Positions 1-64,000 of a stretch of 64,000 bases of DNA are shown piece by piece (positions within the stretch are counted from its first letter, which is position 1; each line of letters starts with the position of its first letter). The stretch is from a virus. The position numbers were made by a program, and so were the translations under genes. Location: the IMG/VR virus record IMGVR_UViG_3300028883_000036, positions 1 to 64,000 of that record. One strand, 5' to 3'. The notes under the pieces are model-generated. The model made no database searches. It was not told the DNA's origin and saw only the letters and a program-made list of their open reading frames with translations.

Positions 1-170
1 CCAAATACCAGGAGTCATTTTAGCTGACATTGTACCTGTAATTGCTGCTTGTTTGATCTGATATGTTCCTTTTTCTACAGTTTCAACCAATGATCCAGCA
101 CAAATAAGACCAATGATTAAAAGCAACACAATTACTGATAAACTCACAATTTTTTTAATAGACATAACAT
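1..170 (-). CDS. SPFH/band-7-like membrane protein, N-terminus only (runs off window)
   Basis: AAGGAG RBS, ATG at 170; MLCLLKKIVSLSVIVLLLIIGLICAGSLVETVEKGTYQIKQAAITGTMSAKMTPGIW = TM helix followed by V..G....PG pattern typical of SPFH N-termini. Confidence 0.55.
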
Positions 171-226
171 TTTTCTCCTTTTTCTTTTAACATTTTTAGT
201 TTATTTTTTATAAAAAAACAGAATAT

Positions 227-339
227 CAGGTTAAACATCTGACTTTTGCTCTACCGTTGAGCCATCTCCCTAAAGGCAGGGAGAGCAGGATTCGAACCTA
301 CAACCTAAAGTTTGGGATAGTGATTGCTGTAGTCAACCT
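227..339 (-). ncRNA. Y-RNA-like (YrlA-type) RNA: ACAGCAA stem enclosing a circularly permuted tRNA-mimic domain
   Basis: RNA AGGUUGA-CU-ACAGCAA...ACUUU-AGGUU-GUAGG-UUCGAAU-CCUGC-UCUCCCU-GCCUUU-AGGGAGA-UG-GCUC-AACGGUA-GAGC-A-AAAGU...UUAACCUG: T arm, loop-closed acceptor stem, D arm; no anticodon loop. Confidence 0.85.
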
Positions 340-401
340 TCCTTTCTGGATAAATGGTTATGGAAAGATGGAATAAGCTTTTCAATACTTTTCGCTTTTT
401 T

Positions 402-489
402 CAGGATGGAGTTACTTAGTAATTTACTAAGCATACCCATCTTTCCGTTTACGTTTCATGTCATAAGTTTTTTTTGCTGCACCCATCCT
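402..489 (-). ncRNA. RCAGCAA-stem RNA, copy 2
   Basis: AGGAUGG-GU-GCAGCAA...CCAUCCUG; terminal stem has compensatory changes relative to other copies; internal hairpin CUUAGUA-AAU-UACUAAG. Confidence 0.7.
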
Positions 490-497
490 CTATTTTA

Positions 498-650
498 TTA
501 CTTAAAAAACATTTCAAAGGCATTATAATATATTCCACAATACCCTGAAATCATAACAAACAAAATACAAATTAATGCAAACATTGATTCAAATAAAGCA
601 TTTTCTTTTTTAAATTGTTTTTCTACTTCTTCTGAAATTTTATATTTCAT
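498..650 (-). CDS. small membrane protein (50 aa)
   Basis: AAGGAAAG RBS; MKYKISEEVEKQFKKENALFESMFALICILFVMISGYCGIYYNAFEMFFK; below ORF-track cutoff. Confidence 0.55.
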   Translation of the reverse strand: MKYKISEEVEKQFKKENALFESMFALICILFVMISGYCGIYYNAFEMFFK

Positions 651-676
651 TTTCTTTCCTTTCTTTATTCAATTTA

Positions 677-737
677 CAGGTTGATATCACCTTTTTTAGA
701 TTAAATGTCTAGTGGTTTTATTTGCTGTAATCAACCT
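677..737 (-). ncRNA. RCAGCAA-stem RNA, copy 3 (immediately downstream of DUF2828 gene)
   Basis: AGGUUGAU-U-ACAGCAA...UAGA-CAUUUAA-UCUA...AUCAACCUG; identical to 11166-11226. Confidence 0.75.
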
Positions 738-746
738 TTCAAACTA

Positions 747-2189
747 TTATTCACTTTTTGGAACTATTACTTCATACTTTTCCAATGCTCTCATCATAAT
801 AGCATATGGAGTAAAGTCTTCCCCACTAAATATTGCTTTACAGATAGATGGAGAAAATCCTGATACCAATCCAATATTATTACTATTTACTGTATCTGGT
901 GATCCATCATATGCCATTGTATTCCAATATACTATTTTAGGTCTTTTATATCCTGCATCTTCCCATTTCAACATACATTTTTCAACTTCTGTTAACAATT
1001 CATTTTTTCTAATACCATTTGTATCCCATCCCCCGCCCCAACAAGCACCTTGACTAAATTGCATATCAGATACAATCAATAGAGATGTAGGCATAAGTTG
1101 TTGTGAAATGTTCCTTTCAGTAGCAATTTTAAGAATCAAATCTAATGCTCTATCAATTCTTGTAGAAGCAACAGCATGGTCAAATACTTTCCTATCTCTA
1201 ATAGCAGTTCTAAAGGTATGTTTTCTCCAATCAACAAATTTACCTTCTGATCCAAAACCAATGAATCTTTTATAAAAAGGACTTTCTTTAGGAACTCTGC
1301 TTGAACAATATAGAGCCATACCTTGAGATACATGTATAGCCTGAACACTTCCACCTACTCTTGATATCATAGAACCTGAAGTATCGCAAATTACCATTAT
1401 ATTTTCATTAGTTCCTTCAAGATAATTAGGTAGAGCATTAAATTGTGCTTCAGCCATACTTTCATCACCATGCAAAGCAGTTCTTACACAATCATGAGGA
1501 AACAAAACATCAGCATGAACAGTAGTAGTTCCATTAGATAATGCTTCTTTATAAGCTTGGAACCTTATATTATCGTTTCTATCAAATGCTCTTGTGTATC
1601 TTGCCATAGCAACAGATGGAACTTTTTTATATTCAATTTTATTCCATTGCTGTTGACACATCATATGTTCAACAATATGATCTTTTCTGATATTTGACAA
1701 TAGTTTCCTAAATTCAGATTCTCTCATATTCAAGGCTTGTCTGATAGGTTTATAATGTTTTTTTGCCCATTTAGCAGCAAGAATATCACCTTCTTGAATA
1801 GCAGATGCCCAAAATTGCCCTGCTTCATTTCTTAAAGGAGTTTTAAACAATGCTGTAAGATCATCCCACCTTCCATGAACAGGGATAAAATGCATATTAG
1901 CTTGCATCAGAGCAGTATGGTTATTAGCAAGCCATTCAATTATAGCTTTTGCTCCACTTCTGTTTCCAGCACCACCCCTGCAATCTCTTACCCACATAAA
2001 CAGCTTCATAGAAGTAATAGGATCTTCTTTAAAAGCAGGTTGAAACAAACTCAAAGCAGTACCTTCATTTCTATTTCCATAAAAAGCAACTCTCCTTCCA
2101 CCAGTATACAAAGAACCCGCTTTTGAAAAAAAATCAACAGTTTTACTAATTGCATTTTTATATTGTTCTGCCCCTTCATGTGTTTTCAT
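747..2189 (-). CDS. DUF2828-family Ro60/TROVE-like protein with C-terminal vWA domain
   Basis: EDP..K....RD.RGGAG.R and GRWDDL motifs; vWA MIDAS DTSGSM, SDMQF, IVYWN, LVSGFSPS. Confidence 0.85.
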   Translation of the reverse strand: MKTHEGAEQYKNAISKTVDFFSKAGSLYTGGRRVAFYGNRNEGTALSLFQPAFKEDPITSMKLFMWVRDCRGGAGNRSGAKAIIEWLANNHTALMQANMHFIPVHGRWDDLTALFKTPLRNEAGQFWASAIQEGDILAAKWAKKHYKPIRQALNMRESEFRKLLSNIRKDHIVEHMMCQQQWNKIEYKKVPSVAMARYTRAFDRNDNIRFQAYKEALSNGTTTVHADVLFPHDCVRTALHGDESMAEAQFNALPNYLEGTNENIMVICDTSGSMISRVGGSVQAIHVSQGMALYCSSRVPKESPFYKRFIGFGSEGKFVDWRKHTFRTAIRDRKVFDHAVASTRIDRALDLILKIATERNISQQLMPTSLLIVSDMQFSQGACWGGGWDTNGIRKNELLTEVEKCMLKWEDAGYKRPKIVYWNTMAYDGSPDTVNSNNIGLVSGFSPSICKAIFSGEDFTPYAIMMRALEKYEVIVPKSE

Positions 2190-2213
2190 GACATTTCTCC
2201 TTTTATTAATTTT

Positions 2214-2276
2214 CAGGTTGAGGGAGTATAATAGAGTACGATTCTAATATCACTGTTTTTTTGCTGTACTCAACCT
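2214..2276 (-). ncRNA. RCAGCAA-stem RNA, copy 4 (in 5' leader of DUF2828 gene)
   Basis: AGGUUGAG-U-ACAGCAA...CUCAACCUG, between promoter 2295-2323 and RBS. Confidence 0.7.
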
Positions 2277-2294
2277 ATTTGATTCTATAAAAAC

Positions 2295-2323
2295 ATAATA
2301 CATTAAATAAAATATATTGTCAA
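2295..2323 (-). promoter_or_regulatory. sigma70-type promoter for RNA copy 4 / DUF2828 operon
   Basis: TTGACA-17 nt-TATTAT on minus strand. Confidence 0.7.
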
Positions 2324-2925
2324 GCATTTTTTCTTATATCGTAAATATTTTTTATCCAGTTATTATCTTTATCATCAAAAATAGTTTCATTTCGCATAAT
2401 TTTTGCCATTCTATCATATAATACAGTATATATAGCTGCTGCCAAATTCAAACAAAATGGACTTGGGATATACAAAAATCTTTGACAATGTTTTAAATAT
2501 ATTTGAGGTATTGATCCATCTTCAGGACCAAATACATAAACTGCATTTTCAGGATGAATAAAATTTGGTAGTAATTCAGCATTATGTCTTACTTCTACTG
2601 CTACAGGAATTACTTCTTTAGAGAACCTATTAAATGGATAACTATCATTTACTAATTGAACATGTTTATATCCCTTCATTCTTTCTTCTCTTGGAAGTCT
2701 ATACCCTTTTTTGTTCTTATCAGGTGTTAATGATACTCTATCTCCTGTAAATACAATAAGATTTGAATTGAAACATGAACATGCCCTAACTGCTGCTCCT
2801 ACATTATGAGGATATTTAGGATTATGCATAATAATAGCAGGAGTATTGGATTTATCAAAAAGTGTATCATCTTTTTTGATATGAATGTTATCCCCTAAAT
2901 TAAATTCAGGTGGCTTTTCTTTCAT
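2320..2925 (-). CDS. SpoU/TrmH-family (SPOUT) RNA 2'-O-methyltransferase
   Basis: P..PHNVGAAVRAC, VFGPEDGSI, IPSPFCLNLAAA motifs. Confidence 0.85.
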   Translation of the reverse strand: MKEKPPEFNLGDNIHIKKDDTLFDKSNTPAIIMHNPKYPHNVGAAVRACSCFNSNLIVFTGDRVSLTPDKNKKGYRLPREERMKGYKHVQLVNDSYPFNRFSKEVIPVAVEVRHNAELLPNFIHPENAVYVFGPEDGSIPQIYLKHCQRFLYIPSPFCLNLAAAIYTVLYDRMAKIMRNETIFDDKDNNWIKNIYDIRKNA

Positions 2926-2958
2926 AATAGGTTTATCCTTCCCTATAATTCAATTTTT

Positions 2959-3153
2959 CTAAAATCCCTTAAATTCTGGTAATTTTTCAAACTCTTTTTC
3001 TTCCATCATAATAGGTTCAAATACAGGAGCAAGGTCTTCTTCACATCTTTCAAAAAATCCATTTACTTCCATTTCCATTTCTTTTTTTGTTAAAATAACT
3101 GAAGTATATTTGATACTGTTTTTATCTTGATACATTTTCCAGTATAATTTCAT
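2959..3153 (-). CDS. hypothetical protein
   Basis: ORF in co-directional gene run. Confidence 0.55.
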   Translation of the reverse strand: MKLYWKMYQDKNSIKYTSVILTKKEMEMEVNGFFERCEEDLAPVFEPIMMEEKEFEKLPEFKGF

Positions 3154-3200
3154 AATATTATCTCAAAATCATTTTTTTATTATATTCTTTTTTGATGTAT

Positions 3201-3557
3201 TTAATAAATTGTTTTATGTTTATACACTATTTCATCTAAATATATCATTTGAGACAACCAAACATTTGATCTACTATGTGATTTTGGTCTTATTTCACCC
3301 ATTATATAACAGGAAACTATGATTTTGTCAACTATATTTTTAAATCCTTTGTGTAAATATTCTTTTGCTTCTTCTATTGTTTCAAAAACATGCCATCCAC
3401 TCATATATTGAGTAGAACTTGATCCATCAGTTACAAGTTCATATTTTGTAGCTTCAATCCATTCTTTTGTAGGAATAATTTTACTTCCGTTATTTGCATG
3501 AAATAAAGTTTTCGGTCCATCTTTAGAATAATCCATTATTTTATAATAAGTTTTCAT
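3201..3557 (-). CDS. hypothetical phage protein
   Basis: 118 aa ORF, ATGA overlap with upstream gene. Confidence 0.65.
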   Translation of the reverse strand: MKTYYKIMDYSKDGPKTLFHANNGSKIIPTKEWIEATKYELVTDGSSSTQYMSGWHVFETIEEAKEYLHKGFKNIVDKIIVSCYIMGEIRPKSHSRSNVWLSQMIYLDEIVYKHKTIY

Positions 3558-3766
3558 GATATATATTTTATCCAGTTAAAGTTATAAAAGCTTGCAGAAA
3601 ATATAATACCAATAGCAAACCAAGCTAATGCCCAAATCCAATAAGGAATATGATTTTCTTCTTTATATTTTTCATCAATATATATTTCACTTCTTTTTAT
3701 TCCTGCTTTTCTTACTTCATCATCTTCTATGAATGCTCTATTTATATCTAACTTAGTAATGCCCAT
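3554..3766 (-). CDS. small membrane protein
   Basis: C-terminal hydrophobic helix; GGAG RBS. Confidence 0.6.
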   Translation of the reverse strand: MGITKLDINRAFIEDDEVRKAGIKRSEIYIDEKYKEENHIPYWIWALAWFAIGIIFSASFYNFNWIKYIS

Positions 3767-3775
3767 TTTATTCTC

Positions 3776-4246
3776 CTAAAATGTATATTTTATCATTGCA
3801 GCTATCACCCCACCATTTTCAGTAGGCATGTATGTTGTTTCTAATGAATAATGATTTTTACCAATTTCAAAAGTAGGTGTTAATATTGGAGTCCATCCAC
3901 CTACATTTATTTCAAAATCATATCCTTTTAAAACACCTAAATAAAAATTAACACCCCAAAATAGAGTATTATTATTCCATTTTTTCCATTTAAATTGTTT
4001 GCCTAAAAACCATGATTGATTAAAAGAAGTATTTTCAAATGTAATAACAGACCATCCATTATAAGATACTCCAATACCATGAGGGTATTCATTTATATTA
4101 TTTGATTTTTTAGGTCTTTCGATATGATAACTTATTGGGGAAAATGCTATACTAATTTCATCAGCATAACATTTTTGGTATGTAACTTCAGGAAGAAAAA
4201 AAGGTAACATAAATATTGCAACAATCATAATCACAAGTTTATTCAT
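3776..4246 (-). CDS. putative small outer-membrane beta-barrel protein (PagP-like)
   Basis: signal peptide, alternating aromatic beta strands, SYH...NE...GIG motif, C-terminal IKYTF beta-signal. Confidence 0.55.
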   Translation of the reverse strand: MNKLVIMIVAIFMLPFFLPEVTYQKCYADEISIAFSPISYHIERPKKSNNINEYPHGIGVSYNGWSVITFENTSFNQSWFLGKQFKWKKWNNNTLFWGVNFYLGVLKGYDFEINVGGWTPILTPTFEIGKNHYSLETTYMPTENGGVIAAMIKYTF

Positions 4247-4261
4247 TACAAATTTTCCTTT

Positions 4262-4459
4262 CTATGCTGCTATTAATCTATTAATCCTTCTTGACTTCCT
4301 TGCTACTTTATTTGCTGCCCTTCTTTTGGCAATTCTATTTTTCATCATTCTTGAATAAGATTCTGTTTTAGTTTGAGGATTTTTCTTATGTATACCTAAT
4401 AAATGCCTACCAAACCATTTTCCTTTAGGCAATTCAAAACTTTTAGAATTTTCTTGCAT
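4262..4459 (-). CDS. small basic hypothetical protein
   Basis: AAGGAG RBS; RRAANKVARKSRRINR basic tail. Confidence 0.6.
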   Translation of the reverse strand: MQENSKSFELPKGKWFGRHLLGIHKKNPQTKTESYSRMMKNRIAKRRAANKVARKSRRINRLIAA

Positions 4460-4597
4460 TTAGTCTCCTTTTTGTTGCTAAACTTAATAGAAGTATCAGA
4501 AATTAATTCTGTATTGCTCCAACTTCTATTAAGTTTTTTAGCAATCTATTCAATATTTCTTTGTTGGGAGCAACCTCAATCATCAGATTATATCATA

Positions 4598-4792
4598 CTA
4601 AAAATTTTTATGTCCGTCAACCTTTATTTTATCTTCAGGTAAAATAATTTTTTTAAATATTTTACCTTTTCTGTAATAACATTGTAATTTATCTTTATTC
4701 TTACCTTTTTTGAATTTATAGGGATTAAAAACAACTCTAAATCCATTATTTACAAATGCTGTACCATATGGTATCATCTCTTTTTCAGTCAT
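4598..4792 (-). CDS. hypothetical protein
   Basis: ORF in gene run. Confidence 0.5.
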   Translation of the reverse strand: MTEKEMIPYGTAFVNNGFRVVFNPYKFKKGKNKDKLQCYYRKGKIFKKIILPEDKIKVDGHKNF

Positions 4793-4794
4793 AA

Positions 4795-5346
4795 TTAAAA
4801 ACTCTCAATAAAATATTTTTGTATAATACTAAATAAATTTAATATATCACCAACTATTCTATTAATTGCTGTAAAATCTCCATCTATTGTTGTATATTTG
4901 GTGTTGGCACCTAACATGATTCTTATTTTAGAATCTAATTCTTTTGCTTGTTCTTCTGTTTGAAGTCTACCATTAGGATTATATTTTTTAATTCTTCTAA
5001 GCAAAAAATTCTTGTTATTATATGAATCAAATGTTTTCTTTATTAAATTTTTTAGTTCTGTATTTTCTTCTTTGTTATAAATTAATCCAAGTAGTAAAGG
5101 TGAATCTGTAATTACTACATCTACTATTTCATTTACTCTATATAATTTATGATTTTGTTTACCAAATATATATATTTGGTTTCTAATAGTTTTATTTCTT
5201 TCTTCCCATACTAAATCTTTAGCAAATTCTGTTACTAGTTCACAATCTATACCATGTAATTTCAATAAAGAAAAAACACCTGCTGCTGTTGTGCTTTTGC
5301 TAATTCCTGGCCCACCAAATAAATTTACTATAATTGTATTTTTCAT
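4795..5346 (-). CDS. P-loop NTPase (AAA_28/NadR-kinase-like)
   Basis: NLFGGPGISKST Walker A, EFAKDLVWE, ITDSPL, GRLQ. Confidence 0.8.
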   Translation of the reverse strand: MKNTIIVNLFGGPGISKSTTAAGVFSLLKLHGIDCELVTEFAKDLVWEERNKTIRNQIYIFGKQNHKLYRVNEIVDVVITDSPLLLGLIYNKEENTELKNLIKKTFDSYNNKNFLLRRIKKYNPNGRLQTEEQAKELDSKIRIMLGANTKYTTIDGDFTAINRIVGDILNLFSIIQKYFIESF

Positions 5347-5549
5347 ATTATTTTCATTTCTTTTTCTTCTATAAAAGTAAAAGTAATATCATCTTCAAAA
5401 TTCCATCCACAACTTAAACAAACAAGTGGATTATTTACACATTGACTACATGGTGGATTAATATGGCAACTACAGTTTTCTACAGGTTTGAATCCCATAA
5501 TGCCGTTGTTGCATTCAGGACATATATCACCTTCTTCTATTTCGATCAT
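5343..5549 (-). CDS. Cys-rich zinc-ribbon protein
   Basis: CPEC...CSCHINPPCSQC...CLSC. Confidence 0.65.
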   Translation of the reverse strand: MIEIEEGDICPECNNGIMGFKPVENCSCHINPPCSQCVNNPLVCLSCGWNFEDDITFTFIEEKEMKII

Positions 5550-5561
5550 AATTTACCTTTA

Positions 5562-5637
5562 TGGAAGGGATGGATGGATTCGAACCATCAACTTTTAGCT
5601 TCAAAGGCTAATGCTCTACCAATTGAACTACACCCCT
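5562..5637 (-). tRNA. tRNA-Gln(TTG)
   Basis: cloverleaf, anticodon arm TTAGC-CTTTGAA-GCTAA, TTCGAAT loop, encoded CCA. Confidence 0.85.
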
Positions 5638-5851
5638 ATAATAATGGTTCTAATTTATCTGCTGTCTCCCTGATCATATTACCATAATTGAATTTTGTCA
5701 CTAAAAAATGTCTTGTGATACTTTCATCAAGTTTATCCCATTCATATATTGAATGTAATTTTGAAAAAATAAAAGGAATACATTGAGCTAATTCATAAGT
5801 TGTAATATCTTTTTTAGGTTTCCATTCACATTGATATTTGATTTCTTCCAT
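5636..5851 (-). CDS. hypothetical protein
   Basis: GGAG RBS; WKPKKDITTYELA. Confidence 0.6.
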   Translation of the reverse strand: MEEIKYQCEWKPKKDITTYELAQCIPFIFSKLHSIYEWDKLDESITRHFLVTKFNYGNMIRETADKLEPLL

Positions 5852-5860
5852 ATTTTACTC

Positions 5861-6055
5861 CTATAAAAATTTAATCCAACAATCATGTTCTTCTGATTTA
5901 TGCCATCCAAGATTTGTAAGCTGTTTTCTTTCTTCATTAGTGAAATGAGTGTCAAGTCTTGGTCCATATAAAATATCATGGTCAGCTTCTAAAAAATCAT
6001 CTTCATGTTTTATAAAAATTTTCATTGCTTCTGATATCTGACTATATTTTGCCAT
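5861..6055 (-). CDS. hypothetical protein
   Basis: AAGGA RBS, ORF after tRNA pair. Confidence 0.6.
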   Translation of the reverse strand: MAKYSQISEAMKIFIKHEDDFLEADHDILYGPRLDTHFTNEERKQLTNLGWHKSEEHDCWIKFL

Positions 6056-6080
6056 TTGTTTTTTCCTTTCTTCTTTTAAT

Positions 6081-6155
6081 TGGTAGCGGAGATGGGATTT
6101 GAACCCATATATCCTAGCTTATGAGACTAGAGAGTTACCAGTACTCTACCCCGCT
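6081..6155 (-). tRNA. tRNA-Met(CAT) (fMet-like acceptor; could be Met or Ile2)
   Basis: AGCGGGG/CTCCGCT acceptor, CTAGT-CTCATAA-GCTAG, CCA. Confidence 0.85.
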
Positions 6156-6161
6156 GAAAAT

Positions 6162-6238
6162 TGGTAGCACCACAAGGATTTAAACCTTGGCTTTTCCGAT
6201 TATCAGTCGGATGTTTTAATCAGCTAAACTATGGTGCT
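6162..6238 (-). tRNA. tRNA-Ile(GAT)
   Basis: TCCGA-CTGATAA-TCGGA, CCA; atypical T loop TTTAAAT. Confidence 0.8.
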
Positions 6239-7374
6239 ATAATATCTTTATATTCATCTGATTTAGATATATATACATATTCTTTAGGAATACATAGTAT
6301 ATTAGAAATTTTATTTATAAATTCATTTTCATCTAAACAGTGAACTATTTCTCCTTTATATGTAAATCTATATTCATTTTCAATATGGTCTAAACATGTA
6401 ATAACTAATCTTATTGAACTATATTTATTTTTTTTAAAACATAATCCCATATCTTTCCAAATAGCATAAGTAAGTAAATCTGCATCTAGTAATGTTCTTC
6501 TAAATTTTCCTTGATAATTCTTTTTATTAGTTTCATTCGGATTCTTTATTATATTATGTCTTATATCCTCATTTAACATAGGTCCATTACCATGCCTTGT
6601 TTGATATGCTCTTGTTATGTAGAATATTTCATCAAGATCATCGTTAATAATATTAGCCCCTAAATTAGCTCTTGTTACATGAGGAAAAAAACCAATATTT
6701 TTATCTAACAATAGTCCTTGTGAACCTTCATATATGATATCATTATATTGACCACAATCATGTAATTTTACTTCTTCTATACTATTAACAATGAATATTT
6801 TATCTATTACTTCTTTACAATCTTTAAGAAAAAATTCATATTCTGCCAAACAATCTATGTCTTCATCTTGATTATAGTAATCCATTATCATTTTTAATTT
6901 GATTTCTGTTATAGAAGGAAAAAGCAAATCTTCTACTAATAAAGAATAATGTTTTTCTTCTCTTTCAAGTGTAGCACCAAAACCTACACCGCAACTTCCA
7001 TGTTGATTTTTTCCTTCTATTTTTTTGTTATATAATACATCAAAAAAAGTAGTTACAGGACATTTTCCATTAACAAATATTTTAGGTTCAATTCCTTTTT
7101 GTTCTAATACATTTAATTCATTTAAAAAAGCAACAGGATAAAAGGTACAATTTTCAGACCAATAAGTAGGAACATTTTGTAATGTACCACTACCAAATGA
7201 TGAAAATACATGTCTTATTCCATTATGAACTACAGTATGACCTGCTTGATGCCCACCTGAAAATCTAACTACAATTGGATTATTGGAGATAGAACATAAA
7301 TAAGCAGTAAACATGCCTTTGCCACTATCTCCAAAACCTAAATCAATAACAGTTTTTTTCATTACAATCCTCAA
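6229..7374 (-). CDS. purA: adenylosuccinate synthetase-like protein
   Basis: DLGFGDSGKG, RFSGGHQAGHT, GSCGVG, EGSQG, TRAYQTRHGNGP. Confidence 0.85.
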   Translation of the reverse strand: MRIVMKKTVIDLGFGDSGKGMFTAYLCSISNNPIVVRFSGGHQAGHTVVHNGIRHVFSSFGSGTLQNVPTYWSENCTFYPVAFLNELNVLEQKGIEPKIFVNGKCPVTTFFDVLYNKKIEGKNQHGSCGVGFGATLEREEKHYSLLVEDLLFPSITEIKLKMIMDYYNQDEDIDCLAEYEFFLKDCKEVIDKIFIVNSIEEVKLHDCGQYNDIIYEGSQGLLLDKNIGFFPHVTRANLGANIINDDLDEIFYITRAYQTRHGNGPMLNEDIRHNIIKNPNETNKKNYQGKFRRTLLDADLLTYAIWKDMGLCFKKNKYSSIRLVITCLDHIENEYRFTYKGEIVHCLDENEFINKISNILCIPKEYVYISKSDEYKDIIAP

Positions 7375-8261
7375 TCAATTAATGGCATAGTAGGAGTATT
7401 CCCCATCAATGGAACATCATCATCTATCATTTCAAACTCATCATTTTTGATGAATACATCACCTTTATAATTTTTCGTTACAATTTCAGCAATTTTTGTA
7501 CTTACTTCTTCTTTTCTTTTAATGATAATCAAATTATCACCCATAAGTTGCTTCCATCCATCCATAACATGACTACTTTTACCATTTGATCCTTGCATAA
7601 GATGAAAATGATATACATTATATTTTTCTTTTGCTTTATCTAGAAGTTCTACATTTGAAAAACTATTATATTGTCCTTGACCCATGATATTCTTTAAATC
7701 AATATGTCCAATATCTTTCAATACAGGTTCATCCCCAATCGTAAATAAAAATCCTTTTTGATTTCTTTTTTCTAAACAATCAATTGAAGTATGAAATCCA
7801 GCAAAATACCATGCTAGATGATAACTTTCACCTAAATTTCCACCACCACCACCTTCTAGAAAAACATTTGTTAACCATTTATCAAGTAACTCATCATTTG
7901 ATTCAAATTGACCTACTTGTAATGGAGCATTATCACATTCATGATCTCCAATCCCTAGAAAAAGCAATTGTGGATCTTTAATACCTTTATCAATAATAGA
8001 TTGAATAATATTAGGCAATCCATCTTTAACTAAATAATGAGGAATGCTTCCCATAGACCCTGTTACATCCAAACCTAAAATAATAGCTAAAGATTCAGGA
8101 TGATCATCAGAATCTCTTGATTCTCTGATTTTCACACCATTGGGATTCATTTCATTGTTTATTGATCTTTGTCTAAATATTTCTCTTGCAGATTTAGTAT
8201 GATATCCAAAAGAAGCTGCTCTTGTTGATCTTGCTGTTGATGAATATGTTCCATGTCCCAT
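7371..8261 (-). CDS. vWA domain protein
   Basis: LDVTGSMG MIDAS, GIGD, EGGGGGN..ESY, FTIGDE; start MGHG after AAGGAG. Confidence 0.8.
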   Translation of the reverse strand: MGHGTYSSTARSTRAASFGYHTKSAREIFRQRSINNEMNPNGVKIRESRDSDDHPESLAIILGLDVTGSMGSIPHYLVKDGLPNIIQSIIDKGIKDPQLLFLGIGDHECDNAPLQVGQFESNDELLDKWLTNVFLEGGGGGNLGESYHLAWYFAGFHTSIDCLEKRNQKGFLFTIGDEPVLKDIGHIDLKNIMGQGQYNSFSNVELLDKAKEKYNVYHFHLMQGSNGKSSHVMDGWKQLMGDNLIIIKRKEEVSTKIAEIVTKNYKGDVFIKNDEFEMIDDDVPLMGNTPTMPLID

Positions 8262-8289
8262 GATTTTCTCCTTCACATTTTAAATTGAT

Positions 8290-8457
8290 TTAATTTTTTT
8301 GTCCTTGTCTTAATCGTCTTGCTAATTTTGATCCTTGACCCCTTCTAATTCTTCTACCTTGTCCTTGTCCTGAACCATCTTTCTTTGGTGTTGGTGTTCC
8401 TTGATTTACTTTTTTTGGTCCACTTCCATCTGGTCCTGTAGTATCTTTTCCTGGCAT
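8290..8457 (-). CDS. DUF5320-like Gly/Arg-rich peptide (55 aa)
   Basis: AAGGAG RBS; MPGKDTTGPDGSGP...GQGQGRRIRRGQG; not in ORF track. Confidence 0.6.
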   Translation of the reverse strand: MPGKDTTGPDGSGPKKVNQGTPTPKKDGSGQGQGRRIRRGQGSKLARRLRQGQKN

Positions 8458-8469
8458 AATTTATTCTCC

Positions 8470-8889
8470 TTATTTTTTTATTTTCTTCTCTATTTCAAGA
8501 AGAATATTTCTTACCATATTACCATTAGCTCTGCCTTTTAACTCTTTCATGATATATCCCATTGCTTTTATTGTTGGATTATATTCATCAAGAGTAACAT
8601 GCATAGCAATCCATCCTCTAATTTCATTTTCATTCATCATTTTAGGTAGATATGGTTTTAAATTCTCAATAAATGGTGAAGTTTCTTGCCCACTATATTC
8701 AATAACAATTATTTCAGATTTAATAAGACTATTGATAATTTTTTCAATCTGTTTATCAGTAGGTTTTTCTCCTGCTTTTAGATTAAGTCTTGGTACTTCT
8801 CCTTTAACCATTCTAAGAGCATTTTTCTTTTCTTCATCTCTATTCAATATAGCTTGTTTTAGATCTTTTTCTATTTGTTCAAGTAACAT
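8470..8889 (-). CDS. GatB/YqeY domain protein
   Basis: DLKQAI...LRMVKGE...YLPKMM...MGYIMKELKGRANG. Confidence 0.8.
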   Translation of the reverse strand: MLLEQIEKDLKQAILNRDEEKKNALRMVKGEVPRLNLKAGEKPTDKQIEKIINSLIKSEIIVIEYSGQETSPFIENLKPYLPKMMNENEIRGWIAMHVTLDEYNPTIKAMGYIMKELKGRANGNMVRNILLEIEKKIKK

Positions 8890-8917
8890 ATTATTTTCCT
8901 TTTTTGTGTTTATAAAT

Positions 8918-9030
8918 TGGCGGCACTTGGTCTTTCGACTTTGCTTTCATCTTGTGCTTTTGTTTTTGAATAGGCAACTAGTTTACCTAACTACTAACAC
9001 TCAATCTACTTACAAACGGCCACAAGTGCC
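8918..9030 (-). ncRNA. tRNA-like small RNA with acceptor stem and CCA end
   Basis: GGCACUUG...GUC-GAAA-GAC-CAAGUGCC-G-CCA, 113 nt, 5 nt downstream of tRNA-Asn. Confidence 0.65.
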
Positions 9031-9035
9031 ATAAT

Positions 9036-9111
9036 TGGCTCCAAAAACAGGATTCGAACCTGTATCCCCCGACTTAACAGGACGGTGCTTTGCCAGTTAA
9101 GCTATTTTGGA
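9036..9111 (-). tRNA. tRNA-Asn(GTT)
   Basis: CCGTC-CTGTTAA-GTCGG, TTCGAAT, GCCA end. Confidence 0.9.
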
Positions 9112-9274
9112 ATATTACTTTTTTCTTACCATACTCAAAACATGTATATGTGCATCCTGTTCTTTGACAGTCTCTTGCTATGTTATACATACCCCATTCA
9201 TATGCAGGACCAAAATTATGATACCCTATTTTACATGCTTTTTTCTTAAACCATTGAATTAATTTATATATCAT
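9074..9274 (-). CDS. hypothetical protein (3' end overlaps tRNA-Asn)
   Basis: C..GYH...C.R..C pattern; start overlaps upstream gene. Confidence 0.45.
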   Translation of the reverse strand: MIYKLIQWFKKKACKIGYHNFGPAYEWGMYNIARDCQRTGCTYTCFEYGKKKVIFQNSLTGKAPSC

Positions 9275-9722
9275 CTTTAGCCTTTACTATTTCTCCTGTA
9301 TTTGGTATTACCTGAATGCATCTATCATCTCTTAAAGATACCATACCATAATCTTTTTCATTTGTCACTATTAAAATTTTACCAATATGTTTAAGACACC
9401 ATTCATTAATAGATTTTATTACATCATTTTTAGTTACTTTAGGAAAAAGAGACAATGTTACTTTTCCTATTCTTGCTGTAAATATTCTTACTTCTTTTCC
9501 TTCATCTATCATTTTTTTAACATAATCAACAGTTTTAGGAATTGGTTTCCCCATAAAAGTAAGTCCTCTTTCTTCTCCATGATATTCAACTAAAGTACCA
9601 TCCAAATCTACACCATACCATTCATATTTTTTTTCTGATTCATTTAAATTATTATAATATAATGGATCAAAATCCAATATTTCAGTTACTTCTTCATTTA
9701 CTTTCCATTCTTTAGGTGGCAT
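9264..9722 (-). CDS. HAD-family phosphatase (polynucleotide 3'-phosphatase-like)
   Basis: VDLDGTL, FTAR, EKD...DDR. Confidence 0.75.
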   Translation of the reverse strand: MPPKEWKVNEEVTEILDFDPLYYNNLNESEKKYEWYGVDLDGTLVEYHGEERGLTFMGKPIPKTVDYVKKMIDEGKEVRIFTARIGKVTLSLFPKVTKNDVIKSINEWCLKHIGKILIVTNEKDYGMVSLRDDRCIQVIPNTGEIVKAKDDI

Positions 9723-9740
9723 TTTATTTCCTTTTAATTA

Positions 9741-9817
9741 TGGTGGGATGTATAGGATTCGAACCTATGGCCTATCGCTTAAAAGGCGATTATTCTACCT
9801 GACTGAATTAACATCCC
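9741..9817 (-). tRNA. tRNA-Lys(TTT)
   Basis: ATCGC-CTTTTAA-GCGAT, CCA. Confidence 0.92.
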
Positions 9818-9903
9818 ATTTAATACTTAATATATTTCATTATTAATTTCAAAATTAGTACATCCTATTAACATAATAATAATAAAAAGTAAACATATTT
9901 TTT

Positions 9904-10098
9904 TCATTTTTTCCACCATATGTTAAAATTATATTTTTTATTTATTCTATATGACCACATTGCAAATGGACAACTATAGCCAATTATTTCAATAAACCAT
10001 TCATGTAATTCTTCATCTTTTTTATCAGGTAATCTATGTGTTAAATCACATAATCTAACAAGAAAAATACATAATATTTTCATGAAAAATATTTTCAT
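9904..10098 (-). CDS. hypothetical protein
   Basis: ATGA-coupled ORF. Confidence 0.5.
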   Translation of the reverse strand: MKIFFMKILCIFLVRLCDLTHRLPDKKDEELHEWFIEIIGYSCPFAMWSYRINKKYNFNIWWKK

Positions 10099-10517
10099 TT
10101 GAGTATTCCAGTAACTCTAAATTTATTAGTGTCTATAGCTTTTTCCATTTTTCTTTCATCTTTATTTTTAATTTTTGGTCTTATTTTATTCCTAAAATCT
10201 ACTGCCACATAACATTCTCCCATTCCTTGACATTCACCATGACAGGTATTTGGATTGCATATAGGAATACCATGTTCTTCATATCCACATTTTTTAAGTT
10301 CAGCTTTAAATTCTTCATCTGAAAGATCTTTCATTTCTTCTAATGTTTTTTCAACAGCATCTTTCATTTTAAGAAAATAATCATCATTTTTTAATTCACA
10401 GCATTTTTCACATTTTTCACATTTGCTTAAATCAAATTTTTTATCAGAAAATTCTGTTATTATTTCCTTTCTATTTTTCTTTTTGCCAAATATTTTTTCT
10501 TTTAACCATTCAATCAT
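10095..10517 (-). CDS. hypothetical Cys-rich protein
   Basis: AAGGAA RBS, 140 aa. Confidence 0.6.
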   Translation of the reverse strand: MIEWLKEKIFGKKKNRKEIITEFSDKKFDLSKCEKCEKCCELKNDDYFLKMKDAVEKTLEEMKDLSDEEFKAELKKCGYEEHGIPICNPNTCHGECQGMGECYVAVDFRNKIRPKIKNKDERKMEKAIDTNKFRVTGILK

Positions 10518-10536
10518 TAGTTAATTCCTTTTTTAA

Positions 10537-10610
10537 TGGTAGTCCTATCAAGATTCGAACTTGAATCACGGCCTTATAAGGACCACGCTCTACCATTGAG
10601 CTATAGGACT
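10537..10610 (-). tRNA. tRNA-Ile(TAT)
   Basis: TGGTC-CTTATAA-GGCCG, TTCGAAT, ACCA. Confidence 0.85.
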
Positions 10611-10652
10611 ATTTATCATTTATTTCAAATATATTTTTCTTAATACTCCTTT

Positions 10653-10730
10653 TGGTGTTCCTGATGGGGATCGAACCCATGCGTCAAGATTGAAAGTCTT
10701 GTATCCATTGCCAATTAGGACTACAGGAAC
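10653..10730 (-). tRNA. tRNA-Glu(TTC)
   Basis: CAAGA-CTTTCAA-TCTTG, CCA. Confidence 0.88.
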
Positions 10731-11152
10731 TAAATTCTGTCTGGATGTAAATAAAGATAATCATATACTTCAAATTTTTTCTCATTATCCATTTCTTCAA
10801 TAATTGGAATAAGATATTCTTTATCATCATGAATAGCTCTTTGAATACATTCAGCTTTTGAAACACTAAAAACTTTAAATTTCACATCCCATTCTTTGTT
10901 TTGCCATCTTTCGATATATTTCATATTTAGATGGGTAGCATCTACAATAATCGTTTCATGTCCTGCCAAAAATAGAGATTTAACCATATAGTCTTCAATA
11001 GCTGTTACCATACTTTCAGCTTCAAGAATAAATGGTTGTCCATGTAATGCTAATCTAATAGCATCTCTATTGACAATTGGTAATCCAATTCTTTTTGCCC
11101 AAGTACTTTTTCCGCTTCTAGGTAATCCGACTGTTAAAATTAAAGTATTCAT
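10730..11152 (-). CDS. polynucleotide-kinase-like P-loop protein (AAA_33)
   Basis: VGLPRSGKST, D.IR, IIVDATHL; start MNTL after AAGGAG. Confidence 0.8.
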   Translation of the reverse strand: MNTLILTVGLPRSGKSTWAKRIGLPIVNRDAIRLALHGQPFILEAESMVTAIEDYMVKSLFLAGHETIIVDATHLNMKYIERWQNKEWDVKFKVFSVSKAECIQRAIHDDKEYLIPIIEEMDNEKKFEVYDYLYLHPDRI

Positions 11153-11165
11153 ATATATCTCCTTA

Positions 11166-11226
11166 CAGGTTGATATCACCTTTTTTAGATTAAATGTCTA
11201 GTGGTTTTATTTGCTGTAATCAACCT
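11166..11226 (-). ncRNA. RCAGCAA-stem RNA, copy 5 (identical to copy 3)
   Basis: exact duplicate of 677-737, between tRNA-Arg and the PNK RBS. Confidence 0.75.
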
Positions 11227-11243
11227 TTTAAAAATTTTAAAAA

Positions 11244-11320
11244 TGGAAGGGGTAGAGGGATTCGAACCCCCGACACCAAGGGTAGAAACCTTGTGCTCTA
11301 ATCCACTGAGCTATACCCCC
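11244..11320 (-). tRNA. tRNA-Arg(TCT)
   Basis: CAAGG-TTTCTAC-CCTTG, TTCGAAT, CCA. Confidence 0.9.
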
Positions 11321-11351
11321 ATTAAATTATTTGTTCCTTAATTTTTCCATA

Positions 11352-11582
11352 TTAATCATCTTCTTTATTATCTAATATTTTTTGAACTTCTTCTTGAATT
11401 TTTTCCCTGTTATTCATAAACCATGATATTTTTTGATCATAATCCTCTTGAATAGAATCATCTATAATTTGCATTGCTTCTTCTATATTATCACAATTTT
11501 CTATATCAGACTCATCCACTTCAGTTTTTTGTGGCCTACTTTTACCAACATATCCATCGTCTACATACCAATCTATTTTCAT
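11352..11582 (-). CDS. acidic hypothetical protein
   Basis: AAGGAA RBS, 76 aa. Confidence 0.65.
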   Translation of the reverse strand: MKIDWYVDDGYVGKSRPQKTEVDESDIENCDNIEEAMQIIDDSIQEDYDQKISWFMNNREKIQEEVQKILDNKEDD

Positions 11583-11598
11583 ATTTATTCCTTTAAGT

Positions 11599-11715
11599 TT
11601 TGAGTTTTTAGGCTACTCTATCATGGCATAAATAAGAACCACCAAATTCTGTTTCAGTCAATTTCACCCTTGGGAACTTCACCCTTCAATGGTCAATATC
11701 CAAGCTAAAAACCAA
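11599..11715 (-). ncRNA. putative structured leader/ncRNA
   Basis: terminal pairing GUUUUUAG/CUAAAAAC, internal AAGGGUGAA direct repeat; first element after promoter. Confidence 0.4.
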
Positions 11716-11740
11716 ATAAACTTTCAATGAAACGAAATAT

Positions 11741-11769
11741 ACTATATATGGTTTCTTTTGTTATGTCAA
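11741..11769 (-). promoter_or_regulatory. sigma70-type promoter for leftward tRNA operon
   Basis: TTGACA-17-TATAGT. Confidence 0.75.
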
Positions 11770-11880
11770 CAATTAAAATCATTATATCAATAAAAATATC
11801 AATTATTGGTGATAAAAATATATCTACGATTGCTTTTATCATAATAATTACCTTCTATCATTTTCTTTTTAATTTGTAAA

Positions 11881-11915
11881 GGACAAAAATTGTCAGTGAT
11901 TGACAAAAATTGTCA
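11881..11915. promoter_or_regulatory. tandem palindromic operator/enhancer sites (TGACA-N5-TGTCA x2)
   Basis: gGACAAAAATTGTCA and TGACAAAAATTGTCA, 20 bp period. Confidence 0.75.
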
Positions 11916-12006
11916 GTAATTCTATTTATATTTTTAAGTTTAAAAAATCATGATATTGTAAATGTCTGTTTTGTTTACTAAAAAAAATTAATAAATTATA
12001 TATTTT

Positions 12007-12023
12007 TTGGTATGATGATTGCT
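12007..12023 (+). promoter_or_regulatory. sigma54 (-24/-12) promoter
   Basis: TTGGTATGATGATTGCT = GG-N10-GC, ~94 bp downstream of palindromes. Confidence 0.7.
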
Positions 12024-12069
12024 TACTATATATGGTATGACAACACAAACAACCATAAAGGAAAATAAA

Positions 12070-12216
12070 ATGAAAAAATGGTATTTCATGGATAATGCAG
12101 GAAGAATAATCGTTGAACTGACAAGTGATGATGAAGAAGATACACTGATTCGTGCGAAACATGGCAAATTTCATTTATCAATAGATAATAATGAAGGAGC
12201 AAGAAAAAATGGCTAA
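12070..12216 (+). CDS. hypothetical early protein
   Basis: AAGGAA RBS, start MKKWYF. Confidence 0.55.
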   Translation: MKKWYFMDNAGRIIVELTSDDEEDTLIRAKHGKFHLSIDNNEGARKNG

Positions 12217-12556
12217 ATTTCATATATCAGATGTGATGGTGATTGAAGGTGATATTTACGATATAATGGGAGAAGATGAAATGCTTTATGTATATGATCT
12301 TCAATTGCAAGCCATTGTTGATGGTGATATTTATATTCATCATCATGTCTTTAAAGGTCATTGTCAAGATGATGATGGGTTTGATCATCCCAATAGAAAT
12401 GCTAAATCTGATGCTGAAGATCTTTGTGCTAAAGTAGCTGATAGGGGTATCATTGATACTGCTCATTGGGATTGTATTGGTAATGTTTCTGAACTTCCTG
12501 ATCCTTTAGAAGCTCTTAAAACAGCTTTTGCTGATAATTCTGATTATTATGAATAA
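12191..12556 (+). CDS. acidic hypothetical protein (probable start 12209)
   Basis: AAGGAG RBS before MAKF. Confidence 0.65.
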   Translation: MKEQEKMAKFHISDVMVIEGDIYDIMGEDEMLYVYDLQLQAIVDGDIYIHHHVFKGHCQDDDGFDHPNRNAKSDAEDLCAKVADRGIIDTAHWDCIGNVSELPDPLEALKTAFADNSDYYE

Positions 12557-12571
12557 TAGGAGACTTATATA

Positions 12572-12838
12572 ATGAAAGAAGAAATGGATTACGTTATGGT
12601 TCAAACAACTCCCTACAACACTGTTAGGATGTTTATGTTAAAAACTATTTTTGAACAGGAAAATCAAGATCATTTGATTTTGCTATTGGATTCTCTTTCC
12701 ATTTGGGGGGGATCTGATTGGAAAAATGATACCCATGTAGCATGGGAATTTGAAAAGGAAATGGCATCTAAATTGAAAAAGTTTGCAATAAATCATAATA
12801 TGAAATTTCAGAAAGGTAATTGTGCTTTTGATATTTAA
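12572..12838 (+). CDS. hypothetical protein
   Basis: AGGAG RBS. Confidence 0.65.
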   Translation: MKEEMDYVMVQTTPYNTVRMFMLKTIFEQENQDHLILLLDSLSIWGGSDWKNDTHVAWEFEKEMASKLKKFAINHNMKFQKGNCAFDI

Positions 12839-12844
12839 TAACTG

Positions 12845-13087
12845 ATGATAGTTGTATTTCACCAAAGAAAGGATAAAATCATGACTGAAAACATTGTAAG
12901 AATTGACCGTTACACGAATAATCCAAACAGATCTGATCAAGTAATTGTTTTCGTGAATGGATATGCCCTAATTGAAAGATCTTTCAATGCAGCAAACAAT
13001 GTTGCCAAGGCAATTGGTCAAAAAGAAATCAAGGTCACTGTATATGGATATTCAAAACCTTATGATGTGAATGTCAAGGTTTATTAA
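12845..13087 (+). CDS. hypothetical protein (probable start 12881)
   Basis: AAGGA RBS before MTEN. Confidence 0.6.
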   Translation: MIVVFHQRKDKIMTENIVRIDRYTNNPNRSDQVIVFVNGYALIERSFNAANNVAKAIGQKEIKVTVYGYSKPYDVNVKVY

Positions 13088-13099
13088 TCACTGATGAAT

Positions 13100-13122
13100 T
13101 GGGGGTGTGAAAGCATCCCCAT
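13100..13122. terminator. GC-rich intergenic hairpin
   Basis: TGGGGGTG-TGAAAG-CATCCCCA; no long U tract. Confidence 0.45.
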
Positions 13123-13131
13123 AAAAGGTAA

Positions 13132-13374
13132 TTGAAAATGAAACCATTATTGTTATTATTTTTTATTGTTTTTGTTCTCAACATACTGAAAATAAAATAT
13201 GTTTCCATGCCTACATTAATAATTTGGTGTGAAACAAATGTTTTTGGTCAAACATTTTTACCTGAACTTTTTTGTTTGATTATGTTGATATCATATATTA
13301 TTTGGAAAATAACATGGCCGAACCCTAAAAAAATAACATCTATAAAAATAGTTGACAATCATAATCTTTTTTAG
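13132..13374 (+). CDS. small membrane protein
   Basis: two hydrophobic segments. Confidence 0.55.
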   Translation: MKMKPLLLLFFIVFVLNILKIKYVSMPTLIIWCETNVFGQTFLPELFCLIMLISYIIWKITWPNPKKITSIKIVDNHNLF

Positions 13375-13380
13375 TATAAT
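13352..13380 (+). promoter_or_regulatory. sigma70-type promoter
   Basis: TTGACA-17-TATAAT perfect consensus. Confidence 0.8.
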
Positions 13381-13408
13381 TATTAAAAATTAACAGGGAG
13401 ATAATAAT

Positions 13409-13606
13409 ATGGTAAAAAGCATATTTCTGAGCATGGGAGAAGAACTTAAAATATTGCATGATCGTATTATGAAGGAAAGAATGAAAGAAAAATTATATAA
13501 CTGGTTTTCCTTGAATGTCAGTGGATTTAAGATGCTTTCAATGGATGAAAGAGGAAAATTGATAACTGATGTTATCGAAACTTTTAAAAAATATGATATT
13601 CTTTAG
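13409..13606 (+). CDS. hypothetical protein
   Basis: GGGAG RBS. Confidence 0.6.
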   Translation: MVKSIFLSMGEELKILHDRIMKERMKEKLYNWFSLNVSGFKMLSMDERGKLITDVIETFKKYDIL

Positions 13607-13621
13607 AAAAAGGAAGAAAAA

Positions 13622-14131
13622 ATGAAAATTAAAATTATGAATGGTATAATGTTTATTTTATGTTTGATTATATCAATTATATTTTTAATTGAATCAAAAG
13701 AATTATGGGCTAGATTATTTATGGTTTTGTGGATTATTGCTCAATGGTGGGTATTTGATATGAGCAAATTGTTTAAAAAGTTGCTCAACAAACCAACAGT
13801 AAAAATACTAGATGATTTTGTTGAAATAAAACAAAAAATAGATAAAGATTTGACACTTGAGGCAAGAATATCAATGCCTGATTTTAGTAAAAAACCAACT
13901 GATGAGCAAGTGAATTTATATTATAAAATGTATTTAAAAAAGAGAGAGTGTGATGATGAATGGACTACACATGAACCTATAATTCTTAATGAATTTAAAT
14001 TATTAAAGCATGAAATAATGTATGCTATGTCATGTGATGCTTTTATGGGGGGATTTAATAGTCCACCAACTATGATAAGATTTAATAATTATGAATCTAT
14101 GGTAAAAAAGGAAGAAAAAAATGAAAATTAA
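13622..14131 (+). CDS. membrane-anchored hypothetical protein
   Basis: two N-terminal TM segments. Confidence 0.6.
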   Translation: MKIKIMNGIMFILCLIISIIFLIESKELWARLFMVLWIIAQWWVFDMSKLFKKLLNKPTVKILDDFVEIKQKIDKDLTLEARISMPDFSKKPTDEQVNLYYKMYLKKRECDDEWTTHEPIILNEFKLLKHEIMYAMSCDAFMGGFNSPPTMIRFNNYESMVKKEEKNEN

Positions 14132-14283
14132 AGTCAATACATTTATTAATGAAATTCCTATAGAATATAGAGAAAAATTCATTAAATTGATGAAAGAATG
14201 GGATGGATCTAATTCTGTTGGATATGCATTTTATGATCTTGATGTTCTTAAAATGAAATACGAAGAAGCAAAGGGAATAAACA

Positions 14284-15162
14284 ATGGGTAGACGTAAAAT
14301 GACAGATAAAGAAAAAATTGCTGCTAAAAATAAAAAAATATGGAAAGATGCTGTTTCTTCATACAAAAGACAAATGAATTCAGACTATGAAGAATGCATG
14401 AATGCCATTAATCGTGGAGCAGTTAGTACTCCCACATATACATATGATGTAGGAGATAGAGTTATATTTGGTGCTTTTGATTATACAACTATTCTTGAAA
14501 AATTTGATAATGGAAAATATTATAAAACATTTGAAATAACAAAGAATATTGCATATGGTAAATATATGGGGGAAAAATATCGTTTTGGTTATCGACTATG
14601 GACAGAATTAAGACCATATAGCACCAATGATGATAATATTCCTAAATTGAGAGAAAATGAAGATATTAAATTTAATTATGGTCAAAGAGATATACAATCT
14701 TTGATATATCAGTACTATGGTGGTAAAGCATCTGGTATTGACATGGAACCTGATTACCAAAGAGAATTAGTATGGAATGAATCTCAAAAAGTAGCTCTTA
14801 TTGATTCAATTTATAAAAATATTGATATTGGAAAATTTACTTTTATTAAAAGAAAATATGATCCGAATGATCATTTTCATCTTGAAGTATTAGATGGTAA
14901 ACAAAGGATTAAAGCTATATTGGATTTCTATGAATGTAGAATTAAATATAAAGGTTTTACATTTAATGAAATGAATTGGAGAGATCAATATCATTTCAGA
15001 GGATACCATATAAATTGGGCTGAAACTGATCATTTGACTGATGAACAAAAATATAGGTATTTTTTGAAACTGAATACAGGTGGTGTTCCAATACCTGAAG
15101 ATCATATTAAAAAGGTAAGGGAACTATGGTTAAATTCTAAACTACAAGGATTTGAAAAATGA
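14284..15162 (+). CDS. DUF262 (ParB/Srx-like, GmrS-type) domain protein
   Basis: PDYQRELVW..Q..LIDSI...IG...VLDGKQR...LN.GG. Confidence 0.8.
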   Translation: MGRRKMTDKEKIAAKNKKIWKDAVSSYKRQMNSDYEECMNAINRGAVSTPTYTYDVGDRVIFGAFDYTTILEKFDNGKYYKTFEITKNIAYGKYMGEKYRFGYRLWTELRPYSTNDDNIPKLRENEDIKFNYGQRDIQSLIYQYYGGKASGIDMEPDYQRELVWNESQKVALIDSIYKNIDIGKFTFIKRKYDPNDHFHLEVLDGKQRIKAILDFYECRIKYKGFTFNEMNWRDQYHFRGYHINWAETDHLTDEQKYRYFLKLNTGGVPIPEDHIKKVRELWLNSKLQGFEK

Positions 15163-16442
15163 AATTTAAAAAACCAAAAAATGAAAATTATGCTGCTACT
15201 ATAGTAGTAATTAAAAATGTAATTGAACTTGAAGGATGTGATAATATTCAAGGAACTATTATCTTTGGAAATCATGTTATAATTGGTAAAGATGTTTCTG
15301 TAGGAAACAAAGGAGTTTTCTTTCCTGCGGAAACTCAATTGAGTCATGAATATGCTTATGAAAATAATCTTTATAGACATGCTGAACTTAATAAAGATAA
15401 AGAAAAAAAAGGTTATATAGAAGATAATAGAAGAATCAGAACTATGAAACTAAGAGGTAATAAATCTTGTGGTTTATTTATGCCTCTTTCTTCTCTTGCA
15501 ACATTTCTTGATAAATATCAACTTATTGAAGAAGGGGATACTTTTGATGAAATCAATACTATTCCTATTTGTAACAAATATATTGTGAAGAAAAAGAATA
15601 GCCAAGGACAAAATAAAAAGAAAAAAGCAAAAAAGATTTCCAAATTGCTTGATAATCAATTTAGATTTCATCAAGATACTTCTAATTTAGGAAAAAATGC
15701 TCATAAATTTAAATCTGATGATTTAATAAGCATTACCTATAAAATACATGGTACATCTACTATTTCTTCTAAAATTCTATGTAAAAAGAAAATCAATTGG
15801 TTTTATAAACTTCTTAGATTTTTTAAAGTAAAAATAGTAGATTTTGAATATGATAATATCTATTCTTCTAGAAAAGTTATTAAAAATGATGATATGAATG
15901 AAGGGAAGAATAGTTTTTATAATGTAGATATTTGGGGATTAGCAAATAAAGTATTGAATGAATATCTACTTGATGGTATGACTATCTATGCAGAAATTGT
16001 TGGATATCTACCTACTGGTGCTTATATTCAAAAACCATTTGATTATGGATGTAAAGATAATACTTTTGAAGTATATATATATCGTATTACCTATACAAAT
16101 TCTTCTGGAAATGTATTTGAATTTTCTTGGAAGCAATTAAAAGATTGGTGCAATGATCGTGGGCTAAAACATGTTCCTGAATTATTTTATGGTCCAGTAA
16201 GAGATGTTCTTAGATATGGAGATAAATTTGAATCTCTTGCTGATGATTTAATTGAATCTTTGAGAGATGAATATCTTGAACAAGATTGCTGGATGTGTAA
16301 AAATAAAGTACCAGCAGAAGGAATTGTAATAAGAAAAGAATGCAATGATTTTGAAGCATATAAATTCAAAAGTTTTAAATTTCTTGAATTTGAAACTAAA
16401 AAACTTGACAAAGGTGAAAGTGATATAGAAGAAGAAAATTAA
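15159..16442 (+). CDS. ATP-dependent RNA ligase (Rnl2/DRB0094-like) with N-terminal tRNA-binding OB-like domain
   Basis: motif I TYKIHGT, YAEIVG, FEVYIYRI, EGIVIR, YKFKS; N-term IELEGCDNI...KLRGNKSCGL. Confidence 0.8.
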   Translation: MKFKKPKNENYAATIVVIKNVIELEGCDNIQGTIIFGNHVIIGKDVSVGNKGVFFPAETQLSHEYAYENNLYRHAELNKDKEKKGYIEDNRRIRTMKLRGNKSCGLFMPLSSLATFLDKYQLIEEGDTFDEINTIPICNKYIVKKKNSQGQNKKKKAKKISKLLDNQFRFHQDTSNLGKNAHKFKSDDLISITYKIHGTSTISSKILCKKKINWFYKLLRFFKVKIVDFEYDNIYSSRKVIKNDDMNEGKNSFYNVDIWGLANKVLNEYLLDGMTIYAEIVGYLPTGAYIQKPFDYGCKDNTFEVYIYRITYTNSSGNVFEFSWKQLKDWCNDRGLKHVPELFYGPVRDVLRYGDKFESLADDLIESLRDEYLEQDCWMCKNKVPAEGIVIRKECNDFEAYKFKSFKFLEFETKKLDKGESDIEEEN

Positions 16443-16459
16443 GGAAAGGAAAAGATATT

Positions 16460-16693
16460 ATGCAGAAAAGAATATTTGTTAGATTAAATAATACTTCACT
16501 TGGAACAATACTTCATGAAATTCATAAAGCTGATTGTACATGCTCATATTGTCGTGGAATGGTGCATTACGGTCTAAACATTCCAAGCAATATCAGTTTT
16601 AATTCATGGTTTGTTTTGAAATATGGCAAAGGTAAATATATCAGAATGACATTTAATTTCTTGAAGCGTTTCAAAAGATGTTCACTTCTCTGA
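16460..16693 (+). CDS. hypothetical protein
   Basis: AAGGA RBS; H..DCTCSYC. Confidence 0.55.
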   Translation: MQKRIFVRLNNTSLGTILHEIHKADCTCSYCRGMVHYGLNIPSNISFNSWFVLKYGKGKYIRMTFNFLKRFKRCSLL

Positions 16694-16735
16694 TATAGAA
16701 AAAGTATATAAAGGATATATAGAAAGGAAATAATA

Positions 16736-17077
16736 ATGGGATTAATTCAAGATGGAGATTTTACAATATCTTACAATGAATGGAATGATGCAACAGTATA
16801 TCATATTCCCACAAAAACAACTTTTGTTGGATGTGGAACAAATGATAGAGCTAAAAATTTATCTGTTGCTTTGGATGCTATGGAAAGAATTATTTATCAA
16901 AAAAATAAATGTAAAACTCCACATGAAAGATGGATTGAATTAAAAAAGAATTTCATTGATGATATTGTAAAAAAAATATATGAAATAGATGAAGATCATA
17001 ATTCAAATCTTGATTTTGAACCTGATTGGTGGGTTGAGATGATTAACTTTTGCACTAAATTAAGGAGAATGAAATAA
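16736..17077 (+). CDS. hypothetical protein
   Basis: AAGGA RBS. Confidence 0.6.
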   Translation: MGLIQDGDFTISYNEWNDATVYHIPTKTTFVGCGTNDRAKNLSVALDAMERIIYQKNKCKTPHERWIELKKNFIDDIVKKIYEIDEDHNSNLDFEPDWWVEMINFCTKLRRMK

Positions 17078-17292
17078 TGAAATTGACTCTTGATAAAATA
17101 ATTAAAAAATTAAAAACAATAGAGACAAATTTCAATAATACCGATGATCCAACTAAAAGATATGCATTACTTCAGGCATTAAATCATATAGGTGAAAAGG
17201 AAATTCCGTTTCATGGATATTGGGAAGATGCATATCTAAAATCAATGTTAAAGGAACATGGTGCTGATCCTGAAGTTAAAAAATATGAATAG
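17077..17292 (+). CDS. hypothetical protein
   Basis: TAATG coupling. Confidence 0.6.
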   Translation: MKLTLDKIIKKLKTIETNFNNTDDPTKRYALLQALNHIGEKEIPFHGYWEDAYLKSMLKEHGADPEVKKYE

Positions 17293-17301
17293 GAAATAAA
17301 A

Positions 17302-17625
17302 ATGAATATAATATTAATATTTTGGTTACATTTTATAGCTGATTTTTTCTTACAATCAGAATATATGGCTATAAATAAAAATAAAAATAATATGGCACTT
17401 TCTTATCATTGTGCTGTATATTGTATTCCTTTTTTATTATTAGGATTTAAATATTCTATTCTTGCTGGTCTATTACATTTTCCTGTTGATTATATTACTT
17501 CAAAAATAACTCATACATTATATGATAATAAAGAATATCATTGGTTTTTTGTTGTAATTGGATTTGATCAAGCTATTCATATGACAGTTTTAGTATTAAT
17601 GGCAAAAATATTAGGAATACTTTAA
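17302..17625 (+). CDS. DUF3307-family membrane protein
   Basis: [14 protein letters not shown]...Y, H..VD, GFDQAIH. Confidence 0.8.
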
Positions 17626-17636
17626 GAGAGAGAAAA

Positions 17637-18626
17637 ATGGGATTGATAACTGATTTAGGAAAAAAAAGAATAAAATTAATTGAATCTATTGAATATATAC
17701 ATGGTATAAAAGCAGAACAATTAATGATTTTATCTGAAGCTGGTTCAAATATGTATGGAACTGCAACAGAAAATTCTGATATAGATTATATTGGTGTATA
17801 TTTACCTACTAAAGAACAAATATTGTTAAATGATTTTCCAAAACAAGTAAGCATAAAAGAAAATGAAATTGATCTTCAAATATGGTCAATATATTATTTT
17901 TTGAAGCTTGCTTGTCAAGGAGAAACTTTATCTATTGATTTACTTCATTCACCATATCATTGTTGGTTAGTATTTAATGATAATTGGTTATATATCAAAG
18001 ATAGAAAATATAAATTTTATACTAAAAAAATGAAAGCTTTTGTAGGTTATGCAAGAAAACAAGCTGCAAAATATGGTATAAAAGGTGAAAGGATAAATGA
18101 TCTAAAAAAAGTAATTGATTATTTAAAAACTATAGATCCAAAAACTAAACTTAAAGACATTTGGCATAATTTACCTACAGGAGAACATATACATTTTCTT
18201 GATGATGAAAAACCTTGGAAAATGTATCAAGTATCTGGTAGAAAATATCAAGAAACTGTTACAGTTAAATATACAATTACAGGTCTGTCAAATCTATTGA
18301 CAGATTATGGAAAACGTGCTATAATAGCTTCTGAAAATAAAGGAATAGATTGGAAAGCTATATCTCATGCTTTAAGAGCAGGATATCAACTTTTTGATAT
18401 TTTAACTAAAAATGGATATGAATATCCATTAACTAATGCCAAATTTGTAAAAAATGTTAAATTAGGTAAACATGATTTTAAATATGTTCAGCATGAACTT
18501 GATAAAATCATAAATGCTGTTGAAGAAAAAATGGAAAAATCTATTTTACCTGAAAAAGTAAATAAAGAATATTGGAATGAATGGTTACTTAAAATAATAG
18601 AAAGGCATGTAAATGATTGGTCATGA
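17637..18626 (+). CDS. Pol-beta-superfamily nucleotidyltransferase (T4 NrdC.11/RlaP-like)
   Basis: GSNMYGTATENSDIDYIGVY; DWKAISHALR. Confidence 0.8.
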   Translation: MGLITDLGKKRIKLIESIEYIHGIKAEQLMILSEAGSNMYGTATENSDIDYIGVYLPTKEQILLNDFPKQVSIKENEIDLQIWSIYYFLKLACQGETLSIDLLHSPYHCWLVFNDNWLYIKDRKYKFYTKKMKAFVGYARKQAAKYGIKGERINDLKKVIDYLKTIDPKTKLKDIWHNLPTGEHIHFLDDEKPWKMYQVSGRKYQETVTVKYTITGLSNLLTDYGKRAIIASENKGIDWKAISHALRAGYQLFDILTKNGYEYPLTNAKFVKNVKLGKHDFKYVQHELDKIINAVEEKMEKSILPEKVNKEYWNEWLLKIIERHVNDWS

Positions 18627-19380
18627 AAAATATTCAGATAATGATAACTTAGTTAAAGAAAAAGAAAAAAAAGTATATTTTTATTTAACTGTAGGAATTC
18701 TTACAATAGCAATATTTACTATTTTCTTTTTGAATGATTTAAAGATAGTAAAATATCTCATACCTGATGCATTTTATAAAGAAGTAAGAGTTGAAGTTCC
18801 TGTTGAAAAAGAAATTATAAAATATGTAGAAAAGACAGGAATGAAAACAAGTGAATTTGTAACAATTTTAAATCCAAAAGTTGATCCAATTATAGCAGAA
18901 CAAATTGGAATGTCAGTTGATAAACATGCAAAAAATTATCAGTTACCAAGAAAGCTTGTATTAGGTATTATAAATAAAGAATCTGCATTTAATCCATTTG
19001 CTAAATCCAATGTAGCTATAGGATTGATGCAAATATATCCAAAATATCATCAAGATAAAATTGATGATCTAAAGATAAAAGATAAAAGAAAACTTTTTCA
19101 TATTGATATAAATATTGAAATTGGTTGTAAAATATTTAGAGAATATTTTGATCAAACTGATGGAGATTTAGATGAAACATTTCATAAATATCTATCTAAA
19201 AATGCTACCAAAGAACAAAAAGATAAATATAAAAATAATGTTTTGACTACATATGCAATGTTAGATTTTATAGAATTTCAGCATAAAAATACTATTATAA
19301 AAGAAGAAGATGTTGAAGAAGAAATAAAACTATTAGAAAAGGAAAATACAGAAAATGAAAAAAGGATTCACATTGATTGA
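18613..19380 (+). CDS. membrane-anchored lytic transglycosylase (SLT)
   Basis: IINKESAFNPFAKS..AIGLMQI...NIEIG; N-terminal TM. Confidence 0.85.
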   Translation: MIGHEKYSDNDNLVKEKEKKVYFYLTVGILTIAIFTIFFLNDLKIVKYLIPDAFYKEVRVEVPVEKEIIKYVEKTGMKTSEFVTILNPKVDPIIAEQIGMSVDKHAKNYQLPRKLVLGIINKESAFNPFAKSNVAIGLMQIYPKYHQDKIDDLKIKDKRKLFHIDINIEIGCKIFREYFDQTDGDLDETFHKYLSKNATKEQKDKYKNNVLTTYAMLDFIEFQHKNTIIKEEDVEEEIKLLEKENTENEKRIHID

Positions 19381-19519
19381 ACTTATGATTGTTATTCTTA
19401 TTTTAGGATTATGTATTGGTATAATTGGTCCTGTAATGTGTGATTTTGAAGTTAAAAATGAAGTTATTGTTGAAAAATATGATACACAAGAGAAAGGAAA
19501 ATTTCAAGGAGATTATTGA
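19355..19519 (+). CDS. truncated type IV prepilin-like peptide (54 aa)
   Basis: MKKG/FTLIELMIVILILGLCIGIIGP class III signal peptide with E5; not in ORF track. Confidence 0.75.
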   Translation: MKKGFTLIELMIVILILGLCIGIIGPVMCDFEVKNEVIVEKYDTQEKGKFQGDY

Positions 19520-19746
19520 AAATGCCTATAGTTATATGTAAAGGATGTGGAAAAAAAACTAATACAGCATGTAGTAAATTTAATAGAGGAAAACCACCTA
19601 ATGAATGTTATGCTGCATATGATGATAAAAATAAAAAATGGATAAAAGGTTGTGGATTTGAAAATGCTAGTAATTTTGAGAAAGCATTTGCAATGCATCT
19701 TATTACAAAAAAATCAATTTCTTATTTTTTAAGAGGATCTGGATAA
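19516..19746 (+). CDS. Cys-containing hypothetical protein
   Basis: CKGCG...C; AGGAG RBS. Confidence 0.6.
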   Translation: MKMPIVICKGCGKKTNTACSKFNRGKPPNECYAAYDDKNKKWIKGCGFENASNFEKAFAMHLITKKSISYFLRGSG

Positions 19747-20945
19747 TGAAATTTAATAAAAACTTTAATGTATTTAGTCATGCTTATTTTGGTAATGGGC
19801 AAAAGTTAAATGTACCTATTAAATTGTTTCTATCTGAAGTAGAAGATGGGGCAATGTTCCAAATGGATCATTTAGCTCAATTACCTTTTGTATTTCATCA
19901 TGTAGCAGGAATGCCTGATATGCATCAAGGATATGGTATGCCTATTGGTGGTGTAATGGCTACTAAAGAATATATAGTGCCTAATGCTGTAGGTATGGAT
20001 ATTGGATGTGGTATGTGTAGTATTCAAACTTCTTTCACTGAAATTGATAAACCTATTTTAAAGAAGATAATGGGGGATATTAGAAAACTTATTCCTGTTG
20101 GTTTTAAACATAATGAACATTCTCAAAAAGGTATGCCTATAAATTATAATCTTTCTTTACCAATTATAGATGAAAATTATTCTTCTGCTCAAAAACAATT
20201 GGGAACTCTTGGTGGTGGAAATCATTTCATTGAAATTCAAAAAGGAGATGATGGATTTATTTATATAATGATTCATTCTGGAAGTAGAAACTTAGGAGCA
20301 AAAGTAGCTACTCATTATAATAAAGTAGCTGTTGATTTAAATGAAAAATGGCATAGTAAAGTTCCTAAAAATTGGCAATTAGCATATCTACCTTTTCATG
20401 ATACTGAAGGACAATCTTATTTTGAAGAAATGAAATACTGTTGTGATTTTGCATTAGCAAATAGAAAACTAATGATGGATAGAGTTAAAGAAGCAATGAC
20501 TAACCATCTTGATATTGATTTTTGGGAAGATACTTTTATAAACATTCATCATAACTATGCTGCTATAGAAAATCATTTTGGAAAAAATGTTTTAGTACAT
20601 AGAAAAGGTGCTACTAGAGCATATAAAGGAGAACTTGGTATTATTCCAGGGAGTCAAGGAACATATAGCTATATTGTAGAAGGTAAAGGATATGAAGATA
20701 GTTTCAAATCATGTAGTCATGGTGCTGGAAGATTAATGAGTAGAAGTAGAGCTAAAAAAGAACTTAATCTTGCACTTGAAATCAAAAAACTTGATGATCA
20801 AGGTATTGTTCACGGTATTAGACATATCAGTGATTTGGATGAAGCTAGTGGTGCATATAAAGATATTGATGATGTTATGCTTAATCAAATCAAACTTGTT
20901 ATGATAAAAAAAGAACTAAAACCTATTGCAGTAGTAAAAGGATAG
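19746..20945 (+). CDS. rtcB: RNA-splicing/repair ligase RtcB
   Basis: MPDMHQGYGMPIG, VGMDIGCG, GTLGGGNHFIE, HSGSR, HNY, HRKGAT, SCSHGAGR, DEASGAYK. Confidence 0.95.
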   Translation: MKFNKNFNVFSHAYFGNGQKLNVPIKLFLSEVEDGAMFQMDHLAQLPFVFHHVAGMPDMHQGYGMPIGGVMATKEYIVPNAVGMDIGCGMCSIQTSFTEIDKPILKKIMGDIRKLIPVGFKHNEHSQKGMPINYNLSLPIIDENYSSAQKQLGTLGGGNHFIEIQKGDDGFIYIMIHSGSRNLGAKVATHYNKVAVDLNEKWHSKVPKNWQLAYLPFHDTEGQSYFEEMKYCCDFALANRKLMMDRVKEAMTNHLDIDFWEDTFINIHHNYAAIENHFGKNVLVHRKGATRAYKGELGIIPGSQGTYSYIVEGKGYEDSFKSCSHGAGRLMSRSRAKKELNLALEIKKLDDQGIVHGIRHISDLDEASGAYKDIDDVMLNQIKLVMIKKELKPIAVVKG

Positions 20946-20958
20946 AAAGGAGAAAAAA

Positions 20959-21324
20959 ATGTTTGATGATATTTTAGGAGAAAAACCAGAAAAGAAAAAT
21001 GAAATAAAACCCCCAAAATTAGTTAAAATGAAAGCAAGTCAAATTACTGCACTTCAAGAAGGAGATGATAAGGAATATTGGGTCAAACTTTTCCATCTTG
21101 ATACAACAGGAGTAACAAAACCAAAATTGATTTGGAAGGGAAAATGTAAACTTTATATTCAAAGAGATAAACATGATAGATTATCTATTATTACTCCTGA
21201 AGCTGGTTCAATTCCAATACCTAATCAGACCGATTGGGCAGAATATTCATATAGAGATATTGAACCTAATGGTACTTGTATAGCAGAAGATTATGGCATG
21301 GAAATATATAAGGAGATAAAATGA
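20959..21324 (+). CDS. hypothetical protein
   Basis: AAGGAG RBS. Confidence 0.65.
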   Translation: MFDDILGEKPEKKNEIKPPKLVKMKASQITALQEGDDKEYWVKLFHLDTTGVTKPKLIWKGKCKLYIQRDKHDRLSIITPEAGSIPIPNQTDWAEYSYRDIEPNGTCIAEDYGMEIYKEIK

Positions 21325-21459
21325 AATTTTTAAAACTTTGGCTCTTTTTTTTATTCATTACATTATTCATTACTGGATTTAATTTTTTAGTCTGTAATCA
21401 TGCATGTGCTAATGATGATAAATATGATAATTCAGATGGATGTTTCATAGGAATAGTAT

Positions 21460-21672
21460 ATGGAAATTAAATTAAATAAAGCAATAGAAGAAAGAGATAA
21501 ATTTTTAGAAGCAAATTCACATTTAAGAATACATCAGAAAAAAATTGATGATATATTAAATAAATGTAAAGAAGAAGATAGATTAGATGTTATTCAAATG
21601 ATGATGTATGAAAGTTTATCAAATCTTGTAATGGCTTTAAATAAATTGAAAGAGAAATTTAATAATGGCTGA
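21460..21672 (+). CDS. hypothetical protein
   Basis: ORF in run. Confidence 0.6.
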   Translation: MEIKLNKAIEERDKFLEANSHLRIHQKKIDDILNKCKEEDRLDVIQMMMYESLSNLVMALNKLKEKFNNG

Positions 21673-22003
21673 AATTGAAACTCATATAAAAGACTGTGAA
21701 AAAATCCTTGGTAATGGTTTTGAAGAAGTTCATAAATGGCTTGACCAGTATGCAAAAAAATATAATCCTTTTTTGATGCTTGAATATCATAGACAATTTC
21801 TTCATCATGCCAAGGGAGTAGAAAAAGTAAAAGAAAAATGGGGATTTTATGCTGAACAAGCTGCAAAACTTCATATAATAAGAGACTGTAGTGTTTATAT
21901 TTATTTTAATATTGATAAAATAAGAGAAGATGATATAGAACCATTATATCAAAAAGCATTAAAATTTTGTCATGATCCAAAGGATGTTCCAGATGATATA
22001 TAA
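21665..22003 (+). CDS. His-rich helical protein (DUF6915-like)
   Basis: H..D.......VHKWLD...HR..LHH..G...HI..D. Confidence 0.55.
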   Translation: MAEIETHIKDCEKILGNGFEEVHKWLDQYAKKYNPFLMLEYHRQFLHHAKGVEKVKEKWGFYAEQAAKLHIIRDCSVYIYFNIDKIREDDIEPLYQKALKFCHDPKDVPDDI

Positions 22004-22048
22004 ATAACCAATAGTGGACTAAAATAAAATGGAAGTAAATAAATAAAT

Positions 22049-22264
22049 ATGATATTATTTAGAAAGAACAAATTAAAAGAAGTAGTAAAAAGGAATAAAA
22101 AATTAAAAGAATCTGAAGCATATAAAGAACTTAAAAAAATAGAAAAAACATTAGAAGAAATATTTACAAAAGAGTCATTTAGATGTAAATTTTTTAAAGA
22201 AAATAAATGTAATCATAAAAAAAACAATATGAGTATTTGTAATATTGATAAATGTCCAAAATAA
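22049..22264 (+). CDS. hypothetical protein
   Basis: ORF in run. Confidence 0.5.
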   Translation: MILFRKNKLKEVVKRNKKLKESEAYKELKKIEKTLEEIFTKESFRCKFFKENKCNHKKNNMSICNIDKCPK

Positions 22265-22279
22265 AAAAGGAAATTTAAA

Positions 22280-22642
22280 ATGTGGGTAAAATTTAAATTT
22301 AGATTTGCATATGGTGAAGATAAAAAATGGTCTTATAAAGAAATTCCCGATGATTGGAAAACTTATGGTTATGATGAAAAAGAATGGGAAAATGATGAAG
22401 ATGAAGCATTATGTGACTATCTTGCCAATGAAGAACGTCTTCATTCACTATATGATTATTCAGAATTATATAGAGGATTTAAGGCTGAAAAAATTGAAGG
22501 ATATCCACCTGTAGATGAAATCATAAAAAGATTAAAAAAATGTGAAAGAAATGCAGAATATTATACTGAAGAATCTAAAAGATTCAGAGAAATGTTAGAT
22601 GTAGCTGGTCATATAACAAAAAAAGATTCAGATATTACTTGA
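22280..22642 (+). CDS. hypothetical protein
   Basis: AAGGA RBS. Confidence 0.65.
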   Translation: MWVKFKFRFAYGEDKKWSYKEIPDDWKTYGYDEKEWENDEDEALCDYLANEERLHSLYDYSELYRGFKAEKIEGYPPVDEIIKRLKKCERNAEYYTEESKRFREMLDVAGHITKKDSDIT

Positions 22643-22666
22643 CATTATATTATAAATACATATAGT
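22639..22666 (+). promoter_or_regulatory. promoter of amber cassette
   Basis: TTGACA-16-TATAGT; also contains T4-late-like TATAAATA at 22651. Confidence 0.6.
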
Positions 22667-22698
22667 AAGATAGTAAATAAACGAAAGGAGAAAATATC

Positions 22699-22776
22699 AT
22701 GATGCCATTTCAATAGATAGTAAGAGGACCACCTTTTTTTATTGTACACACAACTACAATTTATAATAAAATATAA
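22699..22776 (+). CDS. leader peptide with in-frame amber codon followed by RGPP arrest-like motif
   Basis: GAAAGGAG RBS; ATG ATG CCA TTT CAA TAG ATA GTA AGA GGA CCA CCT...TAA = MMPFQ*IVRGPPFFIVHTTTIYNKI. Confidence 0.65.
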
Positions 22777-22795
22777 TAAAAAAAGGAGACAAAAA

Positions 22796-23098
22796 ATGAA
22801 ATTCAAAGAATTTAAAAATCAAATCAAAGAAGAACAAAAGCAATTAGCAAATCAAATTAAAAATTTTAAAAAAGAACGAAAAAAAACATCTACAGGCTAT
22901 ATATCAGGTTTAGATCAAAAAAGATCTACTTATAGACATAAACATATTGTTTACTGTCAATTATTTAATAACACTCCCTATAAACAAATAGAAAGAAGTT
23001 GTCATGAATGCCCAAATCAATATATACTTGACAGATATACAAAAGAATGGTATAAAGTATTTGAACAATTTGAACATGAAGAAAGGATTGCTGTATGA
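22796..23098 (+). CDS. hypothetical protein of amber cassette (100 aa)
   Basis: AAGGAG RBS; coiled N-term, YRHKHIVYC...TPY.QIE motif. Confidence 0.75.
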   Translation: MKFKEFKNQIKEEQKQLANQIKNFKKERKKTSTGYISGLDQKRSTYRHKHIVYCQLFNNTPYKQIERSCHECPNQYILDRYTKEWYKVFEQFEHEERIAV

Positions 23099-23427
23099 AA
23101 AATAAAAATTGGGGTCAAAAAAATGGCTCAACATAGACTAAAATGTATGTTATAATCAGAAAAGATATACCTAAAATTCATCAAGCTGTTCAAGGTGGAC
23201 ATGCTTTAGCGGAATATCTTTTAAATGAATCAACATCTTGGACTAACGGAACTTTAATCTATTTGGGTATTAAAGGACTAAATCAGATTGAGAATTTAAA
23301 ATATAAATTTGATTCAGAAGGGATACCTTATAGAGAGTTTAGAGAACCTGATCTTGATAATCAAATAACGTCAATAGCAACAGATACAAAAAATAAGTAT
23401 ATAAAAAAACTAAACTTATTGGCTTGA
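23095..23427 (+). CDS. peptidyl-tRNA hydrolase 2-like protein with in-frame TAG (23134-23136)
   Basis: MYVIIRKD...AVQGGHA...FREPDLDNQITSIAT; ATG 23095 has GAAAGGA RBS and ATGA overlap and is in frame through one TAG. Confidence 0.75.
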
Positions 23428-23496
23428 TAGCTCAACGGCAGAGCAGGGAACTCTAAATTCCTGTTAGTGTAGGTTCAAATCCTATTCAAGCCACCA
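23421..23496 (+). tRNA. amber suppressor tRNA (anticodon CTA)
   Basis: GGCTTGA-TA-GCTC-AACGGCA-GAGC-A-GGGAA-CTCTAAA-TTCCT-GTTAGT-GTAGG-TTCAAAT-CCTAT-TCAAGCC-A-CCA. Confidence 0.9.
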
Positions 23497-23523
23497 AATC
23501 AAAAAAGGTATGGGAAAATATTG

Positions 23524-23558
23524 TGACAATTTTTGACAAACTTTGACAATTTTTGTCA
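23524..23558. promoter_or_regulatory. tandem palindromic operator/enhancer sites (TGACA-N5-TGTCA x2)
   Basis: TGACAATTTTTGACA and TGACAATTTTTGTCA, 20 bp period; reverse complement of the 11.9 kb sites; inside a larger inverted repeat (TATGGGAA...TTCCCATA). Confidence 0.75.
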
Positions 23559-23630
23559 CAATTCCCATAACCTCAAAAATACTAAAATCTATAAACCCCT
23601 AAAATCATTCAAATAATTTTTTTTGGTACT

Positions 23631-23647
23631 TTGGCATAAGACTTGTA
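23631..23647 (+). promoter_or_regulatory. sigma54 (-24/-12) promoter
   Basis: TTGGCATAAGACTTGTA (TGGCA-N6-TTGT, one deviation at -12). Confidence 0.6.
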
Positions 23648-23689
23648 TATATTATAGACATGAATAACGAAAACAACATAGGGGGAAAC

Positions 23690-25000
23690 ATGACTGACTC
23701 AATCATTATCGAAAAAATTGATATCCCTGTTGCCAAAAAAAATTACCTTCAGACCAAAATTGACAAGATCAATCGTAAAGCCAAAAAAATGGGTTGTGAA
23801 CCCTTGGTTTTGGTTTTTGATAATGAACATGTTTACACATATAATGTTGATCATTATACAGGTGCGAAATTGGCATTCCCACGACACATTGATATGTGTA
23901 CTGCTAATTTAATCTATCAAATTCCTATCATTGAAGGATATGAGTTGATTGCAAGATTGGATATCTATCCTACTGTTGATGGTGGAAATGAAGTCATGGT
24001 TTCTGCTGTTCCTGAAAAGAAAGTTCCTGCCAAATATATGAACAAAACCGAAATTCACTGTGATCATTGTGGATGGAAACGTAATCGGAACCATTCCATT
24101 TTGCTGCAACATACGGAAACTGGTGAATATAAAGAAGTTGGTTCGACTTGTGTTAAAGATTTTTTTGGAATTGATCCCAAAGGTTTCATGCTCATGGCAA
24201 GTATCAAGTTTGATGAACTTATCAATGGCATTGATACTGATGATAGATATCAGAATGAAATGAAAAATTCTGGTGGGTATGATATAATTGAAGTTTTTGC
24301 TGTATCTGCTGCTGCTATTGCCAAATGGGGATGGTTGAGTAAAGGTAAAGCTTGGGAACTGAATAAAGAATATGATGCATCTTATATATCTACTGCATCC
24401 CATGTTATTGATAATCTTGATAGAGAGTCTGCTTATTATGCCAAAATGGATGATTCTCTGAAAGTTCACATTGAAAATGAAGACATTGAACTTGCAAAAA
24501 AAGTTTATGAATATTTTACTAATCTTGATCCTAAAAATAATGATTATTTAATCAATTGCTGTAAAATTATTCGAATTGGTTATGTACCTTATAATCATAT
24601 TGGTATTACCTGTTCAATGGTTTCTGCATACAATCGTGAAATTGCTAAAATTGAAAAAATTGAAGCTGATAAAAAATCTGGTGAAGTTGTTTCTGAATGG
24701 CAAGGTGCTGTAGGTCAACGTCTTAAAGACATCACAGTTGAATGCACCTATACCAGAACTTTTCAAAATGATTTTGGTGAACAAACTCTCTATGCTTTTA
24801 AAGATGCAAATGGAAATGTATATAAGACTTTTTACAGTGGATATAAATGGTCTTGTGAAGTTGGTGATATTGTCATGATTACGGGAACTGTTAAAAAACA
24901 TAACGAATTTCAGGGAAAAAAAGAAACCATGATGAATCGTGTAGTTACCAAAGATGCTCCTTCAGAGGCATTTGCTGCCAATGAATTTGTAATTGCATAA
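23690..25000 (+). CDS. conserved large-phage protein with Zn-finger and C-terminal OB-fold
   Basis: CDHC...R.R...VGSTC; C-term GDIVMITGTVKKHNEFQGKKETMMNRV; GGGGG RBS. Confidence 0.7.
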   Translation: MTDSIIIEKIDIPVAKKNYLQTKIDKINRKAKKMGCEPLVLVFDNEHVYTYNVDHYTGAKLAFPRHIDMCTANLIYQIPIIEGYELIARLDIYPTVDGGNEVMVSAVPEKKVPAKYMNKTEIHCDHCGWKRNRNHSILLQHTETGEYKEVGSTCVKDFFGIDPKGFMLMASIKFDELINGIDTDDRYQNEMKNSGGYDIIEVFAVSAAAIAKWGWLSKGKAWELNKEYDASYISTASHVIDNLDRESAYYAKMDDSLKVHIENEDIELAKKVYEYFTNLDPKNNDYLINCCKIIRIGYVPYNHIGITCSMVSAYNREIAKIEKIEADKKSGEVVSEWQGAVGQRLKDITVECTYTRTFQNDFGEQTLYAFKDANGNVYKTFYSGYKWSCEVGDIVMITGTVKKHNEFQGKKETMMNRVVTKDAPSEAFAANEFVIA

Positions 25001-25006
25001 TCAAAC

Positions 25007-25029
25007 ATGGGGGGAATAAAACCCCCCAT
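25007..25029. terminator. hairpin after large gene
   Basis: ATGGGGGG-AATAAAA-CCCCCCAT. Confidence 0.55.
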
Positions 25030-25287
25030 AAAAAGGCTTAGAATGAATATAAATATATATACCACAATCAAGAAGTGTGATAAAAAATATGGCATGTGGT
25101 GTGGATATCTAAGGCCAGATGAAGTAGTGGAATTGGTTAACAGAAATTTAATTGAAATACATACCAGCTATAAACTGGAATGGGCCAAAGAGGATGTTAA
25201 AAAAGGAAAATGTAATCCAACATGGACTTACTTTACACCCAAAGGTAGATTTGAGGAATACCATAGAGGAATGAAAAGGATTGACAA

Positions 25288-25479
25288 ATGAAACCAGAAA
25301 TGCTAAAAGACTGTCTTAGATGTGAATCTATTTTTTATGATGGTGATTCAGACTCCTTTTGGGCCTTTTTTCGTGTAATAGAAAATGGAAATGAATCAGA
25401 TATTGCATTTAAGATGCCCGTAAATGAGGATGATTTTATAGTTGGGCATAACTATAGAATTGAATGGAGAAAAGTATGA
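25288..25479 (+). CDS. hypothetical protein
   Basis: AAGGA RBS. Confidence 0.55.
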   Translation: MKPEMLKDCLRCESIFYDGDSDSFWAFFRVIENGNESDIAFKMPVNEDDFIVGHNYRIEWRKV

Positions 25480-25655
25480 AGAAAAAATATAAATATGAAA
25501 GAGTTATAAGAGTGCATTGTAAAAAATGTCTTGAATGGATTGATGAAAAAGATACTAAATTTGTTGATATTGAAGAAGATTTTCAAGGTGCTGATGTATT
25601 GACATTTATTTGTCCTAAATGTGGAACTCAACAAAAATCAAGGAGATTAGGATGA
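25464..25655 (+). CDS. zinc-ribbon protein (probable start 25476)
   Basis: CKKC...CPKCG. Confidence 0.6.
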   Translation: MEKSMKKKYKYERVIRVHCKKCLEWIDEKDTKFVDIEEDFQGADVLTFICPKCGTQQKSRRLG

Positions 25656-25930
25656 TTAACACTAAATACATTGTAGTAGCCGATGATCATGGCGATTACG
25701 AAAAAATGATTATTTTTCCTGCATCTATAAAACATGATACAATGTCAAGAGCAATGTCAAGAGCACGATATCCAAAGATTGTATCTGCTGGATTCATTGA
25801 TGAATTCATGAAATGTTATGGTTCTTCTATGACTCTTAATATTGAATCAAGAAAAGAAATTGATACAATTATGTTACATACGATGCTTGAAATTGATGAT
25901 AAAAAACTCATATTTAAGGATGATGAATGA
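25619..25930 (+). CDS. hypothetical phage protein (probable start 25652)
   Basis: KYIV...IIFP..I.H...VSAGF...CYG.S.TL.I.SR. Confidence 0.65.
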   Translation: MWNSTKIKEIRMINTKYIVVADDHGDYEKMIIFPASIKHDTMSRAMSRARYPKIVSAGFIDEFMKCYGSSMTLNIESRKEIDTIMLHTMLEIDDKKLIFKDDE

Positions 25931-26061
25931 TGGATGATTTAGATAGAGAAGCATTGTTGGAGTCTGATTATCAAGGTATTGATGATTTAGATAGGGAAGC
26001 ATTGTTGGAGTCTGATTATCAAGGTATTGACGATTTAGATAGAGAAGCATTGGGGGAATAA
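25927..26061 (+). CDS. acidic tandem-repeat peptide (44 aa; 48-bp repeat x2.5)
   Basis: MM-DDLDREALLESDYQGI-DDLDREALLESDYQGI-DDLDREALGE; ATGA and TAATG coupling on both sides. Confidence 0.6.
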   Translation: MMDDLDREALLESDYQGIDDLDREALLESDYQGIDDLDREALGE

Positions 26062-26339
26062 TGGAAGAATATATAACAGGAACAGGACAAAAAATACTCG
26101 TTCATGATAAAAAAGATTGCAAAGGTCAATATTGTGTGATACATAATCCATCAAATCATCATATGAAGAACTGGCCTACCCATTATCGTTACGATAGAGG
26201 ATTGATGGAAAGAATATGTAAACATGGTGTAGGGCATCCTGATCCTGATGATTTAGCCTACAAAGAAAGTATTGGAATAAATATTGCTGTAGAAAGTGTA
26301 CATGGATGTGATGGTTGTTGCATTCCACCAAAAAAATAA
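26061..26339 (+). CDS. conserved phage Cys/His-rich protein
   Basis: C.IHNPS.H.M..WP...ERIC.HGVGHPDPD...HGCDGCC. Confidence 0.7.
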   Translation: MEEYITGTGQKILVHDKKDCKGQYCVIHNPSNHHMKNWPTHYRYDRGLMERICKHGVGHPDPDDLAYKESIGINIAVESVHGCDGCCIPPKK

Positions 26340-26349
26340 ATTTTAATGT

Positions 26350-26440
26350 AGATCGGTGCCTGAATTGGTTGAAAGGACCAGACTGTAAATCTGGTGCCAT
26401 TGGCTAAACACTGTAGGTTCAAATCCTACCCGATCTACCA
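26350..26440 (+). tRNA. tRNA-Tyr(GTA)
   Basis: CCAGA-CTGTAAA-TCTGG, long variable arm, ACCA. Confidence 0.9.
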
Positions 26441-26465
26441 ATTTTTTAAAGAAAGGATTATCATC

Positions 26466-26723
26466 ATGGAACTTTTTTTAGTAGTTTTGATATGTATGTT
26501 AGTAGCATTTTTTTATTTTAACAGAAATTGGATTAAATACATGTGGAAGGAACATTTTTGTGATGAATTTCCTGTTGATCTTCCACCATTTTGCATGGAT
26601 TGTAAAGAACCATCTTGCGAAAATTGTAAAGCCAAATCATTATGGAAAAAAGATCCAAATAAAGCTTTGGAAATTTTCTTTGAAATGAATAAAAAATATG
26701 AAAAACCACTTGACAATAAATAA
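26466..26723 (+). CDS. small membrane protein
   Basis: AAGGA RBS, start MELFLVVL; N-terminal TM. Confidence 0.6.
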   Translation: MELFLVVLICMLVAFFYFNRNWIKYMWKEHFCDEFPVDLPPFCMDCKEPSCENCKAKSLWKKDPNKALEIFFEMNKKYEKPLDNK

Positions 26724-26738
26724 CAAATAAAGTATAAA
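26710..26738 (+). promoter_or_regulatory. sigma70-type promoter upstream of RNA copy 6
   Basis: TTGACA-17-TATAAA. Confidence 0.7.
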
Positions 26739-26758
26739 TATTTTAGAATTTATTATTA

Positions 26759-26815
26759 AGGTTGATTACAGCAATCATAAATAGACTATAAATCTAACAT
26801 TAAAATATCAACCTG
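26759..26815 (+). ncRNA. RCAGCAA-stem RNA, copy 6
   Basis: AGGUUGAU-U-ACAGCAA...UAGA-CUAUAAA-UCUA...AUCAACCUG. Confidence 0.75.
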
Positions 26816-26841
26816 TTTTATAATCTAAAAATGGGGGAATA

Positions 26842-27165
26842 ATGAGAATCAAAACTTATAAAATTGATGCTGTTCATCCTGTTGCAAAACGAGTCATTAA
26901 ATCTAATTTAAATGAAGGAGAAGCTAATAAACTTTTCAAAGAACTTAGAAATGCAGGATATGAAGATGAAAATATAGAAGTTATTTTCACTGAGGTTCCT
27001 CTTATAGAAACACCTGATGATATTCTTGATGATGAAGAAAAAGTTATTAAATATTTTATGTTAGAAAATGATATGTCTGAAAAAAATACTATGATATATC
27101 TGAAACCAGTTTTAGATGCAATGAAAAAGGCAGAATGTATATTTCATCAACCACATATTTATTAA
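26842..27165 (+). CDS. hypothetical protein
   Basis: GGGGG RBS. Confidence 0.65.
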   Translation: MRIKTYKIDAVHPVAKRVIKSNLNEGEANKLFKELRNAGYEDENIEVIFTEVPLIETPDDILDDEEKVIKYFMLENDMSEKNTMIYLKPVLDAMKKAECIFHQPHIY

Positions 27166-27181
27166 ATAGTTAGGAGAAATA

Positions 27182-27418
27182 ATGAAAGAATTTAATGTAA
27201 GGTATGGAGTAGTAAATGTCAAAAATCGTGTTCAATATGAAAAAACTTTTCAGATTGGATATGGGTATGAATTCACTTCTTTTAATGAATTCGATGCAAT
27301 CAAATACTGCAAAAAACAAAAAGATCCCAATGTAATTGTAGAAAGGATTTTTAATACACCCAAAGCAGTAAATAACAAAAAAGAAATCTTCAGGGGTGGA
27401 GATTTCAAGGAAGGATAA
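27182..27418 (+). CDS. hypothetical protein
   Basis: AGGAG RBS. Confidence 0.6.
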   Translation: MKEFNVRYGVVNVKNRVQYEKTFQIGYGYEFTSFNEFDAIKYCKKQKDPNVIVERIFNTPKAVNNKKEIFRGGDFKEG

Positions 27419-27655
27419 ATGCGTAAAACAATAGATCTAAATAAAGAAGAAATAGAAATAGTAGAAAAATACAAGGATGAAAATAAACTAAAAAGTTTTT
27501 CAGATGCAGTAAGAAATATCATTAGAAAAGATATTGAAGAAGATGTTTCTGATAGTAACTTTGCTTTGATTGCTGATGCTTTGATTAGTATAGATGAAAA
27601 AGTAAGTCTTTTGACTGTTCATCTTGCACCAAAGGGAGCAGGAGAAGTTAAATAA
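27419..27655 (+). CDS. ribbon-helix-helix (CopG-like) DNA-binding protein
   Basis: MRKTIDL...SFSDAVRNII. Confidence 0.6.
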   Translation: MRKTIDLNKEEIEIVEKYKDENKLKSFSDAVRNIIRKDIEEDVSDSNFALIADALISIDEKVSLLTVHLAPKGAGEVK

Positions 27656-27664
27656 AAGAGGAAA

Positions 27665-28045
27665 ATGTTATCAAATGTAAGAGATATATCAAAAAAATTC
27701 TGTAAAGATTTTGATATTCCATATTGTCAAATTTATTATGTAGATGTAATAGAAAAAGTAGCGGGGTATGGGGATTTATACGGTGTGTATATTCCCCTTG
27801 CTCCCTATCACATGCTTGTATTGAATGAAACTAATCATATAGTAATAGTAATTCATGAGCTAACTCATCATTTAGAAGAAATATATTATAATAATGAAAA
27901 TGATTCTTTTCATGGATATTCATTCCAATTAGCTAAAAAAAGAGTAAAAAAATGGTGTATAAAGAATTTAAGTTCAAAAGCTGATTGGAAAATACCATTA
28001 TCTGCATCATTTACAGAAAAAGAAATGATGAATTTTAGACTTTAA
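27665..28045 (+). CDS. SprT/zincin-like metalloprotein
   Basis: HELTH...HGYSF. Confidence 0.65.
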   Translation: MLSNVRDISKKFCKDFDIPYCQIYYVDVIEKVAGYGDLYGVYIPLAPYHMLVLNETNHIVIVIHELTHHLEEIYYNNENDSFHGYSFQLAKKRVKKWCIKNLSSKADWKIPLSASFTEKEMMNFRL

Positions 28046-28062
28046 AAATATAAATAATTATA

Positions 28063-28150
28063 GGCTTGAATCACACTTCAATATAGACTAACATGAAAGT
28101 TGATTGTTATCAACAAAGGCATGATCCAAAGATTAAAGTAGATTCAAGCC
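28063..28150. ncRNA. putative rod-shaped structured RNA or long intergenic hairpin
   Basis: perfect 10-bp GGCTTGAATC/GATTCAAGCC closing stem with further nested stems. Confidence 0.4.
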
Positions 28151-28170
28151 ATTTTTTTACCAAAAAATCC

Positions 28171-28199
28171 TTGACATTATAGATATAATAAAATATAAT
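28171..28199 (+). promoter_or_regulatory. sigma70-type promoter of helicase cassette
   Basis: TTGACA-17-TATAAT. Confidence 0.8.
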
Positions 28200-28249
28200 A
28201 TAATAAGATATATAATTAAAGAATATCTAAAAATAGAAAGGATTGTGTT

Positions 28250-30118
28250 GTGACTGAAATTACTAATAGTTTTTATGGTATAGATGGTATTGATAGATTA
28301 ACTTCAGGTGATCCTGATACCTCTAATGGTAGTAAAAAAAATCCTTGGAAAGCTAGACATTACCAAAACGAAATTTATAAAATTCTAAATAAACACTCCA
28401 AAATCACTTGTGTTACTGGTGGTGGTAAGTCCTTTATGATTTTGGGTAAAGCATATCTTGAAGCTAAACAATTCCAAAAACAAATAATTTGTATCCCTAA
28501 AAAAATCATTGGAAATGGTTTTGTAATTAATCAATGGGTAAAATTTTCAAGAAATAAAATCAATTTTAATATCAAACATGATTTATGTGTTGATGATAGT
28601 GCTGCTGAGTTAAATAGTAAGGCAAATGAACTGATATCTTTCATCAAAAAAAGTCCTAAGAAAATTGGGCCTGTTTTTAATGAATACATTTATTTGGTTA
28701 CTCATGCAACATTTGCAAGATCCTTTAACAAACTTAAAAAAGATAAAAAATTAAACTATTATTTCAAAAATATTACTGTTCATATAGATGAAGCACATAG
28801 AGTTCATTTAGAAGATGATGAAAAAGATAATGAAAAAATCTGTAATCAATTGGGTAAAGCTATTAAATATATCATCAAAAATTCAGAAAGAAAGAAAATT
28901 TACTTCAATCTTGTAACTGCTACATTTTATAGAAACAAAAGAGAAAATATTGTTCCTATTGATTTTAAATGGACAAAACAAAATACCATCAATGTTAATA
29001 CAATAACCTTTTTGGAACACTGTAAATATCTAACAGGTTTCAATTATAGCTTGAGACTTGAAGAAGGAGAATATACAGAAGGTATAAAAAAGATTTTTGA
29101 TAATGATCCATCAAAACCAACTCTTATCTTCATGCCTACAGATGGAAGCAAAGATTCAATTTGGGGAATGACCAAACTCAAAGCTGTTGAAGAAATAAAA
29201 AGAGTTATAGGTGGTAATCTCAAAATCAAAAGTCTTGTGGATGAACGTCAACGAAAAAGAGTAATGGAAGAAATAAGGGAAGAAAATGATATTGATGTTA
29301 TCATAAACATTAGGGTTGCTTCTGAAGGTTTTGATTGGCCTGAATGCAAAAGAGTTATTATTTGTGGGAAAAGAAATTCCTTAATTGAGATTCCACAAAA
29401 CATCGGTAGAGTAATGAGAGATCATGAAAGTAAAAAACATGAAGCACCTGAAGTAATCCACATTTTACCAAAAGTTGATCCTGAAGCTGATGATGATGGT
29501 ACATTAAAAGGTATATTCAATAACGTGATGAAGTTAATTGGTGGACAACTTCTTCTTATATCTGATTTATATAGTAAAGAAGCAAACAAACTCAATAAAA
29601 TAGCAGGTAAAAAACAAACTATCAATGAATACCTTGGAGAAAATTTAACAGTAGATGAAAGAGAGAATTTTGATCAAACAATAAGAAATAGAATGATAGA
29701 TTTACTGCAAATAAAAGGTCAAGATAATGTTAGTGATGATGATGTAAAAGAAATTATTAGAGAAGAATTAAATGAACGAAATTTGGATGATAGTAGTGTT
29801 ATGGTTAATTTCCTATTAAGACAAAAAAAGATGGAAACCATACATAGTATTGATAAAGATGATTCCCAACATAACAATTTTAAAAAAATAGAGAAACATT
29901 ACAATAGACTTTTAAATGAAAACAATGTTGATAATGCTGAAATTGATCTTCTCTTAGATGAAGTTGATTCCTTTGGATGGATCAAAAACTATACTACAAA
30001 AATTTTCAATGTTCAAACATTTAGAGAATTAGAAGAAAGATTAGATAATACAATAATTGAGAAAATTATAGCTATTCGTGATTATGAACTGAAAAAATTA
30101 GAGGAAGAAAATGATTAA
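28250..30118 (+). CDS. SF2 helicase/ATPase (restriction Res-like, DEAH)
   Basis: TGGGKS, DEAH, TAT, EGFDWP, QNIGRVMR; GTG start. Confidence 0.8.
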   Translation: MTEITNSFYGIDGIDRLTSGDPDTSNGSKKNPWKARHYQNEIYKILNKHSKITCVTGGGKSFMILGKAYLEAKQFQKQIICIPKKIIGNGFVINQWVKFSRNKINFNIKHDLCVDDSAAELNSKANELISFIKKSPKKIGPVFNEYIYLVTHATFARSFNKLKKDKKLNYYFKNITVHIDEAHRVHLEDDEKDNEKICNQLGKAIKYIIKNSERKKIYFNLVTATFYRNKRENIVPIDFKWTKQNTINVNTITFLEHCKYLTGFNYSLRLEEGEYTEGIKKIFDNDPSKPTLIFMPTDGSKDSIWGMTKLKAVEEIKRVIGGNLKIKSLVDERQRKRVMEEIREENDIDVIINIRVASEGFDWPECKRVIICGKRNSLIEIPQNIGRVMRDHESKKHEAPEVIHILPKVDPEADDDGTLKGIFNNVMKLIGGQLLLISDLYSKEANKLNKIAGKKQTINEYLGENLTVDERENFDQTIRNRMIDLLQIKGQDNVSDDDVKEIIREELNERNLDDSSVMVNFLLRQKKMETIHSIDKDDSQHNNFKKIEKHYNRLLNENNVDNAEIDLLLDEVDSFGWIKNYTTKIFNVQTFRELEERLDNTIIEKIIAIRDYELKKLEEEND

Positions 30119-30758
30119 TCCAGAATTAGGTTTTGATAAAGATTCATTTTTAAGTATATTAAGAAAAAAATATAAAAATGGTACTCTATCCAAACATATT
30201 ATTGAATTGACTGAATCTATTCCTAATTTTAAATGGAGTTTTGATTGGTGTACTAAAAAGCAATTCATTCAATTTTGTAAAGACAATGGAATAGAAAACC
30301 AAACTTCATTTAGAAAATGGTGCAAGAAAAATAAACGTCCTTATAATATATCATCTATACCAGATAGAATATATAAAAATTTTTCATGGGGTGATATATC
30401 AGGACAATATATGAATGTAGATTGGTGTACTAAAAAGCAATTCATTCAATTTTGTAAAGATCATGAAATAAAAAACCAAACTTCATTTAGAAAATGGTGT
30501 AAAGAAAATAAACGTCCTTATAATATATCATCTATACCACATAAAATATATGAAAATTGGTCATGGGGTGATATATCAGGACAATATCATAATGTAGATT
30601 GGTGTACTAAAAAACAATTTATTCAATTTTGTAAAGATCATGAAATAGAAAGCAGAACTCAATTTTATAAATGGTGCAAGAAAAATAAACGTCCTGATAA
30701 TATATCATCTGCCCCAGATAAAACATATAAAAATTGGTCATGGAAACTTATAAAATGA
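30111..30758 (+). CDS. repeat protein, 3 x 59-aa units (integrase-repeat/helicase-associated-like)
   Basis: unit DWCTK.QFIQFCKD..I.....F.KWCK.NKRP.NI.S.P...Y.N.SW. Confidence 0.75.
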   Translation: MINPELGFDKDSFLSILRKKYKNGTLSKHIIELTESIPNFKWSFDWCTKKQFIQFCKDNGIENQTSFRKWCKKNKRPYNISSIPDRIYKNFSWGDISGQYMNVDWCTKKQFIQFCKDHEIKNQTSFRKWCKENKRPYNISSIPHKIYENWSWGDISGQYHNVDWCTKKQFIQFCKDHEIESRTQFYKWCKKNKRPDNISSAPDKTYKNWSWKLIK

Positions 30759-31579
30759 TTAATCCAGAATTAGGTTTTAATAAAGACTCATTTCTCTGTA
30801 TATTAAGAATAAAATATAAAAATGGTACTCTAGCCAAACATATTATTGAATTGACTGAATCTATTCCTAATTTTAAATGGGGTTTTGATTGGTGTACTAA
30901 AAAACAATTTATTCAATTTTGTAAAGATCATGAAATAGAAAGCAGAACTCAATTTTATAAATGGTGCAAGAAAAATAAACGTCCTGATAATATACCATCT
31001 ACTCCAAATAGAATATATAAAAATTTTTCATGGGGTGATATATCAGGAATATATAAAAATGTAGATTGGTGTACTAAAGAAGAATTCATACAATTTTGTA
31101 AAGATCATGAAATAAAAAGCAGAACTCAATTTAGAAAATGGTGTAAAGAAAATAAACGTCCTTATAATATATCATCTGAACCAAATATAATATATAAAAA
31201 TTGGTCATGGGGTGATATATCAGGAAAATATATGAATGTAGATTGGTGTACTAAAGAAGAATTCATTCAATGGTGTAAAGACAATGGAATAAAGAATAAT
31301 CTTCAATTTATAAAATGGTGTAAAGAAAATAAACGTCCTTATAATATATCATCTGATCCAAATAAAACATATAAAAATTTTTCATGGGGTGATATATCAG
31401 GAAGATATAGAAATGTAAATTGGTGTACTAAAAAACAATTTATACAATTCTGTAAAGATCATGAAATAAAAACAAAAACTCAATTTAGAAAATGGTGCAA
31501 GAAAAATAAACGTCCTTATAATATACCATATAATCCAAATACGATATATGAAAATTGGTCATGGAAACTTATAAAATAA
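30243..31579 (+). repeat. 177-bp coding tandem repeats (7 units over two paralogous genes)
   Basis: GATTGGTGTACTAAA recurs at 177-bp period. Confidence 0.9.
30755..31579 (+). CDS. paralogous repeat protein, 4 x 59-aa units
   Basis: same N-terminus MINPELGF; ATGA overlap. Confidence 0.75.
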   Translation: MINPELGFNKDSFLCILRIKYKNGTLAKHIIELTESIPNFKWGFDWCTKKQFIQFCKDHEIESRTQFYKWCKKNKRPDNIPSTPNRIYKNFSWGDISGIYKNVDWCTKEEFIQFCKDHEIKSRTQFRKWCKENKRPYNISSEPNIIYKNWSWGDISGKYMNVDWCTKEEFIQWCKDNGIKNNLQFIKWCKENKRPYNISSDPNKTYKNFSWGDISGRYRNVNWCTKKQFIQFCKDHEIKTKTQFRKWCKKNKRPYNIPYNPNTIYENWSWKLIK

Positions 31580-31658
31580 AATTTAATTTTCCCTTGACAA
31601 ACAGATATATAATATAGTATAGATAATTAAAAACCATAAGGATATATAATATAATATA

Positions 31659-32315
31659 ATGTTACCTGAATTCTATAAATGCCATAAAAAGAAACTATCA
31701 AGACAAGATACTATTATTGATGCATATAGGAACATTTTTAATACCCATTCTATCCCCTTAGACCGTCAATATTGGACTTTATGTAATTATCAAGCCGATA
31801 ATATGGGAAACATAACTGAAGCATCAGAAATAGGTCAAATGGTCAATAGTGAACTTATAAAAATAAATCAATTCTATGGAGTTGATATTCTACCTGAAGT
31901 AATAAAACATAACAAAAAATATATTACAAATGCTAATTGGTTTACAGGAAGTCTCTATGATATTATAATAGACAATTTAGATTATTTTAATCCATCTATT
32001 ATAAATATTGATTTAAATTGTATGATGAATAAATCAATACATATAATAACCCGAATATTAGAATTAATTAATGCTCTAAAAACTAAAAATATCATGATAG
32101 TATTGAATGTCATGATAACAAATCCAAGACAAAAAACAACTTCACAATTAATAGAAATAAATAAATCCTTTATTTCAAAATTTTTAAAAAATAAAAGCTT
32201 TTTGAATAATGCTGTAGATTGGAATATATATAAAAATAAAATATATTCATATCATGGTACAGGAAAGAAGGGAAAGACAATAATGAGTACATTAATCTTA
32301 TGGAAGGGGGGGTGA
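31659..32315 (+). CDS. putative Rossmann-fold methyltransferase-like protein
   Basis: FYGVD...N......NWF.G...FNPSIINIDL pattern; canonical motif I weak. Confidence 0.45.
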   Translation: MLPEFYKCHKKKLSRQDTIIDAYRNIFNTHSIPLDRQYWTLCNYQADNMGNITEASEIGQMVNSELIKINQFYGVDILPEVIKHNKKYITNANWFTGSLYDIIIDNLDYFNPSIINIDLNCMMNKSIHIITRILELINALKTKNIMIVLNVMITNPRQKTTSQLIEINKSFISKFLKNKSFLNNAVDWNIYKNKIYSYHGTGKKGKTIMSTLILWKGG

Positions 32316-32321
32316 AAGTAG

Positions 32322-32462
32322 ATGAGTGAACAACAGAAAAAATTATTTATAAAATGTCTAAAAGCTTTTCCTGAAGATGCAACTGAACTTGCTAAAGCAT
32401 TTAATGTTTCCAAAAGATCACTTGCAGCTTTCAAAGCTAATATGACAATGGGTAGATACTAA
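32322..32462 (+). CDS. small HTH-like protein (46 aa)
   Basis: MSEQQKKLFIKCLKAFPEDATELAKAFNVSKRSLAAFKANMTMGRY; GGGGG RBS. Confidence 0.55.
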   Translation: MSEQQKKLFIKCLKAFPEDATELAKAFNVSKRSLAAFKANMTMGRY

Positions 32463-32464
32463 TT

Positions 32465-32503
32465 GTAAGAAGGAAAACATTTCTTTGTTTTCCTTCTTGC
32501 TTT
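32465..32503. terminator. bidirectional terminator between convergent operons
   Basis: GTAAGAAGGAAAACA-TTTCTT-TGTTTTCCTTCTTGC. Confidence 0.8.
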
Positions 32504-32546
32504 CTATTAGTTTTATATATCTACTTTTGGAAATGATTGATGTAAA

Positions 32547-33083
32547 TTAAAAAAATACTCCTAATTCTTCTTTACTTAATCCATCATCTTTTCTTTCAAT
32601 TACTGCTATCGTATCATGAATTGCCCCACCATGAGACATTAAAAGAATATGTTCCTGTTTATATCCTCTTGTCTTACCCATCGTATTCGAATGGTATCCA
32701 AAAGATATTGATATATGATTGGGTTTCATTATTTTACCCAATTCATTCTTGATCTGATTGAATGAACTGCTAACAGCCCCATCATACATTTCCATTGATT
32801 TTCGATAAGCATATGGTGGGTCTAAAATTATAGTATTAAATTTATCTAATCCCCATAATTCAAGTTTATTACTCCAATGTCTAATAAACTCAAGAGCATC
32901 CATATGGTAATCACATGGCATATTTTCTCTTATATCATTTCTTATTTCATTACAATTGAGTTTATATTTTCCTGCAAATAAATTTAAAACTTTACCTTCT
33001 ACATTTTGTTCTACCCATTCTCTTACCCTTTTATTCTTAAAAGTATATCTGTAAAGGGGAGTTTTCATGTATGTAATTTTCAT
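32547..33083 (-). CDS. N6-adenine methyltransferase-like protein
   Basis: NLFAG and ILDPPY motifs. Confidence 0.7.
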   Translation of the reverse strand: MKITYMKTPLYRYTFKNKRVREWVEQNVEGKVLNLFAGKYKLNCNEIRNDIRENMPCDYHMDALEFIRHWSNKLELWGLDKFNTIILDPPYAYRKSMEMYDGAVSSSFNQIKNELGKIMKPNHISISFGYHSNTMGKTRGYKQEHILLMSHGGAIHDTIAVIERKDDGLSKEELGVFF

Positions 33084-33085
33084 TA

Positions 33086-33283
33086 TTAATCCTCTACATA
33101 AACAATTTCAATTTCATATATAGAAGTATATGGAATAACGTATGTCTTTATAGTTTCATCATCTTTTGTAACTCTAATTCCATATTCCTTCCATTGAATA
33201 TCATCAAATAAAATTTCTTCAGTATATTCAAATAAATTTTTAGTAGAATATGATTTCCATTTAACTTTATATTTTGTTTTCAT
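33086..33283 (-). CDS. hypothetical protein
   Basis: coupled ORF. Confidence 0.55.
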   Translation of the reverse strand: MKTKYKVKWKSYSTKNLFEYTEEILFDDIQWKEYGIRVTKDDETIKTYVIPYTSIYEIEIVYVED

Positions 33284-34101
33284 TAAAATCCTTTACAATT
33301 ATCTCCATCTACAAACATACATCTTGCTTTAGCAAAATCAACTGAATAATCATATAAATGAAGCCCCTTTGAAGCACAAATCATTTCTCCTTGTTTTACA
33401 CCAATTTCATATGCCATATGCTCTTGTAACATACTAATTCCAGCAACATTAGCAGGAAATCCACTCCATAAATCCCAACTTCTAAAATAAGGATAGAAAT
33501 GAAGTTTTCCATCTTGAACTCTTGTATCAATATGTCTTAAACAGGGTGGATCTAAAAGAAGCATATCAGTAGGTTTAGCTACTTGTAAAACCATTTGGTT
33601 AGTTCTTGGATGTTCTCTATATACTTCTATAGCCAAATCTACTTGAGATAGAAATTTATCTTTATCATATACAATATCTTCAAGAACTTTACTACCTGAA
33701 AATTTTCTATATATTTTATTTTTTACTACCATATTATCTGAAATTTCTTTTGATACAGGTTCTTTATTTATTCTTTGTCCATATGTATATGATTCATCTT
33801 CACTTACATCAGCACCTAAAATATACCCTGCATAATTATTTAAATAATCATCTGAAACAGGAGCAGGAATATTCATATGTTCAGGAATTTTAGGTATTCT
33901 TGGAAGTCCTGTAACTTCATCTCTTATCCAAGGCATAGTAATTTGAGCCACTATAAAGTCAAATTCTTTTCTTACACTACCTGCAAATGATCCTTGATCA
34001 ATTTTGAAATCTCTACCATTTTCAATAATATTATATACCAATTGGAACCAACAATCATCCAAGGTTGTAGCTTTTATATTAACAATTTTTTGTTTATTCA
34101 T
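33283..34101 (-). CDS. thyA: thymidylate synthase-like (dUMP methylase or hydroxymethylase)
   Basis: YTYGQRI, PPCL, FRSWDLWSGFPAN, LHLY. Confidence 0.8.
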   Translation of the reverse strand: MNKQKIVNIKATTLDDCWFQLVYNIIENGRDFKIDQGSFAGSVRKEFDFIVAQITMPWIRDEVTGLPRIPKIPEHMNIPAPVSDDYLNNYAGYILGADVSEDESYTYGQRINKEPVSKEISDNMVVKNKIYRKFSGSKVLEDIVYDKDKFLSQVDLAIEVYREHPRTNQMVLQVAKPTDMLLLDPPCLRHIDTRVQDGKLHFYPYFRSWDLWSGFPANVAGISMLQEHMAYEIGVKQGEMICASKGLHLYDYSVDFAKARCMFVDGDNCKGF

Positions 34102-34102
34102 A

Positions 34103-34936
34103 TTAATCTCCTTGATTTAACATTTCTTTTATATAATCATTTAATTTTCTTTCAGCTTTAAAATCTATTCTATTTTCTGCTATACTTATATCAGCTACAG
34201 AACTATCTGTACCAATTATTCTACTATCTACAAATTTATAATGATCATTAAATTTTCTTTTTGGAAACATAGCTAATAAATCCATAATAGATGTTCCTAT
34301 GCCTGTTCCTATATCCATAGGTGATTTATCTTTTGGCTGAATCTCTATTATTTTCATAATAGCTTTACATACATCCCAAACATGAACAAAATCTCTTATT
34401 TGTTTACCATCTCCATGAATCAATAATGGTTCATCTTGTCTAAATTTAGTAATAAATTGTTTTACACAAGTTTGTTTTTTAGACAAATATTGATCACCAC
34501 CATAAACATTTGCTAGCCTTATAACATAATTCGAACCAAATTCTTGATTATAAGATTCTGCCATTTTCTCAACAGTCCATTTTATAGAGGCATATAGACT
34601 TGATTTAGGGTCTTTAGCAGCTTGAGAGGATGTAAATACAACTGGAATTTTATATTGGGTACATAGCTTGAAAATGTTTTGAGCACTCAATATATTGTCT
34701 CTTACGGCTTTTACAGGGTCATTTTCACATGCCGCTAACCCACTTAATGCAGCTAAATGAACAACAGCATTATATTTACTGACATTTTTTATATCTTGAG
34801 CTAATGGCCCAATACCACATTTAGATGAATTACTGTAATCACAAATATCAAAAATTACATCATTTCTATATCTGTTTACATAATTATATAAATTTGTTCC
34901 AATATAGCCAAATCCACCAGTTATCAATATTTTCAT
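34103..34936 (-). CDS. NAD-dependent sugar epimerase/dehydratase
   Basis: TGGFGYIG, HLAA, YASIK, RDFVHVWD. Confidence 0.9.
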   Translation of the reverse strand: MKILITGGFGYIGTNLYNYVNRYRNDVIFDICDYSNSSKCGIGPLAQDIKNVSKYNAVVHLAALSGLAACENDPVKAVRDNILSAQNIFKLCTQYKIPVVFTSSQAAKDPKSSLYASIKWTVEKMAESYNQEFGSNYVIRLANVYGGDQYLSKKQTCVKQFITKFRQDEPLLIHGDGKQIRDFVHVWDVCKAIMKIIEIQPKDKSPMDIGTGIGTSIMDLLAMFPKRKFNDHYKFVDSRIIGTDSSVADISIAENRIDFKAERKLNDYIKEMLNQGD

Positions 34937-35271
34937 TAATTTTTCTCCTTATCAGACCATTTAGGTTCATTCCATAAATGAATATGTTCCCTACCTACTG
35001 TTTTATTTTCTTTTGCATCAGGAACTTTATTCCAATCAATTTCTTCAATATCTTCATCTGCTGCTTCAGGATTATGTAAAAATATATATGCTTTATCATG
35101 TCTAATAAAATCATAATGTTCATCTTTAATCCAAATTCCTATTAGTCCTCTTATTAAAGTTTGAGAAGCACCAATATAAACAGGCAGAAGTTTATTATGT
35201 TTGTCTATTATATGAGTAGGATACCATGTTGATTGATAATCTACTTCATCATTTAAAATTAACCATGCCAT
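34936..35271 (-). CDS. hypothetical protein
   Basis: coupled ORF. Confidence 0.6.
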   Translation of the reverse strand: MAWLILNDEVDYQSTWYPTHIIDKHNKLLPVYIGASQTLIRGLIGIWIKDEHYDFIRHDKAYIFLHNPEAADEDIEEIDWNKVPDAKENKTVGREHIHLWNEPKWSDKEKN

Positions 35272-36003
35272 TTAACATCTCCCACAACCACCCATAGTAT
35301 AACCTTTCAACCAAGGATAAGATGAAATTATATCATTTACTACTTTTACTTGATTCTGATTCCATCTAATTTTTGCTCTTGTTATTCTTGGTTTTTTCCA
35401 TACTGTTTCTCTAACATAATCTCTCCATTGAGGATCAAATGAAATTTCTAAAAAGTTAGATATTTCTTCAAGAGTATTATGCATTTTAGTAATAACATCT
35501 TCATGTTTTACTGTCAATATGTCTTCTGATTTTTTAAGTTTATCTATGGTTTGATTTAATTTTTTATATTTCTCTATTACAATATTTAATTCTTTTTTTA
35601 TAGTATTTTTTTCATTATTTTTATTCTGATAATTTAATCTTGCCCAAGTAGCAAGATTATCAAATGGATTTCTTACAACTAGTATCCATTTTAGGGGAAC
35701 TCCTACTTGAGATTTAATTATACCCAATCTTTGAGGATTATTACTTAATATTTCTGTAGTTCGATGCCCTGTTTTATCTCCAATTATAGTAATTTCTTGT
35801 TTTGGAACATGTTTTATTTGAGTAGTACTTTTCCAAGTATGAGGTTTTAAACTATATGATTTTATATAATCTAACGATATTTTTTTTTGAGAAAAAATAT
35901 TTAGTTGATTAGATACCATACAATTTGGATTTGCATTTAAAATAGCAGCAACTAAAGTATGTCCTGATCTTGGAAATCCACAAAAACAAAGAAAATATTT
36001 CAT
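35272..36003 (-). CDS. sulfotransferase
   Basis: GFPRSGHT PAPS-binding motif, GDK, VRNPFD. Confidence 0.8.
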   Translation of the reverse strand: MKYFLCFCGFPRSGHTLVAAILNANPNCMVSNQLNIFSQKKISLDYIKSYSLKPHTWKSTTQIKHVPKQEITIIGDKTGHRTTEILSNNPQRLGIIKSQVGVPLKWILVVRNPFDNLATWARLNYQNKNNEKNTIKKELNIVIEKYKKLNQTIDKLKKSEDILTVKHEDVITKMHNTLEEISNFLEISFDPQWRDYVRETVWKKPRITRAKIRWNQNQVKVVNDIISSYPWLKGYTMGGCGRC

Positions 36004-36296
36004 AACACCTCATCTTTATGATATTGTCTGGACATTGGTTTAAGCATCTCCCACATATATCTTTTTCTTCTATCTAAAATAAATGCTTTTTCTATTCCAT
36101 GATGTATATTAACACCCTGATTTTTTTTATATTTAGCACTTCTTCTAGTCCTAAGAATATAATATTTATGTAATAACCATTCCTTTTTAGCTTTATAATA
36201 CATTGATTTAAAATCTTTTCTTTTATCTAATAAATTAAATAATTTATTTGAAATAAAATCAAATATAAATATGATATCATATTTATCCATAATCAA
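36000..36296 (-). CDS. hypothetical protein
   Basis: ORF in run. Confidence 0.5.
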   Translation of the reverse strand: MIMDKYDIIFIFDFISNKLFNLLDKRKDFKSMYYKAKKEWLLHKYYILRTRRSAKYKKNQGVNIHHGIEKAFILDRRKRYMWEMLKPMSRQYHKDEVL

Positions 36297-36411
36297 TTCT
36301 CCTATTTTTTAATATCTCTTATTTTTTCAATAATTATCATATATGAAACAAAAACAGCTATAAATAATCCAAACAAAGTTCCCCCAATAAATACAAGAAA
36401 CCAAAACATTT

Positions 36412-36843
36412 TTACATTTTTCCTTCTTTGTTTCTTTTACTAGTTTCAGCAATAGATAAAACTTTATATATATTTTGGCTTGCATATGGCAAGAAAAGTT
36501 TAATATATTTATTCATATAAATTAAATAAACATCTTTTCCTGCTTTCAATCCTTCTTCAAGTTCTTCATGGACTCCTGCTCCAATAACACCATCTGTATA
36601 TGTAACACCAACAATAATATCACATGATCTTGCTATTTCTCTGAAGATTTCAAATGGATTTTTATCTCCTGCTTTTTTTCTTTCCATATATAAATCACTT
36701 AACCATTTCTGATTAGGATTCATAATTTCAATATCTTCATCTGCATCTATCATTATACCAATTATAACAATACAATCCATCTCAATATCTTCATTATAAT
36801 GAACCTTGGGATGTGAAAAATATATAGTTTTTATATCATCCAT
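36412..36843 (-). CDS. nucleoside deoxyribosyltransferase-like fold protein
   Basis: IYFSHP...CDII...IGAGV.EE...GK.VY. Confidence 0.55.
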   Translation of the reverse strand: MDDIKTIYFSHPKVHYNEDIEMDCIVIIGIMIDADEDIEIMNPNQKWLSDLYMERKKAGDKNPFEIFREIARSCDIIVGVTYTDGVIGAGVHEELEEGLKAGKDVYLIYMNKYIKLFLPYASQNIYKVLSIAETSKRNKEGKM

Positions 36844-37535
36844 TGAAATTTAGTCTCCTTAAATTCTTTTTTAATTTTCTCTATATTTGGAAGATAAACA
36901 GAAATATCATCCTTATTCTTCTTTTTTGTTTTAGCATACATTTTTATCTGTTTTACTTTAAAAAAATCACATACAGCTATATTTGCATTATTAGACAAAT
37001 ATGTTTTTTCTCCATCTACTTCACCTATAATATCTTCATAAAATAAAGTTAATTTTATATTTCCTTTTAGTTCTTTTTTCCAGTATTCATTAAATCTATG
37101 AGCTTCTTTTACCATATTAAATAATCGTTTTGGTTCTATAATAACAGGATTATGTTTAGTAGTTGCAGCAGTTAATCCTGAAATAATTTGTTTAACAAGA
37201 TTTTTTCTCATCAAATGAATCATTGGAATACTTTTACCTTTTATATATTCCATAAGTCCTTGATGATATGTTATTTGATTGTACATAATCTTAAAAATAG
37301 TATTTTTATTAGGATATGTCTTGTAAATAACATTCTCTATGTATTCTTTTGGTGTATTAAGATCACTTCTAAGATATGGAACAAAACCTGATTTTCTCAT
37401 TCCTGGTTTTCTTGCCATATTAACAAATACTTCATCTATCCCCATTATATCAGGATGAGAATTAATTGCATTTTGTAAAAATGTAGATCCTACTCTTTTA
37501 TTGGATAGCTGGATAGCTCTTATATATTTTTCCAT
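36831..37535 (-). CDS. Stf0-like sulfotransferase
   Basis: RVGSTFL...NSHPDI...E, FKIMY.Q, IHLMRKN...S, YED. Confidence 0.75.
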   Translation of the reverse strand: MEKYIRAIQLSNKRVGSTFLQNAINSHPDIMGIDEVFVNMARKPGMRKSGFVPYLRSDLNTPKEYIENVIYKTYPNKNTIFKIMYNQITYHQGLMEYIKGKSIPMIHLMRKNLVKQIISGLTAATTKHNPVIIEPKRLFNMVKEAHRFNEYWKKELKGNIKLTLFYEDIIGEVDGEKTYLSNNANIAVCDFFKVKQIKMYAKTKKKNKDDISVYLPNIEKIKKEFKETKFQWMI

Positions 37536-37556
37536 GTTTCTCCTTATTTTTTTCAT

Positions 37557-38120
37557 TCATATATCAACTTCCTCAACTTTATATATATTATGTAACCAAT
37601 TTACAATCTTTTCCCATGATATGAAATGCTCTTTATGACATAAATAAGAAGGATCAATTATTTTTCTAACATTATCTTTTTGATTTTCATTAATAATCCA
37701 ATTATCAAATGATTTTCTGCTTACTCCTATTATTTTTTTAGTTTTTTGAGATATCAAAAGTACAACATGGGGTTTTTCTTCTCTTATTTTCCACGAACTA
37801 ACAGTAGATACTATTGCAGTATCAAATGGATAATCAGAAGGACAAGTGAAATTAAGATTTCTTGATTTTACCTCAAATAATATTGGTTTTTTATTAAAAA
37901 TTCCAACCAATAAATCTTTTTGATCTTTGAATTTATGTCTATCATTTATATTTCTTCTTTTTATTGAATCCCTTTTAGGACTACATTTAACTGCAAATCC
38001 TTCATTCATTAATAAAAGACCTATATATAATTCATACTGCCTACCTTTATGTAGTTCATTGAAAAATAGTTCATCATTTTCAAACCAATTAACATCTATT
38101 TCTAAGTTGGGTTTCTTCAT
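37557..38120 (-). CDS. PD-(D/E)xK nuclease-like protein
   Basis: G..YE...DLLV...FEVKSR. Confidence 0.55.
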   Translation of the reverse strand: MKKPNLEIDVNWFENDELFFNELHKGRQYELYIGLLLMNEGFAVKCSPKRDSIKRRNINDRHKFKDQKDLLVGIFNKKPILFEVKSRNLNFTCPSDYPFDTAIVSTVSSWKIREEKPHVVLLISQKTKKIIGVSRKSFDNWIINENQKDNVRKIIDPSYLCHKEHFISWEKIVNWLHNIYKVEEVDI

Positions 38121-38123
38121 TAA

Positions 38124-38879
38124 TTAGAATTTCCTAAACAATATATCTTTTTTCTTCTTGAACTCTATATCTGTTTCTTCACTTTCAATTTCTTCTGTAT
38201 TTTTTTCTTCATCAGTTTTCTTTAAAAATAATACCCACTCGTTTTTATATCCAGTATCTAAATAGTCATTATAAATTACTTCAAAAGGACCAACTGTATG
38301 TTGAGCATAATCAACAAAGTTATGGAAAAGTTGTGGTGAATCAATATAACTAAAATGCTTTCTTTTATTACCTGGAACTTGATTCAAACAAATCATATAT
38401 TTACTTGTTACTCTTACCATTTCTTCTAACCCTTTTGCATAATCAGGTAAAAGACCATGTAAATGATGAGAAAATACAAAATCAAATGAATTATCATCAA
38501 ATTCCATATCACAAGCATTTCCATATCTTACTGGTCTTCCTTTTTCAATAGCATATTTCACATAAGGTTCAGAATATTCTAATCCAACAGACATAATATT
38601 ACGCATTCTTAGCCATTCAGGAAACTGAGCATCTTTAGTACCTACGTCAAGAATTGCCCAATCAAACAAATCTTTTTCATCTATAAAAGCAGTTTCTATT
38701 GCCCAATTCCATAACCATTTACATCTATCAATACTAGGCCAATCCTGTAAAGGATCACAATCTAAAAATTCTTTTCTATATGTTGTATCATATTCAAGTT
38801 TTTTCTTTATCTGAACACCTATTTTTTCTGTTGGTGCATCATAAAGAGATTTATCTGTTTTCCATCTTTGTTGTGCCAT
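38124..38879 (-). CDS. class I SAM-dependent methyltransferase
   Basis: ILDVG, GLE, GNACDMEFDDNSFDFV, EMVRV. Confidence 0.85.
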   Translation of the reverse strand: MAQQRWKTDKSLYDAPTEKIGVQIKKKLEYDTTYRKEFLDCDPLQDWPSIDRCKWLWNWAIETAFIDEKDLFDWAILDVGTKDAQFPEWLRMRNIMSVGLEYSEPYVKYAIEKGRPVRYGNACDMEFDDNSFDFVFSHHLHGLLPDYAKGLEEMVRVTSKYMICLNQVPGNKRKHFSYIDSPQLFHNFVDYAQHTVGPFEVIYNDYLDTGYKNEWVLFLKKTDEEKNTEEIESEETDIEFKKKKDILFRKF

Positions 38880-38882
38880 AAT

Positions 38883-39179
38883 TTAAACTCCTTCTAATTT
38901 TTTAATAGAATTACTTACAACTTCATCTATTTCATCTAAATTAATTTCTTGTAAGTATTTTCCATATCCCATACCTTTAACTGCTCCCATAGTTTTTATA
39001 TCAGAATCTAATTGTCTATGATATAATCCATCTACAATGATATCCAATTCATTATGTATTTCTTTAATTTTATCTATATCTATATCTTTTATAGTAATTG
39101 TTAGAAATGGGCCTACTGATGAGAAATCACCAGTATTGAAAGTGAATTTTTTTCCTAATGTTATATCACATTTTAACAT
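38883..39179 (-). CDS. hypothetical protein
   Basis: AAGGAG RBS. Confidence 0.6.
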   Translation of the reverse strand: MLKCDITLGKKFTFNTGDFSSVGPFLTITIKDIDIDKIKEIHNELDIIVDGLYHRQLDSDIKTMGAVKGMGYGKYLQEINLDEIDEVVSNSIKKLEGV

Positions 39180-39188
39180 ATTATCTCC

Positions 39189-39680
39189 TTATATATTCAT
39201 TTCTCTTTTTGAAATGAAACCTTCTCTAATAGGAACATTTATTTCTTCTTTGTCTTTTTTTTCAAGACTCCAACCACAATCATTATTTATTCTTGATTCT
39301 GCTTTTCTATCTACTAAATCAAAATCAAAATCATCTCTACTAATTTTACTAAATACTGCTTTAGCTTGATTCAATTGTGATTCTAATATTTTTATTTGAG
39401 TTCTTTTTCTTGCTATAAAGTTTCTTCTAGCTGCTTCTTTAGATGTGTATGCAAATGAATTAAATGAATGTTTTTTTACCCATTTTTTAGTTCTCTCTTT
39501 ATATTCTATTGGATTAAATGCAAATAAATAATCCCAAATTCTAGATATCCAATATCCCTTTGGGGTTTCTCTTAAAACCTCATATTTTTCAAGATCTATA
39601 TGAACTTGACCACCATGATAATAAGTATCTCTATATCTATAAAGTTCCATAATAAAAAACACTATAACATATTCAGTCAA
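39189..39680 (-). CDS. hypothetical phage protein
   Basis: VLRETPKGYWI...FAY...A...F..R. Confidence 0.6.
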   Translation of the reverse strand: MTEYVIVFFIMELYRYRDTYYHGGQVHIDLEKYEVLRETPKGYWISRIWDYLFAFNPIEYKERTKKWVKKHSFNSFAYTSKEAARRNFIARKRTQIKILESQLNQAKAVFSKISRDDFDFDLVDRKAESRINNDCGWSLEKKDKEEINVPIREGFISKREMNI

Positions 39681-39699
39681 AAATGTAATTGATTTTTTT

Positions 39700-40425
39700 T
39701 TATTTTTTTAAATTTTTTACTCTATCTTTTATTTCAGATGGTCCATATTTTTTTGTATATGATTTTATTTTATCGGGTATATTCAAAAAATTGCTTATAT
39801 TTTTAGTATTTATTATTTCAGCATTTACATCATTTGTCATATCTTCATATGATAATTTTATAGAATTAGAAAATAATGATTCAATCTCTTTATCTTTATT
39901 CTTATTATTTATTATTTTTTGATCTATCTGCTTTATTTGATTTTCTCCTAATTCCATCTTTTTCTTACCATCATGTTTATGCATAAATTGATTAGTATAA
40001 GCTGATATGATTTGCTTTTCTCTATCTTCTCTATATAAATGAACAACTTTTATTTTTCTGTCATTTATATAATTAACTACTTGTGGTAATCGTTTAATAT
40101 GAGGATGTAACAATTTAAATCCTACTATACCATCTTCTTCATAAATACCATCAAGATATTCATATATATCTTTTTTGGTTATATTTTTTAAAGGATATTC
40201 TGTTCCTGTAAAGTTATATTTTTTTGAAAGAAAATTATATAAATTTTTAGGTCTATTCTTTTGTCGAAAATCTTCTATTGATTTCTGTGGATGAGTTTTT
40301 ATAATCATATGATTCATTTTATTTGTTAAAATTTCACCATAAACATTAAATCCATCCAAATTATTTAATGCTATACATAACATTGTAGTTCCTGTTCTAG
40401 GTAAACTTACTATTACAAAATTCAT
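39700..40425 (-). CDS. Stf0-like sulfotransferase
   Basis: PRTGTTML, GE, GFKL, HLYRE...S, YED. Confidence 0.75.
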   Translation of the reverse strand: MNFVIVSLPRTGTTMLCIALNNLDGFNVYGEILTNKMNHMIIKTHPQKSIEDFRQKNRPKNLYNFLSKKYNFTGTEYPLKNITKKDIYEYLDGIYEEDGIVGFKLLHPHIKRLPQVVNYINDRKIKVVHLYREDREKQIISAYTNQFMHKHDGKKKMELGENQIKQIDQKIINNKNKDKEIESLFSNSIKLSYEDMTNDVNAEIINTKNISNFLNIPDKIKSYTKKYGPSEIKDRVKNLKK

Positions 40426-41615
40426 ATTTTAATTTTCCCCTTATAATCTACTTGCTTATTCTGATTCCATACAGAAGTACATATGATTTTAGACATAATA
40501 ACATTTTTTCTGTATTTATAAGCTACTTCTATAACTTCATCCATTAATCTATCATCTAAATATATAGGTGTAAGACCTAAATTGATTAAACTATCATTAT
40601 GAAATTTAAGATCATTCTTAGAGTCTTCATTTCTTGGATTTTCATAATACCTAATTTCTGCTTTTGTTATTTTATTAATCTTTTTAGCAAGATCATTAAT
40701 ATTTAAACATTCTGTAGTTTGATTAAATATTCTTACTCTATCACCACTTTCAGGTGGATTATCAACAGCTAAATTAATACATTCTACACTATTCTGAATA
40801 TGAATAAATGCCCTTGTTTGTCCACCTGATCCATATACTGTTAATGGATGCCCTACCTGACTCTGCATAAGTAGCCTATTCAATACTGTACCATAATCAC
40901 CATCATAATCAAATCTATTAATAAGCATATCATCAAGTTTAGTTTCATATGTTTGTGTACCCCATACAATACCTTGATGTAAATCAGTAATTCTTACATT
41001 ATCATTCTTATTAAAATATAAAAAAGATATAGCATCAGTACATTTTGTCATATGATAAATCGAACCAGGATTAGGTGGATACATAATTTCAATTTCTTTT
41101 TCTTCTCCATCAACATCTACTTTAACAGGTAAATAACCTTCAGGAATTTTCATACCAACATCACTGTATCCATAATAACCAGTAGTGCCTAAATGAACCA
41201 AGTGTATGTCTATTCCAGATTCTACTATAGCACATAAAACATTATTAGTTGCCATTGTATTATTTTGAATTGTATATCTTTTATGATAAGAAGATTTCAT
41301 AGAAAAAGGTGCTGCTCTTTGTTCAGCTAAATGAATAATCGTATGTGGTTTATATTCTTTAATTAATGTAAGAAGTCTATGATAATTATCTGATATATCG
41401 AAATTAAAATAAAGTATTTTTTTACCACTAATGTCTTCCCATGCTTTAATTCTTTTGCCTATAGGTTGTATTGGTGTAAGTGAACCACATTCAAGTTCAA
41501 TATCAGTATTTCTTCTCGCTAAATTATCTACTATAGCTACATCATGTCCATATCCTGACAGTCTCAAAACAGTCGGCCATCCAATAAAACCATCTCCACC
41601 TAATACTAGTATCAT
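40422..41615 (-). CDS. sqdB: UDP-sulfoquinovose synthase (SqdB/SQD1/Agl3)
   Basis: GGDGFIGWPT, AEQRAAPFSM, HLVHLGT.G.YG, PGSIYHMTK, TDLHQGIVWG, RFDYDGDYGTVLNR. Confidence 0.92.
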   Translation of the reverse strand: MILVLGGDGFIGWPTVLRLSGYGHDVAIVDNLARRNTDIELECGSLTPIQPIGKRIKAWEDISGKKILYFNFDISDNYHRLLTLIKEYKPHTIIHLAEQRAAPFSMKSSYHKRYTIQNNTMATNNVLCAIVESGIDIHLVHLGTTGYYGYSDVGMKIPEGYLPVKVDVDGEEKEIEIMYPPNPGSIYHMTKCTDAISFLYFNKNDNVRITDLHQGIVWGTQTYETKLDDMLINRFDYDGDYGTVLNRLLMQSQVGHPLTVYGSGGQTRAFIHIQNSVECINLAVDNPPESGDRVRIFNQTTECLNINDLAKKINKITKAEIRYYENPRNEDSKNDLKFHNDSLINLGLTPIYLDDRLMDEVIEVAYKYRKNVIMSKIICTSVWNQNKQVDYKGKIKI

Positions 41616-41642
41616 TATTTCACCTTTTTCAAAGTTTTCTCT

Positions 41643-42191
41643 CTAATTACCATGTTTTTTTATAAATTCATCTATTTTATCACTACTTAACAATAAAACA
41701 TTATCTCTTATTTTATTCTCACTCCAATTCCACCATTTTATTTGCAATAAAGATTTTATTTGATTATCATTGAATCTCTTTTTAATAATTTTTGCTGGAT
41801 TCCCACCAACAATCGTATACGGTAAAACATCTTTTGAAATTAAAGATTTTGCTCCTATAACAGCACCATCATGTATAGTAACACCAGATAATATCATAAC
41901 ATCTCTACCTATCCATACATCATTTCCAATTATAACATCACCTTTAGTTTTCGGATGCCCTTTTATTTTTTTACATTCATTCCATCCTTTAGATTTATTT
42001 TTGAATTTTCTAAATGGAAATGTTGATACCCAATTTACGTTATGTTCTCCATTTAAAATAATCTTACATCCTCTTGCTATAGAACTATAATTACCTACTA
42101 TAACTTTTTTATCAGTATATGACCATGTTAATATTTCAGGATTACCATAACTATTTATACCTTTTTTTATATATTCATCCATATATACCAA
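41643..42191 (-). CDS. CatB/Vat-like hexapeptide acetyltransferase
   Basis: STFPF, IGNDVWIG, KDV.PY.IVGGNPAK, WWNW. Confidence 0.9.
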   Translation of the reverse strand: MVYMDEYIKKGINSYGNPEILTWSYTDKKVIVGNYSSIARGCKIILNGEHNVNWVSTFPFRKFKNKSKGWNECKKIKGHPKTKGDVIIGNDVWIGRDVMILSGVTIHDGAVIGAKSLISKDVLPYTIVGGNPAKIIKKRFNDNQIKSLLQIKWWNWSENKIRDNVLLLSSDKIDEFIKKHGN

Positions 42192-42703
42192 ACTCCATTA
42201 TACCCTTTTTTTACATTTGGTATTAATTCATCTACCGCTTTTGTTACTTCAATATCTGAATATTTATTTCTACCATAATCATGACCAGATAAAAGACCAC
42301 CTTTTTTAACTTTAGGACTCCAATTTATTATATCTTGCTTTGCATACTCATATGAATGATTAGCATCAATAAAAATAAAATCAAGATATCTATCAGGAAT
42401 AATCTTTAATGCTTCCTCACTCATACTTCTAATAATAGTAATTCTATCTTCAAATTTTTTCATTCTTTTTTTGAAATTTTTGAATATATTTTCATAATCT
42501 GCTTTAATGAAATTATTACTTTGTAAAGATTTTTTATAATCATCATACATAATCCAAGGATCTACACAATATAGCATTTCAATTGAAGGTAAAAGTTCAA
42601 ATATATTATATGTGAAATCACCTTTCCAAACACCTATTTCAGCCCCAATCTTATGATTATTATCTTTCAATAATTCAGCTAAACAATCCCATCTTTTCTT
42701 CAT
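42167..42703 (-). CDS. SAM methyltransferase (Methyltransf_24-like)
   Basis: EIGVWKG, VDPW, FIDANHSYE, GGLLSGHDY. Confidence 0.85.
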   Translation of the reverse strand: MKKRWDCLAELLKDNNHKIGAEIGVWKGDFTYNIFELLPSIEMLYCVDPWIMYDDYKKSLQSNNFIKADYENIFKNFKKRMKKFEDRITIIRSMSEEALKIIPDRYLDFIFIDANHSYEYAKQDIINWSPKVKKGGLLSGHDYGRNKYSDIEVTKAVDELIPNVKKGYNGVWYIWMNI

Positions 42704-43482
42704 TTATTAAAATCCTTTTCAAAAAGTTCTATTGTCTTTGTTTTCCCTCTACTATGATTTCCAGACCATATCAAAAGATCATCTTTTAAATGTGAACTTA
42801 CATATTTTTCTTTTATCTCTCCCCATTTTATATTTTGATCTTTTAGTTCATTATATGCATAATAACAAGATGATTGTCCATATCCTCTTGGTTTATTTTT
42901 CAATGGTATTCTATCAATTACTTCTTTCCATTTGTTCATAAACATTTTACTCTTGGAATTTATTGCATATCCTGATAATGTACCAAATATTTTCTTTACA
43001 TCTTTTTTTCTATACAATCTAAATATCAATGATACATCATTATTCTCTATAATATCAAACAACGGATATAAAGGTTTTCTAATATAACTATCAGCATCAA
43101 TATGCATCATATGTTTTTCTCCATGATTATACTCCATTGCTTCCATTATAGAATTTCTATATCTATCTTCAACAGATATAAATTGCTTCCATAAAACATT
43201 TTCTTTAGCACCATGAACTTTATAAAATTCTATTTCTTTCTTTAATTTTTTTAATTTACCAACAGAAAAGCCAGATTTTTTACTCAAATTTGACATATCT
43301 ATATTTTTATTTAACACTATAAGATTTTTATATATTTTTTCTAAATTAGATATATTCCTATCATTTAAATCTCTAGTTGTAGCTATAATTGTATCTTTCT
43401 CTCCATGTATTTTCTTAAAAGATTCAATAAAAAGTTTACCAAATCCATAAAAACCATCTGTAAAATATGTATGAATTAACAT
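42700..43482 (-). CDS. putative GT-A fold glycosyltransferase
   Basis: HIDADS DxD motif; context. Confidence 0.55.
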   Translation of the reverse strand: MLIHTYFTDGFYGFGKLFIESFKKIHGEKDTIIATTRDLNDRNISNLEKIYKNLIVLNKNIDMSNLSKKSGFSVGKLKKLKKEIEFYKVHGAKENVLWKQFISVEDRYRNSIMEAMEYNHGEKHMMHIDADSYIRKPLYPLFDIIENNDVSLIFRLYRKKDVKKIFGTLSGYAINSKSKMFMNKWKEVIDRIPLKNKPRGYGQSSCYYAYNELKDQNIKWGEIKEKYVSSHLKDDLLIWSGNHSRGKTKTIELFEKDFNK

Positions 43483-44099
43483 GCAAACCTACTTGGATAT
43501 TTTTCAATCATTTTATTACAAAATTTAATATCATTATCACTCATATGATTTTTATAGTCTCCTATAATTCCCTTTCGTTTTTTATCATTTCTCATTTTTT
43601 CAAACGAATTTTTACTTATTGCTTCTTTTATGATATCATAATCAATTAAAAAACTTATATTTTCACATATATTTTTTATTGATCCAAAAGTATCTTTAAG
43701 TAATTCTTCATAACTGATTATTTGAACATTATTATTATCTATATATTCTTCCCACACTTGATAATATTTCAAAAGATATTCTATACCATATATGCTTTTT
43801 ATAAATGTAGAAATATTTTTTGTAGTAGAATAATCAATTTTACTTTTATTACATTTATCTCTAACTTGATAATAAAAACTAATCATTACATCTTTTGGTT
43901 CTCTATATAAAAAAAGTTTATTTAACTTTCTTCTATTTTTAAAAAATTCTTCTGGTAATAAAATTTCATTATCAAATTTTCTTCTTATAGCAGCAGATCC
44001 AACATGTGACATTCTAACATCATCAATACCAATATCTGTAAAAATATTTTTTAACCAATTTCTGCCACATTTAGGATGCTCTATTATTAAAATATTCAT
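43476..44099 (-). CDS. sulfotransferase
   Basis: PKCGRNW, REPKDVMIS.Y, YEEL, RKGIIGDYKN. Confidence 0.85.
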   Translation of the reverse strand: MNILIIEHPKCGRNWLKNIFTDIGIDDVRMSHVGSAAIRRKFDNEILLPEEFFKNRRKLNKLFLYREPKDVMISFYYQVRDKCNKSKIDYSTTKNISTFIKSIYGIEYLLKYYQVWEEYIDNNNVQIISYEELLKDTFGSIKNICENISFLIDYDIIKEAISKNSFEKMRNDKKRKGIIGDYKNHMSDNDIKFCNKMIEKYPSRFAC

Positions 44100-44751
44100 A
44101 AAGTTTATTCTCTCTTATTTTCATTCCATATTTAAATTTATCTCTTATACTCTCAAGATTGCTTCTTTCACTTGGATTAGGCTTTAATATATTATTATTG
44201 ATTTTATCAGTTTCTATTTTCATCAAAAAACCTAAATAAATTCCATATTCACAATGTTCTAAAATTCTATTAAAAATTTTATCATCTATATCAATCAATT
44301 TAAGAAGATTTAAAATTTCTTTATAATAAGGTCTTATATCATATTCATTAAATTCCAATGGTTTTTTGGATAATATATATTCTTCAGTCTTATTCATACA
44401 TTCATCTTTTTCTTCTATAGATATTTCTTCAAAATAATCTGGAAAAATAGATTTATCACTATTTCTGTTTTTCTTTATTGCTCTTATTATATTTTGATTA
44501 ACAAATAAAATATCATCCAATAATATATTAGATGCTATATCTAATTTTTTAATATCTTCTTTTTTAATATCATATATAAATCTACATATATAAATTCTAA
44601 GAATAAGAATTCTCAAAACTGGACAAATATGAAGTGCTGTTGTATCACTCCCATAATTTTTCTTCTTTTTAATTAAATCTCTCTCATGAGTTTTAAGAAA
44701 ATGTTCCAACCATTCATCATCAAATTTACTTTTTATTTTTTTTTCATCCAT
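44071..44751 (-). CDS. hypothetical protein
   Basis: 226 aa ORF in operon. Confidence 0.6.
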   Translation of the reverse strand: MDEKKIKSKFDDEWLEHFLKTHERDLIKKKKNYGSDTTALHICPVLRILILRIYICRFIYDIKKEDIKKLDIASNILLDDILFVNQNIIRAIKKNRNSDKSIFPDYFEEISIEEKDECMNKTEEYILSKKPLEFNEYDIRPYYKEILNLLKLIDIDDKIFNRILEHCEYGIYLGFLMKIETDKINNNILKPNPSERSNLESIRDKFKYGMKIRENKLYEYFNNRAS

Positions 44752-45652
44752 ATGTCTTATTAGCCCTTTTCTTTTTTCTTCTTTTTATTTCATTTTCAAT
44801 TATAAGTTTTGAATTTCTACCTTCAATTTTTGGTACATGTTCAAATGGTATCCAAGGTGCAAGATGCATAATATTAGTTTCTTGACATATCCCTTCTTTT
44901 CCTGGTTTTCCATTTTCTATTCTCCATTCTTCCATTCTTGCATTTTCTCCAATATGTCTTACCCACCTATATTCACCATGCCCCCCATAAAAATATGCCC
45001 CCATATTTTTTCTTAAATATTCAACATCCTTTTTTTTATCAGGAGTTCTTATAGTATTTGTCATTCTTGCAGGAGCAGTTCTTTTATTTTTATTTTTCAT
45101 TGCTTTTAAACAAATAGGTATTGAAAAACTTGATCTCCAAATAGCAGGTATAAAAGACCATGTTGAATACTGACTTAAAGTTATTCCAGAATCTATTTCA
45201 GGAAATTTAAATTCAGTTAATTTTATATTTGATTTATATTTAGGAATTCTATGTTTAGCAAAAACTATAAGATTTATATCATCTACATTTTCCATTAATC
45301 TTAAAATTCTATCTATTTCAATAGGTCTTTCAAAAATCCAATCATCTTGTAAATTAAAAAAGAAAGGTGTTTTTACCAAATTTAAAGTATAACTTGTTGT
45401 TCCTATTAAACCTAGTGGTGGATTATGATAGTGTATATTTTCTGGTTTAAATATATCTTTTTGATTTTCAGCCCATTTTATTACTTTTTCACTTTCTTTA
45501 GGAATTACAAAATCCTCATGTAATATAAATCTATAATCTCCATAAAAATGAGCAAATTTTAAAAAATGGTCTATTGTATATTTTAATTGTTCCAATCTAC
45601 TTGAAGCAATAACCAAAATATCCATTTTTCTTTTTTCTAATGTATATTCCAT
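44744..45652 (-). CDS. GT2-like glycosyltransferase
   Basis: SSR...L..T, LHED, LQDDW, HIGE. Confidence 0.7.
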   Translation of the reverse strand: MEYTLEKRKMDILVIASSRLEQLKYTIDHFLKFAHFYGDYRFILHEDFVIPKESEKVIKWAENQKDIFKPENIHYHNPPLGLIGTTSYTLNLVKTPFFFNLQDDWIFERPIEIDRILRLMENVDDINLIVFAKHRIPKYKSNIKLTEFKFPEIDSGITLSQYSTWSFIPAIWRSSFSIPICLKAMKNKNKRTAPARMTNTIRTPDKKKDVEYLRKNMGAYFYGGHGEYRWVRHIGENARMEEWRIENGKPGKEGICQETNIMHLAPWIPFEHVPKIEGRNSKLIIENEIKRRKKKRANKTYG

Positions 45653-45658
45653 ATTTCA

Positions 45659-46657
45659 TTATTTACCCTTTTTCTTATTTTTTCTTTCTATAATGTCTTG
45701 CATTATTTTGATAGAATTTCTTCCTTTAATTTTTGGAATATGTTCAAATGGTATCCATCTTGCCATATTACTTATAGCAGGATTTTCTTGAGGATTATTT
45801 TCAGTTCCAGGTTTACCGTTATTCATTCTCCAATTTTCCATTCTTGCATTTTCTCCAATATGTCTACAATATCTTGGTTCTCCCCATTGACCCCAAAAGA
45901 AAACACCCATATTTTGATATAAAAAATCCATATCATCTTTTTTATCAGCATTTCTTAAATTGAATGTTATTTTAGCAGGAGCAGTTTTTTTCATACAAGT
46001 TCTTTGATTATTTGCTCTCATTGCATCTATAATAACAGGTTTAATAAAATTTGTTCTCCATAATCCAGGCATTAATTCCCATGTATTATTTAATGTCAAA
46101 TATTGAGGAAATTGAGGAAAATAATATTCTCTAAAAAAAACAGTTTTCCTTGCATGTGGAATAGATAATTTATAAAATAATATATTATTTACTTTTGAAA
46201 CATGTTCCATTATATACATAGCTTTATCTAATTCAATTGGTCTTTCAAATACCCAATCATCCTGCATATATAAAACAAAAGGAGATTTTGCACGTTTCAT
46301 TAAATTGACTAATGCTTGTTCCAAACCTACTGGTGGATTGTTGCAAATTATATCTTCTTTTTTAAAATACCCACTATTTTCAGCCCACTTAACTAATTTT
46401 TCACTTTCTTTAGGAATTACAAAATCCTCATGTAATATAAATCTAAAATTTCCATGAAAACAAAGATATGTTTCTAAATAATGCATAGTCAATTTTAATA
46501 GTTCTGGTCTAGAAGATGAAGTAATAATTACATCACAATCTCTTATAGTATTCCAATCAGTAAGTTTTAAATTATCCATTGTTTTTCTATTTGCAGGTTT
46601 TCCTGAAATATTTTTTCTTCTTTCTCTAGGCATCCAATCTTTCATTTTACCCCCCAT
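45659..46657 (-). CDS. GT2-like glycosyltransferase (paralog)
   Basis: SSRPELL, LHED, MQDDW, HIGE. Confidence 0.7.
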   Translation of the reverse strand: MGGKMKDWMPRERRKNISGKPANRKTMDNLKLTDWNTIRDCDVIITSSSRPELLKLTMHYLETYLCFHGNFRFILHEDFVIPKESEKLVKWAENSGYFKKEDIICNNPPVGLEQALVNLMKRAKSPFVLYMQDDWVFERPIELDKAMYIMEHVSKVNNILFYKLSIPHARKTVFFREYYFPQFPQYLTLNNTWELMPGLWRTNFIKPVIIDAMRANNQRTCMKKTAPAKITFNLRNADKKDDMDFLYQNMGVFFWGQWGEPRYCRHIGENARMENWRMNNGKPGTENNPQENPAISNMARWIPFEHIPKIKGRNSIKIMQDIIERKNKKKGK

Positions 46658-47247
46658 ATTTCTCTTATTATTTGAAAAGTTTCTGCATATTCATTTCCTA
46701 TTTGTTGACCTCTAAAACAATTTAATTTTAAAGAAGTTTCTATATCTTGTTTTTTTAAATAAGGAACATATCTATTCAAACATTCTACTTTTTCTTCTAT
46801 ATCATCAAATACAATATATCTATTAGGATTAAAATCTGTAATAAGATATGATATATTAAATGGATGTTCAGCTATTAATATAGAAGATTCATTATTTCTT
46901 CTTAATGCAGAAATACAAGCCTTATTTGCTATATAATGATCTTGATGAAAAGATAAGGATGGTATTATTATTTCATCATATCCATTTATTTTATCATCAT
47001 AATAAGAAACTATATCTTTCATTTTAAGAGTATCCATTATAGAATCATATCCCATAAAAGCTATATCATAAGTAAATTTCATTTCCTTTGATAAATCATT
47101 TACTAAATACATTCTATCATCATTATCATTTATTGCTTGATATATTATATGAAGTGATATTTTTTGTTTTTTGGAAAGTAGAAGATATGTCCAAGATGAT
47201 AATATTTCATCATCAGCATGTGGGGATACAATTAAAACTTTTTTCAT
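46642..47247 (-). CDS. PIG-L/LmbE-family N-deacetylase
   Basis: SPHADDE, HQDH, YAETF. Confidence 0.85.
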   Translation of the reverse strand: MKKVLIVSPHADDEILSSWTYLLLSKKQKISLHIIYQAINDNDDRMYLVNDLSKEMKFTYDIAFMGYDSIMDTLKMKDIVSYYDDKINGYDEIIIPSLSFHQDHYIANKACISALRRNNESSILIAEHPFNISYLITDFNPNRYIVFDDIEEKVECLNRYVPYLKKQDIETSLKLNCFRGQQIGNEYAETFQIIREIWGVK

Positions 47248-47840
47248 AACAAAATTTTATCTATAACAGATAATGGTTCAGGTTCACTATATTTTTGAAA
47301 AATTACTTTAAATGGATATTTATCTAAATCCATGTAATTTTTTCCACCAGCACCAGCAATATAGATTTCTCCTTTCAATTTTTTTACTATTTCTATAATT
47401 CTATCATCTGGATTTTCAGCATTAATATCTATTTCAGACGCTTTAACAAAAATAGAATTAAATCCTAAAATATTAGCTATAATTTTTGATAATTCACAAT
47501 TTAATTCTAATAATTTTTTATGTTCCTTTTCTAGTACTTTTTTTATACGTTTCCAGTTACTATTATTTTTACATTTATAGTTCTGTTCTATAGTATTTAT
47601 ATGTTTTTTTACCCATTTATTACCATTAATCTCTATATCTAAAATTTTTTGTCCTAATTTATGTCTTACTGGAACAGTCAACCATTTTATTCCTTGATTT
47701 GTTCTTATCTTATTTCTATTCTGCCATCCATTTTTTTCATACTGAACATTATCAAGAAACACAAATATATCAGATTTGTCTATCTTATCGAAATATCCAC
47801 CCCAAGGAAGATATTGTGGTTGATGTATTGAAATTATCAT
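47244..47840 (-). CDS. WbqC-like protein
   Basis: IHQPQYLPW.GYF.KI..SD.FVFLD.VQY...WQNRNKI. Confidence 0.9.
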   Translation of the reverse strand: MIISIHQPQYLPWGGYFDKIDKSDIFVFLDNVQYEKNGWQNRNKIRTNQGIKWLTVPVRHKLGQKILDIEINGNKWVKKHINTIEQNYKCKNNSNWKRIKKVLEKEHKKLLELNCELSKIIANILGFNSIFVKASEIDINAENPDDRIIEIVKKLKGEIYIAGAGGKNYMDLDKYPFKVIFQKYSEPEPLSVIDKILL

Positions 47841-48388
47841 TTTTCTAAAATCGTAAGTCCATTGTTGTTTTTATAATGTTTTTTTATTTTCCATTCAGTA
47901 GAAGAAACAAATTCATTAACTGCTTGCATAAGTCCTGGTTCAGATTTGTCTTCTCCAATATTACCATATGTTTCCGTATCATGTAAAATAATATATTTTT
48001 TTACTTTATTATTAAATAATTCTAATTCTTTTTTTAATTGCTTATATACATGAAAAGTATCAATAAATAAAATATCAGTTTCATCTATATCAATAGTTAA
48101 AACATCAGCTTGTATAAATTTAAAATCAATATTATTTTTATCTGCCCATTCTTTAAAAATAGGTAAATAAATTTTAAGTCTAGGCAAAATTTTTATATCA
48201 TAACAAGTAAATTTCTTAGGACAACTCAATAACCATGCAGTAGTTGATTCACCCCATCTAACACCAAATTCTGTAACAGTTAATCCCTTACCATATTTTA
48301 TAAGAGTAGGTAAATGTTCTCTTATATCTGAATTATTCTTTCCTAAAAATTGATTATATAATTTTTTAATATTCATATCCATACCCAT
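47837..48388 (-). CDS. SAM methyltransferase (Methyltransf_24-like)
   Basis: EFGVRWGEST, FIDTFH.Y, ILHDT, NNGLTIL. Confidence 0.8.
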   Translation of the reverse strand: MGMDMNIKKLYNQFLGKNNSDIREHLPTLIKYGKGLTVTEFGVRWGESTTAWLLSCPKKFTCYDIKILPRLKIYLPIFKEWADKNNIDFKFIQADVLTIDIDETDILFIDTFHVYKQLKKELELFNNKVKKYIILHDTETYGNIGEDKSEPGLMQAVNEFVSSTEWKIKKHYKNNNGLTILEK

Positions 48389-48433
48389 ATCCTCTAAAAA
48401 TTTTAGAATTTTTAATTATTCTATTTACTCTAT

Positions 48434-48982
48434 CTATACAACTGTTTTCCCATTTAATTTGATATCTTCTTTCTGGCTTACATGTTTTTTTATAAACCCC
48501 TTCATATTCTTACTACATAAAAGTTCTATATTTTTTTCAATTTTATTCTTGCTCCAATTCCACCATTTTATTTTTAACAATTTATCTATTATATCTTCAT
48601 CAAATCGTTTTTTTATTAATTTTGCTGGATTCCCACCTACTATGGAATATGGTTCAATATCTTTTGTTACTACCGTTTTTGCAGCTATTACAGAACCATC
48701 ACTTATCTTAACTCCACCCATTATTGTTACACCATGCCCTATCCATACATCATTTCCAATTATAACATCACCCATACTTTTAGGATGCCCTTTAGGAAAA
48801 TTATTACAATTCTTCCAAGATTTTTTAAATTCAGAAAATGGGTAAGTAGTTATCCAATTATAATTATGGCCTATATTTACAACTTGTATATCAGCTATTG
48901 AACAAAATTTTCCAATTATTATTTTTCCTGCACCATCTTCATTTATTTTTACAGCATATGAATATTCACCCATTTTAATCAT
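48434..48982 (-). CDS. CatB/Vat-like hexapeptide acetyltransferase (paralog)
   Basis: IGKFCSIA, TTYPF, IGNDVWIG, GGNPAK. Confidence 0.9.
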   Translation of the reverse strand: MIKMGEYSYAVKINEDGAGKIIIGKFCSIADIQVVNIGHNYNWITTYPFSEFKKSWKNCNNFPKGHPKSMGDVIIGNDVWIGHGVTIMGGVKISDGSVIAAKTVVTKDIEPYSIVGGNPAKLIKKRFDEDIIDKLLKIKWWNWSKNKIEKNIELLCSKNMKGFIKKHVSQKEDIKLNGKTVV

Positions 48983-49737
48983 AATATTCTCCTTTTTACT
49001 AATTCATTTAGAAATATTTCTTTAAATGTAGTCTTCATAATAGATTCTTTAATATACATTCCAAATTCTTTTCTTTTTTTGTTATCTCTCCATTCATCTA
49101 TAACATCTAAAAAATTGTCTTGTGTATATTCTATTATATAAGGAGAATGAAATCCATATCCAATAGTTTTTTCTTGAAACATAACCTTACCCTTACAAAA
49201 AATTAATGCCCCCCTTAAAGGTGTATATTTCCATGAATTACTATTTAGTATATTAATATTAAATTTAGTTCTTTTAATTATTTTGTCTCTTTCTTCACCA
49301 AAAATCTTAAAATTATCAATGTTATATTTTTTTAATATATTCTTCCTTCTATTTTTAACATCAGTAACTCCACCACAAAAAAAGAAATTAATATCTTCTT
49401 CTAATTCATCACCAAAATAATCAAAATATTTAGAATATCCTATAGGTAAATATATATTATTATTTTCGAAAAAATCTAAAACTAAATCATATGAATCAGA
49501 CCATACACTTGGTTGTTCTGTTTGAACAAGAATATTATATCCTCTTGATAATTTATCATATGCAAATCTTCCATGAACAATAATATTAATATTATTAGAT
49601 AATGGTAATCTCTTTGTTTTTAATGCTACCCAATGTGTTTCATATTCACATATTTCTGCTATACTATCTTCTATTGATTTTACTAATTCAATAAAAGTTT
49701 TTCTTCCTCCTGTGCATATTATGTTTACTTTTTTCAT
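48979..49737 (-). CDS. putative glycosyltransferase (CgeB-like C-term)
   Basis: TEQ, FFCG...RR, FGEERD..I.R.K..INI. Confidence 0.5.
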   Translation of the reverse strand: MKKVNIICTGGRKTFIELVKSIEDSIAEICEYETHWVALKTKRLPLSNNINIIVHGRFAYDKLSRGYNILVQTEQPSVWSDSYDLVLDFFENNNIYLPIGYSKYFDYFGDELEEDINFFFCGGVTDVKNRRKNILKKYNIDNFKIFGEERDKIIKRTKFNINILNSNSWKYTPLRGALIFCKGKVMFQEKTIGYGFHSPYIIEYTQDNFLDVIDEWRDNKKRKEFGMYIKESIMKTTFKEIFLNELVKRRIL

Positions 49738-49738
49738 A

Positions 49739-50323
49739 TTAATGATTTTTCTTAAATATTTCTACTGCTTCAATTATTTTATTCATTTTTTTATCTTTTT
49801 CCCATTTACCATGATCCCCTTCAAATGGATATTTTTTCTTATATTCATCTAATTTTTTACATATTCTAAACGCCATATGATAAGCATTTTTTAGTTTACT
49901 CATAAAAGGCTCTAATTCCTCACATTCAAAATATTTTGCTATTTTATATACTTCAGCATAATATTTTACTAATTCATATCTTTTATAATTATTATCTGGT
50001 TCTTTAAAAAAATTATCTTCAATTATAGGTTCATATTTATATTCAGGTAATTTCTTTACTTCTTCTAAAAATTCTTCGATATAATCTTTATCATTTTCAA
50101 AAAATTCTTTCTGATTATTGTATGTAGGATCATCAAGTTTCTTAAAATCTTCAAGTTTACTAGTAGCATATTTTCCAAGAGGATTACATAACTGTAAATT
50201 CAAATATATATTTTTTATAAGTTTTTTTTCATAGTCTGAAAATGTTCTTTTTTCTTCCCATTTTTTAAATTCTTTATATGTATAAACTAATGCAAGACAT
50301 ATATTATTATTTCTATTGTACAT
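49739..50323 (-). CDS. hypothetical protein
   Basis: ORF in operon. Confidence 0.6.
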   Translation of the reverse strand: MYNRNNNICLALVYTYKEFKKWEEKRTFSDYEKKLIKNIYLNLQLCNPLGKYATSKLEDFKKLDDPTYNNQKEFFENDKDYIEEFLEEVKKLPEYKYEPIIEDNFFKEPDNNYKRYELVKYYAEVYKIAKYFECEELEPFMSKLKNAYHMAFRICKKLDEYKKKYPFEGDHGKWEKDKKMNKIIEAVEIFKKNH

Positions 50324-51362
50324 TTAGAACCTCTTTGAATATTTTTCTTTCGCTTTCAGTTACCTTCTTCCAAGTCCAATTTTCTAATATGGTTTTTCTA
50401 GCATTCATACCCATTTCAAAACATTTTTGTTTATCATTTTTAAAATTCTGTATAAAATTTACAAATTTATTTATTTTAGTACCATTATCCTTATGTATAA
50501 TAAATCCATTGTAATTATTTTTTATAAATTCAGGCATATTACCTATATGATTTGATATAATTGGTTTTCCACATGCAGCAGCTTCTAGAGCAGGATTTGG
50601 TGTTCCATCAATTGTAGAAGCAACAATATAAAAATCAGCTTGATTATAAAATTCTCTCATTTTATTAGGAGAAAGAGCATTTGTATAATTTCTATCATTT
50701 ATAATAAGTTTCACACCTGCTTCTCTACATGCTGGTATAATAATATCCTTTAATCCCTTTTCTTTTATAGGTTTACCAACATATGCGGCAACCAATTGTT
50801 CATTATCTCTTTTTGGTTTGCTTGACATTGGATAAAATATATTTTCATCTACTCCTCTAGTAGCACAAAAAGTTTTTCCATTATAGTGTTTTTTTAAATC
50901 TTCTAATGATAATAAATTATTTGCCCCTATTGCTTCACATCCTTTTGAAAATTTATGAAAATTTGTTTTATTTTGAAATATAGGTTTTACAGTAGGAAAT
51001 CCAGTAACAATAGTTATTATTTTCACATTACCCATCAATCTTTTTACATTCTTTTTAACTAACATAGTATGAAAAAGAAGATATATAAGATCATATTTTT
51101 TTATATTCTGTTTTTGAGAATTAACATAGTTTCTAAATTTATTAAAAAGAAAAACTTCCTTATCATTGTTTATTTGTGTAAATTTTTTAACATCATTTAC
51201 TGTAAAAACATCACTTAGTTTTCTTTCAATCATATCAAATCCTTCATTATCTACTAAATCAAAATCAAATTCATTAGATAAATATTTTTTGATATATTGT
51301 CCACGGACCCATCCCCCCCATCCTTTAACATCTGAAACCAATAAAATCTTTTTTTTATTCAT
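50313..51362 (-). CDS. GT4 glycosyltransferase
   Basis: GVDENIF.P, KG, DGTPNPALEAAACGKPII...GNMPEFI. Confidence 0.88.
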   Translation of the reverse strand: MNKKKILLVSDVKGWGGWVRGQYIKKYLSNEFDFDLVDNEGFDMIERKLSDVFTVNDVKKFTQINNDKEVFLFNKFRNYVNSQKQNIKKYDLIYLLFHTMLVKKNVKRLMGNVKIITIVTGFPTVKPIFQNKTNFHKFSKGCEAIGANNLLSLEDLKKHYNGKTFCATRGVDENIFYPMSSKPKRDNEQLVAAYVGKPIKEKGLKDIIIPACREAGVKLIINDRNYTNALSPNKMREFYNQADFYIVASTIDGTPNPALEAAACGKPIISNHIGNMPEFIKNNYNGFIIHKDNGTKINKFVNFIQNFKNDKQKCFEMGMNARKTILENWTWKKVTESERKIFKEVLNVQ

Positions 51363-51624
51363 TAATATCCCTATATTTTACCCCGCCATTTACCATAGCT
51401 CTAACTAAAATAGTAGCCATTTTTCTTAAATCATGTAAACAAATTTCAGGAACATCAATATCTTTTTCATTATCATTTTCTTGATAATTTTTTCTAAATT
51501 TATTTAAATATTCTTCTAATAAAATTATTTCTCCCGTAACTGACAATTTTTTTGAATTAGGCCATTTTTTATCTTGATATTCTCTTTCTTCTGCTATTGC
51601 TTCTAATGCATGTTGTATATCCAT
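51355..51624 (-). CDS. MazG-like helical hypothetical protein
   Basis: I.EER.YQD.KW...EEY...LRK.A. Confidence 0.5.
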   Translation of the reverse strand: MDIQHALEAIAEEREYQDKKWPNSKKLSVTGEIILLEEYLNKFRKNYQENDNEKDIDVPEICLHDLRKMATILVRAMVNGGVKYRDINE

Positions 51625-51638
51625 TATATCTCCTTTTT

Positions 51639-52571
51639 TTACATTTGATTTAAAATTGTTAAAACATTTTTAATTCTAATTTTACTTGAATGCATTTGTT
51701 GTATATAATTAAATGCATTTTCTCTCATTTTAGAAGTATCTTTATTCTTCCATTCATTCCATAATTTTTTAACTTGATTTGGATTATTATAACTATTGAA
51801 AGGAACATATAAATCATCTGGAATAAAATCATCCATTCCATTGAACTTCCTCATAATCATAAATGCTCCTGTTCCAAGATATTGAAAAGGTCTAACATCC
51901 ATATAACCAGGAATTTCATAACCAACACATAAACCTAAAATACATTTAGCTGAAACACTTAATTCTGGTGTTCTTTTTCTTAAATCTTGTCCTGATTGAG
52001 TCTTAAATATTTTTATAGGCATTATTTTTTGAAGGGATTCTATGAATTCTGCTCTATTATCTGCCCATCCTTGTCTATGAGCACCAGGACTACCAGTAAA
52101 TACAGGTATATTAAAGGCCAAATCAGAAGCAGGAGCAGACATTTTATCATAAGTAATAGATGAGTATGGACAAAAGAAAACAGGTATTTTAAAAGCACTC
52201 TGACAGTTTTTAACCATTGGATATGATCCTACCAAAGCAAGATCAAATACCCCTCTTAAATCTCCCATATATCTATCATGGGTTCTAGCATCTGAGCATG
52301 TATGGATAATTTTTGTATCAATATTATTTTTTATATCTTTAAAAAATTGCAATACTGTATTTACTGGATGAATATGAGAATGAAAACTCAAATGAGTAAA
52401 TATAAAATCAGGATTATAATCTAATATTCTTTTTTTAATGATATTTAATGTATTTGATTTATAATCAATCTCAAGAACATCAACATTATTCAATTTTAAT
52501 CCTTGTTTAAATGTTAAAACAAACCAACTATATCCTAATTTGGTATTACCTAATATAACTGCTTTTTTCAT
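51639..52571 (-). CDS. CgeB-like glycosyltransferase
   Basis: FTGS...R, GYMDVRPFQYLGTGAF...HS...R. Confidence 0.7.
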   Translation of the reverse strand: MKKAVILGNTKLGYSWFVLTFKQGLKLNNVDVLEIDYKSNTLNIIKKRILDYNPDFIFTHLSFHSHIHPVNTVLQFFKDIKNNIDTKIIHTCSDARTHDRYMGDLRGVFDLALVGSYPMVKNCQSAFKIPVFFCPYSSITYDKMSAPASDLAFNIPVFTGSPGAHRQGWADNRAEFIESLQKIMPIKIFKTQSGQDLRKRTPELSVSAKCILGLCVGYEIPGYMDVRPFQYLGTGAFMIMRKFNGMDDFIPDDLYVPFNSYNNPNQVKKLWNEWKNKDTSKMRENAFNYIQQMHSSKIRIKNVLTILNQM

Positions 52572-52580
52572 ATTATTCTC

Positions 52581-52781
52581 CTAATCATTATACATATACA
52601 AAGAACAATCATCATTATCTCTTGGATCATATTCTTCCCAATCATTTGCATTTATCCATTCTTTAGGAACTCTACTAATAATTGATTCTGTATGATTTTT
52701 CCAAAATTTTACTTTTGGATAAGATGTTCTTCTTACAGCAGATCTAACATGACACCATTCAATAGCTTCATTTAATTTCAT
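52581..52781 (-). CDS. hypothetical protein
   Basis: AAGGA RBS; ANDWE. Confidence 0.55.
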   Translation of the reverse strand: MKLNEAIEWCHVRSAVRRTSYPKVKFWKNHTESIISRVPKEWINANDWEEYDPRDNDDCSLYMYND

Positions 52782-52791
52782 AAAATTTTCC

Positions 52792-54042
52792 TTATTTATT
52801 CATTCCAAATATAGATCTAAACATTTTTCTATAATTTTCAGATTGAATTTTCCAAGTCCATCCTTCTTCTATAGTTTTTCTTGCATTATTTCCCATTCTA
52901 ATTAATTCATTTCTATTCTGTTGAAAATATCTTATTTTATCAACATATGCTCCAATTTTTCTTGGAACAAGAAATCCATTATAACCATCTATAATAAATT
53001 CAGGCATATTACCTATATGATTTGATATAATCGGCCTACCACATGCAGCAGCTTCTAGAGCAGGATTTGGTGTTCCATCTTCAATTGATGCAACTACAAA
53101 ACAGTCCATTTGATTATATATTTGAGGCATTTGATCATGAGGTAATCTATCTTTCCAAGTTCTTAAATTGGTAATACTTTGAACATTAGCAGTTTTAATA
53201 GCAGGTATTATAAATTCTTTTTGTCCTTTTACTGGACATTCTTTTCCAACATGACCAACTACTAATTTACCATCTTCTTTAATAGGAGTAATGGGTTTAA
53301 AAAGTTCTTCATTTACTCCATTTGGTATATAATGAGCTTTTTCAAATCCCATATCTTGTAGCTCTTTTAATAACATTATACTATTTGCATGGTGATGCCC
53401 TGCCATTTTCATTTTTGGAAAAATTACATTTCTTCTTCTATGTGCTGTTATTCCTGTTATTTTTTTTCTTTTAGGAACTCTTGATAAAAAATTAATATAA
53501 GAAAATCCATATGTAAAATAAAGATCATATTTTTTTTGATTAATTTGACTAGTTTTTACACATCCTTCACCTAATACGCATGTTATATCAATATCAAATT
53601 CATCAGATAAATATTTTTTTAAATATTGAGATTTTATCCACCATGCCCATCCTTTAACATCTGAAATAAATAATATTTTAGGTTTTCTATTAGAGTCAAC
53701 TTTTATTGATTCTATTTTATTAAGTTCAGCTTTTTGTTGTTTATTAGGTTTAGCTTTTTGTTGTTTATTACCAACTCCTTTTCCTAATATTTTCTTATCT
53801 TTTAATTTTGGATTAACTTTAAATATTTCATCTAGTTTTTTCTTTATAAGATTTTTTTGATGCATTGCTTTATTAGTTGTTGCTTTTGCCTCTTGATTTT
53901 TTATTTTATTTATTTCTCTTTTTAAAGAACTTAATTTCACCTCATTCATTTTATGGATATTTTTTATATCTTCATCACTATATTTAAAATATTTCTGAAC
54001 ATCTTCTATCAATTGTCTAAGTTCTATATTATTCATAAGCAC
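52792..54042 (-). CDS. GT4 glycosyltransferase with Lys-rich N-terminal extension
   Basis: IPNGVN, KG, EDGTPNPALEAAACGRPII. Confidence 0.88.
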   Translation of the reverse strand: MLMNNIELRQLIEDVQKYFKYSDEDIKNIHKMNEVKLSSLKREINKIKNQEAKATTNKAMHQKNLIKKKLDEIFKVNPKLKDKKILGKGVGNKQQKAKPNKQQKAELNKIESIKVDSNRKPKILFISDVKGWAWWIKSQYLKKYLSDEFDIDITCVLGEGCVKTSQINQKKYDLYFTYGFSYINFLSRVPKRKKITGITAHRRRNVIFPKMKMAGHHHANSIMLLKELQDMGFEKAHYIPNGVNEELFKPITPIKEDGKLVVGHVGKECPVKGQKEFIIPAIKTANVQSITNLRTWKDRLPHDQMPQIYNQMDCFVVASIEDGTPNPALEAAACGRPIISNHIGNMPEFIIDGYNGFLVPRKIGAYVDKIRYFQQNRNELIRMGNNARKTIEEGWTWKIQSENYRKMFRSIFGMNK

Positions 54043-54902
54043 TCTCTTATAATATTAATTGCATAATCTATTGTAAATTCAGGCCATTCTTTTTCTATTT
54101 TATCAAATATTTCTTCTATAACAACATTTTTAACTTTTGACATAGTTGATACAAAATAATCTAATTCTTTTATATCTTTAATTAATAATCCATTAAACAT
54201 AGAATGAAAATATTTATGTTCTATAGGAAGTAAAGGTAAACATCCCATATTCATAGCATATAAATATTCTGGATTCAAGTAACCAATTTTATATGCTTTG
54301 TCTGTATCAAAAGCAACAGTAGTATTACCTTTATCATATATAGGATATCTATTATTTAAAAAAATAAGATTATCTTTTCTATATTCTTCTTTCTTAAAAT
54401 CAGATATAAACATTGTATCATATGCCACTTTTTTATCATGAAATACTCTTGAATAATTTTGTATCCATTTTTCAAATCCTTTGATTTGATATTCTAATTT
54501 ATAATAGGAGTATACTAAATCAAATTTTCTATGTTCATGATCAACTATAATTTTAGTATCATCTATCCATTCAGGAAGATATTTAAATCCAAATCTTTCT
54601 GAATTAATAGCAGGTTCAAATAAAAAAGTATTAAATTTACTACACCAATTTACTTCTTTTTCTGTCAATGAAAATGATCTATCAAATATAACAATAGGTA
54701 TATCTGATTTTATATAAGTCTGTAATAAGGATGCTTGCTTTAACCAAGCACCCTCATGTTCAGATATTTTAGAAACCCAATCAATAAATAAACCATCAAT
54801 ATCTATTGGATTTTTTGGATCAAAATCATCAATTAAAATAAAAGGTAAACCTAACTTTTGTTTAAATTTTGTAGTTAATTTATTTGATAAAATTCCTATC
54901 AT
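54033..54902 (-). CDS. hypothetical protein (possibly GT-B-related)
   Basis: AMNMGCLPL motif; context. Confidence 0.5.
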   Translation of the reverse strand: MIGILSNKLTTKFKQKLGLPFILIDDFDPKNPIDIDGLFIDWVSKISEHEGAWLKQASLLQTYIKSDIPIVIFDRSFSLTEKEVNWCSKFNTFLFEPAINSERFGFKYLPEWIDDTKIIVDHEHRKFDLVYSYYKLEYQIKGFEKWIQNYSRVFHDKKVAYDTMFISDFKKEEYRKDNLIFLNNRYPIYDKGNTTVAFDTDKAYKIGYLNPEYLYAMNMGCLPLLPIEHKYFHSMFNGLLIKDIKELDYFVSTMSKVKNVVIEEIFDKIEKEWPEFTIDYAINIIRECL

Positions 54903-54904
54903 AA

Positions 54905-55294
54905 CTAATCCTCTTTTGGTGGAATTATACTTTTCTTTGCTCCTGTTTTTTTAGATTTTACTTTTTTCAGCATTTCTTCATGATCATCTTTGCTAATTAC
55001 AGTTCCTTCTAACATTGCTGTTTTAAGAATTACTGCTTTAACTGGATCACTTAATGCATGACACCCACCATCAAATGATACCTCATCAATTTTAAGTCCT
55101 TTAAATCCTTTAACTTTATTTTTTGCAAATTTAACCAAAGTATTTATAGCTTCTTCACTAGTATAAGCAATAATACCAGCAGTATATGCTTGATCTTTAC
55201 TGCTTCCTTTTACATCCATTTCATATCTGATCTTATAAAGACCAATTCCCTTTTCTGTTTTAAAATTATCATTTCTTTCTACATTTTCAATCAT
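54905..55294 (-). CDS. hypothetical protein
   Basis: AAGGAG RBS. Confidence 0.65.
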   Translation of the reverse strand: MIENVERNDNFKTEKGIGLYKIRYEMDVKGSSKDQAYTAGIIAYTSEEAINTLVKFAKNKVKGFKGLKIDEVSFDGGCHALSDPVKAVILKTAMLEGTVISKDDHEEMLKKVKSKKTGAKKSIIPPKED

Positions 55295-55296
55295 TT

Positions 55297-55572
55297 TTAT
55301 TCTCCTTTATCTTCTTCCATATAATCATATATGGGAATATATTCAACACTTCCATAAGATTTACTAATTATCTCATAGTAAGTTATTGGTTGTCCTATTT
55401 CTTTATTTTGCTTCTGACCAATTAGATTTTTTCCATAAAGAAAATAATCACCTATTTCTAAATTATTCATATCAATTTCTTTATCAATTTCTTTTAATCT
55501 AATAAATATTGTTTTTCTCATATCAAACTCCTGTGCTACCAAATCCACATTCAGATCTATTTGTATTTTCAT
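55297..55572 (-). CDS. hypothetical protein
   Basis: ORF overlapping dUTPase 3' end. Confidence 0.5.
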   Translation of the reverse strand: MKIQIDLNVDLVAQEFDMRKTIFIRLKEIDKEIDMNNLEIGDYFLYGKNLIGQKQNKEIGQPITYYEIISKSYGSVEYIPIYDYMEEDKGE

Positions 55573-56575
55573 TAAAACTATCTACTTCTATTATTTTTAC
55601 ATGAACTACTTGTCTAGGAATAGCTTGTAACATTCTAACTGGTAATTCTGGTTCTGGTTTTGATTTATCTATTTTTATCATTGGAGCTAATATTTCACCA
55701 GAATATCCTCTATCTATAATACCAATACTATTAGATAACATATATCCATATTTTGATATAGAACTTCTAGGAACAATATCAACATACCATCCATATGCAG
55801 GTTTTATTTTTATTCCTGTTCCGAACCAATGAATATCACCATCTTCTTTTATTTTTCTATTAAAAGTTAAATCATATCCACAATCGGATGCTCTTTTTTT
55901 GAATGGAATAACAGCATTTTTATGAGTTTTTACTACTCTAAATTCTATAAATTTTTTATTATTTCCTATACCTTTTAATCCAGGCAAATAAGATGCCCAA
56001 TCCAAATATCTATAAAATTTTCTATCCAAATAAATAGAAGCATTATCATATAATAATGACAAGAAATCTAAAGCATTAATACCATAAAATAGTAACTTAT
56101 CATTTATTTTATGTGATTCAATATTTATTTTACTTTGAATACCATATAATAATTTATCAGATTTATTTGTAATTCCACATTCGGGACTATCTCTACCATC
56201 TGTGGTTCTAATATAACCATCTCCATCCATAACCCCTCTAATAAAATGTATTATAAAATCATCTTCAATTTCTGGAAAATCAACTATTTCTGATTTTTTA
56301 CCACAATTTATTTTTAAATGTCTACATACATCCTTAATCATTTCTTTTGATGAAAGAGATATTCCTACTAAATTATTATCTTTTTTATTAATTGGTAATG
56401 AATCACAAATAATATTTCTTATTTTCTCAATTAATGATATATCTTTTTTATTAATATAAATTTGGATAATAGATTCACATATACTTCCATCTGCTGCTAT
56501 AAATCCTAATATATATGCTTTTTCTTCTGAATCTATATTTTTGAAAAAATTTCTATTAGTTATCATTTTTTTCAA
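55523..56575 (-). CDS. LAGLIDADG endonuclease-dUTPase fusion
   Basis: AYILGFIAADG and FIRGVMDGDG; dUTPase motifs GYDL, PRSS, GIIDRGYSGEI, R...GFGSTG. Confidence 0.85.
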   Translation of the reverse strand: MKKMITNRNFFKNIDSEEKAYILGFIAADGSICESIIQIYINKKDISLIEKIRNIICDSLPINKKDNNLVGISLSSKEMIKDVCRHLKINCGKKSEIVDFPEIEDDFIIHFIRGVMDGDGYIRTTDGRDSPECGITNKSDKLLYGIQSKINIESHKINDKLLFYGINALDFLSLLYDNASIYLDRKFYRYLDWASYLPGLKGIGNNKKFIEFRVVKTHKNAVIPFKKRASDCGYDLTFNRKIKEDGDIHWFGTGIKIKPAYGWYVDIVPRSSISKYGYMLSNSIGIIDRGYSGEILAPMIKIDKSKPEPELPVRMLQAIPRQVVHVKIIEVDSFNENTNRSECGFGSTGV

Positions 56576-57681
56576 TTCTTTCCCTTTATTTTCTTTGGTT
56601 CTTCAACTTCAACTTCAGATTCAATCATTTGTTCTGCTCTTTCAACTTCTTCATTATGTGAAGAATATCCTGTATCTTCTAACCATTTATCAAGCATATC
56701 CAAAAAATCATCACCAAGTTCTTCAATAGCTTTTATTGCATTAATTCTACCTTGACCTAACCTTTCATCTCCCATTTTATACCATGCTCCATTCTGTTGA
56801 ACAATATTAGCTTCAATAGCCAAATCAAGTAATCCTGCATATGATTGAACACCATCATTAAAATCAATTTGAACAGTAGCATTTTGAAAAGGTGGATACC
56901 CCCTATTTTTTACTGTACTCGCTATAATTTCATTCCCAACTATAGCACCCCTTTCTTTTCCTTTTTTATTAGGAAATTCATATAATGCTCTTTTAACCAA
57001 AGTAACAAGAATACTTGGTAGAAGTTTCATTGCCTTACCACCACCAATTTTATCTGGATTATATTGATCATTTGGATTTCCATAATAGTGACCAGTACAA
57101 ATACCAACACAATTTTGATTAATACATATATTCAAATATAATTTCAACATTGCTTTAATATCTTTTTGAAGCAATCCTTGATCTTGTTTTACATTACCAT
57201 CTAATGCATCATTATATGCTTTTAATCTATTAAGACCACCAACAGAATCAAGACCAATTATCAATCCTTCTTCTCCTGTTTCCTTTATTTGAGCTAGTAT
57301 TGGCATTACTTCATCAATCCAAGGAGTATAGATATAAAATATATTATTTACATCAAGACCCCATCTTGCACAAAAATCAGCATCACAACCACCTTCAGTA
57401 TCTATAATAATAGGTTTATATCCTTGCTTCTGAGCATTAACCATACATAATACCATAAATGATGATTTAAAAGTATGTTCTGGTCCAATAATTCCCATTA
57501 AATTTCTAGATTTAATTCCACCCCTTAAATTACCACTTAAAATACGATTCAAATCATAACAAGGAGTCATTACTGAAAATCTATCTGCTGCTATGGTTGA
57601 CTCTGACATTATAGAAGCATGAACACCCTTTACTTTTTTATCAATACTTTTTTTCAAATTATTAAAGAAATCATCCATCAA
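56572..57681 (-). CDS. uvsX: UvsX/RecA-like recombinase
   Basis: LN.ILSG, GPEHTFKS, IDTE, DSVG, GGG, KNR, GAWY. Confidence 0.88.
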   Translation of the reverse strand: MMDDFFNNLKKSIDKKVKGVHASIMSESTIAADRFSVMTPCYDLNRILSGNLRGGIKSRNLMGIIGPEHTFKSSFMVLCMVNAQKQGYKPIIIDTEGGCDADFCARWGLDVNNIFYIYTPWIDEVMPILAQIKETGEEGLIIGLDSVGGLNRLKAYNDALDGNVKQDQGLLQKDIKAMLKLYLNICINQNCVGICTGHYYGNPNDQYNPDKIGGGKAMKLLPSILVTLVKRALYEFPNKKGKERGAIVGNEIIASTVKNRGYPPFQNATVQIDFNDGVQSYAGLLDLAIEANIVQQNGAWYKMGDERLGQGRINAIKAIEELGDDFLDMLDKWLEDTGYSSHNEEVERAEQMIESEVEVEEPKKIKGKN

Positions 57682-57824
57682 TTATCTCCTTTATTAATTC
57701 CCATTTTGCTTCGCATCCATCAAGTATACATTTTATGGGCTTAATATCATTCCCAACTTTTATTTCACATTGTATATTATTATTACAATTTTTTTCTTTA
57801 CAAATAAATATTTTATAATCTTGA

Positions 57825-58082
57825 TTATTCATTTATTTCCTTCACTGAAATAAAATTTGAAAATGCTACCTTTACAAAAATATAATCTTTATAATCATAA
57901 AATATAAGGATATTGCCATCTATTTTACAATAACGAGATTCAATTACTTCTTCAATTACTTCTTCCCATTGTTTTTCTTTTTCTTTATCATATTTAACTT
58001 CATAATATTTAACTTTAAATTTTTTCATAATCATCTTTGTCATGATACATCTCCTTAATATATTTATAATATTTTTACCCAC
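57825..58082 (-). CDS. hypothetical protein
   Basis: AAGGAG RBS before internal Met. Confidence 0.5.
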   Translation of the reverse strand: MGKNIINILRRCIMTKMIMKKFKVKYYEVKYDKEKEKQWEEVIEEVIESRYCKIDGNILIFYDYKDYIFVKVAFSNFISVKEINE

Positions 58083-58414
58083 TTATTATCTTTCTTACCT
58101 TCTATTTTAAGATTATTAGATTTTATTTGTTCTTCTACCATTTCATCAATAGATTTTCCATTCATTACCTGATAGACCATCATAGAATGCCATAATTTAA
58201 ATTTAGGATGTTTAATCAAACCATCAAATGCTTCCTTGATATTTGCTTTTCTTTCACGATTTGATTGACCAGTAGCCATAGCACCCGATTCTTTATGATG
58301 TATTCTTACACAATTTTGATGTTTATTTCTATATTGCCCACCTGCTCCTTTACCAGAAAAATATTCAATATTTAAATTTTTTTTAGTTACTGAAAATAAT
58401 AATTCTTTTTTCAT
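58064..58414 (-). CDS. class I release-factor-like GGQ-domain protein (ArfB/PrfH-like)
   Basis: SGKGAGGQYRNK...VRIHH.ESG......R...N. Confidence 0.85.
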   Translation of the reverse strand: MKKELLFSVTKKNLNIEYFSGKGAGGQYRNKHQNCVRIHHKESGAMATGQSNRERKANIKEAFDGLIKHPKFKLWHSMMVYQVMNGKSIDEMVEEQIKSNNLKIEGKKDNKWVKIL

Positions 58415-58448
58415 TTTTTATTTTTCTCCATATGATAAATTCCAATTA

Positions 58449-61400
58449 TCATATAATTACCCTTGAATATCCATCTTCTTTTATTACTTTATATTGATTA
58501 TCAATTAATTCAGCATCAATTTCTTGTCTATGAGATATAATAAAAACTTTTTTATTAGATTCATTTTGTTTCGTTTTTATAATCTTCATAATTTGATCCA
58601 TACCAATACCATCAATAGAGCTATCTAATAATTCATCTAAAATTAAAATATCTGGAAAAAGACCACTTTGAACTTGTGCAATATCTAATAATGAAAGTTG
58701 TAAAGCAATATCAATACCCCTTCTTTCTCCCCCACTTAATGAATCATATGTTGCATTTCTTATTCCTGGTCCTTTAATCTCAACATCTAACCATTTATCT
58801 ATATTAACATAAAATCCATAATTTACTTCTGATAAATAATAATTTGTTTGTTTATTTAAAAAAGGCATTATTTGTTTTATAGTAAATTGTTTTATATTTT
58901 CATCTTTGAGGATATACTTGATAGAATTCAAATAGTCAACAATATTATTAAGTTTAATTTTATTATCTTTTAATTCTTTTACATTTTCTTTTATTTTAAA
59001 TATTTTTTCATTTTGTTCTTTAATCATTTCTTTCAATGATTTCACATGTCTTTTAACTTCTTCTACTTGTGATTTCTTTATATCAAGTTCTTTTTCTTTA
59101 GCTTTTATTATAGAATGTTCTCTATTTAAATCAGTTAATCTATTATCCAATGCTTTTATTTTATTATTATGTTCTATTTGATTTTTTTTAAATATTTCTA
59201 CAGCATCCATTCGATTTTGAGCTATTAAACTTTTTGATTCAATTAGCTCATCTTTATTTTTTTCAGAATCAACATCTTTGATTTTACTTCTTAAATCATT
59301 CAATGTATCTTTAGTTTTATGAAGCACTTTAATTTTATTTTCATAAGTTTCTGTTTCTTTTTGATATTTTGTTGAATTTTTATCATAATCATCATATTCT
59401 TTTTGAACAACAATAATTCTTTTTTTAATAGATGTTATATCTTTCTTATGATGTTTTATTGGATCTTTAACATCCTGCCCACATGTAGGACATTTACCTT
59501 CAGCTAACAAAGCAAGTCCTTCTTCATTTTTTTTCAAATCAGCTTTAAGATTTGCTAATTCCTTATATAATTTTAATTTTGATAAATTAACATCATTCAA
59601 TGATTTCTTATAACTTTCCAATTTTTTTCCAGCAATATCAATATCATTAATAATATTATCAATATCTCCTGTTTTTTCTATAATATTATCAATACTTTTT
59701 TGAATTTTTTTATTTATTTTTCTTTGTTCTTCTAAATCATCTATGGCTTTTATTTCTTTTTCTATTTGTTTACATCGTGTATCTTCACTTGCTAAATATT
59801 TTTCATGTTTAATTTGAACAATAGAAAAATCCTTTTCCCTTTGTCTGATTTCATTATTAGTGTTTACAATCTTTATATCCAAATCAGGATTATCTTCTTT
59901 GAGTTTATCTATTTTTTCTTGAATCTCATCTACCCCTTCTATGGATTCTTTTTTACTTTTTATTTCAGTATGAAATTTATTTTTTAATACTTTAGATGAT
60001 TCTATATTATCATTTCCTGAATTTATATCAGTATCAATTTTATATTTCTTATTTTCTATTTCCCTAAGTTTTTCATTACATAATTTATTCATATCAGAAT
60101 AAATAATAAGTCCAAACATTCTTTCAAGAAATGCTCTCTTTTCAGGTTTTTTCATATTCATTATATTAGCTGAACTATTAACATTAGAATGAATTAAACT
60201 CATAAACATTTTTACATCCATTCCAAATATATTTTCAAACATAGACTGATAATCTGTTTTATGAGCATCTTGATCTAATAAATCACCATTTTTATATATT
60301 TCAAGTGAATTGGGTTTAAGTTTTCTATTGATTTCATATATATCATCATTTATTTTAAATCTAAATACTACCTGACAATTCTTTTTATTTTTCCAATTTA
60401 CTATTTGATTTTGTTTTATATCTCTTGCAGTTTTACCAAATAAAGCAAATGGTATAGTCTCAAGAAAAGAACTTTTACCTGCTCCATTGGATTTTCCTTT
60501 ATCTTTATCAATTCCAGTTACAAAATTAACACCATTATGTAATGGTATTTCTTGCCATTTACTACCAAATGATAAAAAGTTTTGAAACCCAATATCAATA
60601 CATTCAATTTTAGTTCCTTCAGCAATTTTTATATTAGATTTAGAATCTCCTGCTTCTTTCATTAATTTTTTAAATATATTTTTTAATAATTTAATATCAG
60701 TATTAGTTGAAAATGTTTGAGTTTCAATATATTGATCTACAATCTTTTCTTTACTATCCATTTCAACACATTCATCTTCAGTAACTTCTTCTTCTGATTT
60801 TAAATTAGTAAAATTGACTGAATATAAAAATGGTTTACATTTTAAAATATTATCAACAATTTCTTGATTAGCATTAGTTCCGAAATCTTTAGTAAATATT
60901 ATTTTAACAATATTATCTTTTATTTCATTTTCATTTAATGGTTCAGAATTTGTATATATTTTTACAAATTTAGGAGCATCTTTATATTCTATAAATGTAA
61001 GTTTACCATCTTCAAATATATGATATCCTCTTACTCCACCAGCATCATGAAAAGTTTGCCCATAAGGAGCACCCAAATAAGTTATATTATATTTACTTGA
61101 TGGAGTATGAAAATGCCCACTTAAAACTTTATCAAAATCCTTAAATGTTACTTTATCTAACCCATCTTTGCATTTATATGAATCATTCATATGAAATCCA
61201 TTAATAGCAAAATGACCAAAACAATATTTACTATTTTGAGTACTTGAAGGTATTTCCCCCCAAGGAACTAATAATATATCATCCAATTTAGTTATTTCAT
61301 CAATAATTGATATATTATTATATTCTTTAAATAATTCTAATGTATTAGGTTGAATTTGATTTTTATAGTAGCAATCATGATTTCCTACTATAATATAACT

Positions 61401-61634
61401 GTGAAGATTTTTTGCATGTTGCAGAATTTTTGCAATTCTATGTGCAGTATGTTGTGTTTTTGTATTAAGACTTTTTCTATTATTAAAAAAATCCCCTAAA
61501 TGAATAAGTTGTGTAATATTGTTTTTAATACAATATTTTACAATATGTTTATAAAAATTAAGGACTATATTCAACCAAGCATCTGCATCAGAATATAATC
61601 CTAAATGAGTATCGCTTACAATTAATCTTTTCAC
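58449..61634 (-). CDS. fused gp47 (Mre11/SbcD nuclease) - gp46 (Rad50/SbcC ATPase)
   Basis: SDTHLG, LGDFF, GNHD, GHFH; then FQNFLSFG, NGAGKSS, CPTCG hook, LSGGE, LDE; GTG start. Confidence 0.9.
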   Translation of the reverse strand: MKRLIVSDTHLGLYSDADAWLNIVLNFYKHIVKYCIKNNITQLIHLGDFFNNRKSLNTKTQHTAHRIAKILQHAKNLHSYIIVGNHDCYYKNQIQPNTLELFKEYNNISIIDEITKLDDILLVPWGEIPSSTQNSKYCFGHFAINGFHMNDSYKCKDGLDKVTFKDFDKVLSGHFHTPSSKYNITYLGAPYGQTFHDAGGVRGYHIFEDGKLTFIEYKDAPKFVKIYTNSEPLNENEIKDNIVKIIFTKDFGTNANQEIVDNILKCKPFLYSVNFTNLKSEEEVTEDECVEMDSKEKIVDQYIETQTFSTNTDIKLLKNIFKKLMKEAGDSKSNIKIAEGTKIECIDIGFQNFLSFGSKWQEIPLHNGVNFVTGIDKDKGKSNGAGKSSFLETIPFALFGKTARDIKQNQIVNWKNKKNCQVVFRFKINDDIYEINRKLKPNSLEIYKNGDLLDQDAHKTDYQSMFENIFGMDVKMFMSLIHSNVNSSANIMNMKKPEKRAFLERMFGLIIYSDMNKLCNEKLREIENKKYKIDTDINSGNDNIESSKVLKNKFHTEIKSKKESIEGVDEIQEKIDKLKEDNPDLDIKIVNTNNEIRQREKDFSIVQIKHEKYLASEDTRCKQIEKEIKAIDDLEEQRKINKKIQKSIDNIIEKTGDIDNIINDIDIAGKKLESYKKSLNDVNLSKLKLYKELANLKADLKKNEEGLALLAEGKCPTCGQDVKDPIKHHKKDITSIKKRIIVVQKEYDDYDKNSTKYQKETETYENKIKVLHKTKDTLNDLRSKIKDVDSEKNKDELIESKSLIAQNRMDAVEIFKKNQIEHNNKIKALDNRLTDLNREHSIIKAKEKELDIKKSQVEEVKRHVKSLKEMIKEQNEKIFKIKENVKELKDNKIKLNNIVDYLNSIKYILKDENIKQFTIKQIMPFLNKQTNYYLSEVNYGFYVNIDKWLDVEIKGPGIRNATYDSLSGGERRGIDIALQLSLLDIAQVQSGLFPDILILDELLDSSIDGIGMDQIMKIIKTKQNESNKKVFIISHRQEIDAELIDNQYKVIKEDGYSRVII

Positions 61635-61649
61635 AAATTACCCCTTTTT

Positions 61650-62093
61650 TTATTTTTTTACTTTTTTCTTCTTTTTCTTATTCCCCCTGATTTGTTGATA
61701 ATCAATTCCACATATTTCAAAAAAAGACCAATCATCTGTAGAGTTTTCATCAGGAGTTATAAAATCTATATTTTTATAACAAATATCTTTTATCTTAGAA
61801 TGTTTCTTTTGTTTAGATATATAATTCAAGAACGAATTATGTATAATTCTACTAAAATATGCAAATGGATTTGGATTATCAATTGTTATATCAAAATTAT
61901 GCATATACTTTAAACATGTGAGTACAGCTTCACATATCATATCTTCTTTCCATGAATATCCAGCAAAACTTCCTCTATCAGAATACTTTTTAGCTAAAAG
62001 CAATAACATTCTACCAAGTTCTTCAGTTTGAATCTCATCTTCTACATATATTTTTATTTCTCTTAATAATTTTTCATTGTTAATATAATTCAT
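61650..62093 (-). CDS. 55: T4 gp55-like late-transcription sigma factor
   Basis: YINNEKL, F.GYSW.EDMI..A...C..Y..NFD, NPFAYF..I..NSF...I.K.KK; upstream of 47/46 as in T4. Confidence 0.88.
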   Translation of the reverse strand: MNYINNEKLLREIKIYVEDEIQTEELGRMLLLLAKKYSDRGSFAGYSWKEDMICEAVLTCLKYMHNFDITIDNPNPFAYFSRIIHNSFLNYISKQKKHSKIKDICYKNIDFITPDENSTDDWSFFEICGIDYQQIRGNKKKKKKVKK

Positions 62094-62115
62094 AAATTCT
62101 CACTTTTTTAATTTC

Positions 62116-62145
62116 ATTATAACACACTTTCAATTCAATTGTTAA
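62116..62145 (-). promoter_or_regulatory. sigma70-type promoter for gp55 operon
   Basis: TTAACA-18-TATAAT with extended TG. Confidence 0.55.
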
Positions 62146-62152
62146 CTAATTT

Positions 62153-62455
62153 TTAAGAATATCTTACTGCTCCATGAATATTTGTTGCCCATACATCACT
62201 AAATCTATAATTCACTGAACCTAAACTTCTTGTATCATCTACATCAGGACCATCATCTACATTTCCACATAAAGGTCTTAACCACTTTGAATTATTATGA
62301 AAGAACATTTTATATCCCCCATATTGATCTGTAGCACCATTAATACTTGTAGACGTATTGTAAATTATTCTTCTTTCACTTGAAGCAGCAGCAGCAGGAG
62401 CAGATGCTTGTTCCATGAAATATTTTCCCTTCATTGTAATACCATGATTTTCCAT
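62153..62455 (-). CDS. small tail-fibre-related protein
   Basis: P..DDTRSLGS..YRF..VWA motif seen in fibre/spike proteins. Confidence 0.5.
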   Translation of the reverse strand: MENHGITMKGKYFMEQASAPAAAASSERRIIYNTSTSINGATDQYGGYKMFFHNNSKWLRPLCGNVDDGPDVDDTRSLGSVNYRFSDVWATNIHGAVRYS

Positions 62456-62793
62456 TATTTTTCCCCCTTATCAGATAATTTTCTTTCCAATTCTCTTTTC
62501 ATATCTGATAAAAATGAATTGGATTCAAATAATTTAATTTTTATAGCTTCAAATTTCTTTTTATTTAATTTTTTTATTTTTTCCTCTATATCATTATTTT
62601 CAAATGTAAACCCAACTTTAGTTTTTCTACCTAATAATATATTTATATCATCCATAATATTAATAACTTCATTTTTAATACCATATTTTTCTTCAATTTT
62701 ATGAACTAGTTCTTCTTTGGAATTTTCAACAATTCCAACATTAAGTTTTCTAAAATCTTCTATATCAGAATCTATGAATGATTTAAATTTCAT
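62455..62793 (-). CDS. hypothetical protein
   Basis: TAATG coupling. Confidence 0.6.
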   Translation of the reverse strand: MKFKSFIDSDIEDFRKLNVGIVENSKEELVHKIEEKYGIKNEVINIMDDINILLGRKTKVGFTFENNDIEEKIKKLNKKKFEAIKIKLFESNSFLSDMKRELERKLSDKGEK

Positions 62794-63998
62794 TATATGC
62801 CTAATAATACTTATATTTTTTATTCAATTACATCAAAATCTTCTATTGTAGCATTTAAATTATTATTAGCAGAATTATTATTTAAACCCCACACTTGAAT
62901 ATATCGTTGATTAGTAGCTGTCATATCTGCCGCATATTTAATATCTACATCTTTAACTGTAACTCCTTCAAATGATCCTGTTTTTACAGTACCAGTTAAT
63001 CTACCATAAGCAGGTGAACCACCATCATGATCAAAAAATAAACTAACATAATATTTTGTTCCTACAGAATATGCATATGAAGTTGATACCCCACCACCAG
63101 AAGAAGGATAATTTAATCTAATATTAAGATTACTACTTAAAATAGAAACTTCAACACCTGCAAAACCACCACTACCATGATAATTATTATATCCCCCTAT
63201 ATTAGTCGTTACACCAGCTAAAACACAAGCTAAAGTACCATCAACAGAAGATATTGTAAAAGAAAATTTTAATGTAAAATCACCAGTAAAATAACCTGCC
63301 CCTTTATCTAAATAAGCATATCCTTCACCTAAAGCATCAGCATCAGGACCAATAGTTGCTGTAGTAGATGTTAAAGATAATAAATTATTACTATCAACTT
63401 CTGTAAATGTAGTAAAATCAAGTCCAGCAGCAGCACTTGCACTTTCAGAGCTTGAACTTGTAGAGCTTGAAGAACTTTCAGAGCTTGAAGATTTAGAGCT
63501 TGAAGATTTAGAGCTTGAACTTGAACTTCCAGAGCTTGAACTTGAAGATTCAGAGCTTGAACTTGAAGATTTAGAGCTTGAAGAACTTGAGCTTGAAGAA
63601 CTATTTATACCATAAAGTTCAATTTCACCTATTTTAATTCCACTTGTTCCAGGTGTTAAAGTAGCAACATGTTCTATATCATCATATCTTACTTTAAACC
63701 ATGTTCCACTTACAGCAACCCCACAAGTTTGATTAACTGGTATTGATCCTGTTGTTGCAAGAGATACATGAAATCCCCATTGTCCTTCTGCATATTGATG
63801 TAATGTTGGATTAACAACTGTTTTAACAAGAGTCCAATTAGAATTATTATCTGAAGTATAAAATTCAAATGTTCCTGCACTTGGAACCCATGCAGAAGGA
63901 ATTAATGAATCATTTGTATTACCATAAACTTTAACTTTTGTTAGAGCTTGTTGTGAACCTAATTCTATACCATATGAATATTCATCTCTCCAATAAGT
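62793..63998 (-). CDS. large virion/fibre-like protein, C-terminal part (discoidin-like domain, poly-Ser linker, lectin-like domain)
   Basis: frame read at window edge: IELGSQQALTKVKVYG...FEFYTSDNNSNWTLV, ~50-residue Ser tract; absent from ORF track because start lies outside window. Confidence 0.65.
63435..63603 (-). repeat. low-complexity Ser-coding repeat
   Basis: degenerate GAGCTTGAA/CTTGAA repeats (TCAAGCTCT on coding strand). Confidence 0.8.
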
Positions 63999-64000
63999 TC

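What the first reader, a model, noticed from the sequence alone, without database searches (positions are those of the whole stretch)
227..339. Complete circularly permuted tRNA mimic grafted onto the ACAGCAA stem
Seen: the order is anticodon-stem 3' strand, variable loop AGGUU, T arm (UUCGAAU), 7-bp acceptor stem closed by GCCUUU (resembling discriminator + decayed CCA), D arm, A26, anticodon-stem 5' strand. The anticodon loop is replaced by the docking stem. Known: this is the YrlA architecture of bacterial Y RNAs. Its D and T arms (GCUC-AACGGUA-GAGC; GUAGG) nearly match those of the suppressor tRNA at 23421. Inference: this is the strongest single argument that the DUF2828 family is a functional Ro60 analogue. 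The elbow mimic could recruit tRNA enzymes or decoy tRNA-sensing defences.
Basis: partly seen in the sequence, partly recalled or inferred. Interest (0 to 1): 0.8.

Follow-up and report, generated by a model that had tools for sequence, protein, structure and literature searches.

The report
Permuted tRNA-shaped RNA, Ro60-like partner
This marine-sediment phage encodes a 115-base RNA that is a complete tRNA with its two halves in swapped order, closed by a conserved "handle" that in hundreds of phages lies beside a gene for a Ro60-shaped protein, so it is most likely the tRNA-mimicking partner RNA of an undescribed relative of the Ro60/Y-RNA particle.

Summary
On the minus strand, 340-226 reads: AAG, a 6-bp terminal stem, ACAGCAA, anticodon-stem 3' strand, variable loop, T arm, a 7-bp acceptor stem closed by GCCUUU, U8, D arm, A26, anticodon-stem 5' strand, stem, UG.

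A covariance model built only from 51 such elements of other phages scores it at 84.8 bits (E 1e-14). Stems covary, and the 15:48 tertiary pair covaries as well.

One correction: the anticodon loop is not lost. A 7-nt AUCCCAA (U33, A37) remains. Rotated in silico, the element is a full tRNA-Gly(CCC) cloverleaf with its ends between nt 31 and 32.

The neighbouring DUF2828/DUF7788 protein is predicted to fold like Ro60 (Z 23 over 410 residues, MIDAS motif kept).

Rfam YrlA matches only the tRNA-like core (32 bits). Two unannotated RNAs just upstream of a TROVE-type Ro60 gene in phage BRock score the same. The handle differs from the Ro60-binding motif of Y RNAs, so this is a YrlA analogue, not a member.

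Binding, RNA ends and function are all inferred. A rival reading, maturation into a working tRNA, is not excluded.

This scan has already noted the same handle/Ro60-like pairing on other DNA (about 100 notes, at least 86 genomes). I found no published description.

The parts
226..340 (-). Whole RNA element (about 115 nt): handle plus circularly permuted tRNA body
   Evidence: Full-length match to model R1, which was built without this window: 84.8 bits, E 1.1e-14. Sequence read.
333..338 (-). 5' strand of the terminal (handle) stem, GGUUGA, preceded by AA
   Evidence: Pairs with 229-234, including one G-U pair. The same stem covaries across sibling RNAs and other phages.
324..330 (-). Conserved single-stranded handle motif ACAGCAA, 2 nt after the stem
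   Evidence: The central CAGCA is nearly invariant in the 51-sequence alignment.
312..318 (-). AUCCCAA: a 7-nt segment resembling an anticodon loop (U33, CCC, A37), open on its 5' side
   Evidence: The ortholog at L003 4737-4868 has the same 7 nt while the adjacent stem differs.
307..311 (-). Anticodon-stem 3' strand ACUUU (nt 39-43)
   Evidence: Pairs 5 of 5 with 242-246.
302..306 (-). Variable loop AGGUU. U48 can form the Levitt pair with A15.
   Evidence: 15:48 is G:C or A:U in 74 of 93 elements.
285..301 (-). T arm GUAGG-UUCGAAU-CCUGC
   Evidence: The helix is paired in 98.5% of cells, and 4 of 5 pairs show changes on both sides.
265..284 (-). 7-bp acceptor stem UCUCCCU/AGGGAGA closed by the loop GCCUUU (G73, CC, then UUU)
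   Evidence: All 7 pairs show compensatory changes across elements. Loops begin with N-CCA in 14 of 93 elements.
248..264 (-). U8, G9 and the D arm GCUC-AACGGUA-GAGC (A14, A15, G18, G19, A21)
242..247 (-). A26 and the anticodon-stem 5' strand AAAGU (nt 27-31)
227..234 (-). 3' strand of the terminal stem, UUAACC, followed by the conserved UG
747..2189 (-). Gene for a 480-aa DUF2828 + DUF7788 protein with a predicted Ro60 fold (ring plus vWA domain with DxSxS MIDAS motif); presumed protein partner
   Evidence: Pfam; invariant D269, S271, S273; AlphaFold pLDDT 85; Foldseek and VIA-align against Ro60.
402..489 (-). Sibling handle RNA (AGGAUGG stem, GCAGCAA) without a tRNA body
676..738 (-). Sibling 60-nt handle hairpin just downstream of the DUF2828 gene
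   Evidence: R1 30.9 bits; Rfam Dicty_Class_I_RNA 22.6 bits.
2213..2277 (-). Sibling handle hairpin just upstream of the DUF2828 gene
   Evidence: R1 24.4 bits.
2295..2323 (-). Promoter-like site (TTGACA-17-TATTAT) that could drive the RNA/DUF2828 unit
   Evidence: Consensus scan only, 11 of 12 positions.

Best explanation
The element is a stable non-coding RNA. It is the tRNA-bodied member of a family of small RNAs that share a handle: AAG, a 6-7 bp terminal stem, NN, ACAGCAA, and on the 3' side the other stem strand followed by (C)UG.

The handle is most likely the docking site for the phage's Ro60-like DUF2828/vWA protein, encoded about 400 nt upstream on the same strand. This would parallel the way the terminal stem of a Y RNA docks Ro60.

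The rest of the RNA is a complete, circularly permuted tRNA: the acceptor stem is closed by a loop, and the chain ends lie at nt 31/32. It should fold into the tRNA L-shape. In the particle it would present a tRNA look-alike to proteins that recognise tRNAs, such as modification and end-processing enzymes, exonucleases or tRNA-targeting nucleases. YrlA is thought to do the same for bacterial Ro60.

The acceptor loop (G73-CC-UUU) may be opened by RNase P, trimmed and completed by a CCA-adding enzyme, as happens with M. smegmatis YrlA.

Shown here: the anatomy, family membership, covariation, the genomic linkage and the predicted fold of the protein. Inferred: expression, binding, processing and cellular role.
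For: Anatomy and family
- The anatomy was read directly.
- Leave-one-out model: 84.8 bits, E 1.1e-14.
- 57 non-redundant full-length permuted elements, 114-140 nt, come from other phage contigs.

Structure
- The T, acceptor and D stems are paired in 98.5%, 96.7% and 86.5% of cells. 19 of 21 pairs change on both sides, and 0 of 500 shuffles reach the observed covariation score.
- The Levitt pair 15:48, which my descriptor did not constrain, is G:C 42 times and A:U 32 times against 5 purine/pyrimidine mismatches. U8 is present in 81 of 93 elements.
- The likely ortholog at L003 4737-4868 has the same handle start and the same AUCCCAA. Its T, acceptor and anticodon stems carry compensatory changes.

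Linkage to the protein gene
- Handle RNAs flank DUF2828 homologues, mostly on the gene's strand, in most of 79 protein-anchored loci. All 63 R1 hits there are on the gene's strand.
- In the reverse direction, 18 of 80 loci found by an RNA pattern alone hold a DUF2828 gene. All 18 are co-oriented and 13 lie within 750 nt. A further 23 of 48 records carry the gene elsewhere.

The protein
- Predicted Ro60 fold: Z 23.0, rmsd 4.0 A, 410 residues. Unrelated vWA-only rows score 8.4 or less. The DxSxS MIDAS motif is invariant.

Y-RNA-like modularity
- The same handle closes stand-alone 50-65 nt hairpins, RNAs with only a T arm, permuted tRNAs, and normal-order tRNAs that carry the handle as a hairpin in the anticodon stem.

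Positive control
- Two unannotated RNAs upstream of a TROVE gene in phage BRock score 32-33 bits on Rfam YrlA, like this element.

Precedent
- YrlA and M. smegmatis processing: Chen et al. 2014, PMC4201824.
Against: - No direct evidence of transcription, RNA ends or binding.
- The handle is unrelated in sequence to the Ro60-binding motif of Y RNAs (GNCGAAN0-1G or GGUCCGA), so docking is argued from linkage alone.
- The elements used for the covariation counts were picked by a descriptor that demands pairing. Those percentages are therefore partly built in.
- Retention of a full anticodon arm in most family members, and N-CCA at the start of some acceptor loops, is not needed for a mere scaffold. 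These features fit a pre-tRNA or a decoy equally well.
- About half of the RNA-pattern records show no DUF2828 gene. Many are fragments, but 5 of 17 near-complete ones also lack a match.
- Single-sequence folding is not better than shuffles.
Confidence: 0.6

Rival explanations
1. A permuted pre-tRNA gene. The handle would be an intron-like processing signal. The two ends are cut at nt 31/32 and joined, and the acceptor loop is opened by RNase P, trimmed and given CCA. The result is a working tRNA-Gly(CCC). The Ro60-like protein would serve as the platform for this maturation.
For: - In-silico rotation gives a perfect 75-nt cloverleaf with U33 and A37.
- 47 of 57 family members give a 5/5 anticodon stem and 44 of 57 have U33 plus R37. 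With shuffled linkers the figures are 4-7 and 5-11.
- Acceptor loops begin with N-CCA in 14 of 93 elements, against about 1-2 expected. Here the loop begins G-CC.
- The held half of this genome has 13 canonical tRNAs and none for Gly.
- Other phages carry the same handle as an insert of about 40 nt at the matching place in normal-order tRNAs.
Against: - No endonuclease or ligase for such a step is known in bacteria or seen next to the element.
- The ends form a 6-bp stem with a large asymmetric internal loop, not a bulge-helix-bulge motif.
- Handle RNAs with no tRNA part, or with a T arm only, cannot give a tRNA, yet they keep the same handle.
- In complete genomes some permuted elements duplicate a canonical anticodon: UCC in G011 and UCU in G032.
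- A1:U72 with G73 is not the bacterial glycine identity set. This last point rests on my knowledge, not on a test.
Confidence: 0.12
2. A decoy or bait. The RNA mimics a whole tRNA in order to absorb or sense host tRNA-targeting defence nucleases or other tRNA-binding factors. The handle and its protein mainly protect or position the bait.
For: - Anticodon-loop features are kept across the family. The commonest mimicked anticodons are UGU (7) and UUU (6). From my own knowledge, Lys-UUU is a known nuclease target.
- The elements sit inside phage tRNA arrays.
Against: - In this window's element the anticodon loop is open on its 5' side, so it would be a poor substrate mimic.
- No defence or counter-defence gene is linked.
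- Nothing here tests nuclease interaction.
- This is a possible function of the same particle rather than a different object.
Confidence: 0.13
3. A cis-acting part of the DUF2828 transcript: a tRNA-like processing or stability signal, or a terminator substitute, with no role as a free RNA.
For: - It lies downstream in the same orientation.
- No promoter-like site is found directly upstream of it.
- A U7 run follows 10 nt after the stem.
Against: - The same elements occur far from any DUF2828 gene, including in this genome at 11166-11226 and 26758-26816.
- No terminator-like site was detected.
- Conservation of the tertiary-pair nucleotides exceeds what a cleavage signal needs.
Confidence: 0.06
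4. A decaying leftover of rearranged tRNA genes with no function.
For: [quoted passage not shown]
Against: - 57 non-redundant copies in unrelated phages have intact stems and compensatory changes.
- The leave-one-out score is 84.8 bits.
- An ortholog conserves the structure.
Confidence: 0.02

Closest known systems
YrlA, the tRNA-like Y RNA bound by bacterial and mycobacteriophage Ro60/Rsr (Rfam RF02553; Chen et al. 2014, PMC4201824)
   Same: - RNA ends lie in a terminal stem.
- The internal domain runs (variable region), T arm, loop-closed acceptor stem, D arm.
- Tertiary-pair nucleotides are kept, including 15:48 covariation.
- It is encoded on the same strand within 4 kb of a Ro60-fold gene, together with shorter sibling RNAs (like YrlB).
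- A 7-bp acceptor stem with a CCA-like loop occurs, as in M. smegmatis YrlA, which RNase P cleaves.
   Different: - The partner protein belongs to Pfam DUF2828/DUF7788, not TROVE.
- The docking motif is AAG-stem-NN-ACAGCAA...stem-UG instead of GNCGAAN0-1G.
- An anticodon-loop-like segment is retained here, and most relatives keep a whole anticodon arm, so the body is a complete permuted tRNA.
- The Rfam score is 32 bits against a threshold of 69.
Dictyostelium Class I RNAs (Rfam RF01414; Kjellin et al. 2021, PMC7919456)
   Same: The handle matches: start AAG, a covarying 6-bp stem joining the 5' and 3' ends, the motif (CC)UUACAGCAA next to the 5' strand, and the end CUG(U). Sibling hairpins of this window and of other phages score 22.6 and 32.5 bits on RF01414.
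   Different: - Class I RNAs are 42-65 nt and eukaryotic, have a DUSE promoter and no tRNA body.
- Their known binder is the RRM protein Rnp1A.
- This element is 115 nt and did not itself hit RF01414.
- Whether dictyostelids encode DUF2828 was not testable here.
Circularly permuted tRNA genes (Cyanidioschyzon merolae type) and permuted two-piece tmRNA genes of bacteria (from my own knowledge)
   Same: The 3' half lies upstream of the 5' half. They are joined through a short sequence at the acceptor end that can begin with CCA. All cloverleaf parts are present after rotation.
   Different: - The former are matured through a bulge-helix-bulge motif by the archaeal/eukaryal splicing machinery into working tRNAs.
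- No such motif or enzyme is seen here.
- The ends here carry a conserved protein-linked handle that also exists on RNAs without tRNA parts.
Ro60 / Rsr (TROVE + vWA) proteins, including Thermus phage phiLo Ro60 (PMC12135203; PDB 9l5y)
   Same: The partner protein has the predicted whole-chain Ro60 fold with a vWA MIDAS motif. GenBank annotators already label homologues 'Ro-like RNA binding protein'.
   Different: - Sequence identity is only 10-16%.
- There is no Pfam TROVE hit and no PDB hit by sequence profile.
- hhalign against a TROVE protein gives only 25.6% probability.

Membership tests
YrlA (Rfam RF02553) | tRNA-like domain in the order T arm, loop-closed acceptor stem, D arm, between the strands of a terminal stem | tested here: met
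   The centroid fold gives the three hairpins. cmscan aligns model positions 23-85.
YrlA (Rfam RF02553) | Score at or above the curated gathering threshold (69 bits) | tested here: not met
   32.0 bits, local match only. Two unannotated RNAs upstream of a TROVE gene in phage BRock also reach only 32.8 and 32.4 bits.
YrlA (Rfam RF02553) | GNCGAAN0-1G motif near the 5' end (the proposed Ro60 contact; Chen et al. 2014) | tested here: not met
   The 5' part reads AAGGUUGACUACAGCAAUC. The only CGAA is in the T loop.
YrlA (Rfam RF02553) | Encoded within 4 kb of, and on the same strand as, a TROVE-domain Ro60 ortholog | tested here: inconclusive
   The same-strand neighbour at 747-2189 hits DUF2828 + DUF7788, not TROVE. 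Its predicted fold is Ro60, Z 23.0.
YrlA (Rfam RF02553) | Bound by Ro60 in vivo; carries tRNA-type modifications | not testable with these tools
   Needs RIP and modification mapping.
   alignment.
   84.8 bits, E 1.1e-14, model positions 1-124 of 124.
   The gene ends at 747, about 400 nt upstream in the direction of transcription.
Dictyostelium Class I RNA (Rfam RF01414) | AAG start, 6-bp end-joining stem, 11-nt motif ending ACAGCAA, CUGU end | tested here: inconclusive
   The handle has AAG, a 6-bp stem, CUACAGCAA and CCUGA. The definition is from PMC7919456. Only the sibling at 677-736 hit RF01414, at 22.6 bits, E 0.4.
Dictyostelium Class I RNA (Rfam RF01414) | Length 42-65 nt; dictyostelid gene with a DUSE promoter | tested here: not met
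   115 nt, in a phage genome.
Circularly permuted tRNA genes | 3' half upstream of 5' half; complete cloverleaf after rotation | tested here: met
   ARAGORN calls tRNA-Gly(CCC), 75 nt.
Circularly permuted tRNA genes | Bulge-helix-bulge motif at the precursor ends for the splicing endonuclease | tested here: not met
   By reading: a 6-bp stem, then internal-loop strands of about 21 nt and 7 nt. There are no 3-nt bulges around a 4-bp helix.
Circularly permuted tRNA genes | A mature, ligated, chargeable tRNA is produced | not testable with these tools
   No RNA data are available. The test of anticodon redundancy in four complete genomes was inconclusive.
Ro60 / TROVE proteins (partner gene) | Pfam TROVE domain | tested here: not met
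   Only PF11443 and PF25043 hit.
Ro60 / TROVE proteins (partner gene) | Helical-repeat ring followed by a vWA domain with a MIDAS motif | tested here: met
   Model pLDDT 85. The top Foldseek hits are all Ro60. Z 23.0 over 410 residues. D269, S271 and S273 are invariant.

The most novel reading that the evidence does not exclude
The handle-bearing permuted tRNA is not only a mimic. The handle would be excised, nt 31 and 32 joined, and the acceptor loop opened and given CCA. That would yield a working tRNA, with the Ro60-like DUF2828 protein as the platform. This would be a protein-dependent tRNA un-permutation and splicing pathway in phages of bacteria. Its free handle RNAs would be related to the Class I RNAs of Dictyostelium.
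Probability: 0.1. Interest if true: 0.95.

Novelty: new variant of a known kind. Interest (0 to 1): 0.7.

Why it matters
Ro60 and its Y RNAs are a classic RNA-surveillance particle whose bacterial form uses a tRNA mimic of still unclear purpose. This finding points to a second, very large branch of that system.

- DUF2828 has more than 5,000 hits in the protein search and 693 records among sequenced phages, including Felix O1, Listeria, Staphylococcus, Campylobacter and mycobacteriophages.
- The branch has its own RNA handle, and its RNA partners are whole tRNAs with swapped halves.
- This gives a function-unknown protein family a candidate ligand.
- It gives dozens of unannotated phage RNAs a name.
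- It offers tractable models for asking what a tRNA-shaped appendage does in a Ro-type particle.
- It links the orphan Class I RNAs of social amoebae to a candidate protein partner family.

Tried and rejected
- Single-sequence folding. The MFE of the minus strand is not better than shuffles (z -0.45) and it mispairs the handle. Only the centroid shows the three hairpins. The plus strand is no better.
- Rfam at gathering thresholds finds only the 10 tRNAs.
- The search for related loci with the single protein found nothing. An alignment was needed.
- A sequence profile of the protein against PDB chains gave no hit.
- hhalign against one TROVE protein gave only 25.6% probability.
- Full-text search for 'DUF2828' gave five papers, none on function.
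- Searches for phage Ro60 and Y RNA gave no description of this handle.
- Avesson et al. 2011, which reports the other Class I RNA-binding proteins, is not held.
- The protein atlas gave viral clusters only. It says nothing on Dictyostelium.
- Sequencing runs: no RNA holder is listed. Only DNA runs of marine or other sediment metagenomes appear.
- The terminator scan found none. The promoter scan is near background apart from the site at 2323-2295.
- Neighbouring genes gave no RNA ligase, nuclease or kinase. They include a SpoU methylase, AAA domains and an adenylosuccinate-synthetase-like gene.
- ARAGORN calls on rotated elements are not discriminating by themselves: 57 of 57 real against about 42 of 57 with shuffled linkers. 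I rely instead on the 5/5 anticodon stems and on U33/R37.
- The test of whether permuted elements fill gaps in the canonical tRNA sets of four complete phage genomes was inconclusive, and my scan for normal-order insert forms was too noisy to use.
- The relaxed descriptor has a high background, about 24 hits in shuffles. Only strict or handle-anchored hits were used.

Full report
**What is there**

The window belongs to a 107.6-kb IMG/VR phage record, estimated at about 51% complete. The DNA was found in a marine-sediment metagenome. The phage is A+T-rich and carries 13 canonical tRNA genes, among them a CUA suppressor.

On the minus strand, 340-226 reads in this order:

- AA, then GGUUGA (338-333), CU, ACAGCAA (330-324) and a 5-nt linker.
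- AUCCCAA (318-312).
- ACUUU (311-307), then AGGUU (306-302).
- T arm GUAGG-UUCGAAU-CCUGC (301-285).
- UCUCCCU (284-278), GCCUUU (277-272), AGGGAGA (271-265).
- U8 and G9.
- D arm GCUC-AACGGUA-GAGC (262-248).
- A26, then AAAGU (246-242) and a 7-nt linker.
- UUAACC (234-229), then UG.

**Is it more than chance?**

Thermodynamics alone says little. The minimum-energy fold is no better than shuffles (z -0.45), although the centroid keeps the T, acceptor and D hairpins. The support is comparative.

- I fetched 79 phage loci anchored only on homologues of the neighbouring protein and 80 loci anchored only on an RNA pattern.
- A strict descriptor (T arm, 7-bp closed acceptor stem, D arm, split anticodon stem) gave 6 hits in real loci and none in five shuffles.
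- A handle-anchored search yielded 57 non-redundant full-length elements of 114-140 nt.
- I built a covariance model from 51 of them, leaving out this window and its closest relative L003. It scores 226-340(-) at 84.8 bits, E 1.1e-14, end to end. The next hits in the window are the short sibling hairpins (31 bits or less) and tRNAs (28 bits or less).

In a 13-sequence alignment the T, acceptor and D helices are paired in 98.5%, 96.7% and 86.5% of cells, and 19 of 21 pairs change on both sides. Those sequences were chosen by a pairing descriptor, so the percentages are partly built in. Two facts are free of that bias.

- The 15:48 Levitt pair, which the descriptor ignores, is G:C 42 times and A:U 32 times, against 5 purine/pyrimidine mismatches. 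Here it is A15:U48. U8 is present in 81 of 93 elements.
- The evident ortholog at L003 4737-4868 shares the handle start and the AUCCCAA segment. Its T, acceptor and anticodon stems differ by compensatory changes.

**A correction to the anatomy**

The anticodon loop is not replaced. The 7 nt before the anticodon-stem 3' strand, AUCCCAA, have U at position 33 and A at position 37. I rotated the sequence at the acceptor loop and joined nt 31 to nt 32. ARAGORN then calls a 75-nt tRNA-Gly(CCC) with a 7/4/5/5-bp cloverleaf.

Across the 57 elements, 47 give a perfect 5-bp anticodon stem and 44 have U33 plus a purine at 37. With shuffled linkers the figures are 4-7 and 5-11. The raw count of ARAGORN calls does not discriminate (57 against about 42).

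In many relatives the chain break lies inside the 5' strand of the anticodon stem, often at 29/30, and a closed anticodon hairpin remains. The body is therefore a complete circularly permuted tRNA, and the handle emerges from the anticodon arm.

In other phages the same module occurs in the opposite topology. A normal-order tRNA carries the handle as a capped hairpin of about 40 nt at the same place, and ARAGORN reports these as tRNAs with introns.

The claimed near-identity of the D and T arms to the suppressor tRNA at 23421 is true but generic.

**The handle and its protein**

Five further RNAs in the window carry the same handle, and three of them flank the gene at 747-2189.

That gene encodes a 480-aa DUF2828 + DUF7788 protein. 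With a 36-sequence alignment AlphaFold gives pLDDT 85. Foldseek's top eleven PDB hits are all Ro60. VIA-align gives Z 23.0, rmsd 4.0 A, over 410 aligned residues to Xenopus Ro60, while vWA-only proteins stay at 8.4 or less. The MIDAS motif DxSxS is invariant. Sequence methods barely see the relation.

The linkage runs both ways.

- Handle RNAs sit next to the gene, mostly on its strand, in most protein-anchored loci.
- All 63 model hits in those loci are on the gene's strand.
- Among loci found from the RNA pattern alone, 18 of 80 hold the gene. All 18 are co-oriented and 13 lie within 750 nt.
- 23 of 48 further records hold the gene elsewhere.

**Comparison with YrlA**

Rfam YrlA matches only the tRNA-like core, at 32.0 bits. 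The blastn hit in Streptomyces phage BRock gave a useful control. BRock encodes a true Pfam-TROVE protein, and two unannotated RNAs lie just upstream of that gene. They score 32.8 and 32.4 bits.

The core is therefore as YrlA-like as those RNAs. The published Ro60-contact motif GNCGAAN0-1G is absent, however. The handle is a different sequence, and the partner belongs to a different Pfam family. It works like a YrlA but is not a member.

**Most likely mechanism**

A Y-RNA-like particle. The Ro60-like ring would bind the handle, and the permuted tRNA body would present an L-shaped tRNA look-alike to tRNA-recognising proteins. The 7-bp acceptor stem with G73-CC in its loop invites RNase P cleavage and CCA completion. 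This happens with M. smegmatis YrlA. N-CCA opens the loop in 14 of 93 relatives. All of this is inference from anatomy, linkage and precedent. I put it at about 0.6.

**Rivals**

- Maturation into a working tRNA, about 0.12. The complete cloverleaf, the CCA and the lack of a canonical tRNA-Gly in the held half-genome favour it. Against it: handle RNAs without tRNA parts, no bulge-helix-bulge motif, no linked ligase or nuclease, and duplicated anticodons in two complete genomes.
- A nuclease bait, about 0.13. This is a possible job of the same particle.
- A cis-acting transcript signal, about 0.06.
- A dead relic, about 0.02.

**Novelty**

No Rfam family covers the handle RNAs, and I found no paper on them. 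GenBank annotators already call some homologues 'Ro-like RNA binding protein', so the protein's likeness is partly known in practice.

The handle equals the published definition of Dictyostelium Class I RNAs: AAG start, 6-bp stem, UUACAGCAA, CUGU end. That paper considers the class unique to dictyostelids.

Other windows of this scan have noted the same pairing about 100 times, and the amoeba link 19 times. My analysis was done before reading those notes and agrees with them.

Noticed in passing
window 676-738(-), 2213-2277(-), 11166-11226(-), 26758-26816(+); L064 2426-2482: The short handle hairpins (AAG, 6-7 bp stem, UUACAGCAA, variable part, stem, CUGU; 55-65 nt) fit the published definition of Dictyostelium Class I RNAs. 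They reach 22.6 and 32.5 bits on Rfam RF01414 (gathering score 41.5). Whether dictyostelids encode DUF2828 could not be tested.
   Followed up: partly
57 elements listed (e.g. L107 6431-6547, L170 1335-1450, L116 302-422): Most permuted elements keep a closed anticodon hairpin, with the chain break inside the 5' strand of the anticodon stem. The mimicked anticodons are diverse (UGU 7, UUU 6, GAU, UCC, UGG and others).
   Followed up: partly
L051 4831-4942 and 5078-5190; L052 4536-5056; L035 4540-4662; L067 4538-5036: The opposite topology. Normal-order tRNA bodies carry the handle as a capped hairpin of about 40 nt in the anticodon stem, often in tandem next to the DUF2828 gene. ARAGORN -i reports them as intron-bearing tRNAs with unreliable anticodons.
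   Followed up: partly
L089 9804-9934(-), L120 564-696, L106 10490-10621, L018 2005-2125: The acceptor-closing loops of 14 of 93 permuted elements begin with discriminator + CCA (this window: G-CC-UUU). This suggests that the loop is opened to give a real CCA end in at least some phages.
   Followed up: partly
L239 6423-6550 (Salmonella phage Felix O1, NC_005282.1 about 24579-24706): An unannotated permuted tRNA-bodied handle RNA (R1 69 bits) lies in the tRNA array about 1 kb downstream of the DUF2828-type 'RNA-binding protein' gene. This is a cultured model for experiments.
   Followed up: partly
L082 2642-2747(-) and 2985-3121(-) (Streptomyces phage BRock): Two unannotated YrlA-like RNAs, plus two shorter repeats sharing GAUGCG(N)AGA, lie upstream of the TROVE-type gp191. 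Their tRNA-like cores score 55-68 bits on my model, so the cores of the two RNA classes are nearly interchangeable.
   Followed up: partly
window 2320-2925(-): A SpoU-family RNA 2'-O-methyltransferase gene lies directly upstream of the promoter-like site that precedes the handle RNA/DUF2828 unit. It could modify phage tRNAs or the mimic.
   Followed up: no
window 6220-7374(-): An adenylosuccinate-synthetase-like gene has an in-frame TAG (read as a residue under the suppressor). It could be a PurZ-type enzyme.
   Followed up: no
L064 398-765; L010 1415-1495: Related DUF2828 loci carry a phage tmRNA gene (168 bits in L064) and dense tRNA arrays around the Ro60-like gene.
   Followed up: no
(phage GenBank records): 693 sequenced phages hold a homologue of the DUF2828 protein (Felix O1-like, mycobacteriophages, Listeria, Staphylococcus, Campylobacter, Vibrio and others). 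Annotations range from 'hypothetical' to 'Ro-like RNA binding protein'.
   Followed up: partly

What the first reader, a model, noticed from the sequence alone, without database searches (positions are those of the whole stretch)
22639..23496. Self-contained amber-readthrough cassette: UAG-RGPP leader, unknown ORF, UAG-interrupted Pth2-like gene and CUA suppressor tRNA
Seen: one promoter drives four elements. (i) A leader with a strong RBS reads MMPFQ-TAG-IVRGPP. (ii) A 100-aa unknown ORF follows. (iii) The best-supported start of a Pth2-like gene (23095; GAAAGGA RBS plus ATGA overlap) is in frame with the catalytic region but interrupted by a TAG at 23134; the internal ATG at 23143 has no evident RBS. 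(iv) A canonical tRNA with CUA anticodon overlaps that gene's stop. Known: RAPP/RGPP are ribosome-arrest motifs (ApdA/ApdP class), and Pth2 cleaves peptidyl-tRNA. Elsewhere in the window UAG is a genuine stop (rtcB ends VVKG-TAG). Inference: two amber codons in one ~800-bp unit with its own suppressor form a feedback circuit sensing UAG readthrough versus RF1 termination. It may autoregulate the suppressor, rescue termination when host RF1 is limiting or attacked by a defence system, or be an early step toward phage stop-codon recoding. The unknown ORF is a candidate charging, modifying or partner factor for the tRNA.
Basis: partly seen in the sequence, partly recalled or inferred. Interest (0 to 1): 0.92.

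Follow-up and report, generated by a model that had tools for sequence, protein, structure and literature searches.

The report
Stop-codon-gated phage tRNA switch cassette
A marine-sediment phage that uses the normal genetic code carries a small conserved gene cassette. In it, the phage's own UAG-reading tRNA appears to switch on two neighbouring genes by reading through a UAG stop placed in a tiny stalling leader, a natural tRNA-operated switch for which I found no published description.

Summary
Comparison with about 190 related loci shows the unit is a widespread, conserved phage module and not a chance arrangement.

- **Order in this clade:** promoter, SD-ATG-x(1-10)-TAG-...Pro-Pro leader, a basic 100-aa helical protein ("ORF-X", no Pfam or PHROG family), a Pth2-fold hydrolase, then tRNA(CUA).
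- **tRNA linkage:** 79 of 97 unique loci carry the tRNA, always on the same strand.
- **Leader specificity:** the leader pattern occurs 39 and 19 times with TAG in two locus sets, against 0-1 for each TAA, TGA or opposite-strand control.
- **Close relatives (79-84% identity):** they keep MKPFL-TAG-I-I-R-[D/G]-P-P with synonymous codon changes on both sides of the TAG.
- **Hairpin:** a hairpin sequesters the ORF-X ribosome-binding site, and its 5' arm lies at the Pro-Pro codons.
- **Best reading:** UAG readthrough by the tRNA carries ribosomes to the RGPP arrest site. The stalled ribosome opens the hairpin and turns on ORF-X and the coupled hydrolase.
- **Second TAG (23134):** it is specific to this lineage. 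It recurs in this gene family (26 of 26 start-less genes sit behind a TAG), but here it is ambiguous because an ATG follows it.

What the two proteins do is not shown. The scan has found this cassette before on other DNA, in at least 201 genomes. I found no literature description.

The parts
22639..22666 (+). Promoter-like site, TTGACA-16-TATAGT, overlapping the stop codon of the upstream gene
   Evidence: Best consensus match in 22000-24000 (11 of 12). The CTTGACA and -10 positions are conserved in relatives L117-L119. Promoter-like sites as a class are not above chance in this AT-rich region.
22699..22776 (+). Leader ORF: MMPFQ, TAG (22714-22716), then IVRGPP (RGPP codons 22723-22734) and 13 more codons to TAA. 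SD GGAG lies at 22687-22690.
   Evidence: Homologous leaders read MKPFL-TAG-IIRDPP / IKIIRGPP / IIRDPP in L117-L119, with synonymous codon changes (Leu TTA/CTG/CTA, Arg AGA vs CGT, Ile ATA/ATT). The pattern is TAG-specific.
22732..22786 (+). Hairpin that sequesters the ORF-X Shine-Dalgarno. The 5' arm (22732-22746) starts with the second Pro codon. The 3' arm (22772-22786) covers the first two G of GGAG (22785-22788).
   Evidence: 15-bp stem in both the MFE and centroid folds. The same architecture appears in 22 of 28 related leaders. Mean sensor:SD duplex energy is -12.7 kcal/mol against -4.3 for the upstream control, Wilcoxon p 4e-6.
22796..23098 (+). ORF-X: a 100-aa basic (pI 9.4) helical protein of an unannotated family, with motif [YF]RHxHIAYCxLRG..E.IE
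   Evidence: Family found in 70 of 106 loci next to the Pth2-like gene. There are 2201 clusters in the 1.84-billion-protein library and no Pfam or PHROG match. AF2 pLDDT is 95 with four helices. Natural fusions to the Pth2-like domain: P0169, P0179, P0222, P0263.
23095..23136 (+). 13-codon N-terminal extension frame (MKNKNWGQKNGST) ending in TAG at 23134-23136, in frame with the Pth2-like gene. It has the SD AAAGGA and an ATGA overlap with the ORF-X stop.
   Evidence: This is the only amber-led long ORF in the 107.6-kb genome. The TAG sits where relatives have the ATG start, at position -3. It is absent in the closest relatives L117-L119. A similar layout occurs in L036, L063 and L096.
23143..23427 (+). 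Pth2-fold hydrolase-like gene, 94 aa from the ATG at 23143 or 110 aa if read from 23095 through the TAG
   Evidence: Pfam PTH2 E 0.018, below the cutoff; phrog_3668 at 6e-8. The family profile matches solved archaeal Pth2 at E 1e-7. AF2 pLDDT is 94.5, and Foldseek top hits are Pth2 2zv3/3erj/1xty and Bit1, TM 0.74-0.81.
23421..23496 (+). tRNA with anticodon CUA, anticodon loop CU-CUA-AA, A73 and an encoded CCA. It overlaps the Pth2-like stop codon.
   Evidence: ARAGORN and Rfam RF00005 at 62 bits. A tRNA(CUA) lies on the same strand in 79 of 97 unique related loci, and in 44 of them it starts 250-450 nt after the domain start. The loop CUCUAAA occurs in 54 of 80 distinct suppressor tRNAs.

Best explanation
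The 860-bp unit is a conserved phage module that makes two proteins only while the phage's own tRNA(CUA) is decoding UAG.

**Proposed steps**
1. One promoter transcribes the leader, ORF-X, the Pth2-like gene and the tRNA.
2. Ribosomes start on the leader. If RF1 wins at UAG (codon 6), they leave about 15 nt before a hairpin that hides the ORF-X ribosome-binding site, and ORF-X stays off.
3. If the charged CUA tRNA wins, ribosomes read on to Arg-Gly-Pro-Pro, a known intrinsic arrest motif, and pause with the Pro codons in the P and A sites.
4. The paused ribosome covers the 5' arm of the hairpin (22732-22746) and frees the ORF-X SD.
5. ORF-X is then translated, and the Pth2-like gene is translated by coupling (ATGA overlap).
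6. In this phage the coupled frame meets a second UAG at 23134, which probably adds a second readthrough requirement.

**What is shown and what is inferred**
- Shown by sequence comparison: conservation of the parts, the TAG specificity, peptide-level selection across the TAG, and the hairpin geometry.
- Inferred: the stall, the SD unmasking, and expression and charging of the tRNA.
- Most speculative: the output. ORF-X (basic, helical) plus the Pth2-fold domain may act as one two-part enzyme on an ester at a tRNA 3' end. The substrate could be the suppressor tRNA itself, which would hold readthrough at a set level (about 0.3). It could instead be peptidyl-tRNAs produced when stops are overridden (about 0.25). 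Alternatively the gate could simply delay expression until the tRNA has accumulated (about 0.2).
For: **Linkage**
- tRNA(CUA) is present in 79 of 97 unique loci and always co-oriented. CUA accounts for 82 of the 327 tRNAs in these loci.
- In the replication set, 60 of 91 loci carry it.

**Leader**
- SD-ATG-x(1-10)-STOP followed within 12 codons by Pro-Pro in a short ORF: TAG on the + strand 39 times, against TAA+ 0, TGA+ 1, TAG- 1 and TGA- 1.
- 36 of the 39 lie 346-566 nt upstream of the Pth2 domain.
- In the replication set the count is 19 versus 0 in all five controls.

**Peptide-level selection on both sides of the TAG, in one frame**
- WIN, L117, L118 and L119 use Leu TTA/CTG/CTA, Ile ATA/ATT, Arg AGA versus CGT, and Gly/Asp GGA/GGG/GAT/GAC, with Pro-Pro invariant.

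**Arrest motif**
- RGPP is the strongest and most context-independent arrest motif. RDPP and RSPP are partly permissive (PMC12992588; mechanism in PMC10951233, listed).

**Hairpin**
- In 22 of 28 leaders the ORF-X SD core is paired in the MFE fold. In 21 of those 22 the partner arm lies -5 to +25 nt from the Pro-Pro codons (one lies at +45).
- Duplex energy is -12.7 versus -4.3 kcal/mol, p 4e-6, and z is -2.6 against dinucleotide shuffles. The window's own hairpin is shown.

**Direct amber gate in the family**
- 26 loci have no canonical start between the nearest upstream stop and the domain. In 26 of 26 that stop is TAG and in none is it TAA or TGA. It is preceded by ATG 1-16 codons upstream and mostly followed by ATT.
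- These include the cultured standard-code phages Acinetobacter ME3, Serratia BF and Ralstonia RsoM2USA, each of which has a tRNA(CUA).

**ORF-X and the hydrolase form one unit**
- They are adjacent or overlapping in 70 loci and fused in P0169, P0179, P0222 and P0263.

**No other client**
- The genome uses the standard code, and the Pth2 frame is its only amber-led long ORF.
Against: - Nothing is experimental. Expression, processing and charging of the tRNA, the stall and the induced translation are all inferred.
- The window's own hairpin is A-U rich and on its own is not unusual (z -1.4).
- The nascent chain at the RGPP site is only about 10 residues, shorter than any tested arrest peptide.
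- In several loci the Pro-Pro codons themselves form the anti-SD (CCUCC-like). Part of their conservation could therefore be at RNA level.
- The closest relatives lack the second TAG, and in the window an ATG lies 6 nt after it. Pth2 could therefore start by reinitiation without readthrough.
- 22 phage genes end in TAG, so a strong suppressor would be costly.
- The Lys regarded as catalytic in Pth2 (recalled from the literature, not checked here) is not conserved in this family, so even hydrolase activity is unproven.
- Promoter-like matches are at chance level in this region.
Confidence: 0.68

Rival explanations
1. The leader gate is real, but the TAG at 23134 is an ordinary stop. The 13-codon frame from 23095 would be a coupling mini-ORF, and ribosomes that terminate at the TAG would reinitiate at ATG 23143, 6 nt downstream. 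On this reading the Pth2-like protein needs readthrough only at the leader.
For: The three closest relatives (79-84% identity) have no TAG there and start at the corresponding Met or 2 codons before it. The window is the only one of the 26 'start-less' loci with ATG at domain position 1. Short-range termination-reinitiation is established in bacteria (general knowledge).
Against: The TAG occupies exactly the position of the relatives' start codon (-3). L036, L063 and L096 in the same clade have a TAG a few codons before the domain (at -3 only in L036), and the domain there begins with Leu codons, which cannot start translation. Across the family the stop before a start-less domain is TAG in 26 of 26 cases. 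No SD precedes 23143.
Confidence: 0.4
2. Readthrough-dependent unmasking without a peptide arrest. Any ribosome that passes the TAG would melt the hairpin simply by translating through its 5' arm. The Pro-Pro codons would be conserved mainly as anti-SD RNA (CCNCC), not as a stalling peptide.
For: In L004, L036, L040, L060, L067, L070 and the window, the Pro codons are part of the anti-SD arm. Many leaders end in xKxPP-stop without Arg at -3.
Against: Pro-Pro codon pairs vary (CCA CCT, CCG CCG, CCA CCG, CCT CCC) and in many loci lie outside the helix. When the ORF continues past Pro-Pro, the motif is R-[G/S]-P-P (window, L036, L059, L060, L118, L145, L172). Arg is kept through a switch of codon family (AGA vs CGT). 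Pro-Pro followed by a stop, and RxPP, are known stalling contexts (PMC12992588).
Confidence: 0.15
3. The TAGs are plain stops and the tRNA is unrelated cargo. The leader would be a 5-codon minigene, ORF-X and Pth2 would be translated from their own sites, and the CUA tRNA would sit there only because tRNA genes cluster.
For: ORF-X has a strong SD of its own. Phage tRNA genes often cluster with RNA-repair genes, and this phage has RtcB, an RNA ligase and a nucleotidyltransferase just upstream.
Against: There is in-frame peptide conservation after the TAG with synonymous changes. The pattern is exclusive to TAG against the TAA, TGA and opposite-strand controls in two sets. The stop before start-less domains is TAG in 26 of 26 cases. 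CUA is four times more frequent than any other anticodon in these loci.
Confidence: 0.04
4. The phage is recoded (TAG read as an amino acid genome-wide, 'code 15'), so the two TAGs are ordinary sense codons.
For: The best GenBank matches of the hydrolase include TAG-recoded Lak megaphages. Some related loci have internal TAGs in the gene (L006, L031, L050, L055-L057).
Against: Coding density under the standard code is 0.88 and barely rises when TAG is read as sense. 22 of 152 long ORFs end in TAG. All seven in-frame TAG junctions are followed by an SD and ATG of the next gene. No other amber-led long ORF exists.
Confidence: 0.02

Closest known systems
RAPP/RGPP-type regulatory arrest peptides (ApdA, ApdP, ApcA; SecM with RAGP; MifM), which unmask a downstream Shine-Dalgarno
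   Same: A small upstream ORF carries R-G-P-P. The downstream gene's SD is held in a hairpin whose 5' arm lies where a stalled ribosome would sit. RGPP, RAPP, RDPP and RSPP variants occur among relatives.
   Different: Known members are 'monitoring substrates' with a signal or membrane segment, and their stall is relieved by Sec/YidC activity. Here the peptide is about 10 residues and has no targeting segment. The regulated step is whether the ribosome reaches the motif at all, which is decided at a UAG by a dedicated tRNA. The downstream genes are tRNA-related, not secretion genes.
Leader-peptide attenuation (trp, his, pheST and other operons) and other leader ORFs that sense charged tRNA
   Same: Translation of a short leader reports the availability of one charged tRNA and changes an RNA structure that controls the genes behind it.
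   Different: The sensed codon is a stop codon and the sensed tRNA is a suppressor encoded in the same unit. The competitor is a release factor. The structure controls translation initiation, not transcription termination.
prfB (RF2) autoregulation through an early in-frame UGA
   Same: An early in-frame stop codon makes synthesis depend on the balance between termination and an alternative decoding event.
   Different: prfB escapes by a +1 frameshift and its product is the release factor itself. Here escape is in-frame suppression by a tRNA, and the products are not release factors.
Phage stop-codon recoding and 'code-change modules' (suppressor tRNA, release factor, aaRS; Borges et al., bioRxiv 10.1101/2021.08.26.457843)
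   Same: A phage-encoded suppressor tRNA is proposed to time the expression of genes that contain in-frame stops. Suppressor tRNAs have also been noted in standard-code phages.
   Different: This genome is not recoded, and the only clients are the cassette's own leader and gene. Neither that preprint nor the theta-ribozyme paper mentions a hydrolase or Pth, and no HDV-like ribozyme was found next to this tRNA.
Archaeal/eukaryotic peptidyl-tRNA hydrolase 2 (Pth2; PDB 2zv3, 3erj, 1xty; human Bit1 1q7s)
   Same: Same alpha/beta fold (TM 0.74-0.81) and detectable profile homology. The Q..H motif of helix 1 and an acidic residue plus Thr in the C-terminal strand region are kept.
   Different: The protein is shorter (94 vs about 115 aa). 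The Gly-Lys loop is 2 residues shorter and has no conserved Lys. The Asp position is an invariant Glu within an invariant E-P-D. There is a new invariant Trp. The domain always comes with a partner protein (ORF-X) or is fused to it.

Membership tests
PTH2 peptidyl-tRNA hydrolase (Pfam PF01981) | Sequence match above the Pfam gathering score | tested here: not met
   15.7 bits against a cutoff of 23, E 0.018. However, a 15-sequence family profile hits solved Pth2 chains at E 1e-7 to 9e-7 over their full length.
PTH2 peptidyl-tRNA hydrolase (Pfam PF01981) | Pth2 alpha/beta fold | tested here: met
   AF2 model pLDDT 94.5. The top 13 Foldseek PDB hits are 11 Pth2/Bit1-family chains plus the uncharacterised proteins 1rlk (TA0108) and 2gax (Atu0240); the best is E 3.5e-5 and TM is 0.66-0.81.
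PTH2 peptidyl-tRNA hydrolase (Pfam PF01981) | Catalytic Lys and Asp (as recalled from mutagenesis of Sulfolobus Pth2; not re-read here) | tested here: inconclusive
   The Asp column aligns with an invariant Glu68. The Lys loop is shortened and not conserved.
PTH2 peptidyl-tRNA hydrolase (Pfam PF01981) | Hydrolysis of peptidyl-tRNA | not testable with these tools
   Requires an enzyme assay.
RAPP/RGPP arrest peptides (ApdA/ApdP class) | R-[A/G]-P-P motif in a small ORF upstream of a co-oriented gene | tested here: met
   RGPP at 22723-22734. Relatives have RDPP, RGPP, RAPP or RSPP.
RAPP/RGPP arrest peptides (ApdA/ApdP class) | The downstream SD is sequestered in a structure that a ribosome stalled at the motif would open | tested here: met
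   This is computed folding only.
RAPP/RGPP arrest peptides (ApdA/ApdP class) | Monitoring-substrate design: an N-terminal signal or membrane segment, with the downstream gene belonging to the localisation machinery | tested here: not met
   The leader has 5 codons before the TAG and 2 between the TAG and the motif. The downstream genes are ORF-X and a Pth2-like protein. It works like an arrest leader but is not a member of that regulatory class.
RAPP/RGPP arrest peptides (ApdA/ApdP class) | Demonstrated ribosome stalling | not testable with these tools
   Requires toeprinting, PURE-system translation or ribosome profiling.
Amber suppressor tRNA | Cloverleaf tRNA with anticodon CUA and a suppressor-type loop | tested here: met
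   ARAGORN and Rfam at 62 bits. The loop is CU-CUA-AA, with a 7-bp acceptor stem, A73 and an encoded CCA.
Amber suppressor tRNA | Expressed, aminoacylated and active in decoding UAG | not testable with these tools
The amino-acid identity could not be inferred, because acceptor stems and discriminators vary across the family.
TAG-recoded ('code 15') phages | Many genes with in-frame TAG and low coding density under the standard code | tested here: not met

The most novel reading that the evidence does not exclude
The CUA tRNA is not a decoding aid but a dedicated signalling molecule of a self-contained translational circuit. ORF-X plus the Pth2-fold domain would form a hydrolase specific for the acylated suppressor tRNA (or its peptidyl form). 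Readthrough would then induce the enzyme that removes its own inducer, a natural negative-feedback 'orthogonal tRNA' homeostat. It would hold UAG readthrough of phage and host genes at a set level, and phages that later recoded TAG genome-wide could have built on it.
Probability: 0.22. Interest if true: 0.92.

Novelty: new variant of a known kind. Interest (0 to 1): 0.8.

Why it matters
- **A new kind of natural switch.** If the mechanism holds, this is a natural gene switch operated by a private suppressor tRNA. It combines three known devices in a way I did not find described: leader-peptide sensing of a tRNA, an RGPP arrest peptide, and Shine-Dalgarno sequestration.
- **It may explain suppressor tRNAs in standard-code phages.** This has been an open point in the phage-recoding literature. 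It also names two protein families (ORF-X, with more than 2000 clusters, and a phage Pth2-like clade) as their constant partners.
- **It gives recoding research a candidate regulator or evolutionary intermediate.**
- **It corrects existing annotations.** The hydrolase gene is unannotated in the Serratia BF and Ralstonia RsoM2USA records. The search table also shows no annotated feature under the match in the Erwinia and Yersinia records. In BF and RsoM2USA the gene starts ATG-x(1-2)-TAG.
- **It offers synthetic biology a compact, evolved amber-suppression sensor.**
- **It can be tested directly.** The cultured phages that carry it are Acinetobacter ME3, Serratia BF and Ralstonia RsoM2USA.

Tried and rejected
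- **Genome-wide recoding:** rejected.
- **Other amber-led genes in the 107.6-kb genome:** none credible.
- **DNA similarity of the cassette to GenBank phages:** only a chance 83-nt match.
- **Single-protein search for ORF-X in IMG/VR:** found nothing. The family appeared only through synteny and an iterated HMM.
- **ORF-X function:**
  - No Pfam or PHROG family.
  - No Foldseek match (E at least 2.7).
  - VIA-wide gave only generic helical matches (Z at most 6.6).
  - The ESM Atlas gave no usable hit.
  - The word-index search for longer, fused forms found none, although the exhaustive profile search did find fusions.
- **Complex prediction on ORF-X with the Pth2-like protein:** returned 'no answer', which is neither for nor against binding.
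- **Amino-acid identity of the tRNA:**
  - Nearest neighbours are other suppressor tRNAs.
  - Acceptor stems and discriminators are not conserved (A 42, U 17, G 14, C 7).
  - The resemblance to the phage's own short-arm 'Leu' tRNAs is only about 70%, so no assignment was made.
- **Rfam scan of 22000-24000 at E up to 1:** only the tRNA, with no theta/HDV-like ribozyme, riboswitch or T-box.
- **An intrinsic terminator in the leader:** none found.
- **Apparent in-frame ORF-X-to-Pth2 open frames in relatives:** these are alternative-frame reading of the overlap, not fusions. The conserved ORF-X C-terminal tail is probably a by-product of dual coding with the Pth2 N-terminus.
Full report
**1. The observation**

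- A TTGACA-16-TATAGT site lies at 22639-22666. It is the best promoter-like match locally, although such matches are at chance frequency in this 27% GC DNA.
- GGAG (22687-22690) precedes ATG 22699. The frame reads MMPFQ, TAG (22714), IVRGPP and 13 more codons to TAA 22776.
- ORF 22796-23098 (100 aa) has its own AAAGGAG.
- ATG 23095 overlaps that ORF's TGA (ATGA), has AAAGGA 7 nt upstream and reads 13 codons, then TAG (23134), then T-K.
- The Pth2-like frame runs from 23143 to 23427.
- A tRNA with anticodon CUA (23421-23496; Rfam 62 bits) begins 4 nt before the gene's stop.

The contig is a 107.6-kb virus record with CheckV completeness 51%. Earlier notes of this scan describe it as T4-related and from marine sediment, which I did not check. 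It uses the standard code. Coding density is 0.88, TAG ends 22 of 152 long ORFs, rtcB ends in TAG, and all seven in-frame TAG junctions are followed by an SD and ATG.

**2. The gene-tRNA pair is conserved**

Homologues of the 94-aa protein were collected from several sources:
- IMG/VR (378 relatives, 101 loci kept);
- GenBank phages;
- species genomes (mostly very large contigs in MAG bins, which look like mis-binned phages);
- metagenomes.

Among 97 unique loci of the first set, 79 have a tRNA(CUA), always on the same strand. In 44 of them it starts 250-450 nt after the domain start, that is, directly behind the gene as in the window. CUA makes up 82 of the 327 tRNAs in these loci, and the next most frequent anticodon has 20. 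In the second set, 60 of 91 mostly short contigs have it.

**3. The amber codon in the gene**

In 26 loci there is no ATG, GTG or TTG between the nearest upstream in-frame stop and the conserved domain. In 26 of 26 that stop is TAG, never TAA or TGA. It is preceded by ATG 1-16 codons upstream (13 cases with M-x-TAG) and followed by ATT in 16 cases.

These loci include cultured phages of standard-code hosts:
- Acinetobacter ME3: M-T-TAG, with the tRNA annotated 'anticodon CTA' 450 nt upstream.
- Serratia BF: M-T-H-TAG.
- Ralstonia RsoM2USA: M-L-TAG.

In BF and RsoM2USA the gene is unannotated, and a tRNA(CUA) lies elsewhere in the genome.

In the window's own clade most genes start M-x-K directly before the domain. 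The window, L036, L063 and L096 instead have TAG. In the window and L036 it sits exactly at the position of the relatives' start codon.

The three closest relatives (L117-L119, 79-84% identity) lack this TAG. The window also has an ATG two codons after it. The second gate is therefore plausible by family precedent but ambiguous here.

**4. The leader**

My first estimate was that the RGPP uORF was chance.

- The pattern searched was SD, ATG, 1-10 codons, stop, then Pro-Pro within 12 codons in an ORF of at most 30 codons.
- It occurs 39 times with TAG on the gene strand, against 0 (TAA), 1 (TGA), 1 (TAG, opposite strand) and 1 (TGA, opposite strand).
- 36 of the 39 lie 346-566 nt upstream of the hydrolase domain.
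- The independent set gives 19 versus 0 in all five controls.
- Most leaders end Pro-Pro-stop (IKIPP, VKKPP, ISYKPP, ARAPP). Those that continue carry R-[G/S]-P-P.

The closest relatives read MKPFL-TAG-IIRDPP, MKPFL-TAG-IKIIRGPP and MKPFL-TAG-IIRDPP, against MMPFQ-TAG-IVRGPP in the window. Their codon differences are:
- Leu: TTA, CTG or CTA.
- Ile: ATA or ATT.
- Arg: AGA versus CGT.

The Pro-Pro pair, the SD and the -35 box do not vary. Selection therefore acts on the peptide on both sides of the TAG in one frame, which is what readthrough predicts.

RGPP is reported as the strongest and least context-dependent arrest motif and is EF-P resistant. RDPP and RSPP are partly permissive (PMC12992588; PMC10951233 and PMC7897499 listed).

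**5. How the leader could act**

In the window a 15-bp stem pairs 22732-22746, beginning with the second Pro codon, with 22772-22786, which contains the first half of the ORF-X SD.

Across 28 leaders:
- The ORF-X SD core is paired in the MFE fold in 22.
- In 21 of those 22 the partner arm lies -5 to +25 nt from the Pro-Pro codons; in one it lies at +45.
- The sensor:SD duplex averages -12.7 kcal/mol, against -4.3 for a control window upstream (p 4e-6).
- The mean z against dinucleotide shuffles is -2.6.
- The arms differ in sequence between loci but stay complementary.

A ribosome that terminates at the TAG ends about 15 nt short of the arm. A ribosome arrested at RGPP covers it. This is the SecM/MifM/ApdA logic, except that access to the arrest site is decided at a UAG.

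**6. The outputs**

*ORF-X.* It belongs to a large unannotated family, found in 70 of 106 loci and in 2201 clusters, with no Pfam or PHROG match.
- It is basic (median pI 9.4) and confidently predicted as four helices (pLDDT 95), with no specific structural relative.
- It lies directly upstream of the hydrolase gene, usually overlapping its start.
- In the distant clade it lies between the hydrolase gene and the tRNA.
- At least four cluster representatives are ORF-X-hydrolase fusions. The two therefore most likely work as one unit.

*The hydrolase.* It has a Pth2 fold. Its invariant residues are Q14, Q17, H20, W33, E68, P69 and T76. The Pth2 Asp position is Glu, and the Lys loop is not conserved. 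Its activity and substrate are unknown.

*Neighbouring genes.* The cassette sits among RNA-repair genes: an RNA ligase, a nucleotidyltransferase and RtcB. The phage also encodes a stand-alone GGQ release-factor domain.

**7. What remains inferred**

- No expression data could be obtained.
- The inserted amino acid is unknown. The loop CU-CUA-AA is conserved, but the acceptor-stem identity elements are not.
- The purpose of the circuit is open. Because this genome has no other amber client, three readings remain:
  - the products act on the suppressor or on the consequences of suppression;
  - the gate is a delay element;
  - low-level readthrough of TAG-terminated genes is the real output and the cassette tunes it.

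**8. Novelty**

- Full-text searches found no description of a Pth2-like gene or a UAG-gated leader linked to phage suppressor tRNAs.
- The scan has reported the same cassette on other DNA, in at least 201 genomes.
- This window adds four things:
  - a case carrying both gates;
  - close relatives that show peptide-level selection across the TAG;
  - controls for the leader in two locus sets, and the anti-SD geometry;
  - the ORF-X family, with its fusions to the hydrolase domain.

Noticed in passing
window 23420-23427: The tRNA 5' end (23421) lies 4 nt upstream of the Pth2-like stop codon (TGA 23425-23427). RNase P processing of a co-transcript would therefore leave the hydrolase mRNA without a stop codon. 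tRNA maturation and translation of that mRNA copy would then be mutually exclusive. The same overlap occurs in L117.
   Followed up: partly
window 58064-58414 (-): A 116-aa protein consisting of a stand-alone release-factor GGQ domain (Pfam RF-1 at 44 bits; weak matches to prfA, prfB and prfH; the motif GAGGQ is present). It has no codon-recognition domains and resembles ArfB/PrfH-type ribosome-rescue hydrolases. It lies next to an SbcCD-like gene.
   Followed up: partly
window 23506-23573: A strong hairpin lies directly behind the tRNA (-26 kcal/mol, z -5.8). It contains the repeats TGTGACAA, TTTGACAA and TTTGACAA and their inverted copy. There is no U-tract on the + strand but a T-run on the - strand. 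It could be a terminator, a processing site or an operator for the next gene (23660).
   Followed up: partly
G000:C1:97326-97591 (outside the window): Three tRNAs with Leu anticodons (UAA, CAA, UAG) are only 76-79 nt long and have short variable loops, which is unusual for bacterial-type tRNA-Leu. Their D-loop and variable region resemble those of the CUA tRNA (about 70% identity).
   Followed up: partly
window 15159-20945: An RNA-repair cluster lies just upstream of the cassette: an RNA ligase (phrog_968), a nucleotidyltransferase (phrog_388) and RtcB (phrog_1075). A phrog_850 'RNA-binding protein' lies at 747-2189.
   Followed up: partly
L024 (Stenotrophomonas phage RAS14) and L025 (Xanthomonas phage XacN1), locus position 2440: The Pth2-like domain is the C-terminal part of a protein of about 260 aa. 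The open frame begins SD-ATG-AAA-TAG about 25 codons upstream of the annotated start. This larger fused form may therefore also be amber-led. No CUA tRNA lies within 3 kb.
   Followed up: no
L029 (Serratia phage BF), L030 (Ralstonia phage RsoM2USA); also Erwinia and Yersinia jumbo phage records H25-H39: The Pth2-like gene is not annotated in these GenBank records. In BF and RsoM2USA (checked here) it falls in an apparent intergenic gap, probably because it begins ATG-x(1-2)-TAG.
   Followed up: partly
L022, L023 (Prevotella phages Lak-C1, Lak-B7): In the TAG-recoded Lak megaphages the homologous gene has no N-terminal TAG and a 28-codon extension. The nearby tRNA (about 700 nt upstream) has anticodon UUA instead of CUA.
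   Followed up: no
L011:1393-1767: A phage-encoded tmRNA gene lies 1.2 kb upstream of an amber-led Pth2-like gene. That gene is followed by tRNA-Cys and two CUA tRNAs.
   Followed up: no
L009, L010, L011, L013: In one clade a tRNA-Cys(GCA) lies upstream of a CUA tRNA: directly (5-6 nt) in L009 and L010, 3 nt in L013, and about 265 nt in L011.
   Followed up: no
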